Shown here: positions 1 through 64,000 of the stretch, in pieces
How the letters are laid out: every line of letters starts with the position of its first letter
Position numbering within the stretch: position 1 is the stretch's first letter
Virus record (IMG/VR): IMGVR_UViG_3300029240_000001
Direction: 5' to 3' (one strand)
DNA length: 64,000 nt
Source of the DNA: a virus
The notes under the pieces: generated by a model
Database searches by the model: none
What the model was told of the DNA's origin: nothing
The model's input: only the letters and a program-made list of their open reading frames with translations
Made by a program: the position numbers and the translations under genes

Positions 1-49
1 ATTAAAAGTTTTATAATCTTTAATCAAAGATTCATTATATGACAGGATG

Positions 50-1252
50 TCACTCATTGTCGACCACCTGCCCATTTTCATCAATAAACCCTTTTCCCTT
101 TAAAAAGTCTTTTAAATCCTTATTTTCAACCAATAAAACTCTTGCTCTCTCTTGCGCCTTGTCTCTTTCTTTAGTTAAGCTATCAACCAATTCCCTTCTA
201 ATATTTCCAATTTCATTCATTACATTCTCATCAAATCCAATTTGGTCAATTTGCGCTTTCGCACTAATTTCAGCAACTTGTTGCATGCCTCTACAGTAAT
301 CAATGTCATAAGTATTAATCTTAGCGTTTCTAAATCCTATCAAATCTAATTCTTTCATCTTCCCAGTAAGAGTGTTCTGCCCTTTGCTTTTAGAATTGTT
401 ATAATTAATACTAATGCCATTATCCTTAGCTAACGCATTCGCGCCACTTAATAGTTTTGATATTGTGTCAGCATGTTGCTTGATAATACCATTATTATTG
501 TTTAATTTTGAAATATTTGAAGATAACTTATCAATAGCGTCATTAATCTTTTGTATTTGATTAAACGCTTTAACTATCTGAATAACTGCGTTCATTTTCA
601 TTCCGTCATTTTTCGTTTCATCATCAATAAAACTAATCAACTGCGCATACAGAACTGGTTTGTCTTCCTCAATTGGATATTTTGCAAATGGGTCATATCC
701 AATTATTCTAATTGCATCCTTCCTATTAATTGCATATTCTCGCTCAATTTCTTTCTTTCGATCTTCAGTAACAACATATGTATCAGAATCATCCGATGTC
801 AAATTAACTCTTTTTCCTATATCTCCATCATGCCATCTTAAAGTTTTATATTGTTTCAATGAGCAAATATTTTTAATATAAGCTTCCCATGTGTCTCCGT
901 GAAGAGCTCTATTGCTAGGGTCATTCCCTTCCACATAACTGGAATTAAACAGATTTTCGAAAAATGGCTTATCCAACCTTTCTAGGGCCTCAATAATTGA
1001 TTCCTTTGTGCAATCTCCATATTGTCCAGTTTTTGGGTCATAGTTCCTTGCTATTTTCTTCGCGCAGTCCTTACACATGTTCGTAACCCCAGTCCTAACC
1101 AACGGATCTGTACTCACATAATATTCAGACCTTTTCTTCACTGTATTGCAATAAGGGCAAAGATAACTTGGCTCTTCAACTTTTGGTTTTGGCCTACCAG
1201 CTTTTTTTGCACCGGTTGGTTTTCTTCCGGGTTTTTTTGCAGTAGTTGGCAT
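50..1252 (-). CDS. hypothetical protein; basic N-terminus, CxxC..CxxC zinc ribbon, coiled-coil-rich C-half
   Basis: 400-aa ORF; KKPGRKPTGAKKAGRPKPK then CPYC...CKDC; last gene of leftward block; no family recognised. Confidence 0.6.
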   Translation of the reverse strand: MPTTAKKPGRKPTGAKKAGRPKPKVEEPSYLCPYCNTVKKRSEYYVSTDPLVRTGVTNMCKDCAKKIARNYDPKTGQYGDCTKESIIEALERLDKPFFENLFNSSYVEGNDPSNRALHGDTWEAYIKNICSLKQYKTLRWHDGDIGKRVNLTSDDSDTYVVTEDRKKEIEREYAINRKDAIRIIGYDPFAKYPIEEDKPVLYAQLISFIDDETKNDGMKMNAVIQIVKAFNQIQKINDAIDKLSSNISKLNNNNGIIKQHADTISKLLSGANALAKDNGISINYNNSKSKGQNTLTGKMKELDLIGFRNAKINTYDIDYCRGMQQVAEISAKAQIDQIGFDENVMNEIGNIRRELVDSLTKERDKAQERARVLLVENKDLKDFLKGKGFIDENGQVVDNE

Positions 1253-1288
1253 CTATTATCACTCCCTTTGTTCTTTTTAATAAATTTA

Positions 1289-1498
1289 TTATTCTACTGC
1301 TTCTTTCTTTGTTTCCTTAATTTGCTGATCGATCTCAGCAATAGCTGCGTCAAATTTTGCATCCTTAACAAACACAAATACTGTTTTATCTTTTGGATTC
1401 TCCTTGGACGGCTTGATATCACAAATAGTGCAACCCATCTTAAGGAGTCTACGAGCACAGCCCGGATTAAAGATTAATTTTGTACTCTTTTGTTCCAT
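1289..1498 (-). CDS. small hypothetical protein (69 aa)
   Basis: ATG preceded by GAAGGAGAA on minus strand; tight operon spacing. Confidence 0.6.
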   Translation of the reverse strand: MEQKSTKLIFNPGCARRLLKMGCTICDIKPSKENPKDKTVFVFVKDAKFDAAIAEIDQQIKETKKEAVE

Positions 1499-1529
1499 TT
1501 TTTATTTCTCCTTCATAATTTCTTGTTCC

Positions 1530-2726
1530 TTAAAGTTTAATATTATAAGTGCAAATTTTCCCATCTTCTTTGTTAAAAATGCACAAAGTTTGAGCAGGAT
1601 TTGCATATAATCTCTTATTATTGGCGTAGTCATCAGTTCCACACAAGGAGCTCACCATTACATTATCAATTCCATAAGAATCAATTGTCTCAGAGTGATG
1701 CTTATCCCCAGAAAACACATATTCAACATCGAGTCCATATTTCTTGCCAAACAGGGTGTGCATATCCACCCCAAGTTTATTGAAGCGTTCTAGGTCTCCA
1801 TGAACTGCAACGATATCATGACCGAGTACATTAAAGAAAATAAACTCATTAATATTATTGTCGCGAACATGAACCTTGTAATTCTTAGCAAGTCTTTGTT
1901 TAATCCACCAAGGAATAATCTTCTCCATATTGTCTGAATGGATGCTATCATTCTTATTTTGTACTGTTCTCGCATGATTTCCATAAGTAGAATAAACATA
2001 CACATCATTAACATTTTGTGACAGCCCATTAATAAGTTCCGCTAAAATTTCAGACACTTCCATCAACTGGTCACAAGTATCTTCTTCAGAGGCAACTCTT
2101 GCAGAAGTATGTATGCTTCCGTGTATAAAATCTCCAAGTAATACAACATGAAGAGTTCTTATCCAATGTAGCTTTAAATATTCGCTTGCTTTCTTGAATA
2201 AAGTGTTAACACGGGCTAGACACTCATTTGTATCATATTTATTCCAGATATTATCTGCAACCATGCCGAAATGCCAGTCTGTCAAGACAAGAACTGCTTC
2301 TTCATTAGAACCAACAGGCAAAATTTGATTCGTACTCAAAAACTTGTCTTTGCTTAAATTCTCAGCCGCTTCAATTAATTTTTCTGTCAAATGTTCGGCT
2401 CTCGCATCACTTGCAAGCAGCTTATTATATTCTCTTCTCTGGTCTTGAAACTGCTTTTTAACCTTATAAAGTTCTTCTCTCTCCGCTTGAATCTTTTTCA
2501 GATACTCGTCATCTGTAAAAACTTGCTTCTCGCAGCTCTTAAGACCATGCTGAAACATTTGATATTTTTTACGATAAGCGGACTCCCCGTAGTTTTGATC
2601 GAGAGCAGCATTAATAATGTCCGCAACTTGCTGCCACGTCATACCAGATGACTCTTTTAGCGAACAAATGCGGTAAATATACTGTTCTTCGCTCTCTTGC
2701 GCGGGATTAAAGTTAATTATCTCCAT
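1530..2726 (-). CDS. calcineurin-like metallophosphoesterase (Mre11/SbcD-type fold) with N-terminal helical extension
   Basis: Ordered motifs LTDWH, LLGDFIHG, YGNHAR, AVHGD, SGDKHH; start moved from track 2747 to MEIINF (AAAGGA SD 8 nt upstream). Confidence 0.75.
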   Translation of the reverse strand: MEIINFNPAQESEEQYIYRICSLKESSGMTWQQVADIINAALDQNYGESAYRKKYQMFQHGLKSCEKQVFTDDEYLKKIQAEREELYKVKKQFQDQRREYNKLLASDARAEHLTEKLIEAAENLSKDKFLSTNQILPVGSNEEAVLVLTDWHFGMVADNIWNKYDTNECLARVNTLFKKASEYLKLHWIRTLHVVLLGDFIHGSIHTSARVASEEDTCDQLMEVSEILAELINGLSQNVNDVYVYSTYGNHARTVQNKNDSIHSDNMEKIIPWWIKQRLAKNYKVHVRDNNINEFIFFNVLGHDIVAVHGDLERFNKLGVDMHTLFGKKYGLDVEYVFSGDKHHSETIDSYGIDNVMVSSLCGTDDYANNKRLYANPAQTLCIFNKEDGKICTYNIKL

Positions 2727-2765
2727 TCCTTTTGTCCTTTCTCGCATATAACAAAAAGACGAGGA

Positions 2766-3092
2766 TTATTCCTCGCCTTTAATGTTCTCATTGCATGCTG
2801 CTCTAATTTTTAACTGATATGCCTGTGTAAACTTAGCCACCGGATAAATATGGTCATCACTAACCGTTCTCTCACCAGTTCTTGGCTTGAAAGTTTCCTT
2901 TCCCTTAAAAAACTTAGCATTAATATTAAGCCCTTCAAATAGCTTAATTGTTGCCAGATTGTCAGGTGCAGACTCCGATAGTAGCTGAGTAATTACAGCA
3001 AAAGTCGCATCATAAATGTCCTTCACTGCACCCTGATAATACCCAGATTCCTTTGCTACCATTTTAACTAGATCTTTCTGTTTATAAACCAT
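2766..3092 (-). CDS. HU/IHF-family DNA-binding protein
   Basis: 108 aa; N-term KQKDLVKMVAKESG...AVKDIYDA..VITQLL and arm FKPRTGERT...PVAKF align with bacterial HU layout. Confidence 0.75.
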   Translation of the reverse strand: MVYKQKDLVKMVAKESGYYQGAVKDIYDATFAVITQLLSESAPDNLATIKLFEGLNINAKFFKGKETFKPRTGERTVSDDHIYPVAKFTQAYQLKIRAACNENIKGEE

Positions 3093-3137
3093 TTCAATCT
3101 CCCTTTCTTGTTCCTTTTATATAATATTAATCAATAC

Positions 3138-3320
3138 TTACGCAAGCTCTTCGCCATAAGCAATACTGAGCTTAACGTCTTTATCATTAAAATCCGCAAA
3201 TAGACTAATTAGCGGAATATATTCGCCAGTGTCGTCGTTCTCAACAAACACCTGATTGTCTTGAATGTGAAGAATTCCATTTGCCTGAACTGTGTACTTG
3301 CTCTGAATTTTTGCTGCCAT
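3138..3320 (-). CDS. small hypothetical protein (60 aa)
   Basis: ORF in operon spacing between HU-like and PhoH genes; no family recognised. Confidence 0.5.
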   Translation of the reverse strand: MAAKIQSKYTVQANGILHIQDNQVFVENDDTGEYIPLISLFADFNDKDVKLSIAYGEELA

Positions 3321-3340
3321 AATCTTTTCTCCTTTGTATT

Positions 3341-4048
3341 TTATAGTTCATCTGCCCACGAACTAACAATACCGCGATGGTTGATATTTAGCTCGCAAAC
3401 TTGGGCATAATCTTTATCTTTAAAATGTTCAATATATTTAACGAATCCGCTATTCTCTGGATGATGGTACAGGTCGCATTGGCCGCTATGTCCGATAACT
3501 ATAGTTTTCGATGTATCAGAAACTCTCGTAAGCACTTTTTTTAGTTCGTCTACATACATATTCTGAGTTTCCTCAACAATAACCACCTTGTTCTCTAAAT
3601 TGCATCCACGCAAGTACACATGAGATACGCAATCAATATAGCCAGTACCATTCTTTTGGTTTTCTACACCTTCCTGAATAATAGCCGTATATGGATTAAT
3701 ACCAAGCTTTACTAGAGCGTCATATAAAGGAGCAGTATAAATAGAAATTTTTTCATCTGCGCTACCCGGCAAAAACCCTAATTTTTCTTCCTGCACAGGA
3801 CTAACAATATAGACAATCCCGTCATACGCATTATGCTGAACCAAAAGGTTTGCTGCAGCAACTGCCATAAGTGTTTTGCCACTTCCTGCTTTGGAATTGG
3901 CGAACACAACCAGCTTGTCTGGGTTCAAAATAGCATTCACAAATTCTTTTTGGGATTCGTCCATTGCTAACCCATAAAATGGATGCCCTTCAATGTCTCT
4001 TGGTGCATCCCCATATTCATTAATGACTGTTTTCTTTTTAGTAGCCAT
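3341..4048 (-). CDS. phoH: PhoH-family ATPase
   Basis: Walker A KAGSGKT, EKLGFLPG, PLYDAL, YLRG, IVEETQN, LTR, GHSGQCDL: the full PhoH motif series. Confidence 0.9.
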   Translation of the reverse strand: MATKKKTVINEYGDAPRDIEGHPFYGLAMDESQKEFVNAILNPDKLVVFANSKAGSGKTLMAVAAANLLVQHNAYDGIVYIVSPVQEEKLGFLPGSADEKISIYTAPLYDALVKLGINPYTAIIQEGVENQKNGTGYIDCVSHVYLRGCNLENKVVIVEETQNMYVDELKKVLTRVSDTSKTIVIGHSGQCDLYHHPENSGFVKYIEHFKDKDYAQVCELNINHRGIVSSWADEL

Positions 4049-4062
4049 ATATGCCCTCCAGA

Positions 4063-4680
4063 TTAGAATAGCTCGTCAATATCACTCACAACTTCGTCAA
4101 TAATACCTTGCTCAAGCGCATCATCCTCATCAAGATACCAATCATAAGGAGCTCTCTTCTTGAACACCTTTGGATCTACATTTGTATGCGCAATGAAGAA
4201 ATCAGTTACTTTCTTTACGAGTTTGTCACCGAACTTCTTCATTGACTCTGCCTGCTCCTGAGTGCCGCCATAGTAACAAGACCCAGAATGAATTAGCACA
4301 GAGCTACCCGGCATTGCATAACGCTTATGCCCTGCAGCGAGAATATCAGCGCCAGCAGAGTAAGCGCAGCATAGATTAATTGTCCAAACAGGCGTTTTAC
4401 TAATCTCAATAAGCTTAATAAAGCTCCATGTTACAGATACATCACCGCCCGGAGTGTCAATGCAAATCTTAATTGGCACACGCTGTTCAACAGGAATATC
4501 TTTGTCCTCCTTGTTCCAGCGAATAATCTCCTTAGATAGTTCTAGAAGATTCTCATCAATCTGCTCATCAATATAAAGAATGCGATTCTCAATATCCTTA
4601 TAATAATTTCTTAGCTCCGGGTTTGGGAGCTGCAGATTCGCGATAGACTCTGGAATGCTTACAAATAGTTCTTCTGACAT
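4063..4680 (-). CDS. clpP: ClpP-like serine protease (S14 family)
   Basis: IDTPGGDV...CCAYSAGADILAAG..RYAMPGSSVLIHSG parallels ClpP INSPGG...ASMG...IMIHQP. Confidence 0.8.
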   Translation of the reverse strand: MSEELFVSIPESIANLQLPNPELRNYYKDIENRILYIDEQIDENLLELSKEIIRWNKEDKDIPVEQRVPIKICIDTPGGDVSVTWSFIKLIEISKTPVWTINLCCAYSAGADILAAGHKRYAMPGSSVLIHSGSCYYGGTQEQAESMKKFGDKLVKKVTDFFIAHTNVDPKVFKKRAPYDWYLDEDDALEQGIIDEVVSDIDELF

Positions 4681-4793
4681 ATACGTTTTCCTCCGTTTCG
4701 TTCTTTTTCTTAGTAAAAATTCGTGTCAATGTATAGAATACAGCTTCATGTATACTATCCATTAGGAATTTTTCGACCCCTGATTTTTCGCAT

Positions 4794-4850
4794 AGCCTCA
4801 TGCAAATGCGTATGATTTTTGCATGAGGCTATAATTTTGTATTGTGTCAA
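4794..4850 (-). promoter_or_regulatory. conserved box TTGACACAATACAAAATTATAG (minus strand) immediately followed by a 13-bp-stem hairpin
   Basis: Box core at 4831-4845 with TTGAC at 4846-4850; hairpin AGCCTCATGCAAA/TTTGCATGAGGCT at 4794-4830; no -10 hexamer at 17-nt spacing. Confidence 0.6.
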
Positions 4851-4860
4851 AATGGGCGAC

Positions 4861-5760
4861 CTACTGAATTTTATTCTTCCGTTTTTCATATGCACGTTTA
4901 TTTTGTAACGATTTCAGCTTTTTATCGTGTTTTTCTTTACATGTCTGGCACCTGCAAGTCTCATTATCAAATTCGCTTACCTCAACTACTTCACCGCAAT
5001 CAATGCACCATATTTGCAGTGGGGGAGAAGCTGCAAGAGAGCAGTCGGTACAGACGTTATCGCTTGCTTTGCGCTTCATTAGTTTACCACAGCGAGTGCA
5101 TCTCTTAAATTCTTCTTTGCCTTTCCAATTCAGATATACATACGCTAATTCTTGACAGTCAACTTCATTCAAACGAAGTGCTTCTTTTCCGTCTTTCTCT
5201 ATAAAATTGACCCACAAGCACTTTGTATCATTTCGCTTTGGGCAACTTATTAGTCCCTGAACGAGAATATAGTGCAGAATATATTCTCTATCATCTGCAG
5301 GAACGGATACTCTTGCAATTTTGCACAGCTCCGTAACAGTATATCTAACAAGACCACCTGTAAAATTAGACGATGTCCCATAAAAATCATTGATTTTTGC
5401 TTGCTGTTTTGCCATACATAGGAGTACAAACGTCATTTTTTCTGCTCTGATATTGTTTAAAGTTTCTATCTTTTTCAGCTCATTTTGAGTAATAACAATA
5501 TCATCTAACTCATAAAGTGCTCGCTTTTTTGCTCCTTTAATTGCGTTTGAAATAACATTTGAATAACTTGCTTCATCAAAATTAATTTGATGTTTTGTCA
5601 TCCATGCAACAGTGGAATTATAATTCTCGTTATCGTCTTTCCCCAATATTTGAGAATTATATCTAGTAATATAACCAATCTTCTTAATGGCCGACTTGAC
5701 GTCCTGATTTTTACCAAGTAACAGATTCATTGCATATTTTTTCTCATTCAATACTATCAT
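4861..5760 (-). CDS. hypothetical protein with C-terminal multi-CxxC zinc-ribbon region
   Basis: Start moved to MIVLNEKKY (GGTGGTG SD 6 nt upstream), overlapping the upstream stop; ends in TAG followed by the promoter box. Confidence 0.6.
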   Translation of the reverse strand: MIVLNEKKYAMNLLLGKNQDVKSAIKKIGYITRYNSQILGKDDNENYNSTVAWMTKHQINFDEASYSNVISNAIKGAKKRALYELDDIVITQNELKKIETLNNIRAEKMTFVLLCMAKQQAKINDFYGTSSNFTGGLVRYTVTELCKIARVSVPADDREYILHYILVQGLISCPKRNDTKCLWVNFIEKDGKEALRLNEVDCQELAYVYLNWKGKEEFKRCTRCGKLMKRKASDNVCTDCSLAASPPLQIWCIDCGEVVEVSEFDNETCRCQTCKEKHDKKLKSLQNKRAYEKRKNKIQ

Positions 5761-8629
5761 GTTCATCACCACCAAATTCTTTAGTATACAAGGAAAATGT
5801 TTTACCACAGAATTCTATGTCACCATTTTCATCTTTGATTGGAAATTGCATTTTATTTCCACTATTTCTTAATACATTTTTAAAAATTTGTTCGCCAGCA
5901 ACATCCCAAGCAAAAGATTTATTCTTACTAGACGTATAACAAACATCGACAACAATATTAGCGAGTACTTCCTTATTCTCACACACAAAAGCGCATTCTT
6001 CAGAAAATGTATCCTTAAATTGAGACATTACAAGGTCTCTTTCTTCTTTGCCAACATCATTTTTCTTAACACCTTTTAAAAAGACTTGGATATTGCTGTT
6101 ATACTCTTCATACAATGCTTGTACCGCATCAAATTCTTCCTGAGAATATTCCACATCGCTCTTTAAAATAGAAGCATCAAAATCCACGTTTGGCAGCACA
6201 TCTGTCGTCTTAAACTCGTCCTCAATCTTCCAACAAATTCTGTTCATTGTGCCGGGAGCTCTACTAACAGGAAGATATTTTTCATAATTATAGATAAATG
6301 TTTCTTCTTCGTCAGTCAAGTATTCAGATGTACACAAATCTTCTAAGGTTTTGCCGAACCTTATTTTACAATTTGATCTTACAGATTTCATGTATTTATC
6401 AAGTTCTGATTTTAACTGAGAATACCTATAAATAAAAAACCATGGCTTTATATTTGCTGCTATTCTCGTATCAATTTCTTTATCATGCAATATTTCAGGC
6501 GTGTCGCCTGACTTTGGCTTGTGCATTCTTGTCTCTAGCCATTCTTTTGGCACTGGCCTAGCAACAACCCCCTTAATGCGATCGATGGCATTTTGTTGAT
6601 AATTCATCATTGTGTTGATTCTATCAGTTAGTCGCCTATATTCTTCGCTATCTGGCTCAAACTTCTCTCTCAAAGAAATCATATTTGTTGCTTTGTTAGT
6701 TACACTTCCAATAGAATCTCCAAAGCCATTAATGTCTGAAGTAATAAAATCTTCTTCTACTGGAACCTTCTTTGGCATTTTATCTTGCACACACATTAAT
6801 GTTGGCTTGTATTCAAACGCCTCAATAAGCACATGTGTATCACTTGTGAAGAAACTATCAGAATCGTAGTCAGCGCCGTTGCATCTGATAGCAGTAGTGT
6901 CCCAACTGTTAAGAATACAGCAAGTTTTGATATATCTATACCATTTTCTCATCTCTTGATTGGCAACAACATTAAGCTTACAAACATTTTCAATTGAAGT
7001 CATTGGTGCACGGAAGGCGACAATCTCATTGACATTTTTATCAATCCAAAAGCGATGATAGCATTCCCCTGCATGTAACAAGCCTGTAATATCTAACCCA
7101 AACATGCTCTGTAATAGTGAATATGGGTCATTTCCTATAATTGCATAATCTCCTTCAACATCTAGAACCCCTATTTTTGCAGTTTTAATGCGTTTTTGGA
7201 TCATCCTACTAACCTTAGAACGCACATAAGGGTCTTTGATTAGCTCTGTATTTGCCATAATTGCTTTGCACATGGGCTCCATATGCTCAACATTATTTTC
7301 ATCAAGCCCAGTCCCGCACATATAAAGAATTAACTTTCTCCAATCCAAGCCAAGACATTCTTTGATTTTTGTCACCGTTGGTGCAACCAACTCATCAATT
7401 TGCTCGTCTGTGAATTTGAAATCTTGCAAATACTGATAATTTGTTGTATGAACATTTCGCAGCTCACGAGGAGCACTCTTGGCTATGCAAAAATCATATT
7501 CATTCTCTTTACAATTGCGAACATAATCTTCACATCCTGCGTAAGAATCCCATAGCTTTAACATAGAAGTTGTCAGAATTAAATCTGCATCCCTTACGTC
7601 CCTTTTATCTCCCCACGCATCAGTTATTTCATACGTGTGTGCCACTTCTTCAGCGAACTGAACAAAAGGCACCGTGAATACCATGCCCTTTAAAAATGCG
7701 CATCTGGTATTATATCCAGAGAGCGGTTCAGTACCTTCTCCCAATAATTCTGCCCACTTGCCACTCATTTCTGGAGAAATAAAACCCATGCCATCAGAAA
7801 CATTATAATCAATCATTTCTTCGTGTGGCTCGCTTACACTTGGCCAATCAGGATTTTTTTCATTCCCAGTATCTTTAACTATTCTTACAGGGTAGTTAAA
7901 ATGCGTTTCTGCATCTTTTACTACAATGATACGTGGCCATGGTCTTTTCTCGTCAGTAAATGACCCTACTGTGATACTAGCGGAGCACTGCAGCGCAAAA
8001 TATGCAGACAACTTTGCTGGAATAAACTTGTAATTGAGCTCCATCCCATTATAAGTTTTTACTGGCTCTAAAAGATTGTTATTCTCATCAACTTTTGGCC
8101 CGAGATAGCGCCCATTATTAATACGACTCATAATCTCGTCATGCAAGTTTTCGTTGATAAACATAATTGTGCTCTTTTTAATAGAACCTGCGGTTCCAAG
8201 TAAGCGAACATAAGTTACGGTTTGTGGCTCATTGCCGTCATCATAATCAATAGTAGCCTTAAATTTGTTCTTGCATACATATTTGTAATCTCCCGGAGAG
8301 TCCATAACAAGCATTACATAATCTTGCTGAAACTGCGTTTGATACAAATTATTGTACAATCTACGGATTTGCGCCTTATTTTCTGGCGTATTGTCCAATT
8401 TCTTCGTTTTTTGAATAGCTTCTTTAATTTTAGAAGCTGTTTTGTCATCTTCCTCTTTGTGTTGCAGCTCTGTCAACCATCTTAGCACTTGAGAAGAGCC
8501 CAAACTAACAACCATTTGCGGCTGCTTTCTGATTTCATTCAATTTTAGGGTTAAATGCCAATTGTGCTTTGCCAAGTAGCCACTATGAATTTTTAGTACA
8601 TAAGTTTGATTCTTTTGCTGTTTTGCCAA
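5744..8629 (-). CDS. RdRP-family / YonO-like two-barrel polymerase candidate (single-subunit RNA polymerase)
   Basis: 961 aa, TTG start after GGTGGTGA; SDGMGFIS (nt 7775-7798) and FRAPMTS...CNGADYDSDSFF (DxDxD, nt 6857-6880) match hallmark blocks of the cellular RdRP/QDE-1 family. Confidence 0.6.
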   Translation of the reverse strand: MAKQQKNQTYVLKIHSGYLAKHNWHLTLKLNEIRKQPQMVVSLGSSQVLRWLTELQHKEEDDKTASKIKEAIQKTKKLDNTPENKAQIRRLYNNLYQTQFQQDYVMLVMDSPGDYKYVCKNKFKATIDYDDGNEPQTVTYVRLLGTAGSIKKSTIMFINENLHDEIMSRINNGRYLGPKVDENNNLLEPVKTYNGMELNYKFIPAKLSAYFALQCSASITVGSFTDEKRPWPRIIVVKDAETHFNYPVRIVKDTGNEKNPDWPSVSEPHEEMIDYNVSDGMGFISPEMSGKWAELLGEGTEPLSGYNTRCAFLKGMVFTVPFVQFAEEVAHTYEITDAWGDKRDVRDADLILTTSMLKLWDSYAGCEDYVRNCKENEYDFCIAKSAPRELRNVHTTNYQYLQDFKFTDEQIDELVAPTVTKIKECLGLDWRKLILYMCGTGLDENNVEHMEPMCKAIMANTELIKDPYVRSKVSRMIQKRIKTAKIGVLDVEGDYAIIGNDPYSLLQSMFGLDITGLLHAGECYHRFWIDKNVNEIVAFRAPMTSIENVCKLNVVANQEMRKWYRYIKTCCILNSWDTTAIRCNGADYDSDSFFTSDTHVLIEAFEYKPTLMCVQDKMPKKVPVEEDFITSDINGFGDSIGSVTNKATNMISLREKFEPDSEEYRRLTDRINTMMNYQQNAIDRIKGVVARPVPKEWLETRMHKPKSGDTPEILHDKEIDTRIAANIKPWFFIYRYSQLKSELDKYMKSVRSNCKIRFGKTLEDLCTSEYLTDEEETFIYNYEKYLPVSRAPGTMNRICWKIEDEFKTTDVLPNVDFDASILKSDVEYSQEEFDAVQALYEEYNSNIQVFLKGVKKNDVGKEERDLVMSQFKDTFSEECAFVCENKEVLANIVVDVCYTSSKNKSFAWDVAGEQIFKNVLRNSGNKMQFPIKDENGDIEFCGKTFSLYTKEFGGDEHDSIE

Positions 8630-8650
8630 TAAATATCACCACCTACGACA

Positions 8651-8709
8651 ATAATTTTGTATTGTCCTTTTGAACAAGCCTATTATACCACAAACTTCAC
8701 AAATGTCAA
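8651..8709 (-). promoter_or_regulatory. sigmaA-type promoter (TTGACA-N16-TATAAT, TG-extended) followed by the conserved box, upstream of the polymerase gene
   Basis: Minus strand: TTGACA at 8704-8709, TATAAT at 8682-8687, box ACAATACAAAATTAT at 8651-8665. Confidence 0.65.
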
Positions 8710-8715
8710 TGGCAT

Positions 8716-9372
8716 TTAATCAATGAATGTATAAACAACTCTTACATCCTTGTAGCTTCCACCGTTTGGCACAAGACCGACAAGCAATGGAAGAGCATTA
8801 TCGCAGAAAAAAGAGCAATATTCCTTATAGCTCTTTGGATCATACTCAACAATAACACAATAATTGATCCCTTCATCACGTGGGATACTTCCATCTAGAA
8901 TGCCATCCATAACGAAAGAGGTAACTACTTGTTTGTCTTTACCAGAAATGTGTCTATCCCAACGAGTGGGGGCGACACCATCTCTCTTCCAATGCACATA
9001 AGCCTTCTCAGGAATACGACCAACATGAGAAATTGTTGCATCCCAATTATAATTAAGCATTTCATTAAGAGTTACATATGAAGCAAAGCCTCCAAAACGA
9101 AAATAATGATTACTCGAAATTGCATCAGATGCATCGTCTGGCAAGCCTCGCAATTCACTAATTGGATTAATTACTGTATAACCATTTAGTTGATTTGTGA
9201 CCCAACCAAATAGCTCATATAAAAAAATATTTCTTTCATCACAAACCCTATCAGTTAATTTATCATTCATTTCAATAAATGCGCTTGGAAAAATATTACC
9301 AACCTTTTTCCATGCACCATTTTCTCTTACCTCAGCATACATTATCATTTGCATATATTTATCACATCCCAT
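8716..9372 (-). CDS. hypothetical protein (218 aa; start uncertain)
   Basis: Long ORF in operon; several in-frame ATGs (9372, 9354, 9348, 9342), none with a strong SD. Confidence 0.55.
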   Translation of the reverse strand: MGCDKYMQMIMYAEVRENGAWKKVGNIFPSAFIEMNDKLTDRVCDERNIFLYELFGWVTNQLNGYTVINPISELRGLPDDASDAISSNHYFRFGGFASYVTLNEMLNYNWDATISHVGRIPEKAYVHWKRDGVAPTRWDRHISGKDKQVVTSFVMDGILDGSIPRDEGINYCVIVEYDPKSYKEYCSFFCDNALPLLVGLVPNGGSYKDVRVVYTFID

Positions 9373-9676
9373 ACATTTCTTTATACTTATACATTTCGTT
9401 TATAAGATCATTAAAACTTGGCATATCTTCTGGTTTAAGATATACAGATTCTGTTAAAGGCACATACGATTGCATCACACAAGCATATTGGCACTTATTT
9501 GAATCAATATGCATTTTACAACGCCTGTCTTCAGGGACATGCATATCTTTACCACACCCCGGACAATACGCAAAATCTACAACTGATAATGTACCACATT
9601 GTGGACACTCTAATAGTTGTGCATTGCCGCACAGAATATGAAAAAGTTTTCTTTCAACTGCTTTCCATTCACTCAT
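9362..9676 (-). CDS. zinc-ribbon protein (104 aa)
   Basis: Start moved to MSEWKAV (GGGGAGGTG SD); CPQCG...CPGCG pairs. Confidence 0.6.
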   Translation of the reverse strand: MSEWKAVERKLFHILCGNAQLLECPQCGTLSVVDFAYCPGCGKDMHVPEDRRCKMHIDSNKCQYACVMQSYVPLTESVYLKPEDMPSFNDLINEMYKYKEMYGM

Positions 9677-10076
9677 TGTAACACCTCCCCAAATCAATAC
9701 TTCTATTACTTATCCCATTGTAATCCCCTAACGACATATAATAATATGCGTTATCTTCATCTGTGACTTGAAATCCGTACTTGTCATAAACATGTTTTGC
9801 TATAATATTGCTTTTCTTTACGGCTAAATTTTTAGCACCACATCTTTTTGTAGCATAATCTAAAAGTTGATAGGATAATCCAAGTCCTCTATACTTTTCA
9901 TTGATTTCGAGATCGCTAATATTTTTACCATCCCACCAATCCCAAATTTTAAATTCAGCAACACAATTACCATTTTTTGTATGCCATTTATATTGGATTG
10001 ATGGAGTTTTCCCCAACATTACTTGTTTTGTTGTCATATTAAGATTTCTAAGTTCTTTGTATGTCAGACCAGTCAT
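9669..10076 (-). CDS. GNAT-family N-acetyltransferase
   Basis: YRGLGLSYQLLDYATKRC...AKHVYDKYGFQV matches the GNAT motif A (R/QxxGxG/A) and beta-bulge region. Confidence 0.7.
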   Translation of the reverse strand: MTGLTYKELRNLNMTTKQVMLGKTPSIQYKWHTKNGNCVAEFKIWDWWDGKNISDLEINEKYRGLGLSYQLLDYATKRCGAKNLAVKKSNIIAKHVYDKYGFQVTDEDNAYYYMSLGDYNGISNRSIDLGRCYNE

Positions 10077-10078
10077 TG

Positions 10079-10408
10079 TTAATCATCTTTTGCAAATGGG
10101 TCATACTCACTAGGTTTTGCCTGATTTGCCCATTCAACCCAACTAACAACTTTTTCTCTTAATTCATCATCAAGTAAAAATGGCTCACGAACTAGAATAA
10201 TTTTGCTATTTTTCTTCATAATATTAGCATTATCGACGATCTCTTCATAATCAACAGGATACAACAGCATCTTCGAGTAGACTCTATCGCCTCGACTTGA
10301 AATTCTTCTAGTGAAAGACGCTTCTCTAAATTTAAATCTTTCAGTCAGATGTGGATTGAGCTCCAAATCATATTCTTGAATATAACCAATCTTCATCATT
10401 AATGCCAC
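10079..10408 (-). CDS. hypothetical protein (109 aa)
   Basis: ORF in operon spacing; no family recognised. Confidence 0.55.
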   Translation of the reverse strand: MALMMKIGYIQEYDLELNPHLTERFKFREASFTRRISSRGDRVYSKMLLYPVDYEEIVDNANIMKKNSKIILVREPFLLDDELREKVVSWVEWANQAKPSEYDPFAKDD

Positions 10409-10713
10409 TCCTTCGCAAGTTTTTTCTTTATCAGATCTTTACACACTTCATCAAACGTTTTATCATATGTCGCCATTGCTTCGCAATCATTTCCACAAAC
10501 AAGATCGCATACTGTATCAGTGACATGTGCATTCAACCATATTGCAATCTCTTCATCACTCATGCTGCGAATTTTATCACCAATGGTAAAAGGAACTTCA
10601 ATTTCACCAGTTCCATTACACTGTTCACAACGTTCACTCCAAACAGAGTAGCTACTAAACTTTGCCAAAAAACCAGACCCACCACACGCTGGACAATTAA
10701 TTTTCTTCTTCAT
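10399..10713 (-). CDS. DnaJ-type CxxCxGxG zinc-finger protein
   Basis: Start moved to MKKKINCPACGGSG (GGGTGAGGTG SD); CPACGGSG and CEQCNGTG repeats. Confidence 0.6.
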   Translation of the reverse strand: MKKKINCPACGGSGFLAKFSSYSVWSERCEQCNGTGEIEVPFTIGDKIRSMSDEEIAIWLNAHVTDTVCDLVCGNDCEAMATYDKTFDEVCKDLIKKKLAKEWH

Positions 10714-10721
10714 AATGCACC

Positions 10722-11168
10722 TCACCCAAATTGATATTCCACATGTCCGCACTTGTCGCATTGATATTGATATTGAGGAGGGTTACTTGCAAGAACCATA
10801 GTTTTATTCTTGCACATTCCACCGCCACATTTTGGACAAATATACTTTGGTTCTGACCATTTATATTGATAATCATATGGAACGCCAATAGATTTACGGT
10901 ATTCATCTGCAGTCGGTAGATCAGTTGTTAGATCAGTTGTAAATACATCATTAATTTTTGCACCATTGCTATTCGTTTTACAACCTGTAGTAGTGGTTAT
11001 ATAAGTTTTATTGGTTACATGATCTGTTGTTTCACGAAGTGGCTGTACAATTGGAAATGTGCCATTAATCATAAAATAATTATTCGGACAATTCTCACAA
11101 GGATTAATAATGGATGCATATGCCCCATTGTATTGGCAATATTCACATGGGTTATTCATCTTTTCCAT
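10722..11168 (-). CDS. Cys-rich zinc-ribbon protein (148 aa)
   Basis: CEYC..CENC at N-term, CPKCG..CDKCG at C-term. Confidence 0.55.
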   Translation of the reverse strand: MEKMNNPCEYCQYNGAYASIINPCENCPNNYFMINGTFPIVQPLRETTDHVTNKTYITTTTGCKTNSNGAKINDVFTTDLTTDLPTADEYRKSIGVPYDYQYKWSEPKYICPKCGGGMCKNKTMVLASNPPQYQYQCDKCGHVEYQFG

Positions 11169-11484
11169 CCTCCTCTGTAATCAGATGTTTATTAAGTGCA
11201 TCAAAATTCTCGCAATATTCTTTATAGACCTTATCAAGTACATCTTTATCAAATTCAAATTCATTACAAAGTAACGTAATAAAGAACATTCTGTCTCTGG
11301 TTTCATTGTAATTTAACTCTTTAATTCTTACTTTAACTAAATCCGCCATTTGTAGTATCATCTTCTTACAAATCTCATAAGATTCATTATCGTGCTCTGC
11401 CATTTCCTCTGTGAGCGCTTTTGTATATGGATGCAACATCACATTGCTCAGATACTCAATATCTTCTGCTGTCCAATTTAACAT
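11152..11484 (-). CDS. hypothetical acidic protein (110 aa)
   Basis: ORF overlaps downstream gene start; operon context. Confidence 0.55.
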   Translation of the reverse strand: MLNWTAEDIEYLSNVMLHPYTKALTEEMAEHDNESYEICKKMILQMADLVKVRIKELNYNETRDRMFFITLLCNEFEFDKDVLDKVYKEYCENFDALNKHLITEEDGKDE

Positions 11485-11490
11485 ATTTAT

Positions 11491-11691
11491 TCAATCTCCT
11501 TTGTTTAAATCATGGGCGGTAGACCACTCATATACGGCATTATTCATATAATCAAGTTTAGAAAAATCATCCATTGCAAGTGCATCATCCATCATGCATA
11601 GAAAATCTTTGTCATGCAACGGACAGCCAATACAATCGTGATAAGAATGGCACATTCTCGCAAAATCTTCCATTGTTGCCTTGCTGCTCAT
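11491..11691 (-). CDS. small Cys/His-rich hypothetical protein (66 aa)
   Basis: ORF with GGAGGAGA SD upstream on minus strand. Confidence 0.5.
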   Translation of the reverse strand: MSSKATMEDFARMCHSYHDCIGCPLHDKDFLCMMDDALAMDDFSKLDYMNNAVYEWSTAHDLNKGD

Positions 11692-11786
11692 CGTATTATC
11701 TCCTCCAAATCAAAAAATGTATGATTTTTATCATATATATTTATGTTTTTTGATGTTGTAATGATCAAGTATAGTAACTATACATA

Positions 11787-12104
11787 TTAAATCTCATCTT
11801 CAAAATTGTCGTCTAAATCTACGTTTTTTGCGCCAAAAAGCTTTGCCTTATGCTCTTCGCTCATTTCACGCTTCTTTGGAGTCTTAATGGTAATGCCGCG
11901 CTCCGATGCAACAAGTGTCATGCAGCAAACAGTACCATCCTCATATACTCCCTGTAAAATTGGTTCCCATCCAACTTTTATCGCCTTATTAAAATGCTTT
12001 GGAATGCTCGTTTCCATTGTCCATGTTTTATAAAATGGATCATACCAAAGGTGTGACTCTCTCTCTTCCGGCGTAATTCGCGTAGTTCTAACGAATGTTT
12101 TCAT
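11787..12104 (-). CDS. hypothetical protein (105 aa)
   Basis: ORF with AAGGAGGAA SD upstream on minus strand. Confidence 0.55.
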   Translation of the reverse strand: MKTFVRTTRITPEERESHLWYDPFYKTWTMETSIPKHFNKAIKVGWEPILQGVYEDGTVCCMTLVASERGITIKTPKKREMSEEHKAKLFGAKNVDLDDNFEDEI

Positions 12105-12122
12105 TTTAATTCCTCCTTAAGT

Positions 12123-12608
12123 TTAGATCCATAGGCTATGGAAATATTTTGTAAAATATTTAAAAAATGATTCGAGACACTGCTGACGATATTGATCAAT
12201 TTCCTGCTGACGCTCCCACCACATTTCATCATCAAGTTTTGCTTCATGCCCATTTTTAATATCGCGGACATAATTTTCAGTAACTTCGTTTTTCTTTGAG
12301 CATGTATCTTCATTCATTTCTTGACATAGAAAAATCATTTTATCAAGAATCTGATCCCATTTTGCTCTATTTTCTTCATAGCTTGCGTCAATATCCAAAA
12401 CTGGTGTGCTAACTTTACAATCACGCTGATATTGTAGCATTTGTGGAATTACTTCCATAAACCATGTGTCCATACTAAGAACATCATAATCCGCCCAGCC
12501 TCTAAATGCACGTTGGAACCGATACTTAATTGCAAGCGGCAAGTCTTTAAATTGATGTAGAGTGTGTGGAAACTTATAGTCCTTAAATGATTTAGTTAAT
12601 TCAAACAT
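12123..12608 (-). CDS. hypothetical protein (161 aa)
   Basis: ORF in operon; overlapping 12101-12313 ORF judged out-of-frame noise. Confidence 0.55.
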   Translation of the reverse strand: MFELTKSFKDYKFPHTLHQFKDLPLAIKYRFQRAFRGWADYDVLSMDTWFMEVIPQMLQYQRDCKVSTPVLDIDASYEENRAKWDQILDKMIFLCQEMNEDTCSKKNEVTENYVRDIKNGHEAKLDDEMWWERQQEIDQYRQQCLESFFKYFTKYFHSLWI

Positions 12609-12630
12609 AGTTCAAAATACCCCCTATAGT

Positions 12631-12930
12631 TTATAGAAACATAATTTCATATCCAAATATTTTTTTCTTCTTCCAAAATTTCCACCATGGCTTTGGCTCA
12701 TAATATACACAAGATATAATTGCATTAAAATCTTTATATTTATCTCCTAGTTTATATGTATCTCCATCATAGCCTATCCATACTACATCGCCTGAACTGA
12801 TCAAAGCGACTTTCGCATTTCCAATAATTTTCTCTGTATTAATTGGTTTATTAAAATCAATAGTTAAATCAGTGCAACCTATAGGATAATCTTTAGCAGA
12901 AATTTCTACCTTATAGACGTCTTTCATCAT
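12631..12930 (-). CDS. hypothetical protein (99 aa)
   Basis: ORF; start overlaps the upstream stop (coupled). Confidence 0.5.
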   Translation of the reverse strand: MMKDVYKVEISAKDYPIGCTDLTIDFNKPINTEKIIGNAKVALISSGDVVWIGYDGDTYKLGDKYKDFNAIISCVYYEPKPWWKFWKKKKIFGYEIMFL

Positions 12931-13271
12931 TAACTCTCCTTGTCCTTTTTTCTAAATATTAAATCAAATCCAAATAATACACTTATGACAATTAATAGTA
13001 GAATACTAACGAAAGCAAAACTGGGATAAACTATTAGACTTAATGTTGTTAAAATGACTGAACCAATCACATTATATGTAGAATTTGCTAGTTTAAAGAC
13101 TTGAACAGGGTAACAAATACCATATTTAAATATGATTTTATACACGCCTATTGGCTTATCAGACTTGGAATCAAAATTCCAATAAAAACCTATATATCCT
13201 GAAGCAAATATTAATCCAATTACAAATATTAATCCAATCACACTTCTAAGCAATAATAATAACGTCATCAT
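12930..13271 (-). CDS. membrane protein (3-4 predicted TM segments)
   Basis: Hydrophobic stretches LLLLRSVIGLIFVIGLIF, VILTTLSLIVYPSFAFVSILLLIVISVLF; GGAGGAGG SD. Confidence 0.6.
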   Translation of the reverse strand: MMTLLLLLRSVIGLIFVIGLIFASGYIGFYWNFDSKSDKPIGVYKIIFKYGICYPVQVFKLANSTYNVIGSVILTTLSLIVYPSFAFVSILLLIVISVLFGFDLIFRKKDKES

Positions 13272-13274
13272 AAC

Positions 13275-13442
13275 TTAATCCTCCTCCACATCATATCCAG
13301 CATAATATCCAAGAATTTCAAGCACTCTGTTCAAAAATTTTAGCCGTTGAATATTTGTCATATCATAATATTCATTGGAGAAATTACTAGACTGTAAATC
13401 ATAAATAATTGCATCTGTATAACGTCCAAATTCATTGTCCAT
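13275..13442 (-). CDS. small hypothetical protein (55 aa, below ORF-track cutoff)
   Basis: Hand-translated MDNEFGRYTDAIIYDLQSS...GYDVEED; fills the gap between neighbours; SD AGGAGTAGG upstream. Confidence 0.45.
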   Translation of the reverse strand: MDNEFGRYTDAIIYDLQSSNFSNEYYDMTNIQRLKFLNRVLEILGYYAGYDVEED

Positions 13443-13459
13443 ATTAACCTACTCCTAAT

Positions 13460-13687
13460 TTACTGAAAATATTTCTCCCAAGCAGACGTGGGGCAGTCAA
13501 GATAATTAAGATCAATATCATCATTCCATTCAACTTGTGGGCCAGTCTGTTCATCTGCAAAATGGCAAGCACAATTTACAGAAACTCCATTCAACGCATC
13601 TTGATCAATTAAAGTTTTGATCTCATCCAAAGATAAACTGTTTTCTAAGTCACATACATATAGTGTCATCTTATAAAGTTGTGCCAC
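13460..13687 (-). CDS. small acidic hypothetical protein (75 aa), GTG start
   Basis: GTG preceded by TATAGGAGGGATAATT; the box variant lies directly upstream. Confidence 0.55.
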   Translation of the reverse strand: MAQLYKMTLYVCDLENSLSLDEIKTLIDQDALNGVSVNCACHFADEQTGPQVEWNDDIDLNYLDCPTSAWEKYFQ

Positions 13688-13698
13688 AATTATCCCTC

Positions 13699-13715
13699 CT
13701 ATAATTATGTATTGT
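13699..13715 (-). promoter_or_regulatory. conserved box variant ACAATACATAATTATAGG (minus strand)
   Basis: Core at 13701-13715, one mismatch to consensus, ends in TATAGG fused to the SD of the 13687 gene. Confidence 0.5.
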
Positions 13716-13819
13716 TTACATCAAGCGCTTCTTGTGCCCCAAGAGTTAACAACTTGTTATAATATTTTTCACTTTCATTTGGATGTTTATATGATTTTAT
13801 TGTTTTCTTACTGTCAGTT

Positions 13820-15052
13820 TTAATTTTCAATCATCTTCTTCCCAAGTTTTAAATCTTCTGGTTTATCCACGCCAATCCAGTCAATAAGTAGGTTTCGCAT
13901 GCGCTTGCTAGGAATATAGAGCCAAATTTCTTTTCCATCACGAATTGCAGATCTAAAAATCCATTGGATTAGTTCTGATAGAGCATAGGCATCTTCCTCC
14001 ACGCGCACTCCATTCTGTGTGAAGAAATTCTTTAGCACAGGACTAAAAAATCTATTAAGCAGATAAGCAACTGCATAGCATTCTCTATAGGTGTTAACCG
14101 CTCTTGCGTTACATGCTAGGAATCCACGCGAATATCCTGCGCCACTTAGCTTATTCTTATAATCAGAAAATGTTGTCCACAGATTTGCTTTTGACGGAGT
14201 GTTCATTCTTCTACGAAAAAAAGTATTAAGATTGTTCTTAATTTGCTTCATACAATCATTATTTCTATTTCTAAAATACCACGTTTTAGATAATGAATTG
14301 TCAGCAAATCCAATTCTATTCAGTTTATCATCATCAATAATATGAATTAAACTTTTGTAATCTGGAATAGAATAAATCACTTCTTCGTCTGTGAAGTGAT
14401 ATGTGTCCAAAGAATCTCCAGCAACATAAATATATTTATATTCAACATTATGATAATCATAATAATATCTTTGCAACTGCGCATCAAACATATAAGTCAA
14501 AATATAAATGTCATCAAATGCTTTAAATGCCTCAACAGGAAATAACCACAGAAGGACACAATCTCCATATATAGCCACCATGTTAAGCTCACAAAGCTTT
14601 TTGTATTTTTCAAATTCCCCTTTATATGTTTCTGCTGTCCAATGAAGCATATGTCCGTCTACAATTTCAACATACTTTTCTAGTAGTGTATCTAGGTCAT
14701 CTTTTGTAATATCTAACTCCTGAACAACGTCAGCAACTTCGTCCATAATAAGTACATACCCATAGCTCCGTGCAATGTCAATAATCTCTTGATCAAATTT
14801 TAAAAATAGTGCATGTGTTGACACAATGTTATAACCCTTATTAAATAGCTGCTTGATATCATTTAGTTTTGATCCGTGCATTTCTGGTTGTTTAAATTTT
14901 TTCTCTGGACAAGAATTAATAATTCTTTGTACTTCATCTAAGAATGGTGTAATGTATAAAATTCTTATATCATCCGGTGTGCTGTTAATATAATTAATTG
15001 CTGCACTAGTTTTTCCTGCCCCCGGTAGGGCATCTACAATCTTGACTTCCAT
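13820..15052 (-). CDS. P-loop NTPase (putative helicase/replication-type ATPase)
   Basis: Walker A DALPGAGKTS near the N-terminus, Walker B VLIMDEVADV; AAGGAGG SD; first gene of the leftward block. Confidence 0.55.
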   Translation of the reverse strand: MEVKIVDALPGAGKTSAAINYINSTPDDIRILYITPFLDEVQRIINSCPEKKFKQPEMHGSKLNDIKQLFNKGYNIVSTHALFLKFDQEIIDIARSYGYVLIMDEVADVVQELDITKDDLDTLLEKYVEIVDGHMLHWTAETYKGEFEKYKKLCELNMVAIYGDCVLLWLFPVEAFKAFDDIYILTYMFDAQLQRYYYDYHNVEYKYIYVAGDSLDTYHFTDEEVIYSIPDYKSLIHIIDDDKLNRIGFADNSLSKTWYFRNRNNDCMKQIKNNLNTFFRRRMNTPSKANLWTTFSDYKNKLSGAGYSRGFLACNARAVNTYRECYAVAYLLNRFFSPVLKNFFTQNGVRVEEDAYALSELIQWIFRSAIRDGKEIWLYIPSKRMRNLLIDWIGVDKPEDLKLGKKMIEN

Positions 15053-15094
15053 AAATTTACCTCCTTATGCCTTTTTACTTGTGTTTGATTGCTA

Positions 15095-15379
15095 CTTGTA
15101 CATGTATTTTTTAAAAAACTTGTACTTTTTTAAAAAATTGCCAATCTCTTATTCACATGCGTTTTACATTGGTTAGATTTTTTCGGGGCACCCCCCCGAT
15201 GCTTCGCATCGAATTGTACAAACCGTAATGTCCATCCATGTGTTTTACATGTGTTTAAATGCCTCTCTTTTTTTAATAAAAAGGGTATAAAAACGTGTAC
15301 AAAATCAGAAATGAGCTGAAATAGCAATGTAACGTATATTATATATTATTATATTATATATACTATAATTTTGTACTGT
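15095..15379. repeat. cluster of (T)TGTAC(A) boxes, CATGYGTTTTACAT direct repeat and T6A6 palindromes
   Basis: TGTAC boxes at 15095, 15119, 15214, 15295, 15371; CATG[C/T]GTTTTACAT at 15156-15169 and 15237-15250; TTTTTTAAAAAA at 15106-15117 and 15126-15137 (approximate). Confidence 0.6.
15363..15379 (-). promoter_or_regulatory. conserved box ACAGTACAAAATTATAG (minus strand), ~310 nt upstream of the P-loop NTPase gene
   Basis: Core at 15365-15379; embedded at the edge of a TA-rich block. Confidence 0.5.
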
Positions 15380-15707
15380 AGCTACTATATCATAAGATAA
15401 CTAGTTTGTCAATACCTATAAATAAAAGAAAAAGAGTGCATGTTCTAATACTGGATTTTGTTAACGAGCGTAGCGAAGTTAGCAAAAGCCAACCGTGCGG
15501 TAGGAGCGAAGCGACGCATAGCACGGAATACAGGCTCCGCCGCGCAGCGGTGGATACAGTGCAATGGAGAGAAGATGTATATATTAGATATATTATATAT
15601 TATATAGGATATTATTATATTTAATAATAGATAGTATTATATATTATAAATTATATATAACGTGCTACATAGCCGTCTTAGAAGCATAACACTATAGTGG
15701 GGAAGAT

Positions 15708-15778
15708 TACCTTTCCACCAGCATTTCAACTTCTCGTTGCTACGCGCCTCTAAGTTGAAACGTTGCGATGGAAAGGTA
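15708..15778. other. long imperfect hairpin in GC island 2 (candidate structured RNA or protein-binding palindrome)
   Basis: TACCTTTCCA..TTTCAACTT / AAGTTGAAA..TGGAAAGGTA arms (10+9 bp with an internal bulge) around a 19-nt loop. Confidence 0.5.
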
Positions 15779-16649
15779 TCCCCCACACCCCCTTACCAAA
15801 GATCGCTAAACAACAACATGCATATATTTTGAGGTTTATAGCATGGAGAGTGATTATATTTATATATATTATTTATATTATATATTATATATTTACATAA
15901 CTGATATACGTTTTTTTGAGCCCCTCTGCTGTTAAACGCCTATATAACTGTGTAAATCTGCCTGCCAACAATTCTCTATTTGTAGATTATCAATTCTAAG
16001 GGTTAAAAATGTGGCATATATGCATGATTTTAGAGGTTGTGATGCTAATAGAGTAAAACTACATAAGTAAATAGTTTTATGCTCCGAAAGTGGGCATTTA
16101 TATGGGATTTTTGAGGTGAGAAATGGACTGTGAGGATGGAGTAACGCTTATATGGCTACATAGTTCTTAATATAGCACTCGAAGTACGCATATTATAAGG
16201 CAATAGTGCATTTATTACAATGTTACTGCAAAATTATTGCAAAAAAGTGCTATTTATTAAGTAATTGTTAAGCAGAAATAATGTACTGTTCGCATGTGAG
16301 TAGCTTGCTTAAATAGGTGATGGAGATAATTAACAAGTGTTAAATATATTTTGCGAAAATGTTACGTGGGCTTTTATTTGCGAGGAGAATTAGGGCAGTT
16401 TTAGATAGAAGTGGAATAAATGTGTAGCACTTGTGTGATATTTGTGTGGCTTATGTGGCGAGTTATGATATGGCAAACACATGTGAAATGTAGGTGAAAA
16501 TATGATAAATTTAAGGTCATTTTCGAGTCAGTGTATAGGATAATCACCCTATGGTCTTCGGACAAAAAACACTATATCTTGTAGTTTTAAGTGCCCCCAC
16601 ACCACTATATATGGTATATTTTTAGGAAATTAGCAAAATATCTATTTTG

Positions 16650-16678
16650 TTGACTTTTCAGCTTGATAGCGGTATATT
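16650..16678 (+). promoter_or_regulatory. sigmaA-type promoter TTGACT-N17-TATATT inside the non-coding region
   Basis: TTGACT at 16650-16655, TATATT at 16673-16678; no ORF with an SD for >600 nt downstream. Confidence 0.45.
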
Positions 16679-16738
16679 AAGAGTGCAAAGAGGAACACAC
16701 AAAAACAAAACGGCGAACACGTTCGACGAATTCTGAAC

Positions 16739-16805
16739 GACTTGAAAAAGTCAAAATTCTTGAACCTTTAACCGTCGTTTTGGTAAAGACTTGAAAAAGT
16801 CAAAA
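16739..16805 (+). repeat. direct repeat GACTTGAAAAAGTCAAAA x2 (49-nt period), each with an internal GACTT/AAGTC mini-hairpin
   Basis: Identical 18-mers at 16739-16756 and 16788-16805; flanked by CAAAACGGCG at 16706 and 16866 and its inverse at 16773. Confidence 0.7.
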
Positions 16806-17167
16806 GTTACCATTGCAATTTGATCCTTGAAAATTCCATAACCTGCCACAAAAAGGCGAGTCAAGCCAAAACGGCGTTGTGTGAAATGGGCTTGTTATGC
16901 ACATATGAGCATAATCATTAGTTACCTATTTTTAGGAGAATATGGTAACAACGTTCCCACATGGCAAGCAATATCCCACACACGGGGATAAAGTAGGGCT
17001 ATTAGGATATTATATAATAGTGAGGCGATAGCGATATGTGGACAGTTATCTATAAATATAGGTGATATCTGACTATATTGTGATAGATTGATATGTATAT
17101 GTTCATGGTGACAGCATGAACGGGTATTGTATAAATATTAGTGACAATATACATATTATACACCAAT

Positions 17168-17240
17168 AGCACATAATACATTGTATTGTGTGCTACTATG
17201 TGGGGATAACTATCAATAGATTATTCCTAGATAGTAGCAC
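17168..17240. promoter_or_regulatory. operator-like inverted repeats upstream of the first rightward gene
   Basis: 13-bp imperfect palindrome AGCACATAATACA/TGTATTGTGTGCT at 17168-17194; GTGCTACTAT (17190-17199) inverted as ATAGTAGCAC (17231-17240). Confidence 0.5.
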
Positions 17241-17290
17241 ATAGCTACAAAAATAATAGGTTGTGACTTACCACAAATTAGGAGGTTATT

Positions 17291-18001
17291 ATGAAAAAAA
17301 CTATTGCAAATGCACTCATGGACAACATGACCATCGCTAACTCTAGCAAGGCGAAACTCGATGCCGAAAAGGTCGGCGTGGATGAATTTTCCAGCTGGAA
17401 ATTCGCCGAAACTGTAGCATATGAAGCACTCTATCGCTATGCTTCTGCACGCAACAACACTGCACACATGGGCGAAAATGCGAGTGTTGATGCAACGCTC
17501 ACAAGCAACGCGATGAAGGCAATCCAGATGCTTCTTGACTGCATCGGTGAAGTCAACGGTCATGCTATCTGCAAGAATCAGTCTATGCTTGACGTGCTCG
17601 CAGATTGCGTCATTGCAACCAAAAAGCCCCTTGCCGGGGAAGCTCTTAAGCAGGACAGTATTGTCAAGAATTTCCGTAGCCAGCTCAAGGAAGTCAATGA
17701 CGGTATGAGTGCCGAATACGTGGAAAAGCTGACTTCTGACTATGAAGCGGCAAAGATTAAGCTCGCAGAGCTTAAAAAGCTCGAGGACTCTTGCACCACT
17801 GTATGCACTCGTGTAACATTCAATTCTTTCCGTGCAAAGCTGGAGCTTGCTATGGGTGGTATCGTTGCCGAACAGGATGCTAAGACATGGGAAGAGCTGG
17901 AAGCAGAGAAAGAAGAGCGTCGCAAGGCTCGCCGTGCAAAGACTGCTGAGAAGAAGAAGGCGGCGAAAGAAGCTGAGAAGAAGGCTGCTGCTGTCGCTTA
18001 A
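17291..18001 (+). CDS. hypothetical protein with Lys/Ala-rich histone-H1-like C-terminal tail
   Basis: TAGGAGG SD; tail EKEERRKARRAKTAEKKKAAKEAEKKAAAVA; clearly GC-richer than flanks; the opposite-strand 264-aa ORF is a shadow. Confidence 0.7.
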   Translation: MKKTIANALMDNMTIANSSKAKLDAEKVGVDEFSSWKFAETVAYEALYRYASARNNTAHMGENASVDATLTSNAMKAIQMLLDCIGEVNGHAICKNQSMLDVLADCVIATKKPLAGEALKQDSIVKNFRSQLKEVNDGMSAEYVEKLTSDYEAAKIKLAELKKLEDSCTTVCTRVTFNSFRAKLELAMGGIVAEQDAKTWEELEAEKEERRKARRAKTAEKKKAAKEAEKKAAAVA

Positions 18002-18006
18002 TTCCA

Positions 18007-18038
18007 ACAGTACAAAATTATAGGGGGTTCATGCCCCC
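18007..18038 (+). promoter_or_regulatory. conserved box ACAGTACAAAATTATAG followed by hairpin GGGGGTTCATGCCCCC
   Basis: Core at 18007-18021; hairpin begins right after TATAG. Confidence 0.5.
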
Positions 18039-18126
18039 TTATGCTCACATGGTAACACCTCCACGTGGTGTGAGTGGATAGGTGTAAATGCACTGAACTA
18101 AGTTGCCAAAAGATGGGAGGGATGCT

Positions 18127-18297
18127 ATGAAAAAGAATATCATGCGTGTGCTTGCCCTTGTGGTGGTATGCGTCTTGTTTGTAGCCTATGGCAAGTATGT
18201 CAAAGCACAAACTATTAAATCTGCTGAATTGGTAGAGTGCAATGACACAGAATATGTCATCTCTTTTGATGGGGATGAGCATATTTACACCAAATAA
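18127..18297 (+). CDS. small secreted/membrane-anchored protein (56 aa)
   Basis: Start moved to MKKNIMRVLALVVVCVLFVAYG (GGGAGGG SD); N-terminal hydrophobic segment. Confidence 0.6.
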   Translation: MKKNIMRVLALVVVCVLFVAYGKYVKAQTIKSAELVECNDTEYVISFDGDEHIYTK

Positions 18298-18427
18298 GCA
18301 ACAACGCCGACTGTTGACGGCGAAAGAATATCAGCAGAGCAAAGAGTGAGAGCGGCTTAGGCTCTTAGGGCTTGCGTATGTGCAATAAACATACTCCATT
18401 CATTCACATGAAGAAGGAGGTATTTTA

Positions 18428-18616
18428 ATGAACAAGTTCGAGCAAATTGGCGTAAACTTACAGTATGACGCCATGAACAAAGAGCAAGCACTCAGGGCTT
18501 TCAGATATTCCTGTGAGTGCTGTTGCACAAAAGGTATGTGGCTTAACTGTGAGCACTGTGCCATTTACTGCACACATCAGTTAGTCATGGCATGCTTTGA
18601 CAGCAAGAAGAAATAA
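18428..18616 (+). CDS. small Cys-rich protein (62 aa)
   Basis: GAAGGAGG SD; CECCC..C..C..C cluster. Confidence 0.6.
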   Translation: MNKFEQIGVNLQYDAMNKEQALRAFRYSCECCCTKGMWLNCEHCAIYCTHQLVMACFDSKKK

Positions 18617-18622
18617 CACAAT

Positions 18623-18660
18623 AGGCACCCATGCTCCATGGGCAAGGGTGCCTTATTTAT
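18623..18660 (+). terminator. intrinsic-terminator-like hairpin
   Basis: AGGCACCC/GGGTGCCT 8-bp stem followed by TTATTTAT. Confidence 0.5.
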
Positions 18661-18682
18661 GCCCAAAAGGAGTTTTGCAAAA

Positions 18683-18835
18683 ATGAAAGCATACTACCGC
18701 GAGAAGATCCGTTTGCTTGCCGCATTTGGGATTCCCATCACTGAACGGATTGAGAATCATCTCAAAAGCTGCACAAACGAAATCCAAATGGATAATTATT
18801 GCCATAGCCTTATTGCTAATTGGCTGGATAAATAA
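18683..18835 (+). CDS. small hypothetical protein (50 aa)
   Basis: Start moved to MKAYYREK (AAAGGAG SD); the track start lies inside the upstream hairpin. Confidence 0.5.
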   Translation: MKAYYREKIRLLAAFGIPITERIENHLKSCTNEIQMDNYCHSLIANWLDK

Positions 18836-18853
18836 GCGAAAGGAGAAAGCGAA

Positions 18854-19033
18854 ATGAAAAATCTGTGCCTCTGTATGGCTGCACTGAGTGCCGCCGTATT
18901 TCTGACATTGATGCTTGCGTGGAGGTGTGCCGCAATTACGACATTCTTTGCGATTCTCGGCATCATCATCTCGCTGTCCAACGCAATTGCAATGACGTAT
19001 ATTGCGGTTGAGCTTGAGAAGGGAGGTAAATAA
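18854..19033 (+). CDS. small two-TM membrane protein (59 aa, below ORF-track cutoff)
   Basis: Hand-translated MKNLCLCMAALSAAVFLTLMLAW...FFAILGIIISLSNAIAM; AAAGGAGAAAG SD. Confidence 0.55.
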   Translation: MKNLCLCMAALSAAVFLTLMLAWRCAAITTFFAILGIIISLSNAIAMTYIAVELEKGGK

Positions 19034-19036
19034 CAT

Positions 19037-19234
19037 ATGTTTCAGGTGAAAATCTTCACTGACAACGACGCATTCAGAAGCGAAAGCAAGGATGCGTTTA
19101 TGGACAAGTACGCACTCGCAAGCGAGATTGAAAAAGTCTTGCGAACAATTCCTGCAAAAATCACTTGCGGCTATGAGCATGGTATGCTCTTTGACAGCAA
19201 CGGAAACAACGTTGGCGAATGGAGAATTAAGTAA
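19037..19234 (+). CDS. small hypothetical protein (65 aa)
   Basis: AGGGAGG SD; operon spacing. Confidence 0.6.
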   Translation: MFQVKIFTDNDAFRSESKDAFMDKYALASEIEKVLRTIPAKITCGYEHGMLFDSNGNNVGEWRIK

Positions 19235-19350
19235 GCGAAACCTTTATCATGCCCACAACGGAAATTTGTTGTGGGTATCATTAAGGGCTTTGCTCAAATA
19301 AGAAAAAGGAGGTATAATAAAAGGGAAAAAGAAAAAAGGAGTTGAGGCAA

Positions 19351-19554
19351 ATGTCAGTAAATCTAAAACAAGTTTATAATGCAATTCATGATCTCGGAAG
19401 GGAAATAGTCATGCTTGAGTCCCATGATGATGGAATTGGAATTGCTTTTGAAACTGACGGAGGCATAATTAGGTGTGAGTTTGACGGAGCCCGCAAATTG
19501 ACTGGAATTTTTGTAGACAAAAATATGGATAACTACAAATTCATAAAGGGGTGA
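19351..19554 (+). CDS. small hypothetical protein (67 aa)
   Basis: Start moved to MSVNLKQ (AAAGGAG SD). Confidence 0.6.
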   Translation: MSVNLKQVYNAIHDLGREIVMLESHDDGIGIAFETDGGIIRCEFDGARKLTGIFVDKNMDNYKFIKG

Positions 19555-19853
19555 TCACGATAGAGTCAGACGTAAGGGAAATGCTGGAAGCCATATTGCA
19601 AGGCATGGACAGCATTGAAAAGCGAATAACTTCCGAAACGGAGGCATTGCGTCAAGACATCAATAGAGTCAATCTCACAATGGAAAATGAAATTAAGCCA
19701 AACATTCAATTGTTGGCTGAAGGATTCGCAAGGCTTCCTGACTTTCATAAAATGGAAAGCGACGTTGAAAATATAAAACGAGATGTGAACACAATAAAAG
19801 ACGTCGTTACCCAACAAAGCAAAGACATAAGTAAATTACAAATAATCAAATAA
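19551..19853 (+). CDS. coiled-coil protein (100 aa; start uncertain)
   Basis: GTG overlapping the upstream TGA; heptad-like sequence; alternative ATG at 19581. Confidence 0.5.
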   Translation: MITIESDVREMLEAILQGMDSIEKRITSETEALRQDINRVNLTMENEIKPNIQLLAEGFARLPDFHKMESDVENIKRDVNTIKDVVTQQSKDISKLQIIK

Positions 19854-19860
19854 AATTTAA

Positions 19861-19893
19861 AGGCATTTTCTGCAAGGAAAGTGCCTTTATTTT
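19861..19893 (+). terminator. intrinsic terminator
   Basis: AGGCATTTTC/GAAAGTGCCT stem then TTATTTT. Confidence 0.65.
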
Positions 19894-19915
19894 GCGAAAA
19901 AATGGAGGAATGGAG

Positions 19916-20071
19916 ATGAAACGTAAAAAAGCAACATACAAAGAACAGCTAAAAGAACTGCAAGATTTTGTTAACAATGATATGCCAAAAATCATTGAAT
20001 CTCAAAGGAAAGCAATTCAAGAGTTTGAAAAACTCGTAAAGAGAAATAACTTTTCTAAGAAAAGTAAATAA
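19916..20071 (+). CDS. small basic hypothetical protein (51 aa, below cutoff)
   Basis: Hand-translated MKRKKATYKEQLKELQDF...; GGAGGAATGGAG SD. Confidence 0.5.
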   Translation: MKRKKATYKEQLKELQDFVNNDMPKIIESQRKAIQEFEKLVKRNNFSKKSK

Positions 20072-20075
20072 CACG

Positions 20076-20090
20076 ACAACACAAAATTAT
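20076..20090 (+). promoter_or_regulatory. conserved box variant ACAACACAAAATTAT
   Basis: One mismatch to consensus; 22 nt upstream of the lipoprotein gene start. Confidence 0.4.
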
Positions 20091-20111
20091 TTTTGAAAGG
20101 AAAATGACATC

Positions 20112-20273
20112 ATGAAAAAGATTATTGCCGCCATCCTTGCTGCTATGATCATCCTGACACTGGGTGCCTGTGGAGCAAAGGACGAATTCAACCGAGGGCG
20201 AGAGGACGCAAAGAACGGAAACGGATATAATCCGAAGGCAACTGCAATGCAAACGGTAAATGCAGAAAAGTAA
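20112..20273 (+). CDS. small lipoprotein (53 aa, below cutoff)
   Basis: MKKIIAAILAAMIILTLGAC: signal peptide with lipobox L-G-A-C; the opposite-strand 90-aa ORF is rejected. Confidence 0.65.
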   Translation: MKKIIAAILAAMIILTLGACGAKDEFNRGREDAKNGNGYNPKATAMQTVNAEK

Positions 20274-20323
20274 GATTAAAAATGGAGCAGATATTACAGC
20301 ACTTATGAAGTAAAGTATACACA

Positions 20324-20338
20324 ACAATACAAGATTAT
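20324..20338 (+). promoter_or_regulatory. conserved box variant ACAATACAAGATTAT
   Basis: One mismatch; 32 nt upstream of the 20370 start. Confidence 0.4.
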
Positions 20339-20369
20339 CGCCTCATAAGGCAGAAAGGGAATTGACATT

Positions 20370-20840
20370 ATGAAAAACATCATGGATAACCGGACAGTTT
20401 CTATTGAACGTGCAAAGTATGACGTGATTATTGAAAATGCAAAGGTTCATAAAGGCAAAGCAGTTTACTGCATCACAACTGGCGAGTATTTTCGTTCCGC
20501 AAGAGAAGCGGCAGAACACTGTGAAATTTCGTATGGCTCACTGGTTCAGTGTCTTAATGGGAATTCTAAAACCTGCGGAAGCGGCAAAGGAAACAATAAT
20601 AAAGGGCTGCAGTTCTGCTACATTGCAGATCTTGCAACCGCACTTCCTGCAATTTCAAAGCAAACGATTGAAATGAAACAGAACGGCCTTTCTAAAGAAG
20701 ATGTCGCAAGACTGAGAAAAGAGATCAATGATTTGAAAGAAGAAATCAAGGAAAAAGATAACAAAATTGCAGCTCAGGCTATTACTATCAATGATTACAA
20801 AGCAAAGCTTGACCTTATTTCTAATGCACTTGCTGGATAA
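20370..20840 (+). CDS. putative DNA-binding protein (NUMOD1/IENR1-like HTH) with coiled-coil tail
   Basis: VYCITTGEYFRSAREAAEHCEISYGSLVQCLNG resembles the homing-endonuclease-associated HTH module; no nuclease domain. Confidence 0.4.
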   Translation: MKNIMDNRTVSIERAKYDVIIENAKVHKGKAVYCITTGEYFRSAREAAEHCEISYGSLVQCLNGNSKTCGSGKGNNNKGLQFCYIADLATALPAISKQTIEMKQNGLSKEDVARLRKEINDLKEEIKEKDNKIAAQAITINDYKAKLDLISNALAG

Positions 20841-20853
20841 GGAGGAAACAAAA

Positions 20854-22449
20854 ATGGATGTAAGCGAAATCATTACAGAAGAAGAGAGATATGTGTTGCT
20901 CAATGACATGGAGCAGTTGCTTTCTGAGTATGACTACAAGTTCACAGGTTATGCACTGAACAAAATCATTGACACGTGGGCAACCAACAAGGCAGATCTG
21001 ATTAAGGCATTCAAGCGTCATCCGAACTATCTCGAAGGCAAATTCATGATTGTATTCAGCCATGAATTTGAACGTAAAACTGACCAAAATGCATTTGAAA
21101 AATTCAAAATTTGGTTGCTTTTTTACGCATTCAATGCAGTAAGAGAATTTATGCCAGAGGACATGAAAGACGAAGTCGTATCCGGCGGCAAGAAATATCC
21201 AGATGCAGTTTATGAGTTTATTCTTGATTTGCCAAATATGACGAATCAGTATATTGATGACAATATTGTAGAAAAACTCAATGAAATCAATCCAAATCTT
21301 CATGCTCACAATGGACAGAAAATGAGCCGTGTTATTAACAAGTTTTGTTCATGGATTTGTTTTGACAAATTGCCTGATTACAATAGGGAATTTGCAAAAT
21401 ATGCGGATGCACTCAACCCGCTGACAATCACAAGGCATACTGTCCTTTCTGTGAATCCGCTCGACTATCTCACAATGTCATTCGGCAATTCGTGGGCAAG
21501 CTGCCACACAATTGACAAGAGAAACAAGCGTGGCATGCCAAATAGCTATGAAGGAATGTACTCGTCTGGCACTATTAGTTATATGCTTGATAGTCCGTCT
21601 ATGGTATTTTACACTGTGGATGCATCTTATAATGGAAACGATTTCTGGAATGAACCGAAAATCAACCGTCAGATGTTCCATTGGGGCGAAGAGAAACTTG
21701 TTCAGGGACGCCTCTATCCACAAGATAATGACGGAGACAATTCTGTATACACTCCATATAGAGAAATCGTTCAAAAAGTCATGTCTGAGCTTTTTAGTTT
21801 GCCAAACTATTGGACAGTTAGCAAGGGAACTGATGCGGCAGGCAAATTCATTAATTCGGACGGTACACACTACAGAGACTATGACAACTATTCTAATTGC
21901 ACTTTGAGCCGTCCAAAGGGAAGCGAAAACGACAGATATATCACTGTTGGGCATGATCCGATTTGCATTGAATGTGGAAGCGAGCATGATACCGAAGATT
22001 GCATCTCGTGTTGCAGCAGGCCAAGCGAATACTACTGTTCGGAATGCGGCGAGCCAATTGATGACGATGATGTGATTTGGATTAACGACGAACCGTATTG
22101 CCGTGATTGCGTGACTTGGTGTGAAGAATGCAAATCATATTTTGTTGGCGAAGGAACAAATGTCATTAGTAGATATGGATATACAATCACCGTATGTGAT
22201 GATTGCCTTGATAGCTACACATACTGTGATTGTTGTGATAAATACCATCCAAGCGAAATGACTTACTGGATTGATGTAGATTGTGAAAGTGTATGTGGTG
22301 ATTGCTTCTTTGAGAATTATGGAACTTGCGAATCTTGTGGAGAACATTATAAGCTTAAAGATCTTGAAGATCACAACGGAAATCTGCTTTGTCCATCATG
22401 TCTGGAAGATGCAATTGACAAAGAATCAGAAATGGAAGAAGCGGTTTAA
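20854..22449 (+). CDS. large hypothetical protein with C-terminal array of ~8 CxxC zinc-ribbon units
   Basis: Start moved to MDVSEIIT (AAGGAGG SD); C-terminal 170 aa carry CIEC, CSEC, CRDC, CEEC, CDDC, CDCC, CGDC, CESC, CPSC. Confidence 0.65.
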   Translation: MDVSEIITEEERYVLLNDMEQLLSEYDYKFTGYALNKIIDTWATNKADLIKAFKRHPNYLEGKFMIVFSHEFERKTDQNAFEKFKIWLLFYAFNAVREFMPEDMKDEVVSGGKKYPDAVYEFILDLPNMTNQYIDDNIVEKLNEINPNLHAHNGQKMSRVINKFCSWICFDKLPDYNREFAKYADALNPLTITRHTVLSVNPLDYLTMSFGNSWASCHTIDKRNKRGMPNSYEGMYSSGTISYMLDSPSMVFYTVDASYNGNDFWNEPKINRQMFHWGEEKLVQGRLYPQDNDGDNSVYTPYREIVQKVMSELFSLPNYWTVSKGTDAAGKFINSDGTHYRDYDNYSNCTLSRPKGSENDRYITVGHDPICIECGSEHDTEDCISCCSRPSEYYCSECGEPIDDDDVIWINDEPYCRDCVTWCEECKSYFVGEGTNVISRYGYTITVCDDCLDSYTYCDCCDKYHPSEMTYWIDVDCESVCGDCFFENYGTCESCGEHYKLKDLEDHNGNLLCPSCLEDAIDKESEMEEAV

Positions 22450-22466
22450 TAAGGAGGCAAATAATT

Positions 22467-23399
22467 ATGAATAAAGATTTTGAAAAGATTTGTAAGATGT
22501 CTCAAGCAGGTCTTAAAAATTATGTAAAGCAAAAGTTGCAAAAGACGCATCACACAGTGCTTTCTAGAGATGGATATGTATATGCACAAGGGAAATTCCC
22601 TGTGCTGTTGGTTGCACATCTTGACACTGTGCATGAAAAGCTTCCTAATATGTTCATGTATAGCAAAAAGAACAATAGAGTTTCAAGCCCTAACGGAATC
22701 GGAGGCGACGATAGATGTGGCGTTTACATGATTTTCAAGATTCTTGAAAAGTTTAACTGCTCTGTTCTGTTCTGCGAGGACGAAGAGGTTGGTTGCGTAG
22801 GCTCAAGTAAGTTTGCAGACTCTGAGCTGGCAAGAAATCTTGAGTTCAATTACATCATTGAATTTGATCGTGCTAACGCAAATGATGCAGTGTTTTATTC
22901 CTGTGCAAACGATGAGTTTGAGGACTTTATTACCAAGGAATTTTATAAAACAGCGTATGGATCTTATTCTGATATCTGTGAAGTTGCTCCGGCACTTGGT
23001 TGTGCGGCAGTAAATCTGTCATGTGGCTATTACAAGCAGCACACAAAGGAAGAGTACGTTATCCTTTCTGAAATGGAAAGAAGCATCAAGGAAGCGTGCA
23101 AGATTCTTGAGCGCACAACGGAGGCCGACAAGTTTGAGTATGTAGAAGCGCCGAGTCGTTATGGAAGTTTGTACAGTTTCAACAATTATGCAGACAGTTA
23201 TTCTTATGAAGATGTTAAATATGACTATGGGTATTATCTCATTGAGTATGTCAATGCAGACGGGGCAACAGAGTGGTATGACACAGACGCATTCACAAAG
23301 GAAGAAGCTGTTGGCAGATTCCTGATGTTGCATCCCGACATTTCATACGGAGATGTTGTTGACGTATGTGTTGACAAAGAATTGTATAGATATTGTTAA
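22467..23399 (+). CDS. M20/M28/M42-type zinc metallopeptidase-like protein
   Basis: VAHLDTVH, GGDDRCG, EDEEVGCVG in the order of the H/D, D, EE metal ligands of that clan. Confidence 0.5.
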   Translation: MNKDFEKICKMSQAGLKNYVKQKLQKTHHTVLSRDGYVYAQGKFPVLLVAHLDTVHEKLPNMFMYSKKNNRVSSPNGIGGDDRCGVYMIFKILEKFNCSVLFCEDEEVGCVGSSKFADSELARNLEFNYIIEFDRANANDAVFYSCANDEFEDFITKEFYKTAYGSYSDICEVAPALGCAAVNLSCGYYKQHTKEEYVILSEMERSIKEACKILERTTEADKFEYVEAPSRYGSLYSFNNYADSYSYEDVKYDYGYYLIEYVNADGATEWYDTDAFTKEEAVGRFLMLHPDISYGDVVDVCVDKELYRYC

Positions 23400-23489
23400 A
23401 ATGCGAAGCAAGAGTTGAAGAAATAATATAATAATGATAAAATAAATAACGGACAATATATAAGAATTGAAAAATAGGAGGTAAATAAA

Positions 23490-23633
23490 ATGATTGTTCT
23501 CTTGCTTATCGTTATTGCTTGCGTGCTACTATTCGGAAAGGAAGAAACTAAAAGCGGAATTATTAGCCTGATTGCAGTCCTATTTGTACTTGGGCTTATC
23601 GGAATGCTTGCTAACGCTTGCGGAATGCTTTAA
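23490..23633 (+). CDS. small two-TM membrane protein (47 aa, below cutoff)
   Basis: Hand-translated MIVLLLIVIACVLLFGKE...LIAVLFVLGLIGML; TAGGAGG SD. Confidence 0.5.
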   Translation: MIVLLLIVIACVLLFGKEETKSGIISLIAVLFVLGLIGMLANACGML

Positions 23634-23757
23634 CTAAAAAACGCACATTTATAAGGCAAAAATAAAGCTAACTTTTCGGCAGTATAGTTTGCCCTGTAAA
23701 GGAAGTCACTATCAAAAAACACACATATAACAGGGCAAATTAATGCAAAAACAATAA

Positions 23758-23774
23758 ACAATACAAAATTATAG
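23758..23774 (+). promoter_or_regulatory. conserved box ACAATACAAAATTATAG
   Basis: Perfect core at 23758-23772; SD GAGGGAG starts 1 nt after TATAG. Confidence 0.6.
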
Positions 23775-23787
23775 AGGGAGTGATAAA

Positions 23788-24288
23788 ATGGAAATATCAA
23801 TGTTAGTTGAGTTCCGAATATTACAAAAGATAAATGGAAAATATATTCCAATTTCAAATAAGGAAGCGAAAGCTGTGTCAATTGGTGGATTTGGCTTTGA
23901 AATTAACGGAGCAGAAATTCCATTTGATTGGGATGCTTTCACTGGAACAGAGTGTAACAAAGTGTTCCAATTCCAAACAGGCAAGGGGTTCTTGTTTGAT
24001 GATTATGAAATCTCAGATTGCTATGATGAAGAATTTGAAGAAATAGGAATCGCAAAAGAAGATATTACAGCAGAATTTCTTGCATCAACAACACATATTG
24101 ATGAATTCCTTGTGGATTTTGAAGATGTAAATAAAAATGAACAGGCACTTGGAGGATGTGGACAGAATGGAGATGATGAAGAAGAATATAGAATTGAAAT
24201 TTTGGAAATGAAATTCATAGACATGGGAACTGATGAAGAATATTACGTAAAACAAAATGTGCTTGATAATTATAATAAAGGGATTTAA
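23788..24288 (+). CDS. acidic hypothetical protein (166 aa)
   Basis: GAGGGAG SD; strongly acidic composition. Confidence 0.65.
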   Translation: MEISMLVEFRILQKINGKYIPISNKEAKAVSIGGFGFEINGAEIPFDWDAFTGTECNKVFQFQTGKGFLFDDYEISDCYDEEFEEIGIAKEDITAEFLASTTHIDEFLVDFEDVNKNEQALGGCGQNGDDEEEYRIEILEMKFIDMGTDEEYYVKQNVLDNYNKGI

Positions 24289-24302
24289 GGGAGATAAAAC
24301 AA

Positions 24303-24545
24303 ATGATTGTAACATTACGCAAATTTCTTGAAATTGCGCCAGACATTATATGTCCTTATATATGCATCGTGTATCTTGAATATGAGCACGAAGATTGGGG
24401 GACAGATACAAAACAATTATTCAATCCATTAAAAAATATTAATAAACTTGATGATTATCTTGATTATGAAATTGTTGATTTTCATCAAGAATATTTTTAT
24501 GGAGAGCTTGACGCACAGTATGTTACATTGAGGGAGGTAAAGTAA
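24303..24545 (+). CDS. hypothetical protein (80 aa)
   Basis: AAGGGAG SD. Confidence 0.6.
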   Translation: MIVTLRKFLEIAPDIICPYICIVYLEYEHEDWGTDTKQLFNPLKNINKLDDYLDYEIVDFHQEYFYGELDAQYVTLREVK

Positions 24546-24546
24546 A

Positions 24547-24740
24547 ATGAAAAAATTCGTAAATGGTTCTTTAAACTGCTCACTGGTTATGATCTGGTTG
24601 AGTATGAAGACGTCATGAAAGAATGGAAGGCAACACTCGACAGCGCAAAAAGAATTGCGGATATTAATGACTGCCTCATAAAGCATTCTGGTGAAGTTGT
24701 GGATTTGCTGAATAGCTATCTTAATGAGGAAGAAAAGTAA
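24547..24740 (+). pseudogene. ~65-codon gene interrupted at an A6 run right after ATG (frameshift or slippage)
   Basis: ATGAAAAAATTCG: frame 1 stops after 23 codons; the -1 frame is open to 24740 (IRKWFFKLLTGYDLVEYEDVMKEW...) but has no start of its own. Confidence 0.4.
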
Positions 24741-24741
24741 A

Positions 24742-25185
24742 ATGAAAATGTTCACAGAGGAGGAACAAATTATGAACGTATCAAGAGAACTTAAAAAGAA
24801 AGAAGCAATTAAACGCATGGAAGCACTCGGACTCTTTGCTCCATGCATTAAGGCATTTAAAAACAGAGATGAAGTGCAGCTTACTGAGCCGACAGGAGGC
24901 TTGTACGAATTTAGCAGTAACAAAGAACTCACAGCAAAGGTACAGGAGTTTGAAAAGGAACATAATGCACTTGTGTATCATGTAATTCATACTCCTACAA
25001 TGGAAATGGACATGTACAATTTCTTGTATGTGTCTGATTATGATGAAGAGTGGGAAATGGAAAATGAAGACATCAAAGATGGGTATGTGTTCGCCTATGT
25101 GTGGAACACAACAGTGGATTATTTCAGTGAGTTTGGCAGCATTGCAGTGCAAGGCAGATTTGGTGGACTTGTACGAATTGGCTAA
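24742..25185 (+). CDS. hypothetical protein (147 aa)
   Basis: Start moved to MKMFTEEEQ (GAGGAAG SD). Confidence 0.6.
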   Translation: MKMFTEEEQIMNVSRELKKKEAIKRMEALGLFAPCIKAFKNRDEVQLTEPTGGLYEFSSNKELTAKVQEFEKEHNALVYHVIHTPTMEMDMYNFLYVSDYDEEWEMENEDIKDGYVFAYVWNTTVDYFSEFGSIAVQGRFGGLVRIG

Positions 25186-25267
25186 AAGAAATTTATTAAT
25201 AACGACATATTGAATTTTTCAAGACAGAGGTGATATAATAAGAATAAAGAAAAGGGAGTTGGTATAA

Positions 25268-25558
25268 ATGGAAAACAAAGAATTGCAAGAAGTGGTAGAC
25301 GCGATAATGCGTGGAATGAACGCATTAGAAGATAGCATGAATCAAAAATTTGCAGAAGTGAATAAGAAATTCGAGGCAATAGATGAGAGATTTGATGCTA
25401 TTGATAAGAGATTCGACGCAATGGACAAAAGATTCGATACACTTGAAGAAAAAGTTGAAGACTTAGAGGAGGCTATTCTTGATATGGGCATTGTTAAGGC
25501 AACCGTAGATAAACATGACCATGATATCAAGAGATTGAAAAGAAATGCAACAATGTAA
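25268..25558 (+). CDS. coiled-coil protein with four tandem 7-aa (21-nt) repeats
   Basis: KKFEAID-ERFDAID-KRFDAMD-KRFDTLE encoded at 25364-25447; AAGGGAG SD. Confidence 0.65.
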   Translation: MENKELQEVVDAIMRGMNALEDSMNQKFAEVNKKFEAIDERFDAIDKRFDAMDKRFDTLEEKVEDLEEAILDMGIVKATVDKHDHDIKRLKRNATM

Positions 25559-25587
25559 GAACGAGGGATTTTTGTCCCTTGTCTTAT

Positions 25588-25602
25588 ACAATACAAAATT
25601 AT
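25588..25602 (+). promoter_or_regulatory. conserved box ACAATACAAAATTAT preceded by a hairpin
   Basis: Perfect core; AGGGA-TTTTTG-TCCCT hairpin at 25565-25580. Confidence 0.55.
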
Positions 25603-25624
25603 TGAAAAGAAAAGGAGGTATATA

Positions 25625-25831
25625 ATGCTTTGCATGTATGGTGCAGAAAGCGATAATGTGTGTGCTTATTGCAAAAAACATAGAAAGGGAATGACGGTAA
25701 AGCAAGTCAAAACAAAAGAATGCTTGAAAAAAAACTGCTGGCACTTAGTAAAGTATGAAGACCATTCGTGGTGGAAACAGCGTGAGGTTATTAAGGCAAA
25801 AAGAAAAGTAAGAAAAACTATGTATTATTAA
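25625..25831 (+). CDS. small basic Cys-rich protein (68 aa)
   Basis: AAGGAGG SD. Confidence 0.6.
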   Translation: MLCMYGAESDNVCAYCKKHRKGMTVKQVKTKECLKKNCWHLVKYEDHSWWKQREVIKAKRKVRKTMYY

Positions 25832-25845
25832 AGGAGATTAAAATT

Positions 25846-26823
25846 ATGGCACATTGTATTGAAATGAACGATAGCCTCTTTTCAGTAAGAGAAAAACCAT
25901 GGCATTACGCAACGACCAAAGATAGATGCAAAATCCTTGCGGATGCTCCCAACAGTGCAGAAGCGCTCAAACTGGCAGGGCTTGATTGGACTGTTGAACA
26001 GACCCCTGTCTTTATGGATGATGGAACGGAAATCAAGAACTACAAGGCAAACATCAGAAGTGATGATAAAACTGTGCTTGGCATTGTAACGAATAGATAT
26101 AAAATTGTACAGAATGCAGACGCATTTTCCTTCACTGATGCAATTGTTGGTGAAACGGAAGATGGAATTGTTCGCTATGAAACCGCAGGTTCTCTCAACG
26201 GAGGTAAAAGAGTTTGGCTGCTTGCAAAGATGCCGACTAAGAAAGTGCTTGATGACGATGTGGAACCTTATATGGTGTTCTCTAATTCTCATGACGGAAC
26301 TGGAGCAATCAAGATTTGCATGACTCCGATTCGAGTCGTTTGCAATAATACTCTCTCACTTGCACTTAACACCGCTCAGCGTTCTTGGAGCACAAAGCAT
26401 GTTGGAAATCTCGATGAAAAGCTTGCAGAAGCGAGACATTGCCTTGGTATGGCAAATCTTTATATGGATGCACTTGACGAAGAGGCAGATAGACTTGCGA
26501 ATATTAAACTTGATTTTGAACAAATCAATGAAATCCTCGATCAGATGTTCCCTGTAACGGACAATGATTCTGATCGTAAGAAAGCAAACATTCAGAAAGT
26601 AAAGGATAACTATTCTGTCTGCTACTTTATGCCTGATATTGCTAAGTTTAAAGGAACTGCATGGGGCGCTGTGAATGCGATGAGTGATATGATCGGGCAT
26701 AGCGCTCCGAACAGGAACACTGCGAACTATGAAGAAAACCGATGGGGAAAAATCATGGACGGTCATGCATGGATGGACGAGTTCGTCAAGCTAGTTAACG
26801 CAAAGGTTGGGGTTGGAGCTTAA
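25846..26823 (+). CDS. DUF932-type phage/plasmid-like protein
   Basis: KPWH...AGLDWTVE...NIRSDD..VLGIVTNRYKIVQN.DAF.F.D...GSLNGGKRVWLLAK is the characteristic DUF932/TIGR03299 layout (from memory). Confidence 0.7.
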   Translation: MAHCIEMNDSLFSVREKPWHYATTKDRCKILADAPNSAEALKLAGLDWTVEQTPVFMDDGTEIKNYKANIRSDDKTVLGIVTNRYKIVQNADAFSFTDAIVGETEDGIVRYETAGSLNGGKRVWLLAKMPTKKVLDDDVEPYMVFSNSHDGTGAIKICMTPIRVVCNNTLSLALNTAQRSWSTKHVGNLDEKLAEARHCLGMANLYMDALDEEADRLANIKLDFEQINEILDQMFPVTDNDSDRKKANIQKVKDNYSVCYFMPDIAKFKGTAWGAVNAMSDMIGHSAPNRNTANYEENRWGKIMDGHAWMDEFVKLVNAKVGVGA

Positions 26824-26857
26824 TGCTCCAGCCCTTACAAGAAAGGAGTTAGCAAAA

Positions 26858-27040
26858 ATGAGAGACCCCAAGAGAATTGACAAGTTCTGTGAGATACTTA
26901 AGGTATACTGGCACATGGTTCCCGATTGGAGATTTATGCAGTTGGTATGTAATCTTCAGGCACAGATTGGAAGTGACGGTTTCTATCTGGAAGACGATAA
27001 GGCAATGGAACTGATTGAGCAGATGCTGAAAGGAGAATAA
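26858..27040 (+). CDS. small hypothetical protein (60 aa)
   Basis: Start moved to MRDPKRID (AAAGGAG SD). Confidence 0.55.
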   Translation: MRDPKRIDKFCEILKVYWHMVPDWRFMQLVCNLQAQIGSDGFYLEDDKAMELIEQMLKGE

Positions 27041-27041
27041 A

Positions 27042-27374
27042 ATGTTGATTAATCGCAACAATAATGAGACTAAACATGTAAACTTTGTTTCTTACACTGG
27101 GGAATGGCCAAACCTGTGTAGCGGTGTGCTTACACTTGAGATTGACGGAAAGGAAATTACATTTGGTTATGGTTTCAACTCTAAAGATGAATCGACATAC
27201 AGTCCGTTTTGGAGCAGCGGTGGCGGTCTAATGCCAAATTATGATGGAGCATGGCAAGGTGAATGGCAAATTGATGTAGAGAGAATTCCAGAACAGTTCC
27301 GCAAATATGCAGCAGAAATTGATCAAGTGTTTAATGATAATGTTGAGTGGGGATGTTGTGGTGGATGTATTTAA
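27042..27374 (+). CDS. hypothetical protein (110 aa)
   Basis: AAAGGAG SD. Confidence 0.6.
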   Translation: MLINRNNNETKHVNFVSYTGEWPNLCSGVLTLEIDGKEITFGYGFNSKDESTYSPFWSSGGGLMPNYDGAWQGEWQIDVERIPEQFRKYAAEIDQVFNDNVEWGCCGGCI

Positions 27375-27375
27375 A

Positions 27376-27390
27376 ACGATACAAAATTAA
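27376..27390 (+). promoter_or_regulatory. conserved box variant ACGATACAAAATTAA
   Basis: Two mismatches; directly abuts the SD AAAGGAGG. Confidence 0.35.
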
Positions 27391-27404
27391 AGGAGGATTT
27401 AAAA

Positions 27405-27602
27405 ATGAAAATGACAGACATAGAGATTGAAAAGCTATGGGACGAGCTTGAAGATGTGCCTATCGACGAGGACGAACGTCTTGATGCTGATTGGCACGGT
27501 TAGAGTAAGGGAACTCACAGAGAAGAAATCTGGTATTGGTTTGACGAGCATCACAGCAAGGGTGTTGGTTGGCTAATGAATGAAAGAGAAACAGAGTATT
27601 AA
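27405..27602 (+). pseudogene. 65-codon reading frame with one in-frame TAG (27501-27503)
   Basis: MKMTDIEIEKLWDELEDVPIDEDERLDADWHG-TAG-SKGTHREEIWYWFDEHHSKGVGWLMNERETEY; AAAGGAGG SD; the second half has no start or SD of its own. Confidence 0.5.
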
Positions 27603-27615
27603 GGAGGAATTAAAT

Positions 27616-27972
27616 ATGAAACAAAGTGAGTGTATATCTGTTATTAATGAACTATTTAAAAAACACATTAAGACAAATGAACAAATTTTTAAGAGTTACA
27701 ATTATTGCGACCACAGAGCGTGTGATTTGATTATCAACTTTAAAAAAGAAGTTGAGAAGGCGGGGTTCAAATTCTCGAATTGCTATCATGCAAATGGAAT
27801 TGGAAACAATAACGATTATACAATCTATCTTGAATCACATGACAATGATGGTTTTGTAATCAAAAAGGAAATTGCAAATTTCTATTACTGTTACGGGATT
27901 TACGGAGGATGCTCCGTATATGTAAAAGACTTGGCGACAGGAAATAGCATTGCAATTAATAATGCAAGATAA
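27616..27972 (+). CDS. hypothetical protein (118 aa)
   Basis: Start moved to MKQSECIS (AAGGAGG SD). Confidence 0.6.
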   Translation: MKQSECISVINELFKKHIKTNEQIFKSYNYCDHRACDLIINFKKEVEKAGFKFSNCYHANGIGNNNDYTIYLESHDNDGFVIKKEIANFYYCYGIYGGCSVYVKDLATGNSIAINNAR

Positions 27973-27987
27973 AAGGAGGATTTAAAA

Positions 27988-28668
27988 TTGGGACTTGATA
28001 TGTATCTTAACAGAATGCCTCGTTACAAGAATGCTACGGCAAGCGAGGTAAGTGCAATTGAAAATTATTTTGATTGGATGAAAGCAAAGAAAGAAGGAAG
28101 TAAATATGCAGACTGCACACTTAAGGAATGGTGCAATATTGATGAAAGCGAGCTTCTGAGCAAGGATGTAATTGAATTTTATAAACCTTTCTACAAGAAA
28201 CGTTATTCTGCTTGGGACGCAGAGCATAAATATGGATACGATAGGATCATGGAGCAGGTTGGCTATTGGAGAAAAGCAAATCAGATTCATGCATTCTTCG
28301 TTGAAAACGTTCAGGATGGAGAGGATGATTGTGATTATCATCATGAGTGTACAAAGGAGATTCTTGAAAACCTTCTCGGTATCTGTAAAACAGTGCTTGA
28401 TTCTTGCACAATGATGTATGGGCAGGTGCATAATGGAGATAAGGGGACTCCTAATGGTTGGGAGCCGATTTATGAAGATGGCAAAGTGGTAATTGACTCA
28501 AGTGTTGCAGAGGAGTTGCTTCCTTGTTGTGGTGGATTCTTTTTTGGAGGGTGTGATTACGACGAGTATTATGTAAACGACATTGTTGACTCCATTAAGA
28601 TTCTTGAAAATGTTCTTGCCACCACTGACTTTGAAACGCAAGCTATTTATTACGTGAGTAGTTGGTAA
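27988..28668 (+). CDS. hypothetical protein (226 aa), TTG start
   Basis: AAAGGAGG 8 nt upstream of the TTG. Confidence 0.6.
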   Translation: MGLDMYLNRMPRYKNATASEVSAIENYFDWMKAKKEGSKYADCTLKEWCNIDESELLSKDVIEFYKPFYKKRYSAWDAEHKYGYDRIMEQVGYWRKANQIHAFFVENVQDGEDDCDYHHECTKEILENLLGICKTVLDSCTMMYGQVHNGDKGTPNGWEPIYEDGKVVIDSSVAEELLPCCGGFFFGGCDYDEYYVNDIVDSIKILENVLATTDFETQAIYYVSSW

Positions 28669-28712
28669 ACAATACAAAATTATTATTAAGGGGCTTGCAT
28701 AAAGCCCCTGTT
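28669..28712 (+). promoter_or_regulatory. conserved box ACAATACAAAATTAT followed by hairpin AGGGGCTT/AAGCCCCT
   Basis: Perfect core at 28669-28683; 8-bp stem at 28690-28711. Confidence 0.55.
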
Positions 28713-28733
28713 AATTAGAAAGGAGATAGTTAA

Positions 28734-28982
28734 ATGGAAAATGCTACAAAGAATTATCAAAAGCGTGAAGAAATTATGCATGAACTAAAAGCAATCCATG
28801 TTGACGTTGACACTTACACGACCATTACAGCAATGGAACTTCTTGGTCAACTGGTAACAGATAAATTTTGCCCTCATTGTCATGGAAAGCTCTTGCTGAG
28901 TGACCTGAAACAATATGATTATGTTTGTCCAGAATGTGACGAGAACTTCTATAGCGTGGAATGTGGGGAGGAAATGAAATGA
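28734..28982 (+). CDS. zinc-ribbon protein (82 aa)
   Basis: CPHC...CPEC; AAAGGAG SD. Confidence 0.6.
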   Translation: MENATKNYQKREEIMHELKAIHVDVDTYTTITAMELLGQLVTDKFCPHCHGKLLLSDLKQYDYVCPECDENFYSVECGEEMK

Positions 28983-29377
28983 AAACAATTGAAAAGACAA
29001 CTACTATTTATCAAGCACTTGACGGAAAGGAATTTGCAGACAAAATTGATTGTGCGAATTATGAGGCAGAAAAGTACAAGGACATTAATCTTTGGCATTT
29101 CGACTTTGCTGTTCCATATGGAGATGACGGTCTTTATTATTGGACTGCTTACAAGGTAAATTCAGAAAATGAATTTAATATGCTTATGGCATATCTCAAA
29201 TACAACAACGATGATCTATATGGAATTGAGAAGTATGCAGGAGCTGGCTGGTACGCAGTACAGTTTCATGTAGATAGTGTGTGGGCTGATGTAAAAATGC
29301 TTAGTCAAGTCGTAAAGGATTTCACAAATATGCTTGCAGAACTCGCAGAAAAGACAATGGATTTTGAGGAGGAATAA
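28979..29377 (+). CDS. hypothetical protein (132 aa)
   Basis: Start moved to MKTIEKTT, ATGA overlap with the upstream stop. Confidence 0.6.
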   Translation: MKTIEKTTTIYQALDGKEFADKIDCANYEAEKYKDINLWHFDFAVPYGDDGLYYWTAYKVNSENEFNMLMAYLKYNNDDLYGIEKYAGAGWYAVQFHVDSVWADVKMLSQVVKDFTNMLAELAEKTMDFEEE

Positions 29378-29380
29378 ATC

Positions 29381-29602
29381 ATGGGAAACGAATTTCAATA
29401 TCAAATGCTTGATCGTATGAGGTCAGACTGTGAATATTTTTTGGGATATGGAAACAGATGCACAAAAGATTTATGGGGTAAAAGTGTGGATAAGCACATT
29501 AAAGCAATGAGAAGAATCTGGAATGAACTTAAAGAGAAGCCTGAGTGGTTGAGCTTGGAACAAATTAACGAGTATGAAAGAAAAATGAAGGAGGAAAATT
29601 AA
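29381..29602 (+). CDS. hypothetical protein (73 aa)
   Basis: GAGGAGG SD. Confidence 0.6.
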   Translation: MGNEFQYQMLDRMRSDCEYFLGYGNRCTKDLWGKSVDKHIKAMRRIWNELKEKPEWLSLEQINEYERKMKEEN

Positions 29603-30070
29603 ATGATAACAAGATATTGGGTAAATTGTTTTGAAAGAGAACTATGTATTGAATGGGACGATGCATACAAGCATCTTGAAAAGGAAATTCTTGATATGCT
29701 TGATGGTTACTATTTCGAATGGCATAGCGTAGAAGAAATTGAAGACCCTGAGTACAGAGCATATGTGGAAGACTCATGTTGTGAAGAATTTATGATGACT
29801 CGCCTAAGTGAAACCTACAACATGTGGGATTCGTGGTGGGTTGAAGGAGATGAAGACGAGAACGGGAATGAAATGCCGACGTACAAAACTCATAATCATG
29901 GCTATATTGCGTATAGCAGAGCACTTGAACTATTGAATAATACAATTAACTATTGTTCCGACAACGGAAATGTAGAACTTGCCGTTGTGCGTAGAGATTT
30001 GGATGCCATTGGGTTTACCAATGAAGAGCTTAAATGGCTTGGATATCATTGGCTTGTGGAGGATATGTAA
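29603..30070 (+). CDS. hypothetical acidic protein (155 aa)
   Basis: AAGGAGG SD. Confidence 0.6.
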   Translation: MITRYWVNCFERELCIEWDDAYKHLEKEILDMLDGYYFEWHSVEEIEDPEYRAYVEDSCCEEFMMTRLSETYNMWDSWWVEGDEDENGNEMPTYKTHNHGYIAYSRALELLNNTINYCSDNGNVELAVVRRDLDAIGFTNEELKWLGYHWLVEDM

Positions 30071-30071
30071 A

Positions 30072-30326
30072 ATGAAAGACTATGCTGTTGTATTTACCTA
30101 TTCGTTCGATACTGACGTTGCCGTGTATCTGTTTGACACATTGTTGGAAGCAAGGGAATTTCTGTTCAAGTCGTACAAAGAGGAACTGCGTATTGATACA
30201 GAAGAAAATGGATGGAGCTCGGAAGGTTATATTCAGGAAGACGGAATGTATGCGAAGATTACCAATCATTTTCAGGATGAAGATGATGATGTAACGGAAT
30301 TTCACATTGCAAATGTTTATTACTAA
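30072..30326 (+). CDS. hypothetical protein (84 aa)
   Basis: Start moved to MKDYAVVF, 1 nt after the upstream stop. Confidence 0.55.
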   Translation: MKDYAVVFTYSFDTDVAVYLFDTLLEAREFLFKSYKEELRIDTEENGWSSEGYIQEDGMYAKITNHFQDEDDDVTEFHIANVYY

Positions 30327-30340
30327 TGGAGGTATATAAA

Positions 30341-30565
30341 ATGAAGACTTGGAAAATCCCTGTATGCTGGACAATGATGGGGACTGTTGAAGTAGAGGCT
30401 AGTACATTGGATGAGGCAATTGAAATCGCAATAGATGACGATGGGGTTATTCCTATTCCAGATGATGGTACATTTCTTGACGGTTCTTGGGAAGTAGATT
30501 GCTTTGACGAGGATTATCTGCGTGAATGGTATAACGGAAATCAGGCGGATGAGGAGGTAAAGTAA
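30341..30565 (+). CDS. hypothetical acidic protein (74 aa)
   Basis: Start moved to MKTWKIPV (TGGAGG SD). Confidence 0.55.
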   Translation: MKTWKIPVCWTMMGTVEVEASTLDEAIEIAIDDDGVIPIPDDGTFLDGSWEVDCFDEDYLREWYNGNQADEEVK

Positions 30566-30765
30566 TGGTACATTTCATGGGATGTGACAAGGACAATGAT
30601 GTTTATGATGAACTAAACAAAGGCGATAAGCAACAAATGGAATCACTTGCGAAAAGAGTTGCAGAAAAACATAAAGTCACAGAACTCAGAAGCAGTTGTG
30701 GAGATCCATATGATTGGTTTGAGTTGTGGGACGATGAAGATGAAGATTATATTAAATATCTATAA
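30565..30765 (+). CDS. hypothetical acidic protein (66 aa)
   Basis: GAGGAGG SD; overlaps the upstream stop. Confidence 0.55.
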   Translation: MVHFMGCDKDNDVYDELNKGDKQQMESLAKRVAEKHKVTELRSSCGDPYDWFELWDDEDEDYIKYL

Positions 30766-30766
30766 G

Positions 30767-30787
30767 GGAGCCATGTGGCTCCTTTTT
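30767..30787 (+). terminator. intrinsic terminator
   Basis: GGAGCC-ATGT-GGCTCC followed by TTTTT. Confidence 0.7.
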
Positions 30788-30789
30788 AC

Positions 30790-30818
30790 TTGACACAATA
30801 CAAAATTATTGATATAAT
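30790..30818 (+). promoter_or_regulatory. sigmaA-type promoter TTGACA-N17-TATAAT whose spacer is the conserved box
   Basis: TTGACA at 30790-30795, box at 30795-30809, TATAAT at 30813-30818. Confidence 0.75.
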
Positions 30819-30835
30819 AGAAAAGGAGAAATATT

Positions 30836-31522
30836 ATGACAAAAGAAAAGAAATTCTTGACTAAAGAAGAGTATGTTGATTATCTTGCCAACAAGTCAAA
30901 TGAAGTGCATCTGAGTACATCAAACAGAAAGACCGGTGGATGCTGCAACGACTTGGCTTTTCCAACTTGTACGTGTCGTGAGGACGCACCTTGTAAACAT
31001 GGCGGTTGCTATTGTATGAAGGGAACGCAGCAAATGAGTTCTGTTTTGGCAGCATATGCAAGAAATCTCAGACTGTACAACACGGATCCACAGGATTTTT
31101 GGGAACAGGTTGCGTTCAAGGTGAAGCATAATCCGCTTCCACTATTTAGATTCTTTGATGCTGGGGATGTACCCGATTATGATTTCTTCTGTGGAATGGT
31201 CGAACTTGCAAGGCAATTTCCTGATATTAAGTTCATGTCGTTCACGAAAAAATATAGCATTGTGAACAAGTGGCTTACTGAGAACGGAGATCTGCCAGAC
31301 AATCTCAATATTATTTTCTCTGCATGGCATATTGGATGGAAGGTAGAGAATCCGTTTGGTCTTCCTGTTGCATATGTGGATTTTAAAGACAAAACTCTGA
31401 ATCCTGAATTCCCAAAAGAAATTACTAGTTGTCCGAATCAAAAGGATAAGACAATTACGTGCAGTAGCTGCCGCAAATGTTGGGACAAGAGAATTGAAGC
31501 GGTTAAATTTATTCAGCACTAA
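30836..31522 (+). CDS. Cys-rich hypothetical protein (228 aa)
   Basis: AAAGGAG SD; N-terminal cluster GGCCNDLAFPTCTCREDAPCKHGGCYC, C-terminal CPN..CSSCRKC. Confidence 0.6.
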   Translation: MTKEKKFLTKEEYVDYLANKSNEVHLSTSNRKTGGCCNDLAFPTCTCREDAPCKHGGCYCMKGTQQMSSVLAAYARNLRLYNTDPQDFWEQVAFKVKHNPLPLFRFFDAGDVPDYDFFCGMVELARQFPDIKFMSFTKKYSIVNKWLTENGDLPDNLNIIFSAWHIGWKVENPFGLPVAYVDFKDKTLNPEFPKEITSCPNQKDKTITCSSCRKCWDKRIEAVKFIQH

Positions 31523-31536
31523 CAATACAAAATTAT
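31522..31536 (+). promoter_or_regulatory. conserved box ACAATACAAAATTAT
   Basis: Perfect core overlapping the stop codon of the upstream gene. Confidence 0.5.
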
Positions 31537-31545
31537 TTTAAGGGT

Positions 31546-31728
31546 GTGGTATTAGTGATTATTTGTAGAAAATGTCATAAAGCAAATGACACATACAAGG
31601 AAGCAGAATTTGATTATTGGCAATGGTTTGACGCAACAGAGAATTTTGACGATCCACATGGCCGCTTCTGTGATGTATGTGGAAAAGAGTTTGAAGATGG
31701 TGAGGCAGTAATTCTAGTTAACGAATAA
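31546..31728 (+). CDS. small zinc-ribbon protein (~57-60 aa; GTG start uncertain)
   Basis: CRKCH...CDVCG. Confidence 0.5.
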   Translation: MVLVIICRKCHKANDTYKEAEFDYWQWFDATENFDDPHGRFCDVCGKEFEDGEAVILVNE

Positions 31729-31750
31729 CAGAAAGGAAATGACATAATTT

Positions 31751-32305
31751 ATGACAGTCGATATTTACAACACTGGGAATAAGTACAAAACCATTTATAT
31801 GGATCCACCTTGGGCAGAGCAGGGTGGCGGCAAAATCAAACGTGGTGCAGATAGACACTATCCACTTATGAAGACAAAAGATATTGCACAGCTCCCAATA
31901 AAAGAATTGGCAGACCCAGATGGTTGTCATGTTTATATGTGGGTAACTAATAATTTCCTCAAAGACGGACTGTGGCTACTTGAACAATGGGGATTTGAAT
32001 ATATAACTATGATTACATGGGTTAAAGATAGGCAAGGGCTTGGGCAGTATTACAGAGGGTTGTCTGAGTCTTGTTTATTCGCCACAACAAAAAAGCGTTT
32101 GCCATATAAGTTAGATGAAAACGGAAAGCGTTGTCAGGGAGTTACGGCATTTTTTGAACCGAAACGAGAGCATAGTCGTAAGCCTATAAAAATGAGAGAA
32201 ATGATTGAAAATGTAAGCCATTCCCCCAGAATCGAACTTTTTGCCAGAGAATCTTTTGATGGTTGGGATAATTGGGGGAATGAAATTAAGGAGGAAAATG
32301 AATGA
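31751..32305 (+). CDS. MT-A70-family N6-adenine DNA methyltransferase
   Basis: YMDPPW catalytic motif near the N-terminus, RHYPLM, GLGQYYRGLSESCLFATTK downstream. Confidence 0.85.
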   Translation: MTVDIYNTGNKYKTIYMDPPWAEQGGGKIKRGADRHYPLMKTKDIAQLPIKELADPDGCHVYMWVTNNFLKDGLWLLEQWGFEYITMITWVKDRQGLGQYYRGLSESCLFATTKKRLPYKLDENGKRCQGVTAFFEPKREHSRKPIKMREMIENVSHSPRIELFARESFDGWDNWGNEIKEENE

Positions 32306-32529
32306 ACAAATATCAATATTATGTAAATGGAAAGCCAGTATCAAGAAAGGAAATGATGGTAGAACTTAAGAACAAGTGCTATAAAATTCTACACACTGAA
32401 TACATTGGCGACATTGGAATCAATACAACAGAAACAGATGAAAAGAAGTTCAATAGTTTTATGAGAAAGATTGAGCAAGGGCACATTGTGCTGATTGATA
32501 ATAAAACTTTCCGAAGAAAGAAAATTTAA
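32302..32529 (+). CDS. hypothetical protein (75 aa)
   Basis: AAGGAGG SD; ATGA overlap. Confidence 0.6.
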   Translation: MNKYQYYVNGKPVSRKEMMVELKNKCYKILHTEYIGDIGINTTETDEKKFNSFMRKIEQGHIVLIDNKTFRRKKI

Positions 32530-32545
32530 GAAGGAAGAAGAAAAA

Positions 32546-32800
32546 ATGATTTATGTAAGTGCTGATTTTCAATGTCCTGTTACTGGAGTGCCGGTTATCC
32601 TTATATGGAATGAAGATACTTGTGTTGTAACAGCAAAGATTTGTGATTTCGTATGGACAACATGGAAAGAAGATAATCCGCTAGACAGCAATGAAGATTT
32701 AGAAAAGGAAACAAATAAATGGTGCCAGCGATTTTATGGATACGCAACCTCTTTTGAGGAAGCAAATGATATCGCAGAAAAGTATGATTGCTGGTTTTAG
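32546..32800 (+). CDS. hypothetical protein (84 aa), ends TAG-TAG
   Basis: Start moved to MIYVSADF. Confidence 0.55.
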   Translation: MIYVSADFQCPVTGVPVILIWNEDTCVVTAKICDFVWTTWKEDNPLDSNEDLEKETNKWCQRFYGYATSFEEANDIAEKYDCWF

Positions 32801-32812
32801 TAGAGGTGGAGG

Positions 32813-32977
32813 ATGGAATATTATATTAAACAAATTGACAAAGCAAAGGACATTGATGAACTAATAGAAATTGTCGAAGAACATGCAGCATTTGACGATG
32901 GAATCACTAACAAAGAATATTGCGAGATTGTTGAGTACGCCAATATGAAAATTAAAGCTTGGAGGTATGGAAAATGA
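32813..32977 (+). CDS. small hypothetical protein (54 aa, below cutoff)
   Basis: Hand-translated MEYYIKQIDKAKDIDELIEIVEEH...; GGTGGAGG SD. Confidence 0.5.
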   Translation: MEYYIKQIDKAKDIDELIEIVEEHAAFDDGITNKEYCEIVEYANMKIKAWRYGK

Positions 32978-33366
32978 AATTTAATTGGAACGGATTTACC
33001 GAAGAAGATTTCGTTGATTACTGTGCAAAAATGGAAAATAATCAAGTCTGTGACGGTGATTTTATCGGATGCGTAACTGTTGGTGATTTATGTTTCGACC
33101 TTATCGTAAGAGAAAACGGCAACGAACTTATGCTTGATTATGATTTGTACATCGGGGGAGTCGACGATGGGTATGGATACGGAAAAGACAATTATCCTTA
33201 TACCGAAGGTGGTGGCGGCAGTTTCGAGGAATCAATGATTGGCTACACATACGAGACTTTTATGAAAATAGCCGAATCTAAATTTGAAGATTTTATTATG
33301 AATAGCCATTTCTCAAGTAAATATAATCTTGTAGAAAAGGCAAATAACCCGCTTCATATTTGGTAA
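32974..33366 (+). CDS. hypothetical protein (130 aa)
   Basis: Start moved to MKFNWNGF (TGGAGG SD, ATGA overlap). Confidence 0.6.
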   Translation: MKFNWNGFTEEDFVDYCAKMENNQVCDGDFIGCVTVGDLCFDLIVRENGNELMLDYDLYIGGVDDGYGYGKDNYPYTEGGGGSFEESMIGYTYETFMKIAESKFEDFIMNSHFSSKYNLVEKANNPLHIW

Positions 33367-33378
33367 GGAGACTTTAAA

Positions 33379-33540
33379 ATGAAAACATTTGTATTTGCAA
33401 TTTACTTGAACAACAGCGATTTGGTAGAAATTAAACTTACTGCGGAAAATTATGGATATGCAGTGTCAAAGGTTAAACAAATTCTTCATAATTATGTGGA
33501 CACAAAAGTTACTGGTTTATATCTTAATGATGAATATTAA
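33379..33540 (+). CDS. small hypothetical protein (53 aa, below cutoff)
   Basis: Hand-translated MKTFVFAIYLNNSDLVEIKLT...; AAGGAG SD. Confidence 0.5.
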   Translation: MKTFVFAIYLNNSDLVEIKLTAENYGYAVSKVKQILHNYVDTKVTGLYLNDEY

Positions 33541-33567
33541 GAGATTTTTGGAAAATAAGGAGGATAA

Positions 33568-33834
33568 ATGATTACTAAAATTATTAAGATGGCTCCTAAG
33601 AGATACTATATTATTGATGGGGTTGAATTCCCGGCTAACAGTCTCTTTTGTACTCTAGAAACTATTATAGAAGGAGATCCTGAAGACTTAGAATATTACT
33701 TTTATGATGTTGCTGAAAAATTGGCCAACCTTGGTTATCTTGTAGAGAAGTCTGGTTATCATGAGGATATTGTATATTACGATACAGAAGATAAAAAGGC
33801 AGAAGCACTTTTCAAGGAAATTTTAAAAATGTAA
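33568..33834 (+). CDS. hypothetical protein (88 aa)
   Basis: AAGGAGG SD. Confidence 0.6.
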   Translation: MITKIIKMAPKRYYIIDGVEFPANSLFCTLETIIEGDPEDLEYYFYDVAEKLANLGYLVEKSGYHEDIVYYDTEDKKAEALFKEILKM

Positions 33835-33837
33835 GCA

Positions 33838-33866
33838 AGAGGCTCGTGAACAACGAGTCTCTTTTT
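33838..33866 (+). terminator. intrinsic terminator
   Basis: AGAGGCTCGT/ACGAGTCTCT stem then TTTT. Confidence 0.7.
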
Positions 33867-33886
33867 AATTAGAAAGGAAATTAATT

Positions 33887-34255
33887 ATGAAAAACTGGTG
33901 GCGCATCCCGGCAACACAAGATGCAGAGTATGATGAATACGATTACTATTATACGGAACTTCCGAAAAATGAAGCGAAATGGGAGTGGTATTACAAAAAA
34001 TGCGATAGTTGTGGAAAGTATCATCGGTTGAATTTCTACTCTAATCAGTGGTTTTATACTATGGATGGTGGAGATTCGCTTGATTATACAAGCTGCTGGA
34101 AATGTGAGCTTGGTGATATGATTTGGGGTGTTAAGAATAAAATTAAAAAGGAAATTGAGGCACATAAACTTGCATTTTCTCTGCTGAATAGAAAGCATTC
34201 TATTAAGAGAAATATTGAACATTATAAACTTGGGCTTAAGATTGCTAGGAGTTGA
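33887..34255 (+). CDS. hypothetical protein with CxxC..CxxC (122 aa)
   Basis: AAAGGAA SD; CDSCGK...CWKCE. Confidence 0.6.
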   Translation: MKNWWRIPATQDAEYDEYDYYYTELPKNEAKWEWYYKKCDSCGKYHRLNFYSNQWFYTMDGGDSLDYTSCWKCELGDMIWGVKNKIKKEIEAHKLAFSLLNRKHSIKRNIEHYKLGLKIARS

Positions 34256-34283
34256 GGCTCGTAAATAACGGGCCTCTTTTTTT
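34254..34283 (+). terminator. intrinsic terminator
   Basis: GAGGCTCG/CGGGCCTC stem then TTTTTTT. Confidence 0.7.
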
Positions 34284-34300
34284 ATTGAAAGGAGATTAAT

Positions 34301-34528
34301 ATGGAAATACACTATGTAGGTAAAAAAGCTTTTCGACAACGACTTGCAGAATTTACTTATGACGACAAAGAAGAAGATAGATTCTTCGCGATTGCAAATG
34401 CAATGGAAGTGAAAGGATGGAATATTGATGTAGGAGTGCAAAATTGGGCTGCAATTGAAGTTGTTGATCGTAATGAATATGAAGAAGTAAAGTCAGATTG
34501 GATAGATTTAAAAAAAGCAATTAAATAA
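34301..34528 (+). CDS. hypothetical protein (75 aa)
   Basis: AAAGGAG SD. Confidence 0.6.
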   Translation: MEIHYVGKKAFRQRLAEFTYDDKEEDRFFAIANAMEVKGWNIDVGVQNWAAIEVVDRNEYEEVKSDWIDLKKAIK

Positions 34529-34575
34529 ATTAACAGAATATTATTTATACACAAAATATATTTTGATGAACAGTC

Positions 34576-34604
34576 TTGACAAAACAAAATTATAGCGTTA
34601 TAAT
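34576..34604 (+). promoter_or_regulatory. sigmaA-type promoter TTGACA-N17-TATAAT containing box variant ACAAAACAAAATTATAG
   Basis: TTGACA at 34576-34581, TATAAT at 34599-34604. Confidence 0.7.
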
Positions 34605-34651
34605 CATAATAACAAATGAATGATTATAGTTTTTGAATGGAGGTATTCCTT

Positions 34652-34882
34652 ATGAACAACCAACGCAGAAAAAAAATAGAAATTCTATCCACGGAAATTG
34701 AAAAACTTAGTAATCGTATCCAAGATATTTGTGATGAGGAACAAGAATGCTTGGATAATATGCCAGAAAATCTACAAGGAACTGACAGGTATAGCAAGGC
34801 AGAAGAATGCTGTGAACAGCTTGAAGAATGTATTGATTTGCTTAGTGAAGTGATTGACATCATGGAGGAGGTCGTAACGTAA
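34652..34882 (+). CDS. coiled-coil acidic protein (76 aa)
   Basis: Start moved to MNNQRRKK (TGGAGG SD). Confidence 0.55.
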   Translation: MNNQRRKKIEILSTEIEKLSNRIQDICDEEQECLDNMPENLQGTDRYSKAEECCEQLEECIDLLSEVIDIMEEVVT

Positions 34883-35365
34883 ATGAATAATGGCATCATG
34901 TGTGATTATTTTGACTATGACGGAATTAGATATTATGCTGGTTCAAAATTTAAATGTAACAATTTTGTAAAGACAAACGTTCAACTTTTTCCAGAAATTG
35001 AAGTCACATTTGTCAAGTATAATAAGAAGTCTAATATTTGCCGCATTCGCAGTAATGTTGCTATGTGTGAATTTGAGTTCGCGCTTAGTACTTTTACAGA
35101 CAATATTATTTGCGTCACTTGTCCTAAGACAAAAGAAGTTGTAAATAAAACAAATGAAAAATATGAAAATGACAAACAATATTATCACTGGGTCGAAGAC
35201 GGAGAAGACTGTTATAAGGCAAAGCCAGATGCCATTGGACTAGGTTGGGTGTGGTACATTTCTCTTATGGTAGTTGCGACGATCTTCAAGGGAGCTCTTG
35301 GTCTCTGGGCTCTTATTACGTTTGTTTTTGTAAGATGGAGAAAAAAGAAAATTAAGGAGGGATAA
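34883..35365 (+). CDS. hypothetical protein with C-terminal TM anchor (160 aa)
   Basis: GGAGGAGG SD; GLGWVWYISLMVVATIFKGALGLWALITFVFV. Confidence 0.6.
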   Translation: MNNGIMCDYFDYDGIRYYAGSKFKCNNFVKTNVQLFPEIEVTFVKYNKKSNICRIRSNVAMCEFEFALSTFTDNIICVTCPKTKEVVNKTNEKYENDKQYYHWVEDGEDCYKAKPDAIGLGWVWYISLMVVATIFKGALGLWALITFVFVRWRKKKIKEG

Positions 35366-35368
35366 AAA

Positions 35369-36343
35369 ATGACAGGCAGGACTGAAAAGGAAATTGCGTC
35401 AACTAAAAAAATGCAAGAAAAACTGAAAGAACTTCCTAAAATCTTTTCTGAATTTTATTATTATATGTGTTCAACAAAATCTTATACAACAGTTGAAAGA
35501 TATATTGCATATGTAAGGGAATTTGCAGAATTCTTGAATGATGGGGACATTCCAAATAACTTTTACAAGAGAGTTACTCCGCTAGATATTAACAAATATT
35601 TTGCGGCAATGAAGAATAAAGAAAGCGCACATGGGCATTATAATACGAGTGACAGTATTCGTGCGACAAAATGGTCTGCGCTGAATACTTTCTTTGGATT
35701 TCTTAAGAGTAATAACTATATTGCAAATAATCCAATGGAGAGAACGGAGCGTCCAAAAGTTCAGGATAGACCAGATGTCGCCTATTTGACAGAAGAAGAG
35801 ATGCAAGCAATTCTAGACAATGTAAACAAACTTGCAAGCACAAAGATGAAAAACAGAGATTTGGCAATTATTATGCTTGGACTTACAACTGGACTTCGTG
35901 TATCAGCACTTACGCAAATTGATATTAGCGATATTGATTTTGAGAATAATACTATCAAGGTTATTGAAAAGCGAGGAAAAACATGTAATATTCTTATTGG
36001 AGATAAGGTAAAGGAACAGCTCGAATTGTGGTTACAAGATAGAAAAAAATATTTTAGCATGACAGATTCCGATGCGCTGTTTATTTCTAGTTTTAAGAAA
36101 AGAATTACTAGAGATGGAATCAGGGTGATTCTAGAGAAATATAGCAAAGATGTTACAAATAAGCATGTTACTCCACATGTACTAAGGCATTCTTGCGCAA
36201 CAAATCTATATGAGAAGACAGGAGATATTTATCTTTGTGCAACAGTGCTAAATCATAAAAATATTGCTACTACCATGAGATATGCAAGTATGTCTAAAGA
36301 TAAAAAACAGAAAGCAGCAAATATTTTGAACGACATGATTTAA
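35369..36343 (+). CDS. tyrosine recombinase/integrase (XerC/D-like)
   Basis: N-terminal SAM-like core-binding region; GLRVSAL, HVLRHSCAT, LNHKNIATTMRY with the catalytic R..HxxR..Y pattern. Confidence 0.85.
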   Translation: MTGRTEKEIASTKKMQEKLKELPKIFSEFYYYMCSTKSYTTVERYIAYVREFAEFLNDGDIPNNFYKRVTPLDINKYFAAMKNKESAHGHYNTSDSIRATKWSALNTFFGFLKSNNYIANNPMERTERPKVQDRPDVAYLTEEEMQAILDNVNKLASTKMKNRDLAIIMLGLTTGLRVSALTQIDISDIDFENNTIKVIEKRGKTCNILIGDKVKEQLELWLQDRKKYFSMTDSDALFISSFKKRITRDGIRVILEKYSKDVTNKHVTPHVLRHSCATNLYEKTGDIYLCATVLNHKNIATTMRYASMSKDKKQKAANILNDMI

Positions 36344-36349
36344 TAACAT

Positions 36350-36378
36350 TTGACAGGGATAATTTTGTACTGTACAAT
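36350..36378 (+). promoter_or_regulatory. sigmaA-type promoter TTGACA-N17-TACAAT whose spacer carries the box in INVERTED orientation
   Basis: TTGACA at 36350-36355, TACAAT at 36373-36378; ATAATTTTGTACTGT at 36359-36373. Confidence 0.55.
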
Positions 36379-36415
36379 ATAAAAGAAATGAAAAACTCAC
36401 AAGGAGTGTGATTAT

Positions 36416-37336
36416 GTGTTCTATAATGAGGAGGTTAAAATACAATTCATAAACGATTATAAGAGAAGTAGAGTCGTTAATGAAACTTCATTAACTGGAA
36501 TGTTTAACAAGATATATAAATATGAAATACAAAATAAAAAAGATTGCAATAATTTTGCAATTGAAGAAATACTGGCCATGTATCGTTGCTTCAAAGCGAA
36601 ATCTGTGCACGTGCTTGAGAATTACAATGTGTATTTAAAAAGCTATGCAGCGTTTTGTATGCATTATGGTTTTGGCATGGAAAACAATTACGCAAATATT
36701 AGTAAGGCCATGCTGCAAGAATGTCTTGATGAAAATATAATTAAACAAAAGTTCTTGACAAGGGAACAGTTTGACGAGGTAGAAGACGAATTATACAACT
36801 ATACAGACAAGGCGTTGCTGGAGTTACTATGGGAAGGCATTAGTGGAAAAAGCATGGAAGATATTGTTTCGTTAAAGAGAAGTATGATAAGTGAAGACAA
36901 ACAATATATTTGTTTTGAAGACGGACGAAAAGTAAAGTTATCTGCAAAATTGTATAATTATTTAGACAAGGCATTTGCAGAAAAAGAATATATGTGCTAT
37001 GGGGTAACTGTTAGAGTTAAACAACTAATTGGAGATGATTGTTTATACAAGGAAATGGATAATGCGTATACAGTAGACTCTGATGACAAGTTTTTCCGTT
37101 GGGTATATAGAAGAATTCAGACATATAGGAAGCACGTAGGATTGCCATTGCTTACTATGAAGACAATTGCGGCGTCAGGGCTTTTATATAAAATTAAACA
37201 AGCAATGGAAAAGAATAATCTTGGGCTAAGAGAATTTTTATATACAGAGGAAGGCAAAGCATTGGCACAGCAATATGGATACAAGTTAAATTCATATGTT
37301 GATGTTATTGCCAACAAGTTTGCAAGTCTGGTGTAG
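36416..37336 (+). CDS. hypothetical protein (306 aa), GTG start
   Basis: AAGGAG 9 nt upstream of the GTG; ends in TAG followed by a hairpin and the box. Confidence 0.6.
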   Translation: MFYNEEVKIQFINDYKRSRVVNETSLTGMFNKIYKYEIQNKKDCNNFAIEEILAMYRCFKAKSVHVLENYNVYLKSYAAFCMHYGFGMENNYANISKAMLQECLDENIIKQKFLTREQFDEVEDELYNYTDKALLELLWEGISGKSMEDIVSLKRSMISEDKQYICFEDGRKVKLSAKLYNYLDKAFAEKEYMCYGVTVRVKQLIGDDCLYKEMDNAYTVDSDDKFFRWVYRRIQTYRKHVGLPLLTMKTIAASGLLYKIKQAMEKNNLGLREFLYTEEGKALAQQYGYKLNSYVDVIANKFASLV

Positions 37337-37372
37337 GCCGTATTATTGCGGTCTATAATTTTCTTTTGTTCA

Positions 37373-37387
37373 ACAATACAAAATTAT
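37373..37387 (+). promoter_or_regulatory. conserved box ACAATACAAAATTAT(AAT)
   Basis: Perfect core; followed by AT-rich TTGTATAATTTTTGTATAAT. Confidence 0.5.
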
Positions 37388-37491
37388 AATTAAAAAATAG
37401 TTGCCGAACATATGTTTTTGTTGTATAATTTTTGTATAATATATAAACAAAGGTAAATTATTTTACATTACAAAAGGGGAGACATAATTTT

Positions 37492-37743
37492 ATGGAAAAG
37501 AAAATTGTAAATGACTTACATAATCTAAATGGTAAGAATGGGGAAATAACAATACATCATGATTGGTATGGAAATCAAAAAATTAGGGGAATTTTCCATA
37601 TTATTGATGATGGAGAAAGGATTGGTGTTAAATTGAAAGATAATGAAATCTTTTTATGGAACAATGAAATTACAAACATTGAGGTAAGTGGAAATTACGC
37701 AATGATCAAAGGGGAGTCCATGCAAATTAAAATCGAAATATAA
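37492..37743 (+). CDS. hypothetical protein (83 aa)
   Basis: AAGGGGAG SD. Confidence 0.6.
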   Translation: MEKKIVNDLHNLNGKNGEITIHHDWYGNQKIRGIFHIIDDGERIGVKLKDNEIFLWNNEITNIEVSGNYAMIKGESMQIKIEI

Positions 37744-37769
37744 AATTTTTCGCTCTCTGATAAAAAAGC

Positions 37770-37831
37770 TTGACAAGACACAATTATTATGGTATAATGC
37801 AATCGTAATGAAAAGTAATACAAAATTATAG
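37770..37831 (+). promoter_or_regulatory. TG-extended sigmaA-type promoter followed 16 nt later by box GTAATACAAAATTATAG
   Basis: TTGACA at 37770-37775, TGGTATAAT ending at 37798, box at 37815-37831. Confidence 0.7.
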
Positions 37832-37867
37832 TCTTTTCAATTGTCAAGAAAGGGGGATGAATAATGA

Positions 37868-38077
37868 ATGAAATCAGAGAGCGTCAATGTTCAATGCCAG
37901 AAATGTGGAACAATTTTTCAGGTTGATGAACGAAATAATTATATTGAGTATTTATATATACAAGCGAAATGTCCATGCTGTGAGCACGAAAATGATATGT
38001 TGAATATAGGGAAAGACATTTTAGATAAATACACATATTATAATGTGGTCATGGATGAAAGATATTATAGGTATTAA
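37868..38077 (+). CDS. zinc-ribbon protein (69 aa)
   Basis: CQKCG...CPCCE; AAGGGGGA SD. Confidence 0.6.
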   Translation: MKSESVNVQCQKCGTIFQVDERNNYIEYLYIQAKCPCCEHENDMLNIGKDILDKYTYYNVVMDERYYRY

Positions 38078-38092
38078 TTTTTATTTTATTAA

Positions 38093-38109
38093 ACAATACA
38101 AAATTATAG
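38093..38109 (+). promoter_or_regulatory. conserved box ACAATACAAAATTATAG
   Basis: Perfect core; SD AAAGGAG 4 nt downstream. Confidence 0.6.
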
Positions 38110-38129
38110 GAAAAGGAGACTAATAAGAC

Positions 38130-39203
38130 ATGGCAAACAAACTTTTTGAACTTCCACAAACCAAGGGAACCTTTCAGGTTAGAGGAATTGTAAGCGGAGT
38201 AGAGAAGGATAACTTCTATACAGAAAAGAAGACCAAGACAGGCAAGGATTTCCGTATGGTTAACTTTGGCGTAGAATATGAAGACAAGAAGACAATTTAT
38301 CCTTCGCTTAATGGTATGCCGCGCGATAAGGTATATTTTAGTAAGAAGGATGAAGATGGCAAGACAGAAGTAAAGGCAATTGCTTGGAAGGATAGAATTA
38401 AGAATGCACCAGAGGGATATCGTATGATTGGTGTACTGACTGGGCTTAAGAAAGTTCCGGGAGAGAATGGAAAGCTCAAGAATGACAATCATTATAGAAC
38501 AGAATATGATGCATGTGAATATATTAATGAAAATCTTAATGATGGTGATTCTGTTTTTGTTAAAGGAAATCTAGAATTTGGCAGTTATACTAACAAAGAT
38601 GGGGAAGTCTCTCGTACCACAAAGTTTGTTCCAACACAGGTTTCTCTATGTCAGAAGGATGTTGACTTTGAGGCGGAAGATTATGCTCCCGCTCATGATT
38701 TTACGCAGACGATTATTTTTGTTGGTATTGATCAGGAAAGAGAAAACGACAAGCCAACTGGTCGATTTGTAGTTGATGCAAAGATTGTGAATTATAACTC
38801 TATTGAGTCTGCTGAATTTATTATTGAAGATGCAAAGCTCGCAAAGCAGATGCGCAGTGGGCTAAAGCCTTATAATTCCATTCAGGTTCATGGGCACATC
38901 AATGTTGTTAATAATGTTGAAGACATGAATGATGAGGAAGATGATGATTGCTGGGGCGAATCTAATGATATGGACAATAAGAGAGTTTTTGCACCGACTC
39001 ATCGAGAACTTATTATTACAGGTGCAAAGCCATCAACTATTGACAAAGACACATATACTGAAAAGGCAATTGATGAGGCAATTAAGAAGGTAAATGCAGC
39101 AAAGAAAGCAGAACAGGATTTCACTGGTAAGGCAGAGTCAACATCCAATGTAGATGATGATTGGGGCGACGATGCATCTGACGATGAAGATGAGCCATGG
39201 TAA
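38130..39203 (+). CDS. single-stranded-DNA-binding protein candidate (long phage type)
   Basis: 357 aa; acidic C-terminal tip DDDWGDDASDDEDEPW resembles the SSB protein-interaction tail; sits at the head of the replication module. Confidence 0.5.
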   Translation: MANKLFELPQTKGTFQVRGIVSGVEKDNFYTEKKTKTGKDFRMVNFGVEYEDKKTIYPSLNGMPRDKVYFSKKDEDGKTEVKAIAWKDRIKNAPEGYRMIGVLTGLKKVPGENGKLKNDNHYRTEYDACEYINENLNDGDSVFVKGNLEFGSYTNKDGEVSRTTKFVPTQVSLCQKDVDFEAEDYAPAHDFTQTIIFVGIDQERENDKPTGRFVVDAKIVNYNSIESAEFIIEDAKLAKQMRSGLKPYNSIQVHGHINVVNNVEDMNDEEDDDCWGESNDMDNKRVFAPTHRELIITGAKPSTIDKDTYTEKAIDEAIKKVNAAKKAEQDFTGKAESTSNVDDDWGDDASDDEDEPW

Positions 39204-39213
39204 GAATTCATAA

Positions 39214-39258
39214 GTCTAGGGAAGAATTAAATCTTCCCTAGACAATACTAAATTATAG
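39214..39258 (+). promoter_or_regulatory. 11-bp-stem hairpin overlapping box variant ACAATACTAAATTATAG
   Basis: GTCTAGGGAAG/CTTCCCTAGAC at 39214-39243; box core at 39242-39256. Confidence 0.55.
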
Positions 39259-39276
39259 ACAGCGAAGTGATGACAG

Positions 39277-40287
39277 ATGGAAGAATTAAAAGAAATGAAT
39301 TCTTCCGTTGATGGGCTACAAGATACAATATATACGGAAGTAAAAGATCCATATGGATTCATTTATATCACAACGAATTTGATTGATGGCAAAAGATATT
39401 TAGGCCAAAGAAAATTCTATGGAAATTGGCAAGAATATCTTGGTAGTGGTGCAGCATTTAAACAAGCAATTGACAAATATGGAAAAGAAAATTTTGTAAG
39501 AAATGTAATTGATATTGCTTATTCTGCAGAAGAATTAAATGAAAAGGAATACCATTATAGTGTTTTCTTTAATGCTGTTGAATCTAACAATTGGTATAAT
39601 CTTGTTTATGGTGGAGGAACAACGCAAGGATGGACTCCAAGTAAAGAAACAAGAAAAAAGATATCAAAAGCTGCAAAAGAAAGACTTTCAGATCCAAATA
39701 ATCATCCAATGTATGGAAGAGTAGGATTAGTAGGCGAGAATAATCCCCAGTTTAAAGTTTCTCCAAAAGAACGCATGGATGAAGAAACATATAAACAATG
39801 GTATGAAAAACATAAATTATATTGGGCAAATCCAACAACTAAAGGCAAACATATATGGATAGGAAAACAACATCCCAGTTTAGGTAAAAAATTGTCAGAT
39901 GAACAAAAATTGAATCTATCAGAAAAAGCAAAAGAAAGATTTATAAATTCAAGCAATCATCCAATGTACGGAAAACATCACACAGAAGAAGCAAAGCAAA
40001 AGATGAGTGATTCTCGTAAAGGGAGTAATTGGTGGAAGTGTAGAAGAATATATTGTATAGAATTAAATCAAATTTTTTGGGGAGCAAAAGAAGTACAAAA
40101 TTTATATGGATTTGATCCAAGCTCTATTACAAAGTGCTGTAGAGGTAAACAAAATTATACGTATAAACATCCACAAACAGGCGAGGCATTGCATTGGTTG
40201 TATGCGGAAGATGCAATTGAAAAAGGATATATCACACAAGAAGAGTTAGATAGATATATAAATAGTTTAAAAGGTAAAGGAGACTGA
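39277..40287 (+). CDS. GIY-YIG homing endonuclease with NUMOD3 repeats and C-terminal NUMOD1-like HTH
   Basis: GFIYITTN...KRYLGQ (GIY...YIG), three HPMYG/HPSLGK...K.K.S repeats, C-terminal IYCIELNQIFWGAKEV...SITKCCRGK. Confidence 0.8.
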   Translation: MEELKEMNSSVDGLQDTIYTEVKDPYGFIYITTNLIDGKRYLGQRKFYGNWQEYLGSGAAFKQAIDKYGKENFVRNVIDIAYSAEELNEKEYHYSVFFNAVESNNWYNLVYGGGTTQGWTPSKETRKKISKAAKERLSDPNNHPMYGRVGLVGENNPQFKVSPKERMDEETYKQWYEKHKLYWANPTTKGKHIWIGKQHPSLGKKLSDEQKLNLSEKAKERFINSSNHPMYGKHHTEEAKQKMSDSRKGSNWWKCRRIYCIELNQIFWGAKEVQNLYGFDPSSITKCCRGKQNYTYKHPQTGEALHWLYAEDAIEKGYITQEELDRYINSLKGKGD

Positions 40288-40294
40288 TATTATT

Positions 40295-41371
40295 ATGGCT
40301 TTATGGAAGAAAAATGAGGTAACAGTAGATATTACTAACTATCGCCACTATTGGAGAGCACCAAAAAAATGGGGCAAAACTACATTGTTTGCAAATTTAA
40401 TTAAAGAACTATATGGCGACATGAGTCATGGCCTATTGATTAGCTGTGGAAATGAGAGAGGTTATCTTGCTCTTGACAATCTAATGGTTGCTGATTGCCC
40501 AGATTGGTCTACACTAATGGAAGTCGTTGACGAACTAGTAGAAAATAAGGACGAAAATTCGTTTTCTATTATTGCATTTGATACCGTTGACGAATGGATT
40601 TCTATGGCTCAAAAGGAAATTGTGCGTCTTGACTATAAGAAGTCTGGCACCAAGCATGAATTTAATGCGTGTTTTGGAGGTTATGGAGCTGGGCGTAGAA
40701 AAGTGGATGAGCTAATTAATTCCGTTATTACCAGACTAGAATCTAGTGGGTACTGTCTAGTGTTTATTGGGCACACTAAGATTAAGGATATTAAAGAGAA
40801 AAATGGCGATGAATACCAGATGCTTACATCTAATCTTTCAACAGATTATGATTCGATTTTTGCTAACAAGGCAGATATTTGTATGATGGGTGTTATTGAA
40901 AGAGAAATTACTGATGGGCATGTAGATGGTGTTAGCAGATGGATGTACTTTCGTGGAAATGGATATATTGATGCAGGTGGTAGATTTGAAGATATTGCTG
41001 ACAGAGTAGAAGTTTCTGCAAAGAATTATATTGCTACTGTCAAGGATGCAATTAAGAATTCTATTAAGTCTCATGACGCAACAGACGAATATATTGAGAG
41101 CAAATCAAAGCAGGAGAAAAAAGAAAAGGAAGACTATTATAATTCACATAAAGAGGATCTAATGGAAACAGACGAGTTGGATGTGGAAATTAGAAAAGAC
41201 GAAGAATGCAAGAACCTTAAGGCAGAAATTAAGGGAGTTCTGTTATCTCTTTCTCCTGAAGACAAGAAAGCCAAACGTGCTGCCCTAAAGGAAGCAGGTC
41301 TTCCAGACCAGTTCGCCAAGGTTACAGACATTGCTATTCTAAACCAGATTCTTGAAGTAGTTTCACAGTAA
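40295..41371 (+). CDS. Sak4-like / AAA_24-type RecA-fold ATPase
   Basis: Walker A APKKWGKTT, Walker B IIAFDTVDEW; position next to the SSB-like and helicase-like genes. Confidence 0.6.
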   Translation: MALWKKNEVTVDITNYRHYWRAPKKWGKTTLFANLIKELYGDMSHGLLISCGNERGYLALDNLMVADCPDWSTLMEVVDELVENKDENSFSIIAFDTVDEWISMAQKEIVRLDYKKSGTKHEFNACFGGYGAGRRKVDELINSVITRLESSGYCLVFIGHTKIKDIKEKNGDEYQMLTSNLSTDYDSIFANKADICMMGVIEREITDGHVDGVSRWMYFRGNGYIDAGGRFEDIADRVEVSAKNYIATVKDAIKNSIKSHDATDEYIESKSKQEKKEKEDYYNSHKEDLMETDELDVEIRKDEECKNLKAEIKGVLLSLSPEDKKAKRAALKEAGLPDQFAKVTDIAILNQILEVVSQ

Positions 41372-41384
41372 GGAGACATAACAA

Positions 41385-42050
41385 ATGAGCGCCACTTTAA
41401 TTAGAAAATGCGCGTTCTGTGGGGAAGATATTGTTTTAACAAAGAATGATATGCATATGGTTTCTTATAAACAGAAAAGCTATCATACTGAATGTTTTAA
41501 AACAATGTGTAATGGGCGAGTACTAAAAAACAACAGGTACTCGTCCATTTATTCAGATGCCTTACAGAATTTAGATCAACTAGAATCAGAAGCAAAAAAG
41601 AAATTAATGCATCGTTTTGTGCAAGACGAATTCAATGAGTATTTGATTGTACATTATGATGTTGGGGCATTAAGTCGTCGTTTTTGGTCAATTATTGCAG
41701 ACGTTCAATCTGGAAAATATAATGGAAGACGGTGCAAGCCAATTGAATTAGAAACATTGTTTGATATGTGGAAGGACTATCAGAAAGAACTAGACAAAAC
41801 AAATGCATGGAACAAGCGTCATGGCAAGGTGATTGATGGAGAGGTAAGAGTTAACTATGATCTTGCTATTTTAATGAGTAATTATGTAAAATATTCAAAA
41901 GCCAAGGAAAAAGCAAAGAAAGAAGCAGAAGAGAAAGAGAAACAAAGTCGCGTTAAAAAGAGTGTAAACATTGATTATAGCAAAATTAAAGCAGTTGAAC
42001 AGAATGATGGATTAGGGGATATTAGCGATCTTTTGGAAGACTTAATTTGA
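41385..42050 (+). CDS. hypothetical zinc-finger protein (possible helicase loader/replication organiser)
   Basis: CAFCG...H..C at the N-terminus, Lys/Glu-rich tail; function inferred only from its position before the helicase gene. Confidence 0.4.
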   Translation: MSATLIRKCAFCGEDIVLTKNDMHMVSYKQKSYHTECFKTMCNGRVLKNNRYSSIYSDALQNLDQLESEAKKKLMHRFVQDEFNEYLIVHYDVGALSRRFWSIIADVQSGKYNGRRCKPIELETLFDMWKDYQKELDKTNAWNKRHGKVIDGEVRVNYDLAILMSNYVKYSKAKEKAKKEAEEKEKQSRVKKSVNIDYSKIKAVEQNDGLGDISDLLEDLI

Positions 42051-42064
42051 TAGGAAGTGAAAAT

Positions 42065-43594
42065 ATGGAACTTGAATTAACTAATAGCCAGTCCGAAATG
42101 CTGGTAGTTGGATCGTTTTATAAAGAGCCAACATTATATCTAACATATGGAACCTCAATTGTCCCAAAATATGATTTTTCGGACAAGGCATGTGAGTTTT
42201 TTTATCAGTTATTTTCTGATTATTATGTTTCATATTCTGAAGATTTTACCGAATTGAAAATTAATACGTTCTGCAGCATGTCTAAAGAGCGTTTTAAACA
42301 ATATAGACAGTATGGTGGATATAAGACAATTAAAGAATTAATGGCAATGAGCGACCCTCATGATATTAAGAATTATCTTTCAATATTTAAGAAGTTTTCA
42401 TTGCTAAGAGCTTTTAATGAGACTGGATATGATGTATCAAAAATTTTGGCAATTAAGAATTTCAATGCATTAACGCCAGATGATATTTGTAGAATTGTTC
42501 GTGGCCGAATTGATAAGGTAGCTAATAAAGTACAAGCAATTGATGAACCTGTTGTTCTTACAGAAAACGCAGTTTCATGTATTGATCAATTCCTATGCAT
42601 GCCATCTATGGGCGTTGCTGGGCCATGGCCATATCTTCAGAAGTATTATAGAGGATTGCTTCCCGGAAACGTTTTGATGACAGGAGCTTTGAGCAATAGC
42701 GGTAAGGGCAGAAATCTCGTTTATCTTATTGCGTATTTAGTTCTTGTTCAAAAGCAAAAAATTCTATTGCTTGCAAACGAAATGTCGGCAGAGAGCATTA
42801 AATTGAACTTTTTAGTTACATGTATTAATTCTCCAGAGATTCAAGAACTACATGGAATTAAAGATGTTTATAAACCAGAAAGAGAAATTGCACTCGGATC
42901 ATATAAAGATGATAACGGAAAGTACATTTATAGACAAATGGATGATAATGGAGTGTATACAGAAGATGAAGAGTCTTATAAAAAGAGAATTTATGAAACC
43001 TCTTCCGAATATCGTAAGGTGCAACGAATTATGCAATGGGTTGAATCTGAAAGTAGTGGAAAATTCTTGTTTAAGAATATCGGCTCTTGCTATGAAGATG
43101 AAGTACTTGAAATGGAAATTAAAAAAGCCAACACAATTTACAAATGTGATGGTGTAGCATACGATACACTTAAATGTTCTGGACTTGAGGACTTTGCAAA
43201 GCTGGCCGCAACTGCTACAAAAATTACAGAGTGGATTCATGAAACAAAAATGTATTGTATTTGCACCTTCCAGCTTACAGATTCTGCGCATGATATCCCT
43301 ATTGAAGACTTAAATTCTCAGGAGATTGCATGTTCAAAGAGAATGATGCATGTTACTGACCAAATGCAAATGTGGAAGCATTTATCAGCAGATGATAAGC
43401 AAAACTATGTATATTTCTGTGAAGATGATACTTGGGGAGAACCAATAGAACATGATTTAAGATATGATAAAAATTATGTTGGATTAAGAATTGTAAAGAA
43501 CAGAGTTGGTTCTAAGAATGATTTGATCTGCTTTGAAGTAGATATGGACGGAAATGTTTGGAAAGAAATTGGTGTGCTTAAGAAGAAAATGTAA
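42065..43594 (+). CDS. DnaB-like replicative helicase candidate
   Basis: Start moved to MELELTNSQ; N-terminal SEMLVVGSFYKEP like the DnaB N-domain; degenerate P-loop GALSNSGKG; Walker-B-like GVAYDTL. Confidence 0.5.
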   Translation: MELELTNSQSEMLVVGSFYKEPTLYLTYGTSIVPKYDFSDKACEFFYQLFSDYYVSYSEDFTELKINTFCSMSKERFKQYRQYGGYKTIKELMAMSDPHDIKNYLSIFKKFSLLRAFNETGYDVSKILAIKNFNALTPDDICRIVRGRIDKVANKVQAIDEPVVLTENAVSCIDQFLCMPSMGVAGPWPYLQKYYRGLLPGNVLMTGALSNSGKGRNLVYLIAYLVLVQKQKILLLANEMSAESIKLNFLVTCINSPEIQELHGIKDVYKPEREIALGSYKDDNGKYIYRQMDDNGVYTEDEESYKKRIYETSSEYRKVQRIMQWVESESSGKFLFKNIGSCYEDEVLEMEIKKANTIYKCDGVAYDTLKCSGLEDFAKLAATATKITEWIHETKMYCICTFQLTDSAHDIPIEDLNSQEIACSKRMMHVTDQMQMWKHLSADDKQNYVYFCEDDTWGEPIEHDLRYDKNYVGLRIVKNRVGSKNDLICFEVDMDGNVWKEIGVLKKKM

Positions 43595-43625
43595 AGATTC
43601 ATTGGATAAATTTTAATATTATGGC

Positions 43626-43652
43626 TTGACAAATTTAAAATTATATGATAAT
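43626..43652 (+). promoter_or_regulatory. sigmaA-type promoter (TTGACA, -10 GATAAT, short spacer) with degenerate box
   Basis: TTGACAAATTTAAAATTATATGATAAT. Confidence 0.45.
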
Positions 43653-43714
43653 TTACAGGCAGTTCAAGATAACGGTTTATAAGAGAGATGCGCCAGATGG
43701 AGGGTGTTATTAAA

Positions 43715-43882
43715 ATGAGTTTTGATAATCGGGTTGTGATTGTAAGTAATTATGCAACTGAAGCACTTAATAATGAACTGAGCTATTGGGGTGATCGTGG
43801 ATTCAGGCTAGTTTCTACTGAAATGGCAGCGAATACATGTGGCGTTACAGTTATGTATCTATTTTTTACAAAAGAGGCATAA
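43715..43882 (+). CDS. small protein (55 aa), DUF4177-like
   Basis: Start moved to MSFDNRVV (GGAGGG SD); ...LSYWGDRGFRLVS... resembles DUF4177 (weak recall). Confidence 0.45.
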   Translation: MSFDNRVVIVSNYATEALNNELSYWGDRGFRLVSTEMAANTCGVTVMYLFFTKEA

Positions 43883-43887
43883 GATAA

Positions 43888-44088
43888 ATGGATAGATGCG
43901 GAACATGCAAGCATTATATTGGTTGTGGAGATTGGAATTTATGCTGTGATATTCCACATCCGACCCCTAAAGAAAAAGAAATGGGGATGACTTTTATATT
44001 TGGGCATTTGTGTTATGAGGACACAAGTGCTTGTGACATGTACGAGCCGAAAGGAGCAAACTATGTTAATGAAAATTGCACATCATAA
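43888..44088 (+). CDS. small Cys-rich protein (66 aa)
   Basis: CGTCKHYIGCGDWNLCC. Confidence 0.55.
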   Translation: MDRCGTCKHYIGCGDWNLCCDIPHPTPKEKEMGMTFIFGHLCYEDTSACDMYEPKGANYVNENCTS

Positions 44089-44332
44089 TGATGGAAAGGA
44101 AAAGTTTCAATCACATACTTGTTATTTATTTAATGATTCTGATAGATATCATAATTTTGACTTAACAAATATTTATGGATATGGCGAAACAAAAGAAGAA
44201 GCTATAGAAAACTTAAAGAAAAAACTTGCATATTATTTTGACGAGCTTCATGCGCTAGAAGAGATGCTTTATGAAACAGATGTGCTCGACAACGATATTG
44301 TTGAAGTTGATTGTTTAGGAAGAAAGATTTAG
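44063..44332 (+). CDS. hypothetical protein (89 aa)
   Basis: Start moved to MLMKIAHH (AAAGGAG SD); overlaps the upstream gene by 26 nt. Confidence 0.5.
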   Translation: MLMKIAHHNDGKEKFQSHTCYLFNDSDRYHNFDLTNIYGYGETKEEAIENLKKKLAYYFDELHALEEMLYETDVLDNDIVEVDCLGRKI

Positions 44333-44427
44333 TGTATGTGGTGGCAAGATGGAGATTGTATTTGTAACACGGTAGTAAAATTACTTGGATTACTTGCGAA
44401 TAGTATGGCATATTTAAAAAGTGCCAC

Positions 44428-44456
44428 TTGACAAACAGCAATTCTTGTGATATAAT
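44428..44456 (+). promoter_or_regulatory. strong TG-extended sigmaA-type promoter (cassette 1)
   Basis: TTGACA-N17-TATAAT with TGA before the -10. Confidence 0.75.
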
Positions 44457-44509
44457 CCAAGCATAGTTAAAAGAAGTCAATATGTGATTCAAAAAAACGA
44501 AAAAAGCTA

Positions 44510-44573
44510 TTGACAAACAGAAAAACATATGGTATAATTCAAGCATAAGTCAAAAGACAATACAAAATTATTT
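44510..44573 (+). promoter_or_regulatory. strong TG-extended sigmaA-type promoter (cassette 2) followed by the conserved box
   Basis: TTGACA at 44510-44515, TATAAT at 44533-44538, box core at 44557-44571. Confidence 0.75.
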
Positions 44574-44597
44574 AAAAAAGAAAGGACAAAAGAAAAA

Positions 44598-44942
44598 ATG
44601 GCTATTCAGTATTATAGCAACCCAAACACGAAGGAAACGTTCGCCGTTCTAAGAGGAACTGAGCTTGATGCAATTAATAAGATTGATAAGTTTCTCAATG
44701 AGTTTGACTGTTATATGATTCGTGAGAAGTACATGATGCCTAAGCAGTTTAAGGTTAAGGTCAAGCTTGCGAAAGGTGATGTGTACGACGAGGAGAAGGG
44801 CAAGATGCTTGCAAAGGAAAAGCTTATGAAGAAGTATTATAGTGCTTTTGATAAGCGAATTGATATGTTTAGAGCAGATCTGATTGCACTAAACAGTCGT
44901 GTATTTGAAACTCCAGTAGAAATTCTTGAAAATACCCCTTGA
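44598..44942 (+). CDS. hypothetical protein (114 aa), likely strongly expressed early gene
   Basis: AAAGGA SD; two tandem consensus promoters upstream. Confidence 0.65.
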   Translation: MAIQYYSNPNTKETFAVLRGTELDAINKIDKFLNEFDCYMIREKYMMPKQFKVKVKLAKGDVYDEEKGKMLAKEKLMKKYYSAFDKRIDMFRADLIALNSRVFETPVEILENTP

Positions 44943-44967
44943 CAATATGAAATTATTGTGGTATAAT
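44939..44967 (+). promoter_or_regulatory. strong TG-extended sigmaA-type promoter (cassette 3)
   Basis: TTGACA overlaps the stop of the upstream gene; N17; TATAAT. Confidence 0.75.
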
Positions 44968-45045
44968 CCAGAATGTAGTCAAGAGAGAGCCAACTTGATT
45001 GATTGAGCCGCTTGAATACATAAAAAGAAAAACCACAAGATGTAC

Positions 45046-45104
45046 TTGACATATGACAAGTAGTGTGGTAATATGTAAGCACGCTAGACAGTACAAAATT
45101 ATAG
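45046..45104 (+). promoter_or_regulatory. sigmaA-type promoter (TTGACA-N17-TAATAT) followed by box ACAGTACAAAATTATAG
   Basis: TTGACA at 45046-45051, TAATAT at 45069-45074, box at 45088-45104. Confidence 0.7.
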
Positions 45105-45141
45105 TTAATAATTAAAAATCACTAAAAGGAGATTATGAATT

Positions 45142-45798
45142 ATGGCAACGAAGGAACAGATGACGGTACATCGTGCGCTTGCAGAACTTAAGGTTATTGA
45201 TTCACGCATCAATAATGCAATTTGTTCTGGTACGTTTGTGATTGCGAATAAGCATTCTAATGAAAAGATCCATGGAGTGACTATTAATGAGTTCAAGAAC
45301 AGCATGAAGTCAGATTTCCAGAAGGTGTCTGATCTGATTGCAAGACGTAATGCAATCAAGAATGCGGTTGTTGCATCTAATGCAGTAACGAAGGTTAAGG
45401 TTGGTGACAACGAATACACAGTTGCTACTGCAATTGAGATGAAGAACCATGGGATGGAGTTTAAGAACACATTCAAGAAGTGTCTTGAAGCTCAGTATGC
45501 TGTAGCAAAGAATGAGCTTGATAAGAACAGCGGTGATCCTCTTGAGAAGAGAGCAGAGAATTATGTTCTTAGTGTCATTCAGGCACAGCCGAAGGATTCT
45601 AAGATGGCTGTTGATTCGGAAGCGATGAAGAATCTTCGTGCTCAGTACATCAAGGATAACACTTATGACATCATTGATCCTATTGGTGTCAAGGATGCCA
45701 TTGAGCAGCTTGACAACGAGATTTCTAGTTTCATTACTGAAGTTGATGCGGCACTTTCGGTTAGTAACGCACTGACTGTGCTTGATATCGAGTATTAA
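45142..45798 (+). CDS. hypothetical protein (218 aa), likely abundant
   Basis: AAAGGAG SD; GC-richer codon usage; four promoters within 720 nt upstream. Confidence 0.7.
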   Translation: MATKEQMTVHRALAELKVIDSRINNAICSGTFVIANKHSNEKIHGVTINEFKNSMKSDFQKVSDLIARRNAIKNAVVASNAVTKVKVGDNEYTVATAIEMKNHGMEFKNTFKKCLEAQYAVAKNELDKNSGDPLEKRAENYVLSVIQAQPKDSKMAVDSEAMKNLRAQYIKDNTYDIIDPIGVKDAIEQLDNEISSFITEVDAALSVSNALTVLDIEY

Positions 45799-46289
45799 GC
45801 AGCTAACTTGCTGCCATTCGAAAACCTAGAACGGACTTGCTTCGATGGTTTTGACCGATACATTGATGTGAAATAATAAAAAAATTGGTCTTCAACAATA
45901 TTTTTACTAATGCTAATAATACAGTAAAAAAGATCTAATATATGACTTGACTTAAAATTGATTAAAATTAAGATGTACATATATTTTCTAACTGTAAAGC
46001 TTAAAGTTTAAATATCAATGTTCAGAGATCAATGTTCAAAGATTATTTTTTCGTCAAAGTTTAAGTCTTAAAGTTGTAAAGAGGGCTTTTAGATAATTAT
46101 TAATTAAAATTGTGTGCCCACAAAGTTTTACAAAATCCTTGAGCAATGGTTTGGTTTCAAGTTCAATGGCCATAGGTTATCCACAAGGCTGAATGGTAGC
46201 AATACTTGTACGAAAATAGGCTAATGTGAAATAGACAGAATTTTGAGTACTAGCAGAGCTGGGCATCTCTGAAAACTGCCCATTGATAT

Positions 46290-46376
46290 GCAGGTGTGCT
46301 GGAATTGGAATACAGAACAGACTTAAAATCTGTCGCCCAGATGGGATTGAGGGATCGTGACCCTTCACCTGCACCA
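46290..46376 (+). tRNA. tRNA-Leu(UAA), class II
   Basis: Acceptor GCAGGTG/CACCTGC + A + CCA; anticodon arm ACAGA-CTTAAAA-TCTGT; long variable arm CCC-AGAT-GGG; T-arm GAGGG-ATCGTGA-CCCTT. Confidence 0.8.
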
Positions 46377-46464
46377 CGCGAACAAATGGAATGCGTCAAG
46401 TAATGTGTGGCTGGCTGACCTAAGAACCATTGACCTTGGCAAGTCATTAAACTACCATCTATAT

Positions 46465-46549
46465 GGGGGTGTGGCGTAACTAGCAGCCGCGCAAGTCTCA
46501 AAAACTTGTGGAGAAATCCGTCCGGGCGCACATCCCGGCACCCCTACCA
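46465..46549 (+). tRNA. tRNA-Leu(CAA), class II
   Basis: Acceptor GGGGGTG/CACCCCT + A + CCA; CAAGT-CTCAAAA-ACTTG; variable arm GGA-GAAA-TCC; T-arm CCGGG-CGCACAT-CCCGG. Confidence 0.75.
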
Positions 46550-46552
46550 TAT

Positions 46553-46645
46553 CCTCCTTTAGTGTAATGGTAGCACGGCGCACGCAAGGCGCTAGAGCGG
46601 TTCAACTCCGTAATGTGTTAGAGCGGTTCGATTCCGCAAGGAGGT
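46553..46645 (+). tRNA. tRNA-Cys(GCA)-like with ~26-nt extra arm and C33
   Basis: Acceptor CCTCCTT/AAGGAGG + U73; D-arm GTGT-AATGGTA-GCAC; GGCGC-ACGCAAG-GCGCT; AGAGCGGTTC occurs twice (46598, 46620); no encoded CCA. Confidence 0.5.
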
Positions 46646-46829
46646 CGTCTGGCACGGACGAAGTGCGCTGTGGTCATACAGTAAAATGACAAAGCTCATG
46701 GCCGATATGGATGGCGACAAATATGAGCGAGGCAGAACAATTAAATCTTGGGTCTGCAAGTAAGCCTGTCGGCAACAGAGGAGAGCCTTATGCTTGCTAG
46801 GTGTTCTAGATGCCTTTCTCCTCATAAAT

Positions 46830-46928
46830 GGGAACTTGGTCAAGTTGCTAAGACACTGGCGGGGACAGAATAGTGCAAACATTAAGAGCACACTGCCGGA
46901 GACACGAGTTCGAATCTCGTAGTTCCCA
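46830..46928 (+). ncRNA. tRNA-like gene (99 nt) with expanded anticodon region
   Basis: Acceptor GGGAACT/AGTTCCC 7/7, class-II-type D-arm, canonical T-arm ACGAG-TTCGAAT-CTCGT; middle is an irregular long hairpin capped by AGTGC-AAACATTAAGA-GCACT. Confidence 0.45.
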
Positions 46929-46937
46929 ACTTAATAT

Positions 46938-47022
46938 GGGTCAGTAGCGAATCGGCAAACGCAGCAGACTGTAAATCTGCCTCCTTCGGGAATAGGTGGA
47001 TCGACACCACCCTGACCCACCA
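46938..47022 (+). tRNA. tRNA-Tyr(GUA), class II
   Basis: Acceptor GGGTCAG/CTGACCC + A + CCA; GCAGA-CTGTAAA-TCTGC; variable arm TCC-TTCG-GGA; T-arm GGTGG-ATCGACA-CCACC. Confidence 0.85.
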
Positions 47023-47201
47023 AATGATAGTGAGTAGTGCAAATAGAAAAGATAAGAACGAAATAGTACCTTGTATGGTGGATAAACCTATTAATCACTT
47101 ATTGATTTTATTGGAGTCATGCACGGCTCCGCTTGCTATCATTACCATAGGTCTTTGTGGCAACTGTACGACCTTATAAACTACTAAAGTTGCAATATTA
47201 T

Positions 47202-47277
47202 GCTCCGGTAGTTTAATTGGTCAAAACGTGCGACTTATAATCGCTTGTTGGGGGATCGTGGCCCTCTCGGAGCACCA
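47202..47277 (+). tRNA. tRNA-Ile(UAU)
   Basis: Acceptor GCTCCGG/TCGGAGC + A + CCA; D-arm GTTT-AATTGGTC-AAAC; loop CTTATAA; T-arm GGGGG-ATCGTGG-CCCTC. Confidence 0.75.
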
Positions 47278-47309
47278 CATTAAATTTTACACTGAAGAAG
47301 TGATGACAT

Positions 47310-47990
47310 TTGAGTAATGACGTAATAGGAACTAGAATTGGCATTTACGATATTTTATATGAATGTAATTTTAAATCAAATGATGGACATAAATTGTACC
47401 ATGTCAAATGTTGCGAATGCGGATATGAAACTAATATGCAACTAAGACATATTGGTGATGCAAAAAAATGTACCCATATCAATAAAAATGGGACAATAAA
47501 AATGTTTAGCGCTTATACTTGGGAGAACAAAAGAATAGGCGGAATATTCCAAGGCATGATCCAAAGATGCTACAACGAGCATGATAAAAGTTATCGTTGG
47601 TATGGGGCTAAAGGAATTCAAGTCTATGATGAATGGATTAACAATCCAAAGTCCTTTGAATATTGGGCTTTAGAGAATGGTTATGCAGACGATTTAACGA
47701 TTGATAGAATTAAAGAAGATGATAATTATTGCCCTGAAAATTGTAGATGGGTTACTGGATCGAATAATGCAAAGTATAAATCCACCACAAAAATGACTAC
47801 GGTAGATGGTATATCCCATACTGGAAGAGAATGGGCAGATATTCTTCATGTTGGAACAAATGTTATAAATACAATGTTAAGAAGGTTTCCAGAAGAACAA
47901 GTAAAGGAATTCATTAAAAAGCGAAAATTAGATCCGTCAAAGCATCCAACTAGTCATCAAACTTGGTTCCAAGTTTATGAGATTTCATAA
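47310..47990 (+). CDS. HNH-type homing endonuclease embedded in the tRNA array
   Basis: 226 aa, TTG start; ...YRWYGAKGIQVYDEW...LTIDRIKEDDNYCPENCRWVT..N resembles the phage HNH_3-type DRID(N)..NY.P.NCRW core. Confidence 0.65.
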   Translation: MSNDVIGTRIGIYDILYECNFKSNDGHKLYHVKCCECGYETNMQLRHIGDAKKCTHINKNGTIKMFSAYTWENKRIGGIFQGMIQRCYNEHDKSYRWYGAKGIQVYDEWINNPKSFEYWALENGYADDLTIDRIKEDDNYCPENCRWVTGSNNAKYKSTTKMTTVDGISHTGREWADILHVGTNVINTMLRRFPEEQVKEFIKKRKLDPSKHPTSHQTWFQVYEIS

Positions 47991-48240
47991 TTCCCAGATC
48001 AAAGTCAACAACAAAGATTGCTGACCTGTCGTGTGGCAGCATATAAATGAGCGACTTAATACATTTTCCATATAGCTCCTTAAAAATTGCTTTAAGCAAA
48101 GCGTAAATGCTTATCGCTACTAATCATTAGCGGTTGTTGAAACATAAATGAAACACTGAGGTCGGAAAGGCTCCCGACGCTCCTCTTATGAGGAACCTGA
48201 GATGCAGGATACGCCGCCCTGCCAGTGTTTAAAATTATAT

Positions 48241-48311
48241 TATCGTATAGCTTAATGGGAAAGCGCCCTCACTATCAGAGGGAGATACTTGTTCGATTCA
48301 AGTTGCGTTAG
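48241..48311 (+). tRNA. tRNA-like, anticodon loop ACTATCA (UAU with C33); identity uncertain
   Basis: Acceptor TATCGTA/TGCGTTA (6/7); D-arm GCTT-AATGGGA-AAGC; CCCTC-ACTATCA-GAGGG; canonical T-arm ACTTG-TTCGATT-CAAGT; no CCA. Confidence 0.4.
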
Positions 48312-48389
48312 AAAAATGTGGATGCTATGCACGTCGCGCGCCGCCACTAAACAAAGCGTAGCTGGCGCTGTGGAAAGACACAGAGATCT

Positions 48390-48474
48390 GCAGGAGTCCC
48401 ATAGTGGTCGATTGGAGCGGTTTTGTAAGCCGCCAGCTTTGCTCACGTCGGTTCGAATCCGACCTCCTGCTCCA
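48390..48474 (+). tRNA. class-II (long variable arm) tRNA with anticodon UGU
   Basis: Acceptor GCAGGAG/CTCCTGC + U + CCA; D-arm CCA-TAGTGGTCGAT-TGG; GCGGT-TTTGTAA-GCCGC; 13-nt variable arm; T-arm GTCGG-TTCGAAT-CCGAC. Confidence 0.55.
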
Positions 48475-48596
48475 CATTGCCAGCTATCGCTGCTTGTAGT
48501 TAGTGAGTTGTTTTAGAAGCAGTAAACCCACAAGTATGGTGGGCGGCACACCAGTAGTCGTTAAGGGCGAGATCAAGATGAACTGGTACATTATAT

Positions 48597-48712
48597 GCAA
48601 GTAAGGAAGAATTGGTCTTCTCTCATTTAACAAAGCTGAGATACAAAAAGATCGCTACTTTGGAAACGTTCGCTTTGGGGAAATGTGTGTTCGAATCACA
48701 CTACTTGCTCCA
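48597..48712 (+). ncRNA. tRNA-like gene (116 nt) with 11-nt anticodon-position loop and ~43-nt extra region
   Basis: Acceptor GCAAGTA/TACTTGC 7/7 + U + CCA; D-arm GAAG-AATTGGT-CTTC; TCTCA-TTTAACAAAGC-TGAGA; canonical T-arm GTGTG-TTCGAAT-CACAC. Confidence 0.45.
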
Positions 48713-48836
48713 GCGAGGTAACGTCACTTCCATCACGTAGCACAGCGGATAGCAAATAATGAAAGAGATATGTGCACCTAGGCTCTTGTTTGAATTATTT
48801 GGTTATGATAAAGAAGGATTGGAAACCTCGCTTTAT

Positions 48837-48926
48837 GAGAGCGTAACTCAGTTGGTAGAGTTTTATAGCGTGAAGGGATATGCTATTGAATACCCTTAGT
48901 CGCCAGTTCGAGTCTGGCCGCTCTCA
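48837..48926 (+). ncRNA. tRNA-like gene (90 nt) with ~18 extra nt around the anticodon arm
   Basis: Acceptor GAGAGCG/CGCTCTC 7/7; canonical D-arm ACTC-AGTTGGTA-GAGT and T-arm GCCAG-TTCGAGT-CTGGC; interleaved ATAGC/GCTAT and AAGGG/CCCTT pairings in between. Confidence 0.45.
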
Positions 48927-48953
48927 TTAAAATATATATTAGGAGAAATAGTT

Positions 48954-49208
48954 ATGGCAATTAAAATAATTAGTAAAGGAAAAGATTTTGATAATCCTAT
49001 ATTTACCCAGCGATGCCCTAAATGCGATTGCGTATTTACCTATCAGAATGAAGATGCTCACAGGGAGCCTACTGGCAGGTATTACAAAGATTTTGAAGAT
49101 TATTTTATTAAAATGGACGATTGCGACAGACAAGAAATTGCAGTATCTGTTGAATGTCCTTGGTGTCATAAAAAGATTCATATAAAGGATGAATATAAAA
49201 AGATATGA
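48954..49208 (+). CDS. small zinc-ribbon protein (84 aa) inside the tRNA array
   Basis: TAGGAG SD; CPKCDC...CPWCH. Confidence 0.6.
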   Translation: MAIKIISKGKDFDNPIFTQRCPKCDCVFTYQNEDAHREPTGRYYKDFEDYFIKMDDCDRQEIAVSVECPWCHKKIHIKDEYKKI

Positions 49209-49346
49209 AAGATTACAGTGTAATTGCTCAATTTTAATGGAGTATTATGAATTGGCATGCAATAAAATTTATGGATGAATGTTATCGTCCGACAAGTTAA
49301 TGGGTTCTTGTCGAAGATAAAAACCCTTATTTGATATAACTAGTAT

Positions 49347-49421
49347 GGGTCTGTAATTCAATAGTAGAATATACGCCTTTTAAGCGTACTACGGACGGAG
49401 CGTAACCGCCCAGACCCACCA
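49347..49421 (+). tRNA. tRNA-Lys(UUU)
   Basis: Acceptor GGGTCTG/CAGACCC + A + CCA; D-arm ATTC-AATAGTA-GAAT; TACGC-CTTTTAA-GCGTA; T-arm GACGG-AGCGTAA-CCGCC (one mismatch). Confidence 0.75.
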
Positions 49422-49519
49422 TTTATTCTCTTCAGTTTTGCGTCATGAAGATCTATGTACAATCTTCTGCTCTGTTACCTGTTTATGCAGGTTAGATGAA
49501 TAAAGGCAGAGCTATTTAT

Positions 49520-49596
49520 GGCTGGCGGGAGGTTGGCATCTCAACTTGGCTCATAATCAAGCTCAATTCAGTTCGATTCTGAAGCTCAGCAACCAA
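49520..49596 (+). tRNA. tRNA-Met/Ile2(CAU)-like; acceptor stem poorly paired
   Basis: CTTGG-CTCATAA-TCAAG anticodon arm and canonical T-arm TTCAG-TTCGATT-CTGAA, 3' ...GCTCAGCAACCA; I could not pair a clean 7-bp acceptor; ends approximate. Confidence 0.35.
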
Positions 49597-49598
49597 AT

Positions 49599-49672
49599 AG
49601 CGGATTAGTGTAATAGTAGCACGACAGACTTTGGATCTGTAGGTAGGGGGGCAGAACCTCTATCCGCTGCCA
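49599..49672 (+). tRNA. tRNA-Gln(UUG)
   Basis: Acceptor AGCGGAT/ATCCGCT + G + CCA; D-arm GTGT-AATAGTA-GCAC; ACAGA-CTTTGGA-TCTGT; T-arm AGGGG-GGCAGAA-CCTCT. Confidence 0.75.
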
Positions 49673-49702
49673 TATAAAACAATAAACTAGGAGGAACAAA
49701 CA

Positions 49703-49819
49703 ATGAATACAAGAACCAAACTACATTACGAGAACCGCATTGCAAAGCTTAAGGCCAAGGGCGAAGTGATGAATGACAAGCTTATCAAGAAGGCACAGCG
49801 GCAGATGAACAAGCTGTAA
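49703..49819 (+). CDS. 38-aa basic peptide (below cutoff) inside the tRNA array
   Basis: TAGGAGG SD 7 nt upstream; MNTRTKLHYENRIAKLKAKGEVMNDKLIKKAQRQMNKL. Confidence 0.45.
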   Translation: MNTRTKLHYENRIAKLKAKGEVMNDKLIKKAQRQMNKL

Positions 49820-49961
49820 CAAAAGTCAATCCCAATTTAAATAGGAACAAAGAGCGCCGTTGGTAGGCATACGGCATATAAACCGCCTACTTGCAACAAT
49901 TGGTGACGGCCTCACCTAAAACAGCCGGTCGCTACTGCTCAATTGCGGCTCCTATAAATAT

Positions 49962-50035
49962 GCGGGTATAATGTAGTGGTAACATATGACCCCTCCAAGG
50001 TCAGATGGCGAGTTCAAATCTCGTTGCCCGCTCCA
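49962..50035 (+). tRNA. tRNA-Gly(UCC) with C33
   Basis: Acceptor GCGGGTA/TGCCCGC + U73 + CCA; D-arm ATGT-AGTGGTA-ACAT; TGACC-CCTCCAA-GGTCA; T-arm GCGAG-TTCAAAT-CTCGT. Confidence 0.8.
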
Positions 50036-50212
50036 AAAGACGCCGATTGGGAAGCCTGCTTTATTGTTAAGTGGAAGGATGATAAAAACCTTCCCGCTAA
50101 CTTGCACACCCAATGCAAGGAATGTGCTTGAGTCTTGGTGCATTGAAAGTCGGATATGGTGCACAATTACAAACTGGCGTTGACTGCATTGCAGCAGCGA
50201 CCACGAGATGTG

Positions 50213-50242
50213 GGAGCCTAGCAAAAACTAGGCTCCTTTTTT
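50213..50242 (+). terminator. intrinsic terminator closing the tRNA array
   Basis: GGAGCCTA-GCAAAAAC-TAGGCTCC followed by TTTTTT. Confidence 0.8.
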
Positions 50243-50257
50243 GTACATATTGTATAC

Positions 50258-50316
50258 TTGACAAATGGCAAGGATGTGATATTATATACTCGTAAAACGA
50301 CAGTACAAAATTATAG
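50258..50316 (+). promoter_or_regulatory. sigmaA-type promoter followed by box ACAGTACAAAATTATAG
   Basis: TTGACA at 50258-50263, TG-extended TATTAT around 50280-50285, box at 50300-50316 fused to the SD GGAGAG. Confidence 0.65.
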
Positions 50317-50331
50317 GAGAGAGAAAATAAC

Positions 50332-50973
50332 GTGGACAGAATTAAGAAACTATTGATTATTCTAACATTAGTTACTCTAATCTTGCTATCAATACCCGTC
50401 AATAAAGAGAGTAACGATGCTATTCCAGCAGCTCCTGAAGCAACGGAAATTGTTGATGAAGAGACGCTAGAAGAAATATTTATTATGGAACCAGAAGATG
50501 AGATTGTTACGACAGAGGAAGAGCAATCCGCCGTAGTTGATGAGGTTGTTGAAGAACAGCCAGAACTGCTTTCTGCTCCGCAACCGCAATATTCAGATAA
50601 CGATTTAATGCTTCTGGCAAAAGTGATTTACGCCGAGGCAGGTAGTGAGTTCCTTTCTGATGAGTGGAAGATGTGTGTTGGTGAAGTTGTGTTGAACCGT
50701 GTAGCTTCACCAGAATTCCCGAATACAATTTACGATGTTGTTTATCAGCAAGGACAGTATCAAGGAGCTAGAAGTGGCTACATTGCAAGGTTAACGCCGA
50801 GTGAACGATGCATTGATATTGCGAGACGACTGCTAGACGGAGAAAGGCTTATGGAACCCTCTGTTGTGTTTCAGGCTAATTTTAAACAAGGCAGCGGAGT
50901 CTGCAAGGCTTTATATGATAGCCATCTTGGATGGACATATTTTTGCTATTCTAGTAATATGAGTTTGTATTAA
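50332..50973 (+). CDS. SleB/CwlJ-type cell-wall hydrolase with N-terminal membrane anchor
   Basis: GTG start; LLIILTLVTLILLSIPV anchor; LLAKVIYAEAGSE...GEVVLNRV.S..FPNTIYDVVYQQGQY is the Hydrolase_2 signature. Confidence 0.8.
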   Translation: MDRIKKLLIILTLVTLILLSIPVNKESNDAIPAAPEATEIVDEETLEEIFIMEPEDEIVTTEEEQSAVVDEVVEEQPELLSAPQPQYSDNDLMLLAKVIYAEAGSEFLSDEWKMCVGEVVLNRVASPEFPNTIYDVVYQQGQYQGARSGYIARLTPSERCIDIARRLLDGERLMEPSVVFQANFKQGSGVCKALYDSHLGWTYFCYSSNMSLY

Positions 50974-50985
50974 GGGGAAGGTTAA

Positions 50986-51159
50986 ATGAGATACATAAAA
51001 ATGAGTGTATTAGCTGATAAGCTGAATGCACGTGGCGGAGAACAAATTAGCAAAAATCTAGTTAATTACTGGTTTAGCACACTAGGTTACGATGTTAATC
51101 TAGAGCAAGCGGAAGATAACAAAAATACAAATAACAACAAAGGAGAAGAAAAACAATGA
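50986..51159 (+). CDS. small hypothetical protein (57 aa, below cutoff)
   Basis: Hand-translated MRYIKMSVLADKLNARGGEQISKNLVNYWF... (HTH-like); GGGGAAGG SD; ATGA overlap with the next gene. Confidence 0.5.
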   Translation: MRYIKMSVLADKLNARGGEQISKNLVNYWFSTLGYDVNLEQAEDNKNTNNNKGEEKQ

Positions 51160-51602
51160 ACAACAATGACATGTCAACAGCTCTACGCAATCAGATTGAG
51201 ACTATTCGCCGCAAGAGATGGTGCTCCGAAAATGAATGTAGAAAATGCAAGAATTCCTTTTGGTGCAATATGTGTCGGCTACTAGCTTCTGCGGCAAACC
51301 ATATTGATGATATGAATGAGCAGCTTCGTGCACAGGAGCAAATGGCAAAGGATACTTGTGATCTACTTACACGTCAGCTATTGGAAGCAACAAATACGGC
51401 AGATGCCATGCGAGAAGACGTTGTTGATCTGGCTAATGATCTTCAGCTCGGACACGTTTGCGAGACTTGTATCCGGAGAGAAAATTGTCTCAAGAACAAG
51501 ACGGGTTGGATGACAAACAAGCAGTGCGTTGATTGGGAATATAAGAAGTTTGCTATTGGTGTGGTGAACAATTGTTGTGGACAAGTGAGATGGATGAGCT
51601 AA
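51156..51602 (+). CDS. hypothetical Cys-rich protein (148 aa)
   Basis: AAAGGAGAAG SD. Confidence 0.6.
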   Translation: MNNNDMSTALRNQIETIRRKRWCSENECRKCKNSFWCNMCRLLASAANHIDDMNEQLRAQEQMAKDTCDLLTRQLLEATNTADAMREDVVDLANDLQLGHVCETCIRRENCLKNKTGWMTNKQCVDWEYKKFAIGVVNNCCGQVRWMS

Positions 51603-59430: not shown

Positions 59431-61146
59431 ATGCATTTGAAATATAAATTAACAGGCAATAATGATACTACAAATATTTTAAAAACAGTATTAAATAATA
59501 GAGGAATTGAAAATTATAATGAATACCTAGCGTTGTGTGACAATTGTTCCGACAATTGGGATAATTTAAATTCTATAGATGAAGCAGTAAATTGCTTTGA
59601 TTATCATTTTTGGAATAAGCATAAAATGGCAATTTTGTCTGACACTGATGTTGATGGAATCACAAGTGCAACAATGATGTATCAATATATTAAAATCATG
59701 GACGTAGACTATCCAGTATCAATTATTGTGCATAAGAAGAACAAGTCACATGGTCTAGCATCTTGGGACTTTGATATTCCAGACAATACAAAGTTGTTGA
59801 TTATTCCAGATGCAGGGAGTAATGATGTGGATGAATGTAAAAAGTTAATAAACGATGGTATTGAAGTAATTGTTCTTGATCACCATCAAGTGTCCACAGA
59901 TAAATTAAATCCTGCTATTGTAGTAAACAACCAAGCGTCTGATGAGTATCCAAATAAGGAAGCGTGTGGCGCTCATGTTACATATAATTTCCTACAAGCA
60001 TTAGATGAGTGCTATTGGAATGATATTTGTGAAGATCATTTTACTGACTTAGTGGCATTAGCAGATATTTCAGATGTAATGTCAATGAGATCATTTAATA
60101 CTCGTGCGATGGTCAACTATGGAATAGATCACATTAACAATAAAATGTTTCAAGAGATTCTCAAGGCGCAGGATTTTTCTACAAAAGGGATTGTGTCTCC
60201 ATTTACAATTGCATTCTACGTTACTCCTTTGATTAATGCGTTTCTACGTAGTGCTTCATTTGAGGAGCGAGAGTTGCTGGTTAATGCTTTTTGTGAATGT
60301 GAAGAAAAAACTTTTGAATATGTAAAACGTGGAGAAAATTTTCCTGTTGAAGAAAATATTTATCAACACTGCGTTAGGATTGCAAAATCATATAAATCGA
60401 AGCAAGATCGCGCTAAAGACAAAGCATGCAAGGCATTCATGGCTTCTAATGATTATTCTAATGATAAAGTTGCTATTGTAGATGCGACAGGTGAATTAAA
60501 TTCAGCATATACAGGGCTTGTTGCAATGAAGATGTCTGAGATACTGAATAGACCTGTACTTCTTGTTATAGAAACAGATAATGGATTTGCTGGAAGCGGT
60601 AGAGCTTTTGATTATTGCCCAATTGAAGATTTCAGAGAACTTGTTGATAAGTGTCCAGAGTCTACTATGTCACAGGGTCATGCACAAGCATTTGGTCTTT
60701 GTTTGACTGACATTAACAAGGCACGAGAATGGTTTAATGAAAATCTTAAAGACGTATCTTTTGAAAAAATATATGTAGTAGATTTCATTGTTGATGCAGA
60801 AGATGTATCAATTTCGTGGTGCCAAGAACTTGATAAATATAAATCAACTTTTGCACATGGAGTAGATGAACCATTGTGGTTGATTAAAGATTTATATATA
60901 TCTAATGATAATGCCAAAATTGTCGGAAAGAACGATGATACAATTCAAATTTATGACGAGGATACGAATATCAAATATGTTATGTTCAAATGCGATGAAT
61001 CAAATGAAGTGTTTGATTGGATGAATAATAATTTTGCAGGAGAAGAGACATATATTAATGTAATTGGCACATTGGGTATTAACGTATATAATGGACAAGT
61101 TTCTCCACAAGTATTAATTAAAGAATGTGAGATTAGAAAGGATTAA
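59431..61146 (+). CDS. DHH-family phosphoesterase (RecJ-like exonuclease candidate)
   Basis: DHH motifs I-III in order: SDTDVDG, IIPDAGS, VLDHHQV. Confidence 0.7.
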   Translation: MHLKYKLTGNNDTTNILKTVLNNRGIENYNEYLALCDNCSDNWDNLNSIDEAVNCFDYHFWNKHKMAILSDTDVDGITSATMMYQYIKIMDVDYPVSIIVHKKNKSHGLASWDFDIPDNTKLLIIPDAGSNDVDECKKLINDGIEVIVLDHHQVSTDKLNPAIVVNNQASDEYPNKEACGAHVTYNFLQALDECYWNDICEDHFTDLVALADISDVMSMRSFNTRAMVNYGIDHINNKMFQEILKAQDFSTKGIVSPFTIAFYVTPLINAFLRSASFEERELLVNAFCECEEKTFEYVKRGENFPVEENIYQHCVRIAKSYKSKQDRAKDKACKAFMASNDYSNDKVAIVDATGELNSAYTGLVAMKMSEILNRPVLLVIETDNGFAGSGRAFDYCPIEDFRELVDKCPESTMSQGHAQAFGLCLTDINKAREWFNENLKDVSFEKIYVVDFIVDAEDVSISWCQELDKYKSTFAHGVDEPLWLIKDLYISNDNAKIVGKNDDTIQIYDEDTNIKYVMFKCDESNEVFDWMNNNFAGEETYINVIGTLGINVYNGQVSPQVLIKECEIRKD

Positions 61147-61151
61147 TCGCA

Positions 61152-61370
61152 ATGGGATGGAATAGTACAAAAGATAAACTCCCTCCAGACATGGTAGATG
61201 TTCTTGGCTATACAGATGCAGATAAATTCAAAGTCGTATCCATTAAGAATGGAGTTTGGAACACTTATATGAATGTACTTTATTGGATGTGGCTTCCTGA
61301 TAAACCAGATATTAAGTCAGAAGAGCCAACAAAAAGACGTGGTAGAAAGAAGGCGACAGATAAAACATGA
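61152..61370 (+). CDS. hypothetical protein (72 aa) with basic tail
   Basis: AAAGGA SD. Confidence 0.55.
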   Translation: MGWNSTKDKLPPDMVDVLGYTDADKFKVVSIKNGVWNTYMNVLYWMWLPDKPDIKSEEPTKRRGRKKATDKT

Positions 61371-61654
61371 CAAAAGTTGATCAATATAAATGTGATTATT
61401 GTGGAGAAGTTTTCAATGATTATGACAAGTGCCTTGCACATGAATATGAGCATCAGAATGATGATGTGTCTAGAGCAAAATATTTAATCAAATATAATCT
61501 AAGAAAAGATCTTTGTGACTATTGTGAGCATAGCTATTTTGTATATGGATGCGAGATTGATTGTCAGTTTAAGAAAAACTGTAATTACAAAAACAATTAT
61601 GAATTATTTGCGCCAGTTAAACCATTCCATGACAAAAGTATTAAAGGTTATTAA
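61367..61654 (+). CDS. C2H2/Cys-rich small protein (95 aa)
   Basis: CDYCGEVF....CLAHEYEH zinc-finger-like; ATGA overlap. Confidence 0.55.
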   Translation: MTKVDQYKCDYCGEVFNDYDKCLAHEYEHQNDDVSRAKYLIKYNLRKDLCDYCEHSYFVYGCEIDCQFKKNCNYKNNYELFAPVKPFHDKSIKGY

Positions 61655-61668
61655 GAAAGGATAATTAA

Positions 61669-62406
61669 ATGAGTTATTGGGATTATGAAGAGCCTATGTG
61701 GGAACCGTCTGAAGCAGATGAATTATTTGATGAAATAAAATCAAAGCTTATTGATGCAGCTAAAGACTCTTTGAAGAGTGATATGGAATCGCTTAAAAGA
61801 CGCAACGAGTATCTTGATAAGCGCAATAAAGAGCTTGAGGACAAATCACTAGAAGTATCAAGAAAAGAGAGTGATCTGGAATATAAATCACGAAATCTTC
61901 GTAGAGAAGTAGAAAAAGAATTTTATAAGACTGCTATTGACGATATCTTTAAGGATGCGCTTGAAAAATCTCAGCTTTGGATTGCATATAATAAACCACA
62001 TGAAAAGCCTAAGTGCGACAAATGCGACGAAAATAGGAAGTGGGTTTTGACTTGGCCTGATGGGACAACCACGAGCAAGAATTGCACATGTTCACAGCCA
62101 GATTATTGGTATGAGCCAGAAGAGACATGGATTGAGGCATTGAGATATAGAGTTAATGACGCGAATTATCCATCGGAAAGATATTATCGTCTCGATAAAA
62201 GTTATCAATGCACTGGTGACAGCAGATGGAATGATTATTCTTATAAAGATTTTGGGATCCAGTTTGTATATGATAAGTTTTGTGATGATGTTATTGAAAA
62301 GCGAGATCAACTCACATATGGTAAAAATATTGGGTTTACATCAAAAGAAGAATGTCAAAAGTATTGTGATTGGTTGAATAAACGGAGTTTGAGAAATAAG
62401 CAATAG
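61669..62406 (+). CDS. hypothetical protein (245 aa), coiled-coil N-half, Cys-rich C-half
   Basis: AAAGGA SD. Confidence 0.6.
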   Translation: MSYWDYEEPMWEPSEADELFDEIKSKLIDAAKDSLKSDMESLKRRNEYLDKRNKELEDKSLEVSRKESDLEYKSRNLRREVEKEFYKTAIDDIFKDALEKSQLWIAYNKPHEKPKCDKCDENRKWVLTWPDGTTTSKNCTCSQPDYWYEPEETWIEALRYRVNDANYPSERYYRLDKSYQCTGDSRWNDYSYKDFGIQFVYDKFCDDVIEKRDQLTYGKNIGFTSKEECQKYCDWLNKRSLRNKQ

Positions 62407-62429
62407 AAATAAAGATTTGAGGTGTGTAT

Positions 62430-62630
62430 ATGAATTGGAGAGAGCAGATTATTCAAAATATTAAAGATTGCGGACAGTCTCTTATGGATAACGCCGAGAA
62501 CATTGTGGATGGTTACAAGTACGCAAGGGGATTTATTATCACTTGCTATGTAGATGGAAATGGAGAACCACCGTATGTCAGTGTCAACACTGATTTTTAT
62601 CCTGAGAAGTTTATTGAAAGGCGTATGTAA
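62430..62630 (+). CDS. hypothetical protein (~66 aa; start 62424 or 62430)
   Basis: GAGGTG SD. Confidence 0.5.
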   Translation: MNWREQIIQNIKDCGQSLMDNAENIVDGYKYARGFIITCYVDGNGEPPYVSVNTDFYPEKFIERRM

Positions 62631-62645
62631 AAGGAGGACAAAACA

Positions 62646-62987
62646 ATGAATAGTAATGTAATTATTGATAGCCATATTACCCCAACTGACGTAAAGATTT
62701 ATGTTGAAAATGGCACCCCTTATCTTGATTATACAGGGATATGCTATGCGAGTAACGGTGACAAAATTAAAGTTCATTTTCCAAAAATTGATCTTACACT
62801 TACTAATATAACACAAGAAAAAGAATATGAAGAGTGGAAGTATCAGTGGGGCTCAAGAGAAATACTTACAAAATTTAATGTTTGCGCATCAAACGACAAA
62901 TGGGCTACATTTGAAGTTGTTGAACGAGAAGTGTCAAAGAAACAGCTTGAGAAGGAGCTTGGTTATAAGTTGAATATTAAGGAGTAA
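62646..62987 (+). CDS. hypothetical protein (113 aa)
   Basis: AAAGGAGG SD. Confidence 0.6.
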   Translation: MNSNVIIDSHITPTDVKIYVENGTPYLDYTGICYASNGDKIKVHFPKIDLTLTNITQEKEYEEWKYQWGSREILTKFNVCASNDKWATFEVVEREVSKKQLEKELGYKLNIKE

Positions 62988-62990
62988 TTT

Positions 62991-63275
62991 ATGGCAATTT
63001 ATCCTCTTACAATACGTCCGAGATGCGACACAGAAAATGAATGGATTAAATATAATCCTATATTAAAATACAGAGAGTTTGTAGTTTCTGTTGATAAAAA
63101 TGGGGCAAGATATAAAATTGGAGATGGAATATCTAAGTATGATAAACTGCAATTTGTATCACTGGAAATGGCCATAACAAATGGAATTATATACTGCACT
63201 GGTGGCCAATATAGCCATGTAAAGATTGAACTAATAGATCCAAGAAAAATTGAGGAGGCAAACAATGATCTCTAA
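62991..63275 (+). CDS. hypothetical protein (94 aa)
   Basis: AAGGAG SD. Confidence 0.6.
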   Translation: MAIYPLTIRPRCDTENEWIKYNPILKYREFVVSVDKNGARYKIGDGISKYDKLQFVSLEMAITNGIIYCTGGQYSHVKIELIDPRKIEEANNDL

Positions 63276-63591
63276 GGAAGCTTTTATTAATACTATGAAG
63301 CATCTTGAAAATCTGGATACGAAAATGGCAAGAGTTGATAGTGCTCTAAAAGATCTTTGCGAAGACTTTTGTGGATTTTATATTACAGATATTTTTGATA
63401 TTGTTATTAATTTGCTCGAAGAAGTGTTCCATGACCAAGAAGAATGGATTGGTTACTTTGTATTTGAAGAGGATTGGTTGCATGGATTTAAAATTGGAGA
63501 TGTCATTGTTAACGATGTACCGGTTATTATTGATGATTGGGGAGACGTTTATGATTTCTTGATTGTTAATATGGAGAAAGAAAATGAGTAG
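63265..63591 (+). CDS. hypothetical acidic protein (108 aa)
   Basis: Start moved to MISKEAFI (GAGGAGG SD). Confidence 0.55.
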   Translation: MISKEAFINTMKHLENLDTKMARVDSALKDLCEDFCGFYITDIFDIVINLLEEVFHDQEEWIGYFVFEEDWLHGFKIGDVIVNDVPVIIDDWGDVYDFLIVNMEKENE

Positions 63592-64000
63592 AATTTTTTA
63601 TATTTCAGATTTACATCTAATGCATCAAAACGTTATTAGGTTTGATAATCGCCCATTTAAAACAGGTGATGAGATGGACAAAACATTAATTGACAACTGG
63701 AATTCCGTTGTAAGCAATGCAGATCATGTGTATCATCTTGGAGATTTTTGCTGGGGCAAGAAGGATGATTGGATTAAGTATCTAAAGCTGCTAAATGGCA
63801 ATATTCATATCATAAAGGGCAATCATGATTTAAAAGAGTTTAGTTCAGATATTAGAAAGTATATTGTAGAAGCTGTAGACTACAAAGAAATCACTGACAA
63901 CGGACGACATGTAATCCTATGTCATTATCCGATCATGTGCTATAAAGCATCTTATAATCCAAATTGCTACATGCTTCATGGACATACCCACATAACAAGA
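63584..64000 (+). CDS. calcineurin-like metallophosphoesterase, 3'-truncated by the window edge
   Basis: Not in the ORF track (no stop); hand-translated MSRIFYISDLHLMH...YHLGDFCWG...IIKGNHD...LCHYP...LHGHTH = motifs I-V. Confidence 0.7.
   Translation, partial: MSRIFYISDLHLMHQNVIRFDNRPFKTGDEMDKTLIDNWNSVVSNADHVYHLGDFCWGKKDDWIKYLKLLNGNIHIIKGNHDLKEFSSDIRKYIVEAVDYKEITDNGRHVILCHYPIMCYKASYNPNCYMLHGHTHITR

Follow-up and report, generated by a model that had tools for sequence, protein, structure and literature searches.

A YonO-type single-subunit RNA polymerase, as predicted from its gene, and an overlapping zinc-ribbon gene in an SPbeta-like phage from metagenomes

A gene found in a 64,000-nt stretch of viral DNA (IMG/VR record IMGVR_UViG_3300029240_000001, hereafter the window) very likely encodes a single-subunit RNA polymerase of the YonO type, which would carry out late-gene transcription in an SPbeta-like phage. 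The source phage is temperate, about 150 kb in size and known solely from metagenomes. The coding sequence maps to positions 5744-8629 of the minus strand, with a TTG start and its stop codon at 5744-5746, and its product has 961 aa, for which homology, predicted fold, conservation of the catalytic residues, gene order, promoter and an associated sequence box are established here. An earlier note on this DNA had proposed a phage single-subunit two-barrel RNA polymerase; its reading frame was correct, every motif that it quoted was rightly placed, and the proposal is now supported by sequence, profile, predicted fold and gene order.

That the protein belongs to the YonO-like branch, a group described previously (Iyer et al. 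2003; Ruprich-Robert & Thuriaux 2010, PMC2919709), among RNA polymerases of the two-barrel (double-psi beta-barrel) type is supported by direct matches to SPbeta YonO in tblastn and BLASTP searches (E 1e-9 to 2e-15, the last being the BLASTP value; 24% identity over residues 140-564). Moreover, alignment of the family profile with YonO by HHalign gave a probability of 100% and an E value of 6e-54 over 665 columns, with the DNDGD motif of YonO opposite the DYDSD of the phage protein. Being a clear relative of YonO, the protein is therefore a new member of an already known family, which amounts to about 1,600 clusters at 50% identity. A Foldseek comparison of its AlphaFold model (pLDDT 91.3, pTM 0.87) with the PDB, a check that the earlier note had suggested, identified QDE-1 and RDR2 as the closest solved structures: the top 21 matches are all RDR2 (maize, Arabidopsis) or QDE-1 (E 1e-17 to 1e-12, TM 0.35-0.48 over about 800-980 alignment columns, probability 1.00), and bacterial beta' subunits come next in the list, weakly. 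The predicted structure, together with this match along the whole length, supports the presence of two double-psi beta-barrels forming one active-site cleft. Matches in the BFVD include phage proteins labelled 'RdRP', crAss-like RNA polymerases, phi14:2 and a P23-45 protein. When the PDB sequences were searched with a profile, RDR2 and QDE-1 were retrieved with E values of 3e-4 to 1e-2, and residues 250-700 alone match the Pfam family RdRP (PF05183; 44.1 bits, E 1.6e-11, gathering cutoff 23.8). The full-length Pfam scan of the 961-aa protein gave no RdRP match, which is an artefact of the HMMER filter, and a 95%-identical homologue matches PF05183 over its full length (E 1.1e-12).

The eukaryotic RNA-dependent RNA polymerases QDE-1 (Neurospora, 2J7N) and plant RDR2 (7W82, 7EU0, 7ROZ), together with PF05183, share the xDGxGxIS, RxxxxKG, RxP and DxDxD blocks with the phage protein (Foldseek E 9e-17 to 8e-12 for these structures), but they are only 10-14% identical to it and use RNA templates in silencing pathways. 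That the closest solved structures are RNA-dependent, and that GenBank relatives are named 'RNA-dependent RNA polymerase', were both counted against the main reading. It would follow from the Pfam match to RdRP, from the best structural matches and from the RdRP annotation of relatives in PMBT24, Thomasclavelia phages and Perkons that the enzyme copies or amplifies phage or host RNAs instead of transcribing DNA, an option that we consider quite improbable: the names of those relatives come from the Pfam family and not from experiments, and the sole characterised phage member, YonO, belongs to the DNA-dependent RNA polymerases and transcribes late genes. The gene also occupies the syntenic position of yonO in a dsDNA phage, so a DNA template would be expected. 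Membership of the Pfam RdRP fold is accepted, while the RNA-templated functional label is doubted: RNA silencing provides no context in bacteria or phages, and the template of YonO is DNA.

Eight residues are invariant in two-barrel polymerases, with known equivalents in QDE-1, Rpb1 and Rpb2 (Ruprich-Robert & Thuriaux 2010, PMC2919709), and all of them are present and conserved in the phage protein (D279, R309, K314, R540, P542 and D587/D589/D591). The first barrel carries the SDGMGFIS block (residues 278-285; 7775-7798, minus strand), which aligns with the sDGiGkIS block of plant RDR2 and whose D279 corresponds to QDE-1 D709 and Rpb2 D837, as well as the basic pair R309-x4-K314 (RCAFLK; 7688-7705, minus strand), corresponding to QDE-1 R738/K743 and Rpb2 K979/K987 and showing the same R-to-K spacing of 5 as in QDE-1. 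The second barrel carries R540-A-P542 (FRAPMT; 7004-7012, minus strand), found within FRAPMTS and equivalent to QDE-1 R962/P964 and Rpb1 R446/P448, and the catalytic metal loop D587-Y-D589-S-D591, equivalent to the DYDGD of QDE-1 and the DNDGD of YonO, whose three aspartates lie within CNGADYDSDSFF (codons at 6857-6871, minus strand; the range 6857-6880 given in the earlier note spans NGADYDSD). In an alignment of 76 sequences that are 26-95% identical to the query, with a mean column identity of 30%, residues D279, G280, K314, G315, R540, P542, D587, D589 and D591 are invariant. R309 and G282 are nearly so, each being kept in 69 of the 71 sequences of alignment A1, where R540 and P542 are kept in all 71. 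Judged from these alignments, the motif matches are not due to chance. The active site would be built from two double-psi beta-barrels of one chain, the first contributing D279, R309 and K314, and the second R540, P542 and the metal loop of D587, D589 and D591. In YonO, a DNA-dependent RNA polymerase, the Asp triad is essential (Forrest et al. 2017, PMC5467207), and its replacement by Asn abolished catalysis (PMC5467207).

The Ser of DYDSD had been regarded as atypical, which holds when compared with multi-subunit RNA polymerases, QDE-1 and YonO, all of them with Gly at this position (a difference that was counted against the main reading), but not within the family itself, where the residue varies. 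Ser is fixed at the fourth loop position in 119 of 120 close homologues, and representatives at 50% identity show G (70), S (12), Y (8), F (7), A (3), L (2) and M (2), so that about one third of the family clusters have no Gly there; by these counts, the Ser of DYDSD is not aberrant. The invariance of Gly in multi-subunit enzymes, and its presence in QDE-1 and YonO, could otherwise be taken to mean that the change disabled catalysis and left a non-catalytic nucleic-acid-binding relic. We give this very little credit in view of the fixation of Ser among close homologues, the full conservation of the Asp triad and of the remaining five invariant residues, the S, Y, F, A, L or M found in place of Gly in so many clusters, and the conservation along the full length of the protein across about 1,600 clusters, which argues for purifying selection.

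At the 5' end of the polymerase gene, the TTG start (8629-8627), the Shine-Dalgarno sequence, the sigmaA-type promoter and the box pointed out in the earlier note were all found. A direct reading of the sequence places the Shine-Dalgarno GGTGGTGA at 8643-8636 (minus strand), 6 nt 5' of the TTG, and this start codon is supported by N-terminal homology, since distant homologues likewise begin MAK... and representative matches align from query residues 1-9. The promoter, TTGACA-16-TGgTATAAT (8682-8709, minus strand), keeps 12 of 12 consensus positions, has a TG extension and is also present, at 7524-7551, in a 95% relative (L004). Between the promoter and the Shine-Dalgarno there is a copy of a 17-bp box, ACAATACAAAATTATTG (8649-8665, minus strand), which is probably an operator of the SPBRE type.

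The earlier note had taken this box, ACAATACAAAATTATAG, as a candidate transcription template for the polymerase, but its likeness to SPBRE and its association with early genes make an operator more likely. Boxes share with the SPBRE of SPbeta an ACA(A)ATACAAA core and their placement at the -35/spacer of sigmaA-type promoters, and they are associated with early and replication genes. SPBRE is the operator of the SPbeta master repressor MrpR and controls the yonP-yonO operon, among others. The box is present in 31 copies, against 0.9 expected by chance, nearly all of them co-oriented with genes; its consensus is asymmetric, and several copies have their end 0-10 nt ahead of a Shine-Dalgarno in places where no sigmaA promoter is obvious. 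These features would be compatible with a T7-like promoter, from which the polymerase would transcribe the box-marked early/middle genes, including its own. Such a use is nonetheless unlikely, as many copies lie inside or just 3' of consensus sigmaA promoters, as SPBRE does, a sequence with the same core serves MrpR even at yonP-yonO, the box marks genes of replication and of the early phase and YonO is a transcriber of late genes, and no good box is present in the late-gene stretch seen in L004. Since the box marks early genes and resembles SPBRE, it is therefore probably not the promoter of the polymerase, and the 17-bp box is best regarded as a probable SPBRE-type operator.

The gene order around the polymerase places it, as in SPbeta, upstream of an HU-like gene and what would be the late structural operon. 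The HU-like DNA-binding protein (2766-3092, minus strand; Pfam Bac_DNA_binding, 27.3 bits) is the counterpart of SPbeta YonN, and its gene lies 3' of the polymerase and of a partner gene described below in every related locus examined. Nearby there is a small YonK-like gene of 60 aa (3138-3320, minus strand), whose match to Pfam YonK (PF09642, E 2.5e-5) is borderline, at 24.8 bits for a cutoff of 25. A hairpin followed by a T-run, resembling an intrinsic terminator (2755-2780, minus strand) and conserved in L004 (13453-13478), closes the HU-like gene directly before a YonJ-like gene (1530-2747, minus strand), the first of the presumed late block. This gene matches SPbeta yonJ in tblastn (25% identity, E 4e-28) and a PHROG exonuclease family, and the product of its L004 counterpart carries Pfam YonJ_N. 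Then comes a YonG-like gene (50-1252, minus strand), with Pfam YonG_N in the product of its L004 counterpart, which is followed in L004 by genes of 685 aa and 520 aa, terminase- and portal-like by position, and by a YonD_N gene. The order polymerase, HU-like, YonK-, YonJ- and YonG-like genes (with YonD seen through L004) thus matches that of SPbeta, and homologues of YonV, YorI, YorJ and YorK map elsewhere in the window.

Some of these neighbours could also fit an enzyme whose products, made on single-stranded DNA, would be primers or other short RNAs serving replication or recombination, and not long late transcripts: PhoH-like and HU-like genes lie nearby, the YonJ-like gene has its exonuclease-family match, and the titles of PDB entries 7y7r, 7y7s and 7y7t describe QDE-1 bound to DNA templates. 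There seems to be hardly any room for this role, given that genes for a DnaG-type primase and a DnaB-type helicase are already present in the window, and that YonO is processive and required for late mRNAs. By analogy with YonO, which uses a single start upstream of yonK to transcribe the 37 late genes (PMC5467207), the most likely task of the polymerase is the transcription of the phage late genes.

The most likely pathway would start with transcription of the polymerase gene by the host sigmaA RNA polymerase from the consensus promoter, which a repressor sitting on the neighbouring box would probably keep silent in lysogeny. The polymerase would be translated together with the overlapping zinc-ribbon protein and, acting as a DNA-dependent RNA polymerase, would then transcribe the late structural block, that is, the YonK-, HU-, YonJ- and YonG-like genes followed by terminase and portal, reading through the terminator at 2755-2780. 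Between this terminator (2755) and the start of the YonJ-like gene (2747 or 2726) there is essentially no space for a promoter, and the model therefore needs either read-through or an upstream start. In favour of the late-gene role, neither a strong sigmaA promoter on the sense strand nor a good box is present in L004 in the stretch past the terminator; counted against the model is that a promoter used by the enzyme was not found, and the late-gene region lies almost wholly beyond the window. From the analogy with SPbeta YonO we infer the DNA template, the late-gene role and the terminator read-through, and synteny suggests that the late genes would require the polymerase.

The resemblance to SPbeta YonO comprises near full-length homology, the same order of catalytic blocks, a location upstream of HU-like and then YonK/YonJ/YonG-like late genes, and a sigmaA promoter with an SPBRE-like box as in yonP-yonO. 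In contrast, the identity is about 24%, the protein has 961 aa instead of 839, the loop reads DYDSD and not DNDGD, the polymerase gene is separated from the HU-like gene by inserted ClpP-like and PhoH-like genes, and the C-terminal zinc ribbon of YonO is absent here, being part of another protein of about 300 aa, which is encoded by the overlapping downstream gene. The closest annotated relatives are CST179/CST178 of Clostridium phage c-st and a protein of Enterocloster phage PMBT24 (35-37% identity, 83-94% coverage). The c-st gene is interrupted in the codons of the catalytic loop by a probable group I intron, whereas the gene of the window is uninterrupted. Much more distant single-chain two-barrel proteins are those of the crAss-like phage phi14:2 (gp66 virion RNA polymerase; BFVD S0A2C3_2, E 6.5e-4, TM 0.14) and Thermus phage P23-45 (BFVD A7XX94, E 9e-7), with a fold similarity that is weak but significant; the crAss-like matches in the BFVD are split into several model chunks, each of more than 1,000 residues. 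The phi14:2 gp66 forms one domain within a giant protein, which is packaged in the virion and enters the cell by injection along with the DNA. A virion-packaged polymerase of this type was considered and rejected for the gene of the window, with its stand-alone 961-aa product, its own consensus sigmaA promoter and Shine-Dalgarno, and its weak similarity to phi14:2; nothing in the gene context, with a host-type promoter and a stand-alone protein, is suggestive of virion packaging.

New in this analysis is the conserved zinc-ribbon gene that overlaps the 3' end of the polymerase gene by about 17 nt (4861-5760, minus strand; about 299 aa, or 315 aa from a GTG at 5808). Its product shows a helical N-terminal domain, a winged-helix-like segment, a CxxC...CxxC zinc ribbon and a basic C-terminal helix (AlphaFold pLDDT 79.7). 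In each of the seven related loci that were examined, the partner gene adjoins the 3' end of the polymerase gene, with homologues directly 3' of it in c-st (CST177, E 2e-16), in PMBT24 (a 240-aa protein, E 1e-6), both with an HU-like gene further downstream, and in loci L004, L009, L010 and L011. The two frames share from a few to about 17 nt in the window, L004, L009, L010 and PMBT24, which suggests translational coupling; the c-st partner overlaps exon two of the polymerase, the L011 partner begins 10 nt downstream, and in one relative, P0202, the entire partner is fused to the polymerase. Moreover, the zinc ribbon matches residues 786-823 of YonO, that is, its C-terminus. Conserved adjacency, the P0202 fusion and the ribbon at the YonO C-terminus support a functional link, and make the partner a candidate accessory subunit.

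Among the relatives of cellular RNA polymerases, no smaller enzymes than those of the YonO type are known to transcribe double-stranded DNA processively, and SPbeta YonO is the only one characterised in the literature searched. The window shows that this family is large and that its carriers are phages of about 150 kb, found repeatedly in metagenome assemblies. It adds a divergent member, free of introns and with Ser as a natural variant in the metal loop, and two labels in use for this clade, 'hypothetical protein' and 'RNA-dependent RNA polymerase', are corrected. Finally, the separately encoded zinc-ribbon partner is a candidate initiation factor of the enzyme. A tentative and on balance doubtful extension is that YonO-type polymerases may be two-component, with the partner of about 300 aa as the subunit so far missing for initiation or promoter specificity. 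Were this so, it would account for the fact that the promoter-recognition determinant of YonO has not been found, and would reveal a minimal 'core plus factor' transcription machine akin to cellular RNA polymerases.

The polymerase gene of the window is a genuine minus-strand ORF (5744-8629) with a TTG start, coding for a protein of 961 aa in which the motifs SDGMGFIS (nt 7775-7798, minus strand; residues 278-285), FRAPMTS (minus strand; including R540 and P542) and CNGADYDSDSFF (codons 6857-6871, minus strand; including D587, D589 and D591) can be read as the earlier note had described them. The TTG start is supported by the distant homologues, which begin with MAK... and align from residue 1. 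All the upstream signals reported before are present on the same strand: a Shine-Dalgarno sequence GGTGGTGA (8643-8636) 6 nt 5′ of the TTG, a copy of the 17-bp repeat hereafter called the box (ACAATACAAAATTATTG, 8649-8665), and a sigmaA-type promoter TTGACA-16-TATAAT (8709-8682) with a 12/12 match and a TG extension.

Identical copies of this polymerase occur on eight metagenome contigs (up to 152 kb), where those that carry a name are called ‘hypothetical protein’, and the full-length sequence falls into three PHROGs families of unknown function, gives no RdRP match in Pfam, has no family in NCBIfam and finds nothing relevant among PDB sequences with phmmer. The Pfam miss is an artefact of the HMMER (hmmscan) filter, since residues 250-700 alone match RdRP (PF05183) with an E-value of 1.6e-11 (44.1 bits, cutoff 23.8), and a 95%-identical homologue matches the same family at full length, both above the gathering score; this artefact could explain the ‘hypothetical’ annotation of the clade. 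Searches of GenBank phages with tblastn retrieved relatives in Clostridium phage c-st (37% identity; its record already labels the genes as YonO homologues), in Enterocloster phages (35%), and the YonO proteins of the SPbeta group (24% across residues 140-564, E as low as 1e-13), YonO being the single-chain RNA polymerase of Bacillus phage SPbeta. Pairwise BLASTP with YonO gave an E-value of 2e-15, and a profile built from a 76-sequence family alignment aligned with YonO over 665 columns (probability 100%, E 6e-54), with the DNDGD of YonO opposite the DYDSD of the window polymerase. When the same profile was run on PDB sequences, plant RDR2 and QDE-1, both cellular RdRPs, were the only matches (E 3e-4 to 1e-2); the DGxGxIS...KG block carried the alignment, with a weaker contribution from GxDxDGD. 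Clustered at 50% identity, the family has 1,631 clusters with an E-value of 1e-3 or better. No GenBank phage was matched by the first 25 kb of the window in a Megablast search, and a scan of genome contigs for the phage host yielded no confirmed relative.

An AlphaFold2 model of the polymerase, computed with the 76-sequence alignment as input (pLDDT 91.3, pTM 0.87), gave 21 Foldseek matches in the PDB at E ≤ 0.001 (9e-17 to 8e-12), all of them cellular RdRPs (maize and Arabidopsis RDR2, and QDE-1), with TM values of 0.35-0.48 over ~800-980 alignment columns, followed in rank by bacterial beta′ subunits (E ~0.02-0.2). Among viral models, the matches were phage ‘RdRP’ proteins, crAss-like RNAPs, S0A2C3 of phi14:2 (E 6.5e-4) and a protein of Thermus phage P23-45. 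With cellular RdRPs at the top, the predicted structure points to the double-psi barrel fold and not to an unrelated family, contrary to the outcome that the earlier note had named as refuting its reading. Eight residues are invariant across two-barrel RNAPs, corresponding in QDE-1 to D709, R738, K743, R962, P964, D1007, D1009 and D1011 (Ruprich-Robert & Thuriaux, PMC2919709). Their counterparts in the window polymerase, with a spacing that matches QDE-1, are D279, R309, K314, R540, P542, D587, D589 and D591. Seven of them do not vary in the family alignment, and the eighth, R309, is found in 69 of 71 sequences. The identification as a phage two-barrel RNAP proposed in the earlier note is thus supported by YonO homology, the RdRP profile, the predicted fold and the conserved catalytic residues, and the protein can be regarded as a divergent, newly found member of the YonO family. 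The Gly-to-Ser change in DYDSD, previously called atypical, is no peculiarity of this gene: of the 120 homologues with ≥73% identity, 119 have the serine, and the position varies across the 50%-identity representatives (G 70, S 12, Y 8, F 7, A 3, L 2, M 2).

This same catalytic loop is the place where many polymerase homologues are called as two pieces, with N-terminal parts ending in ...NGAD (P0189, P0201, P0223, P0231, P0232 and P0267 among the metagenomic homologues) and C-terminal parts beginning with (M)FDGD... (P0175 and P0266). In phage c-st (record L002, whose coordinates are given here), exon 1 ends with ...GMDMD at position 5671, exon 2 restarts with GDAVISTNN at 5989, and their junction restores DMDGD. 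The 317-nt insert (5672-5988), preceded by U and with G at its end, matches the whole Rfam Intron_gpI model with an E-value of 1.9e-4 and 25 bits, below the gathering score of 50. The YonO homologue of c-st is probably interrupted by a group I intron within the codons of its DxDGD catalytic loop, whereas the gene of the window is uninterrupted.

The 3′ end of the polymerase gene is overlapped by a minus-strand ORF (4861-5760; longest ORF to 5808) for a zinc-ribbon protein of ~300 aa, here called the partner. A profile search found 681 homologues of it, and it directly follows the polymerase gene in 7/7 related loci checked, including c-st (CST177, E 2e-16), PMBT24 (E 1e-6), L009 (E 1e-7), L010, L011 and L004, a 95% relative. 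In each locus, the partner is followed by an HU-like gene, which adjoins it or is separated from it by one to a few genes. Just 5′ of the HU-like gene of c-st (CST174), a RAGATH-18 RNA motif was also detected on the plus strand (L002 9965-10025; 64 bits, above gathering). The partner, as modelled by AlphaFold (pLDDT 79.7), has a helical domain, a segment resembling a winged helix, a zinc ribbon of the CxxC...CxxC type and a basic helix. Neither Foldseek against the PDB (best E 0.13, with weak matches to PCI, winged-helix, PerR-type and ORC-type proteins) nor NCBIfam provided a known fold or family. The C-terminus of YonO itself (residues 786-823) aligns with the zinc ribbon of the partner (HHalign probability 88%, E 3e-6), and the 1173-aa homologue P0202 is a natural fusion of a polymerase with a whole partner (probability 98.3%, E 1.3e-14, 230 columns). 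Such fusions, together with the adjacency and frequent overlap of the genes, suggest that both proteins are physically associated, and a role of the partner in initiation might be hypothesized.

As for the box (ACAATACAAAATTATAG), 31 copies at ≤3 mismatches occur in the window, where chance alone would give 0.9, and almost all of them run in the same direction as the genes (for example, 4829-4845 and 8649-8665 on the minus strand, and 23758-23774, 30795-30811, 38093-38109 and 56430-56446 on the plus strand). They may lie 15-25 nt 3′ of consensus sigmaA promoters, form themselves the -35 and spacer of a promoter (TTG+ACAATACAAAATTATTG+N3+TATAAT), or directly precede a Shine-Dalgarno sequence with no obvious promoter. 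In SPbeta, the master repressor MrpR (YopR) binds a 15-bp site, the SPBRE, and has ten ChAP-seq targets (PMC10516654); the SPBRE sequence ACAAATACAAATAATATG(TATATAAT) was found 5′ of nine of these ten, namely yonP, yonT, yonX, aimR, yopV, yorE, yorM, yorZ and yosX. Since box and SPBRE have in common an ACA(A)ATACAAA core and an overlap with promoters, an MrpR-like repressor most likely uses the box as its operator, and the box is not expected to be the promoter of the polymerase, so that the transcription assay on box fragments suggested in the earlier note is unlikely to be informative. A sequence resembling the box-then-SD layout, TAAATAGAAAATTATTG followed by GGAGG (4 mismatches to the box), lies just 5′ of the yonK SD in SPbeta (NC_001884.1, ~59164-59180, minus strand), which could be a chance match in AT-rich DNA. 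No box-binding protein was identified in the window, and tblastn against SPbeta with every window ORF of ≥50 aa revealed no MrpR homologue. A tyrosine-recombinase-like gene (35369-36343) was considered as the MrpR counterpart and discarded, as BLASTP found no similarity; its 324-aa product keeps the R...HxxR...H...Y catalytic pattern and is probably a real recombinase. This recombinase and the 160-aa protein before it, which has a C-terminal hydrophobic stretch, lie in a plus-strand region (34883-36343) behind a box-containing promoter, and the recombinase is flanked by divergent boxes at 34579(+), 36357(-), 37353(-) and 37373(+).

The window is phage DNA of ~36% GC with divergent arms, minus-strand genes to ~15 kb and plus-strand genes after. 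The polymerase is followed by the partner and by ClpP-like, PhoH-like, YonK-like and HU-like genes, a hairpin, and YonJ-like and YonG-like genes, a run that goes on in L004 into 685-aa, 520-aa and YonD_N genes, the first two corresponding by position to terminase and portal genes. This order mirrors yonO-yonN-yonK-yonJ...yonG-yonF-yonE-yonD of SPbeta, and a YonV homologue (13820-15052) and right-arm YorI-, YorJ- and YorK-like replication genes are also present. A cluster of eight tRNA genes (46938-50032, plus strand) contains a ‘skipping-rope’ RNA (RF02924, 48151-48230, 78.8 bits, E 2e-17). SPbeta YonO carries out DNA-dependent, processive RNA synthesis, which is lost when its Asp triad is changed to Asn, and 37 late genes depend on yonO, with a single start upstream of yonK (Forrest et al., PMC5467207). 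Homology and synteny suggest the same role for the window polymerase. Where the HU-like gene ends, only ~8-30 nt separate a strong terminator-like hairpin with a T-run (2755-2780, minus strand) from the YonJ-like start. This leaves no room for a separate late promoter, so the late transcript would have to start upstream, which implies read-through of this signal by some polymerase, in line with the reported ability of YonO to bypass pause signals. A search for the YonO promoter, comparing the SPbeta yonN-yonK gap with the left arm of the window, gave short AT-rich matches only, and in the literature library searched no subsequent study of the mechanism or structure of YonO was found. Early expression of the polymerase gene would come from its own sigmaA promoter, after which the enzyme would transcribe the late block. 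Recognition of the YonO family dates from 2003 and its characterisation from 2017. The interest of this new member is modest; what it adds is the partner gene, a new assignment for the box and the catalytic-site intron.

Follow-up and report, generated by a model that had tools for sequence, protein, structure and literature searches.

The phage tRNA array described here encodes two tRNA-shaped RNAs, c1 and c3, which, judged from sequence comparisons, belong to conserved phage RNA families that were previously undescribed. Both keep a full tRNA body, while the anticodon arm is replaced by a folded module (an extended 44-nt arm in c1 and an H-type pseudoknot in c3). A third element, c2, is also tRNA-framed. 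The window analysed is a stretch of viral DNA of 64,000 nucleotides (IMG/VR record IMGVR_UViG_3300029240_000001). Since c1 and c3 fall in conserved phage RNA families, they are probably mimics rather than broken or intron-bearing tRNAs. We tentatively favour the reading that c1, c3 and possibly c2 are stable non-decoding tRNA mimics, which may serve as decoys in the contest between the phage and host defences that cleave tRNAs.

Three tRNA-framed elements in a phage tRNA array

The array spans 46.2-50.1 kb and is closed by a terminator-like hairpin. The first-pass annotation had placed three tRNA-like genes with expanded anticodon regions here, and both points were confirmed:

46830-46928, + strand: c1, tRNA-Glu-like body with a 44-nt extended arm replacing the anticodon arm
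48597-48712, + strand: c2, tRNA-framed element with a 64-nt middle region
48837-48926, + strand: c3, tRNA-Phe-like body with an H-type pseudoknot as anticodon arm (35 nt in this region)

A strict descriptor (7/7 acceptor stem, 5/5 T stem with a TTCRA loop, and a 3-4 bp D stem) had five matches in the window, namely c1, c2, c3 and two ordinary tRNAs. All of them were in the array and on the + strand, as compared to a mean of 0.2 matches in dinucleotide shuffles (n=100). The descriptor thus recovered the cloverleaf body, with its acceptor stem of 7 bp, its D arm and a T arm that ends in a TΨC-type loop, and the helices of this body are kept by compensatory changes in c3 and c1. None of the three elements has the anticodon arm of a decoding tRNA (5-bp stem, 7-nt loop, U33 and purine 37).

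Over c1, c2 and c3 the only Rfam matches were to tRNA (RF00005, gathering score 29 bits), at the gathering threshold or at E<=10. When the modules were scanned alone against Rfam at E<=10 we observed noise only, Rfam being without a family for them. Among 50,697 GenBank phage records (megablast and blastn) nothing matched c1 or c2, and a c3-like gene was seen only in MT836871, an unannotated faecal contig. Literature searches did not find such tRNA-shaped phage RNAs described, and in a 2020 review on non-canonical tRNAs the words 'pseudoknot' and 'phage' are both absent (PMC7609411).

The c3 module is an H-type pseudoknot

The module of c3 is an H-type pseudoknot of two interleaved helices, each with compensatory changes. 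The interleaving of ATAGC/GCTAT and AAGGG/CCCTT, which had been noticed in the window copy, is therefore real. The parts of c3 are as follows:

48837-48843 with 48919-48925, + strand: acceptor stem
48846-48861, + strand: D arm
48862-48897, + strand: pseudoknot, whole
48862-48864, + strand: linker UUU
48865-48869, + strand: 5' strand of the first helix (S1a), AUAGC
48870-48872, + strand: first loop (L1), GUG
48873-48877, + strand: 5' strand of the second helix (S2a), AAGGG
48878-48881, + strand: second loop (L2), AUAU
48882-48886, + strand: 3' strand of the first helix (S1b), GCUAU
48887-48892, + strand: third loop (L3), UGAAUA
48893-48897, + strand: 3' strand of the second helix (S2b), CCCUU
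48898-48901, + strand: variable loop AGUC
48902-48918, + strand: T arm

In an alignment of 58 distinct sequences, 99.1% of the cells were paired, as compared to 34-50% when the partners were slid by 1-3 columns, and double changes were found in 19 of the 26 pairs. All five pairs of S1 were changed on both sides. Two of the five pairs of S2 were compensated (G-C to U-A x7 and to A-U x3; to A-U x1), the S2 variants having been drawn with a search pattern that left S2 unconstrained. The invariant columns concentrate in the module (AAGG..UA and UGAA), and UGAA was invariant even under a search pattern that did not require it. In a nested energy evaluation the helices stabilised the cloverleaf by -3.6 and -5.3 kcal/mol. 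The Rfam tRNA model gave c3 a score of 43.2 bits, with 35 nt aligned at its 17-position anticodon arm. ARAGORN called the gene as tRNA-Phe with a G.A-mismatched stem; we rejected this structure, as neither ATCGC nor TTATC, both of which occur as variants, can pair with GATAT.

Using the covariance model R1, we found about 95 copies in 97 loci at 79-114 bits (107.2 bits for the window copy), with ordinary tRNAs at 50.6 bits or below. The carriers are unrelated metagenome contigs (human gut and others) with lengths of about 20-160 kb, plus three Clostridia MAG contigs. In both loci checked (L116 and L118) the genes beside the c3-like copy match phage families. ORF clustering within ±4 kb of c3-like genes, with 19 acceptor types, gave no partner protein common across lineages.

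The c1 module has a conserved counterpart in an unrelated phage

A homologue of c1 (L183:6411-6511) was found in an unrelated 36-kb phage that has only two other tRNAs, and the module was delineated by comparison with it:

46830-46836 with 46921-46927, + strand: acceptor stem, 7/7
46839-46854, + strand: D arm
46856-46899, + strand: module
46856-46862 with 46893-46899, + strand: 7-bp stem CUGGCGG/CUGCCGG
46863-46872 and A at 46892, + strand: 10-nt/1-nt internal loop with the conserved CAGAAUA
46873-46876 with 46888-46891, + strand: inner hairpin stem, 4 bp, GUGC/GCAC
46877-46887, + strand: apical loop, conserved 11 nt, AAACAUUAAGA
4 nt, + strand: variable loop AGAC
46904-46920, + strand: T arm

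Between the two copies ten base pairs are compensated, with the loops unchanged. Two of the compensated pairs are in the long stem, and the inner hairpin shows one compensated pair, one wobble change and one added pair. The invariant columns concentrate in the module loops (CAGAAUA and AAACAUUAA). The first-pass annotation had described two of the three elements as 5-bp stems capped by 11-nt loops. The 11-nt loops were found in c1 and c2, but the inner stem of c1, which sits above the 7-bp stem, has 4 bp in the window copy and 5 bp only in L183.

The covariance model R2 scored the window copy at 125.8 bits and L183 at 105.3 bits, and its next best matches were tRNA-Glu(UUC) genes (53.7 and 45.6 bits). 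With the Rfam tRNA model the window copy, in which U replaces G18, reached 17.6 bits (below the gathering score), while relatives reached 51.3 and 50.5 bits, the D loop reading UGG instead of UUG in those with 51.3 bits. In the Rfam alignment of one such family copy (L004), a full cloverleaf was seen with 34 nt where the 7-nt loop belongs.

Some other readings of the c1 sequence were considered and rejected. The 13-nt direct repeat that seems to flank the insert, as a target-site duplication would, results from the 7-bp stem being quasi-palindromic; L183 has this stem too, with compensations. Pairing of the loop with the c1 3' trailer was discarded since the complementarity is not kept in L183, and kissing between the c1 and c2 loops would involve only five A/U-rich pairs. 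The antisense matches of the apical loop within the window were at chance level.

c2 and the hairpin at the head of the array

The following features were found in c2:

48597-48603 with 48702-48708, + strand: acceptor stem
48606-48620, + strand: D arm
48622-48625 with 48637-48640, + strand: candidate helix S1, CUCA/UGAG
48631-48636 with 48672-48677, + strand: candidate helix S2, CAAAGC/GCUUUG
48685-48701, + strand: T arm
48709-48712, + strand: encoded UCCA (the CCA is gene-encoded)

The two candidate helices can interleave, as in c3, and an 11-nt loop stands in place of the 7-nt anticodon loop. Two natural variants were seen, both of which break S1; S2 is invariant, and there is no covariation. 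c2 has A8 instead of U8, and was not detected by the Rfam tRNA model at E<=10. Neither nhmmer nor the covariance model R3 found a homologue outside a clade of ~150-kb phages, and a scan with the c2 D-arm pattern matched only coding sequence outside this clade. c2 may be a decaying copy or a younger member confined to this lineage.

A hairpin resembling these elements had also been noted at the head of the array, and it does exist:

46262-46284, + strand: hairpin with a 6-bp stem and an 11-nt loop, GAGC-U-GGGCA-UCU[CUGAAAA]C-UGCCC

In folding energy this hairpin is ordinary (z = -1.1). Among relatives the loop is invariant, and the stem changes are one-sided only and mostly wobble-preserving. 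The hairpin reads as a truncated tRNA-Phe-like anticodon arm, and is probably a recombination remnant that is separate from the three RNAs.

c1 and c3 as putative non-decoding tRNA mimics

In c1 and c3 the unpaired nucleotides of the module are the most conserved and the stems covary, which argues for a functional mature structure and not for a spacer that is removed. As the full tRNA body is kept (an acceptor stem of 7 bp, both the D and the T arm, and the elbow nucleotides), we infer that RNase P and RNase Z would release the RNAs from the array transcript, and that these would gain CCA and match tRNAs in stability. The tRNA body would act as a natural scaffold and as a recognition handle. 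In c3, a Phe(GAA)-like body would have its anticodon arm locked by the pseudoknot (5 bp + 5 bp), with U-GAA in the third loop of 6-7 nt. In c1, a Glu-like body would carry the extended arm, in which an asymmetric internal loop separates the 7-bp stem from a 4-5 bp hairpin with the conserved 11-nt loop. The folded module is predicted to prevent use by the ribosome. The mimics may bind a factor that recognises tRNA-Phe or tRNA-Glu, and so titrate, inhibit or trigger it; candidates would be defence nucleases of the host that cleave tRNAs, or other proteins that bind tRNA.

The literature documents both defences of this kind and phage tRNA countermeasures to them (PMC10264068, PMC11464382, PMC12445682, PMC13056530). 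A bacterial Schlafen cuts the anticodon arm, and tRNA-Phe(GAA) is among the tRNAs with significant cleavage signatures (PMC13056530). Genes for an RNA ligase, a nucleotidyltransferase and a Pnk-HD kinase occupy 53335-56406, 3 kb downstream of the array; the first-pass annotation had pointed to a ligase/Pnk module nearby. By analogy with T4 Pnk/Rnl1, this cassette suggests that the phage meets tRNA-cleaving defences. The first-pass option of mimics or decoys is consistent with all of the evidence, and is the one we prefer.

It is possible, though doubtful, that these RNAs represent an unrecognised class in gut phages, in which a tRNA body with a self-locking module would provide either anti-defence decoys or inhibitors directed at tRNA-cleaving immune nucleases or, in the case of c3, a nuclease-proof tRNA-Phe that delivers Phe. 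In the latter alternative, the invariant UUU linker and the GAA of c3 would form a built-in codon-anticodon mimic.

Alternative explanations

We considered whether c3 is a working tRNA-Phe(GAA), in which the pseudoknot would shield the 5' side of the loop from anticodon-arm nucleases; it would be charged by PheRS and would decode UUY, perhaps after S1 opens, and c1 would be comparably armoured. We consider this unlikely, although several observations point to it. When the knot was removed (S1a and L1, and L2 and S1b less one nt), 48 of 52 members became canonical tRNA-Phe(GAA) cloverleaves (partly by construction), and the remaining four had an 8-nt loop. The invariant U-GAA and the adjoining strand, which runs into a normal GGUC variable loop, are exactly what a tRNA-Phe would have from there through the 3' strand of S2. 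Canonical tRNA-Phe was absent from all 28 arrays checked, most of which have a c3-like gene, and nuclease-resistant phage tRNAs that arise through changes of the anticodon arm are known (PMC10264068, PMC12445682). The de-knotted c3 has annotated phage tRNA-Phe genes among its best matches (8e-6); however, tRNA-Asn and tRNA-Lys fit about equally. At 'position 37' a pyrimidine stands in place of the purine of a decoding tRNA in 54 of the 58 sequences (U in all 54). GAA does not lie at a constant distance from the stem, as L3 measures 6 nt in most members but 7 nt in four lineages, and the discriminator is not fixed (A in 33, U in 19, G in 4 and C in 2). From ribosome geometry, an extra helix attached at position 32 would be expected to collide with the adjacent tRNA at the P-site stage. 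c1, for its part, lacks a candidate anticodon loop where the normal spacing from the elbow would put one.

It is improbable that the elements are functionless pseudogenes, the debris of a tRNA array that recombines through insertions, duplications and illegitimate events. Signs of such events were seen in the array, which shows a mosaic make-up when near-identical phages are compared. At 46550-46646, a tRNA-Cys-like gene has a 26-nt duplication of its T arm, and a Cys/c1 chimera is present in L011. The truncated-tRNA appearance of the 46262 hairpin, the loss of G18 in the window copy of c1, and the clade restriction, A8 and stem-breaking variants of c2 would also fit. For c1 and c3, however, the explanation is excluded in practice by their presence in unrelated phages, the many compensatory changes and the invariant module loops. 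Moreover, in several phage loci of ~40 kb the c3-like gene is the sole tRNA-like gene found by ARAGORN.

Intron-containing pre-tRNAs, from which an endonuclease would cut the insert and the phage RNA ligase and Pnk would rejoin the halves, had been proposed at the first pass and are highly improbable. The ligase, nucleotidyltransferase and kinase would suit this scheme, but their module is a generic tRNA-repair cassette and is no evidence for splicing. A single excision does work in c4, an element of relatives (L001:17289-17436), where removal of 75 nt gives a perfect CUUAUAA or CUUCUAA loop. For c1 (window and L183) and c3, no single contiguous excision yields a 5-bp stem with a U33 loop: there were no solutions under relaxed rules, while c4 as a control gave four. 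c2 has one formal solution, which is contrived, with the junction within the 3' strand of a stem and an AAC anticodon. ARAGORN in intron mode, suggested as a check, gave only contrived models (for c1, Ser-GGA with an 'intron' at 38/39; an Asn over the spacer and c2; and for c3, Phe). The inserts are indeed too short for group I introns, the extra sequence being about 17-47 nt with no group I core in Rfam at these places, and bulge-helix-bulge geometry is absent. In the c1 and c3 families the unpaired nucleotides that would be discarded are the best-conserved part.

A relation to YrlA or Y RNAs that tether Ro60 (Rsr), or to a known tRNA-like class such as tmRNA, draws on the general notion of a tRNA-like domain within a non-coding RNA and has a negligible probability: YrlA, Y RNA and tmRNA were not found with Rfam (gathering threshold for the whole window, E<=10 for 45.5-51 kb) nor tmRNA with ARAGORN in the window, there was no TROVE/Ro60 domain among the 30 window ORFs scanned with Pfam, and the 5' and 3' ends that form the Ro-binding stem in YrlA make the acceptor stem in c1, c2 and c3.

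Comparison with known RNAs

The three elements share with ordinary phage tRNAs (RF00005) the cloverleaf body, the elbow nucleotides, a co-oriented array and the phage origin, and c3 also keeps the 3' half of the tRNA-Phe anticodon arm. They differ in lacking the 7-nt anticodon loop. In engineered 'tRNA scaffolds' a cargo RNA replaces the anticodon arm; the module site is the same, and the body is likewise presumed to give processing and stability. c1 and c3, however, are natural and conserved genes, with different bodies (Glu-like and Phe-like) that carry different modules. If they are true mimics, they would be a natural counterpart to these scaffolds. YrlA, the tRNA-like domain of tmRNA, and mascRNA are also non-coding RNAs that imitate part of a tRNA to engage tRNA-binding machinery. 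Here, in contrast, the whole tRNA body is kept and the anticodon end alone is changed, with no tag reading frame and no Rfam match. Extra sequence in the anticodon region is also found in tRNAs with bacterial group I or archaeal bulge-helix-bulge introns; c1 and c3 differ in having no catalytic core, no bulge-helix-bulge and no restoration by a single excision, and in that the extra sequence is the most conserved.

tRNAs are a main battlefield of phage-bacterial immunity (PrrC, PARIS, OLD, retrons, Schlafens and Cas12a3 are examples of tRNA-targeting immunity), and phages are known to answer with repair enzymes and with tRNAs that replace the lost ones. Conserved pseudoknotted tRNA look-alikes, if they are true mimics, would add a third type, the RNA mimic. 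The tRNA variants known to escape defences have point changes or a shorter stem, unlike the pseudoknot and the 44-nt arm seen here (PMC10264068, PMC11464382, PMC12445682). Mimicry of tRNA by an H-type pseudoknot is otherwise seen in the TYMV-type 3' TLS and in PKI of the dicistrovirus IGR IRES. In PKI an anticodon-like loop base-pairs with a strand further downstream, a topology that resembles S2 of c3 (PMC3517527). Those elements are cis parts of eukaryotic viral mRNAs or genomes, whereas c3 stands alone as a gene, has a normal acceptor stem, and carries its pseudoknot in place of the anticodon arm.

With its length of about 90 nt and a well-defined fold that covariation supports, the small RNA of the c3 family is directly testable. 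Mis-calling by tRNA finders (ARAGORN gives the c3-like genes nine different identities) distorts the tRNA and codon-usage inventories of gut phages.

Structured RNAs with no assigned function are also known from other phage tRNA clusters, such as the T4 stable RNAs C and D, which are encoded among tRNA genes. The skipping-rope RNA (RF02924) is another, and it sits in this same array at 48151-48230; unlike c1-c3, it has no tRNA frame. Skipping-rope RNAs were reported to have 3' terminators and to be associated with nearby protein genes (Weinberg et al. 2017, PMC5737381).

Three tRNA-framed elements in a phage tRNA array

We observed that the three elements c1, c2 and c3, whose anticodon regions are non-canonical, are a real finding, of more interest than three aberrant pseudogenes would be. 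Two of them, at least, belong to undescribed phage families of RNAs shaped like tRNAs: the body is a true tRNA, but a conserved folded module stands in place of the anticodon loop. No description of these RNAs was found in Rfam 15, GenBank phage annotation or the searchable literature.

The phage is roughly 150 kb, with low GC (about 36%). A helicase 96-99% identical to its own is encoded by 21 IMG/VR contigs of 87-160 kb, while the nearest cultured relative, Geobacillus virus E3, is distant (helicase identity 32%). The locus and its surroundings contain the following features.

35369-37336: two adjacent tyrosine recombinase genes (Phage_integrase and MrpR-like)
39277-40287: GIY-YIG/SegE-like homing-endonuclease gene, upstream of the array
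46.2-50.1 kb, + strand: tRNA array of co-oriented genes
46262-46284: hairpin, loop of 11 nt, at the head of the array
46550-46646: tRNA-Cys(GCA)-like gene with a tandemly duplicated T arm (26 nt)
46830-46928, + strand: element c1
47310-47990: HNH endonuclease (homing-endonuclease gene), interrupting the array
48151-48230: skipping-rope RNA (RF02924) within the array (Rfam 78.8 bits, E 1.8e-17)
48597-48712, + strand: element c2
48837-48926, + strand: element c3
50212-50237: terminator-like hairpin at the end of the array
52200-53303: class-V aminotransferase (cysteine-desulfurase-like), preceding the repair cassette
53335-56406: RNA-repair cassette of an RNA ligase (phrog_968), an RlaP-type nucleotidyltransferase and a polynucleotide kinase (Pnk-HD; HD-domain match weak)

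ARAGORN called nine tRNAs in the array, and Rfam added three. The first-pass annotation had described three genes with intact acceptor, D and T arms, and a strict descriptor of the tRNA frame (acceptor 7/7; T stem 5/5, TTCRA loop; D stem) confirmed them. Its five matches in the window were c1, c2, c3 and a pair of normal tRNAs, every one on the + strand within the array; the expectation from 100 shuffles was a mean of 0.2. Against the Rfam tRNA model, c3 aligned end to end at 43.2 bits with the anticodon arm skipped. Copies of c1 with the D loop UGG scored 51.3 bits and align as a complete cloverleaf in which 34 nt replace the 7-nt loop; in the window copy G18 is replaced by U, and its score was under threshold. 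c2, which has A8 instead of U8 and an encoded UCCA end, was not detected by this model.

c3 belongs to a widespread family with a pseudoknot

Using blastn, we found c3 copies in an unannotated faecal phage contig (84% identical) and in a clade relative (82%), both with compensatory changes. Scanning IMG/VR, JGI/ENA metagenomes and GTDB genomes with sequence patterns gave many more. A covariance model built on 34 sequences recovered about 95 copies at 79-114 bits, while ordinary tRNAs in the same 0.89 Mb each scored at most 50.6 bits. Three c3-bearing MAG contigs come from Lachnospiraceae and Acutalibacteraceae hosts, and in the two checked (L116 and L118) the c3 neighbours match phage families. 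In phages of ~40 kb, tRNA-Gln(UUG) and/or tRNA-Trp accompany the c3-like gene, which is located upstream of the terminase gene; at some of these loci the c3-like gene is the sole tRNA-like gene found.

The D stem of c3 is followed by a UU(U) linker, S1a (5 nt), the variable loop L1 (3-6 nt), S2a (AAGGG), L2 (RUA plus 1-2 nt), S1b (5 nt), L3 (UGAA plus 2-3 nt), S2b (CCCUU), GGUC and the T arm. The suspected pseudoknot of interleaved helices S1 and S2 proved real. Across 58 distinct sequences, pairing held in 99.1% of cells, against 34-50% in slid controls, and two-sided changes were seen at all five pairs of S1 and at two of S2. It was a pattern without any constraint on S2 that recovered the S2 variants AAUGG/CCAUU and AAAGG/CCUUU. 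The UU(U) linker and GAA are both invariant and mutually complementary.

c1 is conserved in two lineages; c2 was found only in the clade

A D-arm pattern scan identified a c1 homologue (L183:6411-6511) in a 36-kb, 34%-GC phage. Its tRNA score is 50.5 bits, and apart from it the locus has only tRNA-Gln and tRNA-Met. Between the two lineages there are 10 compensated pairs (acceptor 4, 7-bp stem 2, inner hairpin 1, T stem 3), and the unpaired CAGAAUA, the apical loop AAACAUUAARA and the variable loop AGAC are kept. A covariance model of c1 scored the two copies at 125.8 bits (window) and 105.3 bits (L183) and ranked tRNA-Glu(UUC) genes next. In line with that ranking, c1 has the GUC/GAC D stem, A26 and 4-nt variable loop that are typical of tRNA-Glu.

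c2 is 98-100% identical across about twenty clade members, which is not above the surrounding sequence. There are few variants, two of which break the CUCA/UGAG stem. It can fold c3-like interleaved helices (CAAAGC/GCUUUG), a pairing without variation. Searches beyond the clade with nhmmer, blastn, a pattern scan and a covariance model turned up no homologue.

Decoding and other readings

c1 and c3, and possibly c2, would most likely be stable, non-decoding tRNA mimics, natural 'tRNA scaffolds'. A decoy role in a tRNA-centred arms race is plausible; it would fit what is currently known about anticodon-arm nucleases, and also the nearby repair cassette.

In the main alternative, c3 would be a nuclease-proof yet functional tRNA-Phe. 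As to the origin of c3, S2 followed by N-U-GAA-N-N and the GGUC variable loop looks like a tRNA-Phe anticodon arm in its 3' half, and no canonical tRNA-Phe was present in the 28 arrays examined. When the two S1 segments were removed, ARAGORN called 48 of 52 members tRNA-Phe(GAA), partly by construction; the remaining four keep an 8-nt loop. Annotated phage tRNA-Phe was among the top matches of the de-knotted c3, beside tRNA-Asn and tRNA-Lys. Several features speak against ordinary decoding by c3: U stands at 'position 37' in 54 of the 58 sequences, L3 has a length of either 6 or 7 nt, the discriminator is not fixed (A in 33, U in 19, G in 4, C in 2), and a helix at position 32 should fit poorly on the ribosome beside a neighbouring tRNA.

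An intron had also been proposed. We searched by brute force for a single contiguous excision leaving a 5-bp stem, U33 and R37. Neither c3 nor c1, the latter in either lineage, had a solution, which speaks against this reading for both; c2 gave one contrived solution and the control, c4, gave four. Rfam, run over c1-c3 in context and over the modules alone, matched nothing other than tRNA. c4 (L001:17289-17436, L016:18294-18442) is a 148-nt tRNA with an Ile-UAU- or Arg-UCU-like body whose anticodon loop contains a structured insert of 75 nt. Covariation is seen in its closing stem (CGCUGCA/UGCAGCG vs CACUACA/UGUAGUG). c4 is the one truly intron-like case, since a single excision gives a canonical loop; the insert is far below group I intron length. 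In some clade relatives c4 takes the place that the skipping-rope RNA occupies in the window, where that RNA lies directly 5' of a tRNA.

A YrlA or tmRNA identity was not borne out: neither Rfam nor ARAGORN gave such a match, and no TROVE domain occurred in the 30 ORFs scanned. c2 is possibly a pseudogene; for c3 and c1 that reading is untenable, because both covary and are conserved in unrelated phages. No partner protein or antisense target was found.

Other unusual features in and beyond the array

The array looks mosaic, since in several clade relatives the blastn alignments lack the HNH-gene region. The two tyrosine recombinase genes are present although the phage otherwise appears lytic. 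The hairpin at the head of the array resembles a D stem's 3' half joined to a tRNA-Phe anticodon arm that is expanded (loop UCU-CUGAAAA-C), and it is cut off before any T arm; its loop does not vary among relatives. An unduplicated 68-nt form of the Cys-like gene occurs in another contig (L004:18295-18362). At L011:16679-16799 the Cys-like gene's 5' half is fused to the 3' part of c1, a chimera which shows that deletion or recombination occurs between array members. The called tRNAs at 48240-48312 and 48390-48474 are also odd: ACUAUCA (C33, C37) is the anticodon loop of one, whose ARAGORN identity is Ile or Asp depending on the copy, and the other is a tRNA-Thr(UGU) with an unpaired 13-nt variable region. 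Finally, in MAG contigs or unrelated phages, c3-like genes have other oversized tRNA-framed genes beside them (L118:7105-7228, 124 nt; L088:11779-11875, 97 nt; L072:1892-1980, 89 nt), which suggests that further families of such RNAs exist.
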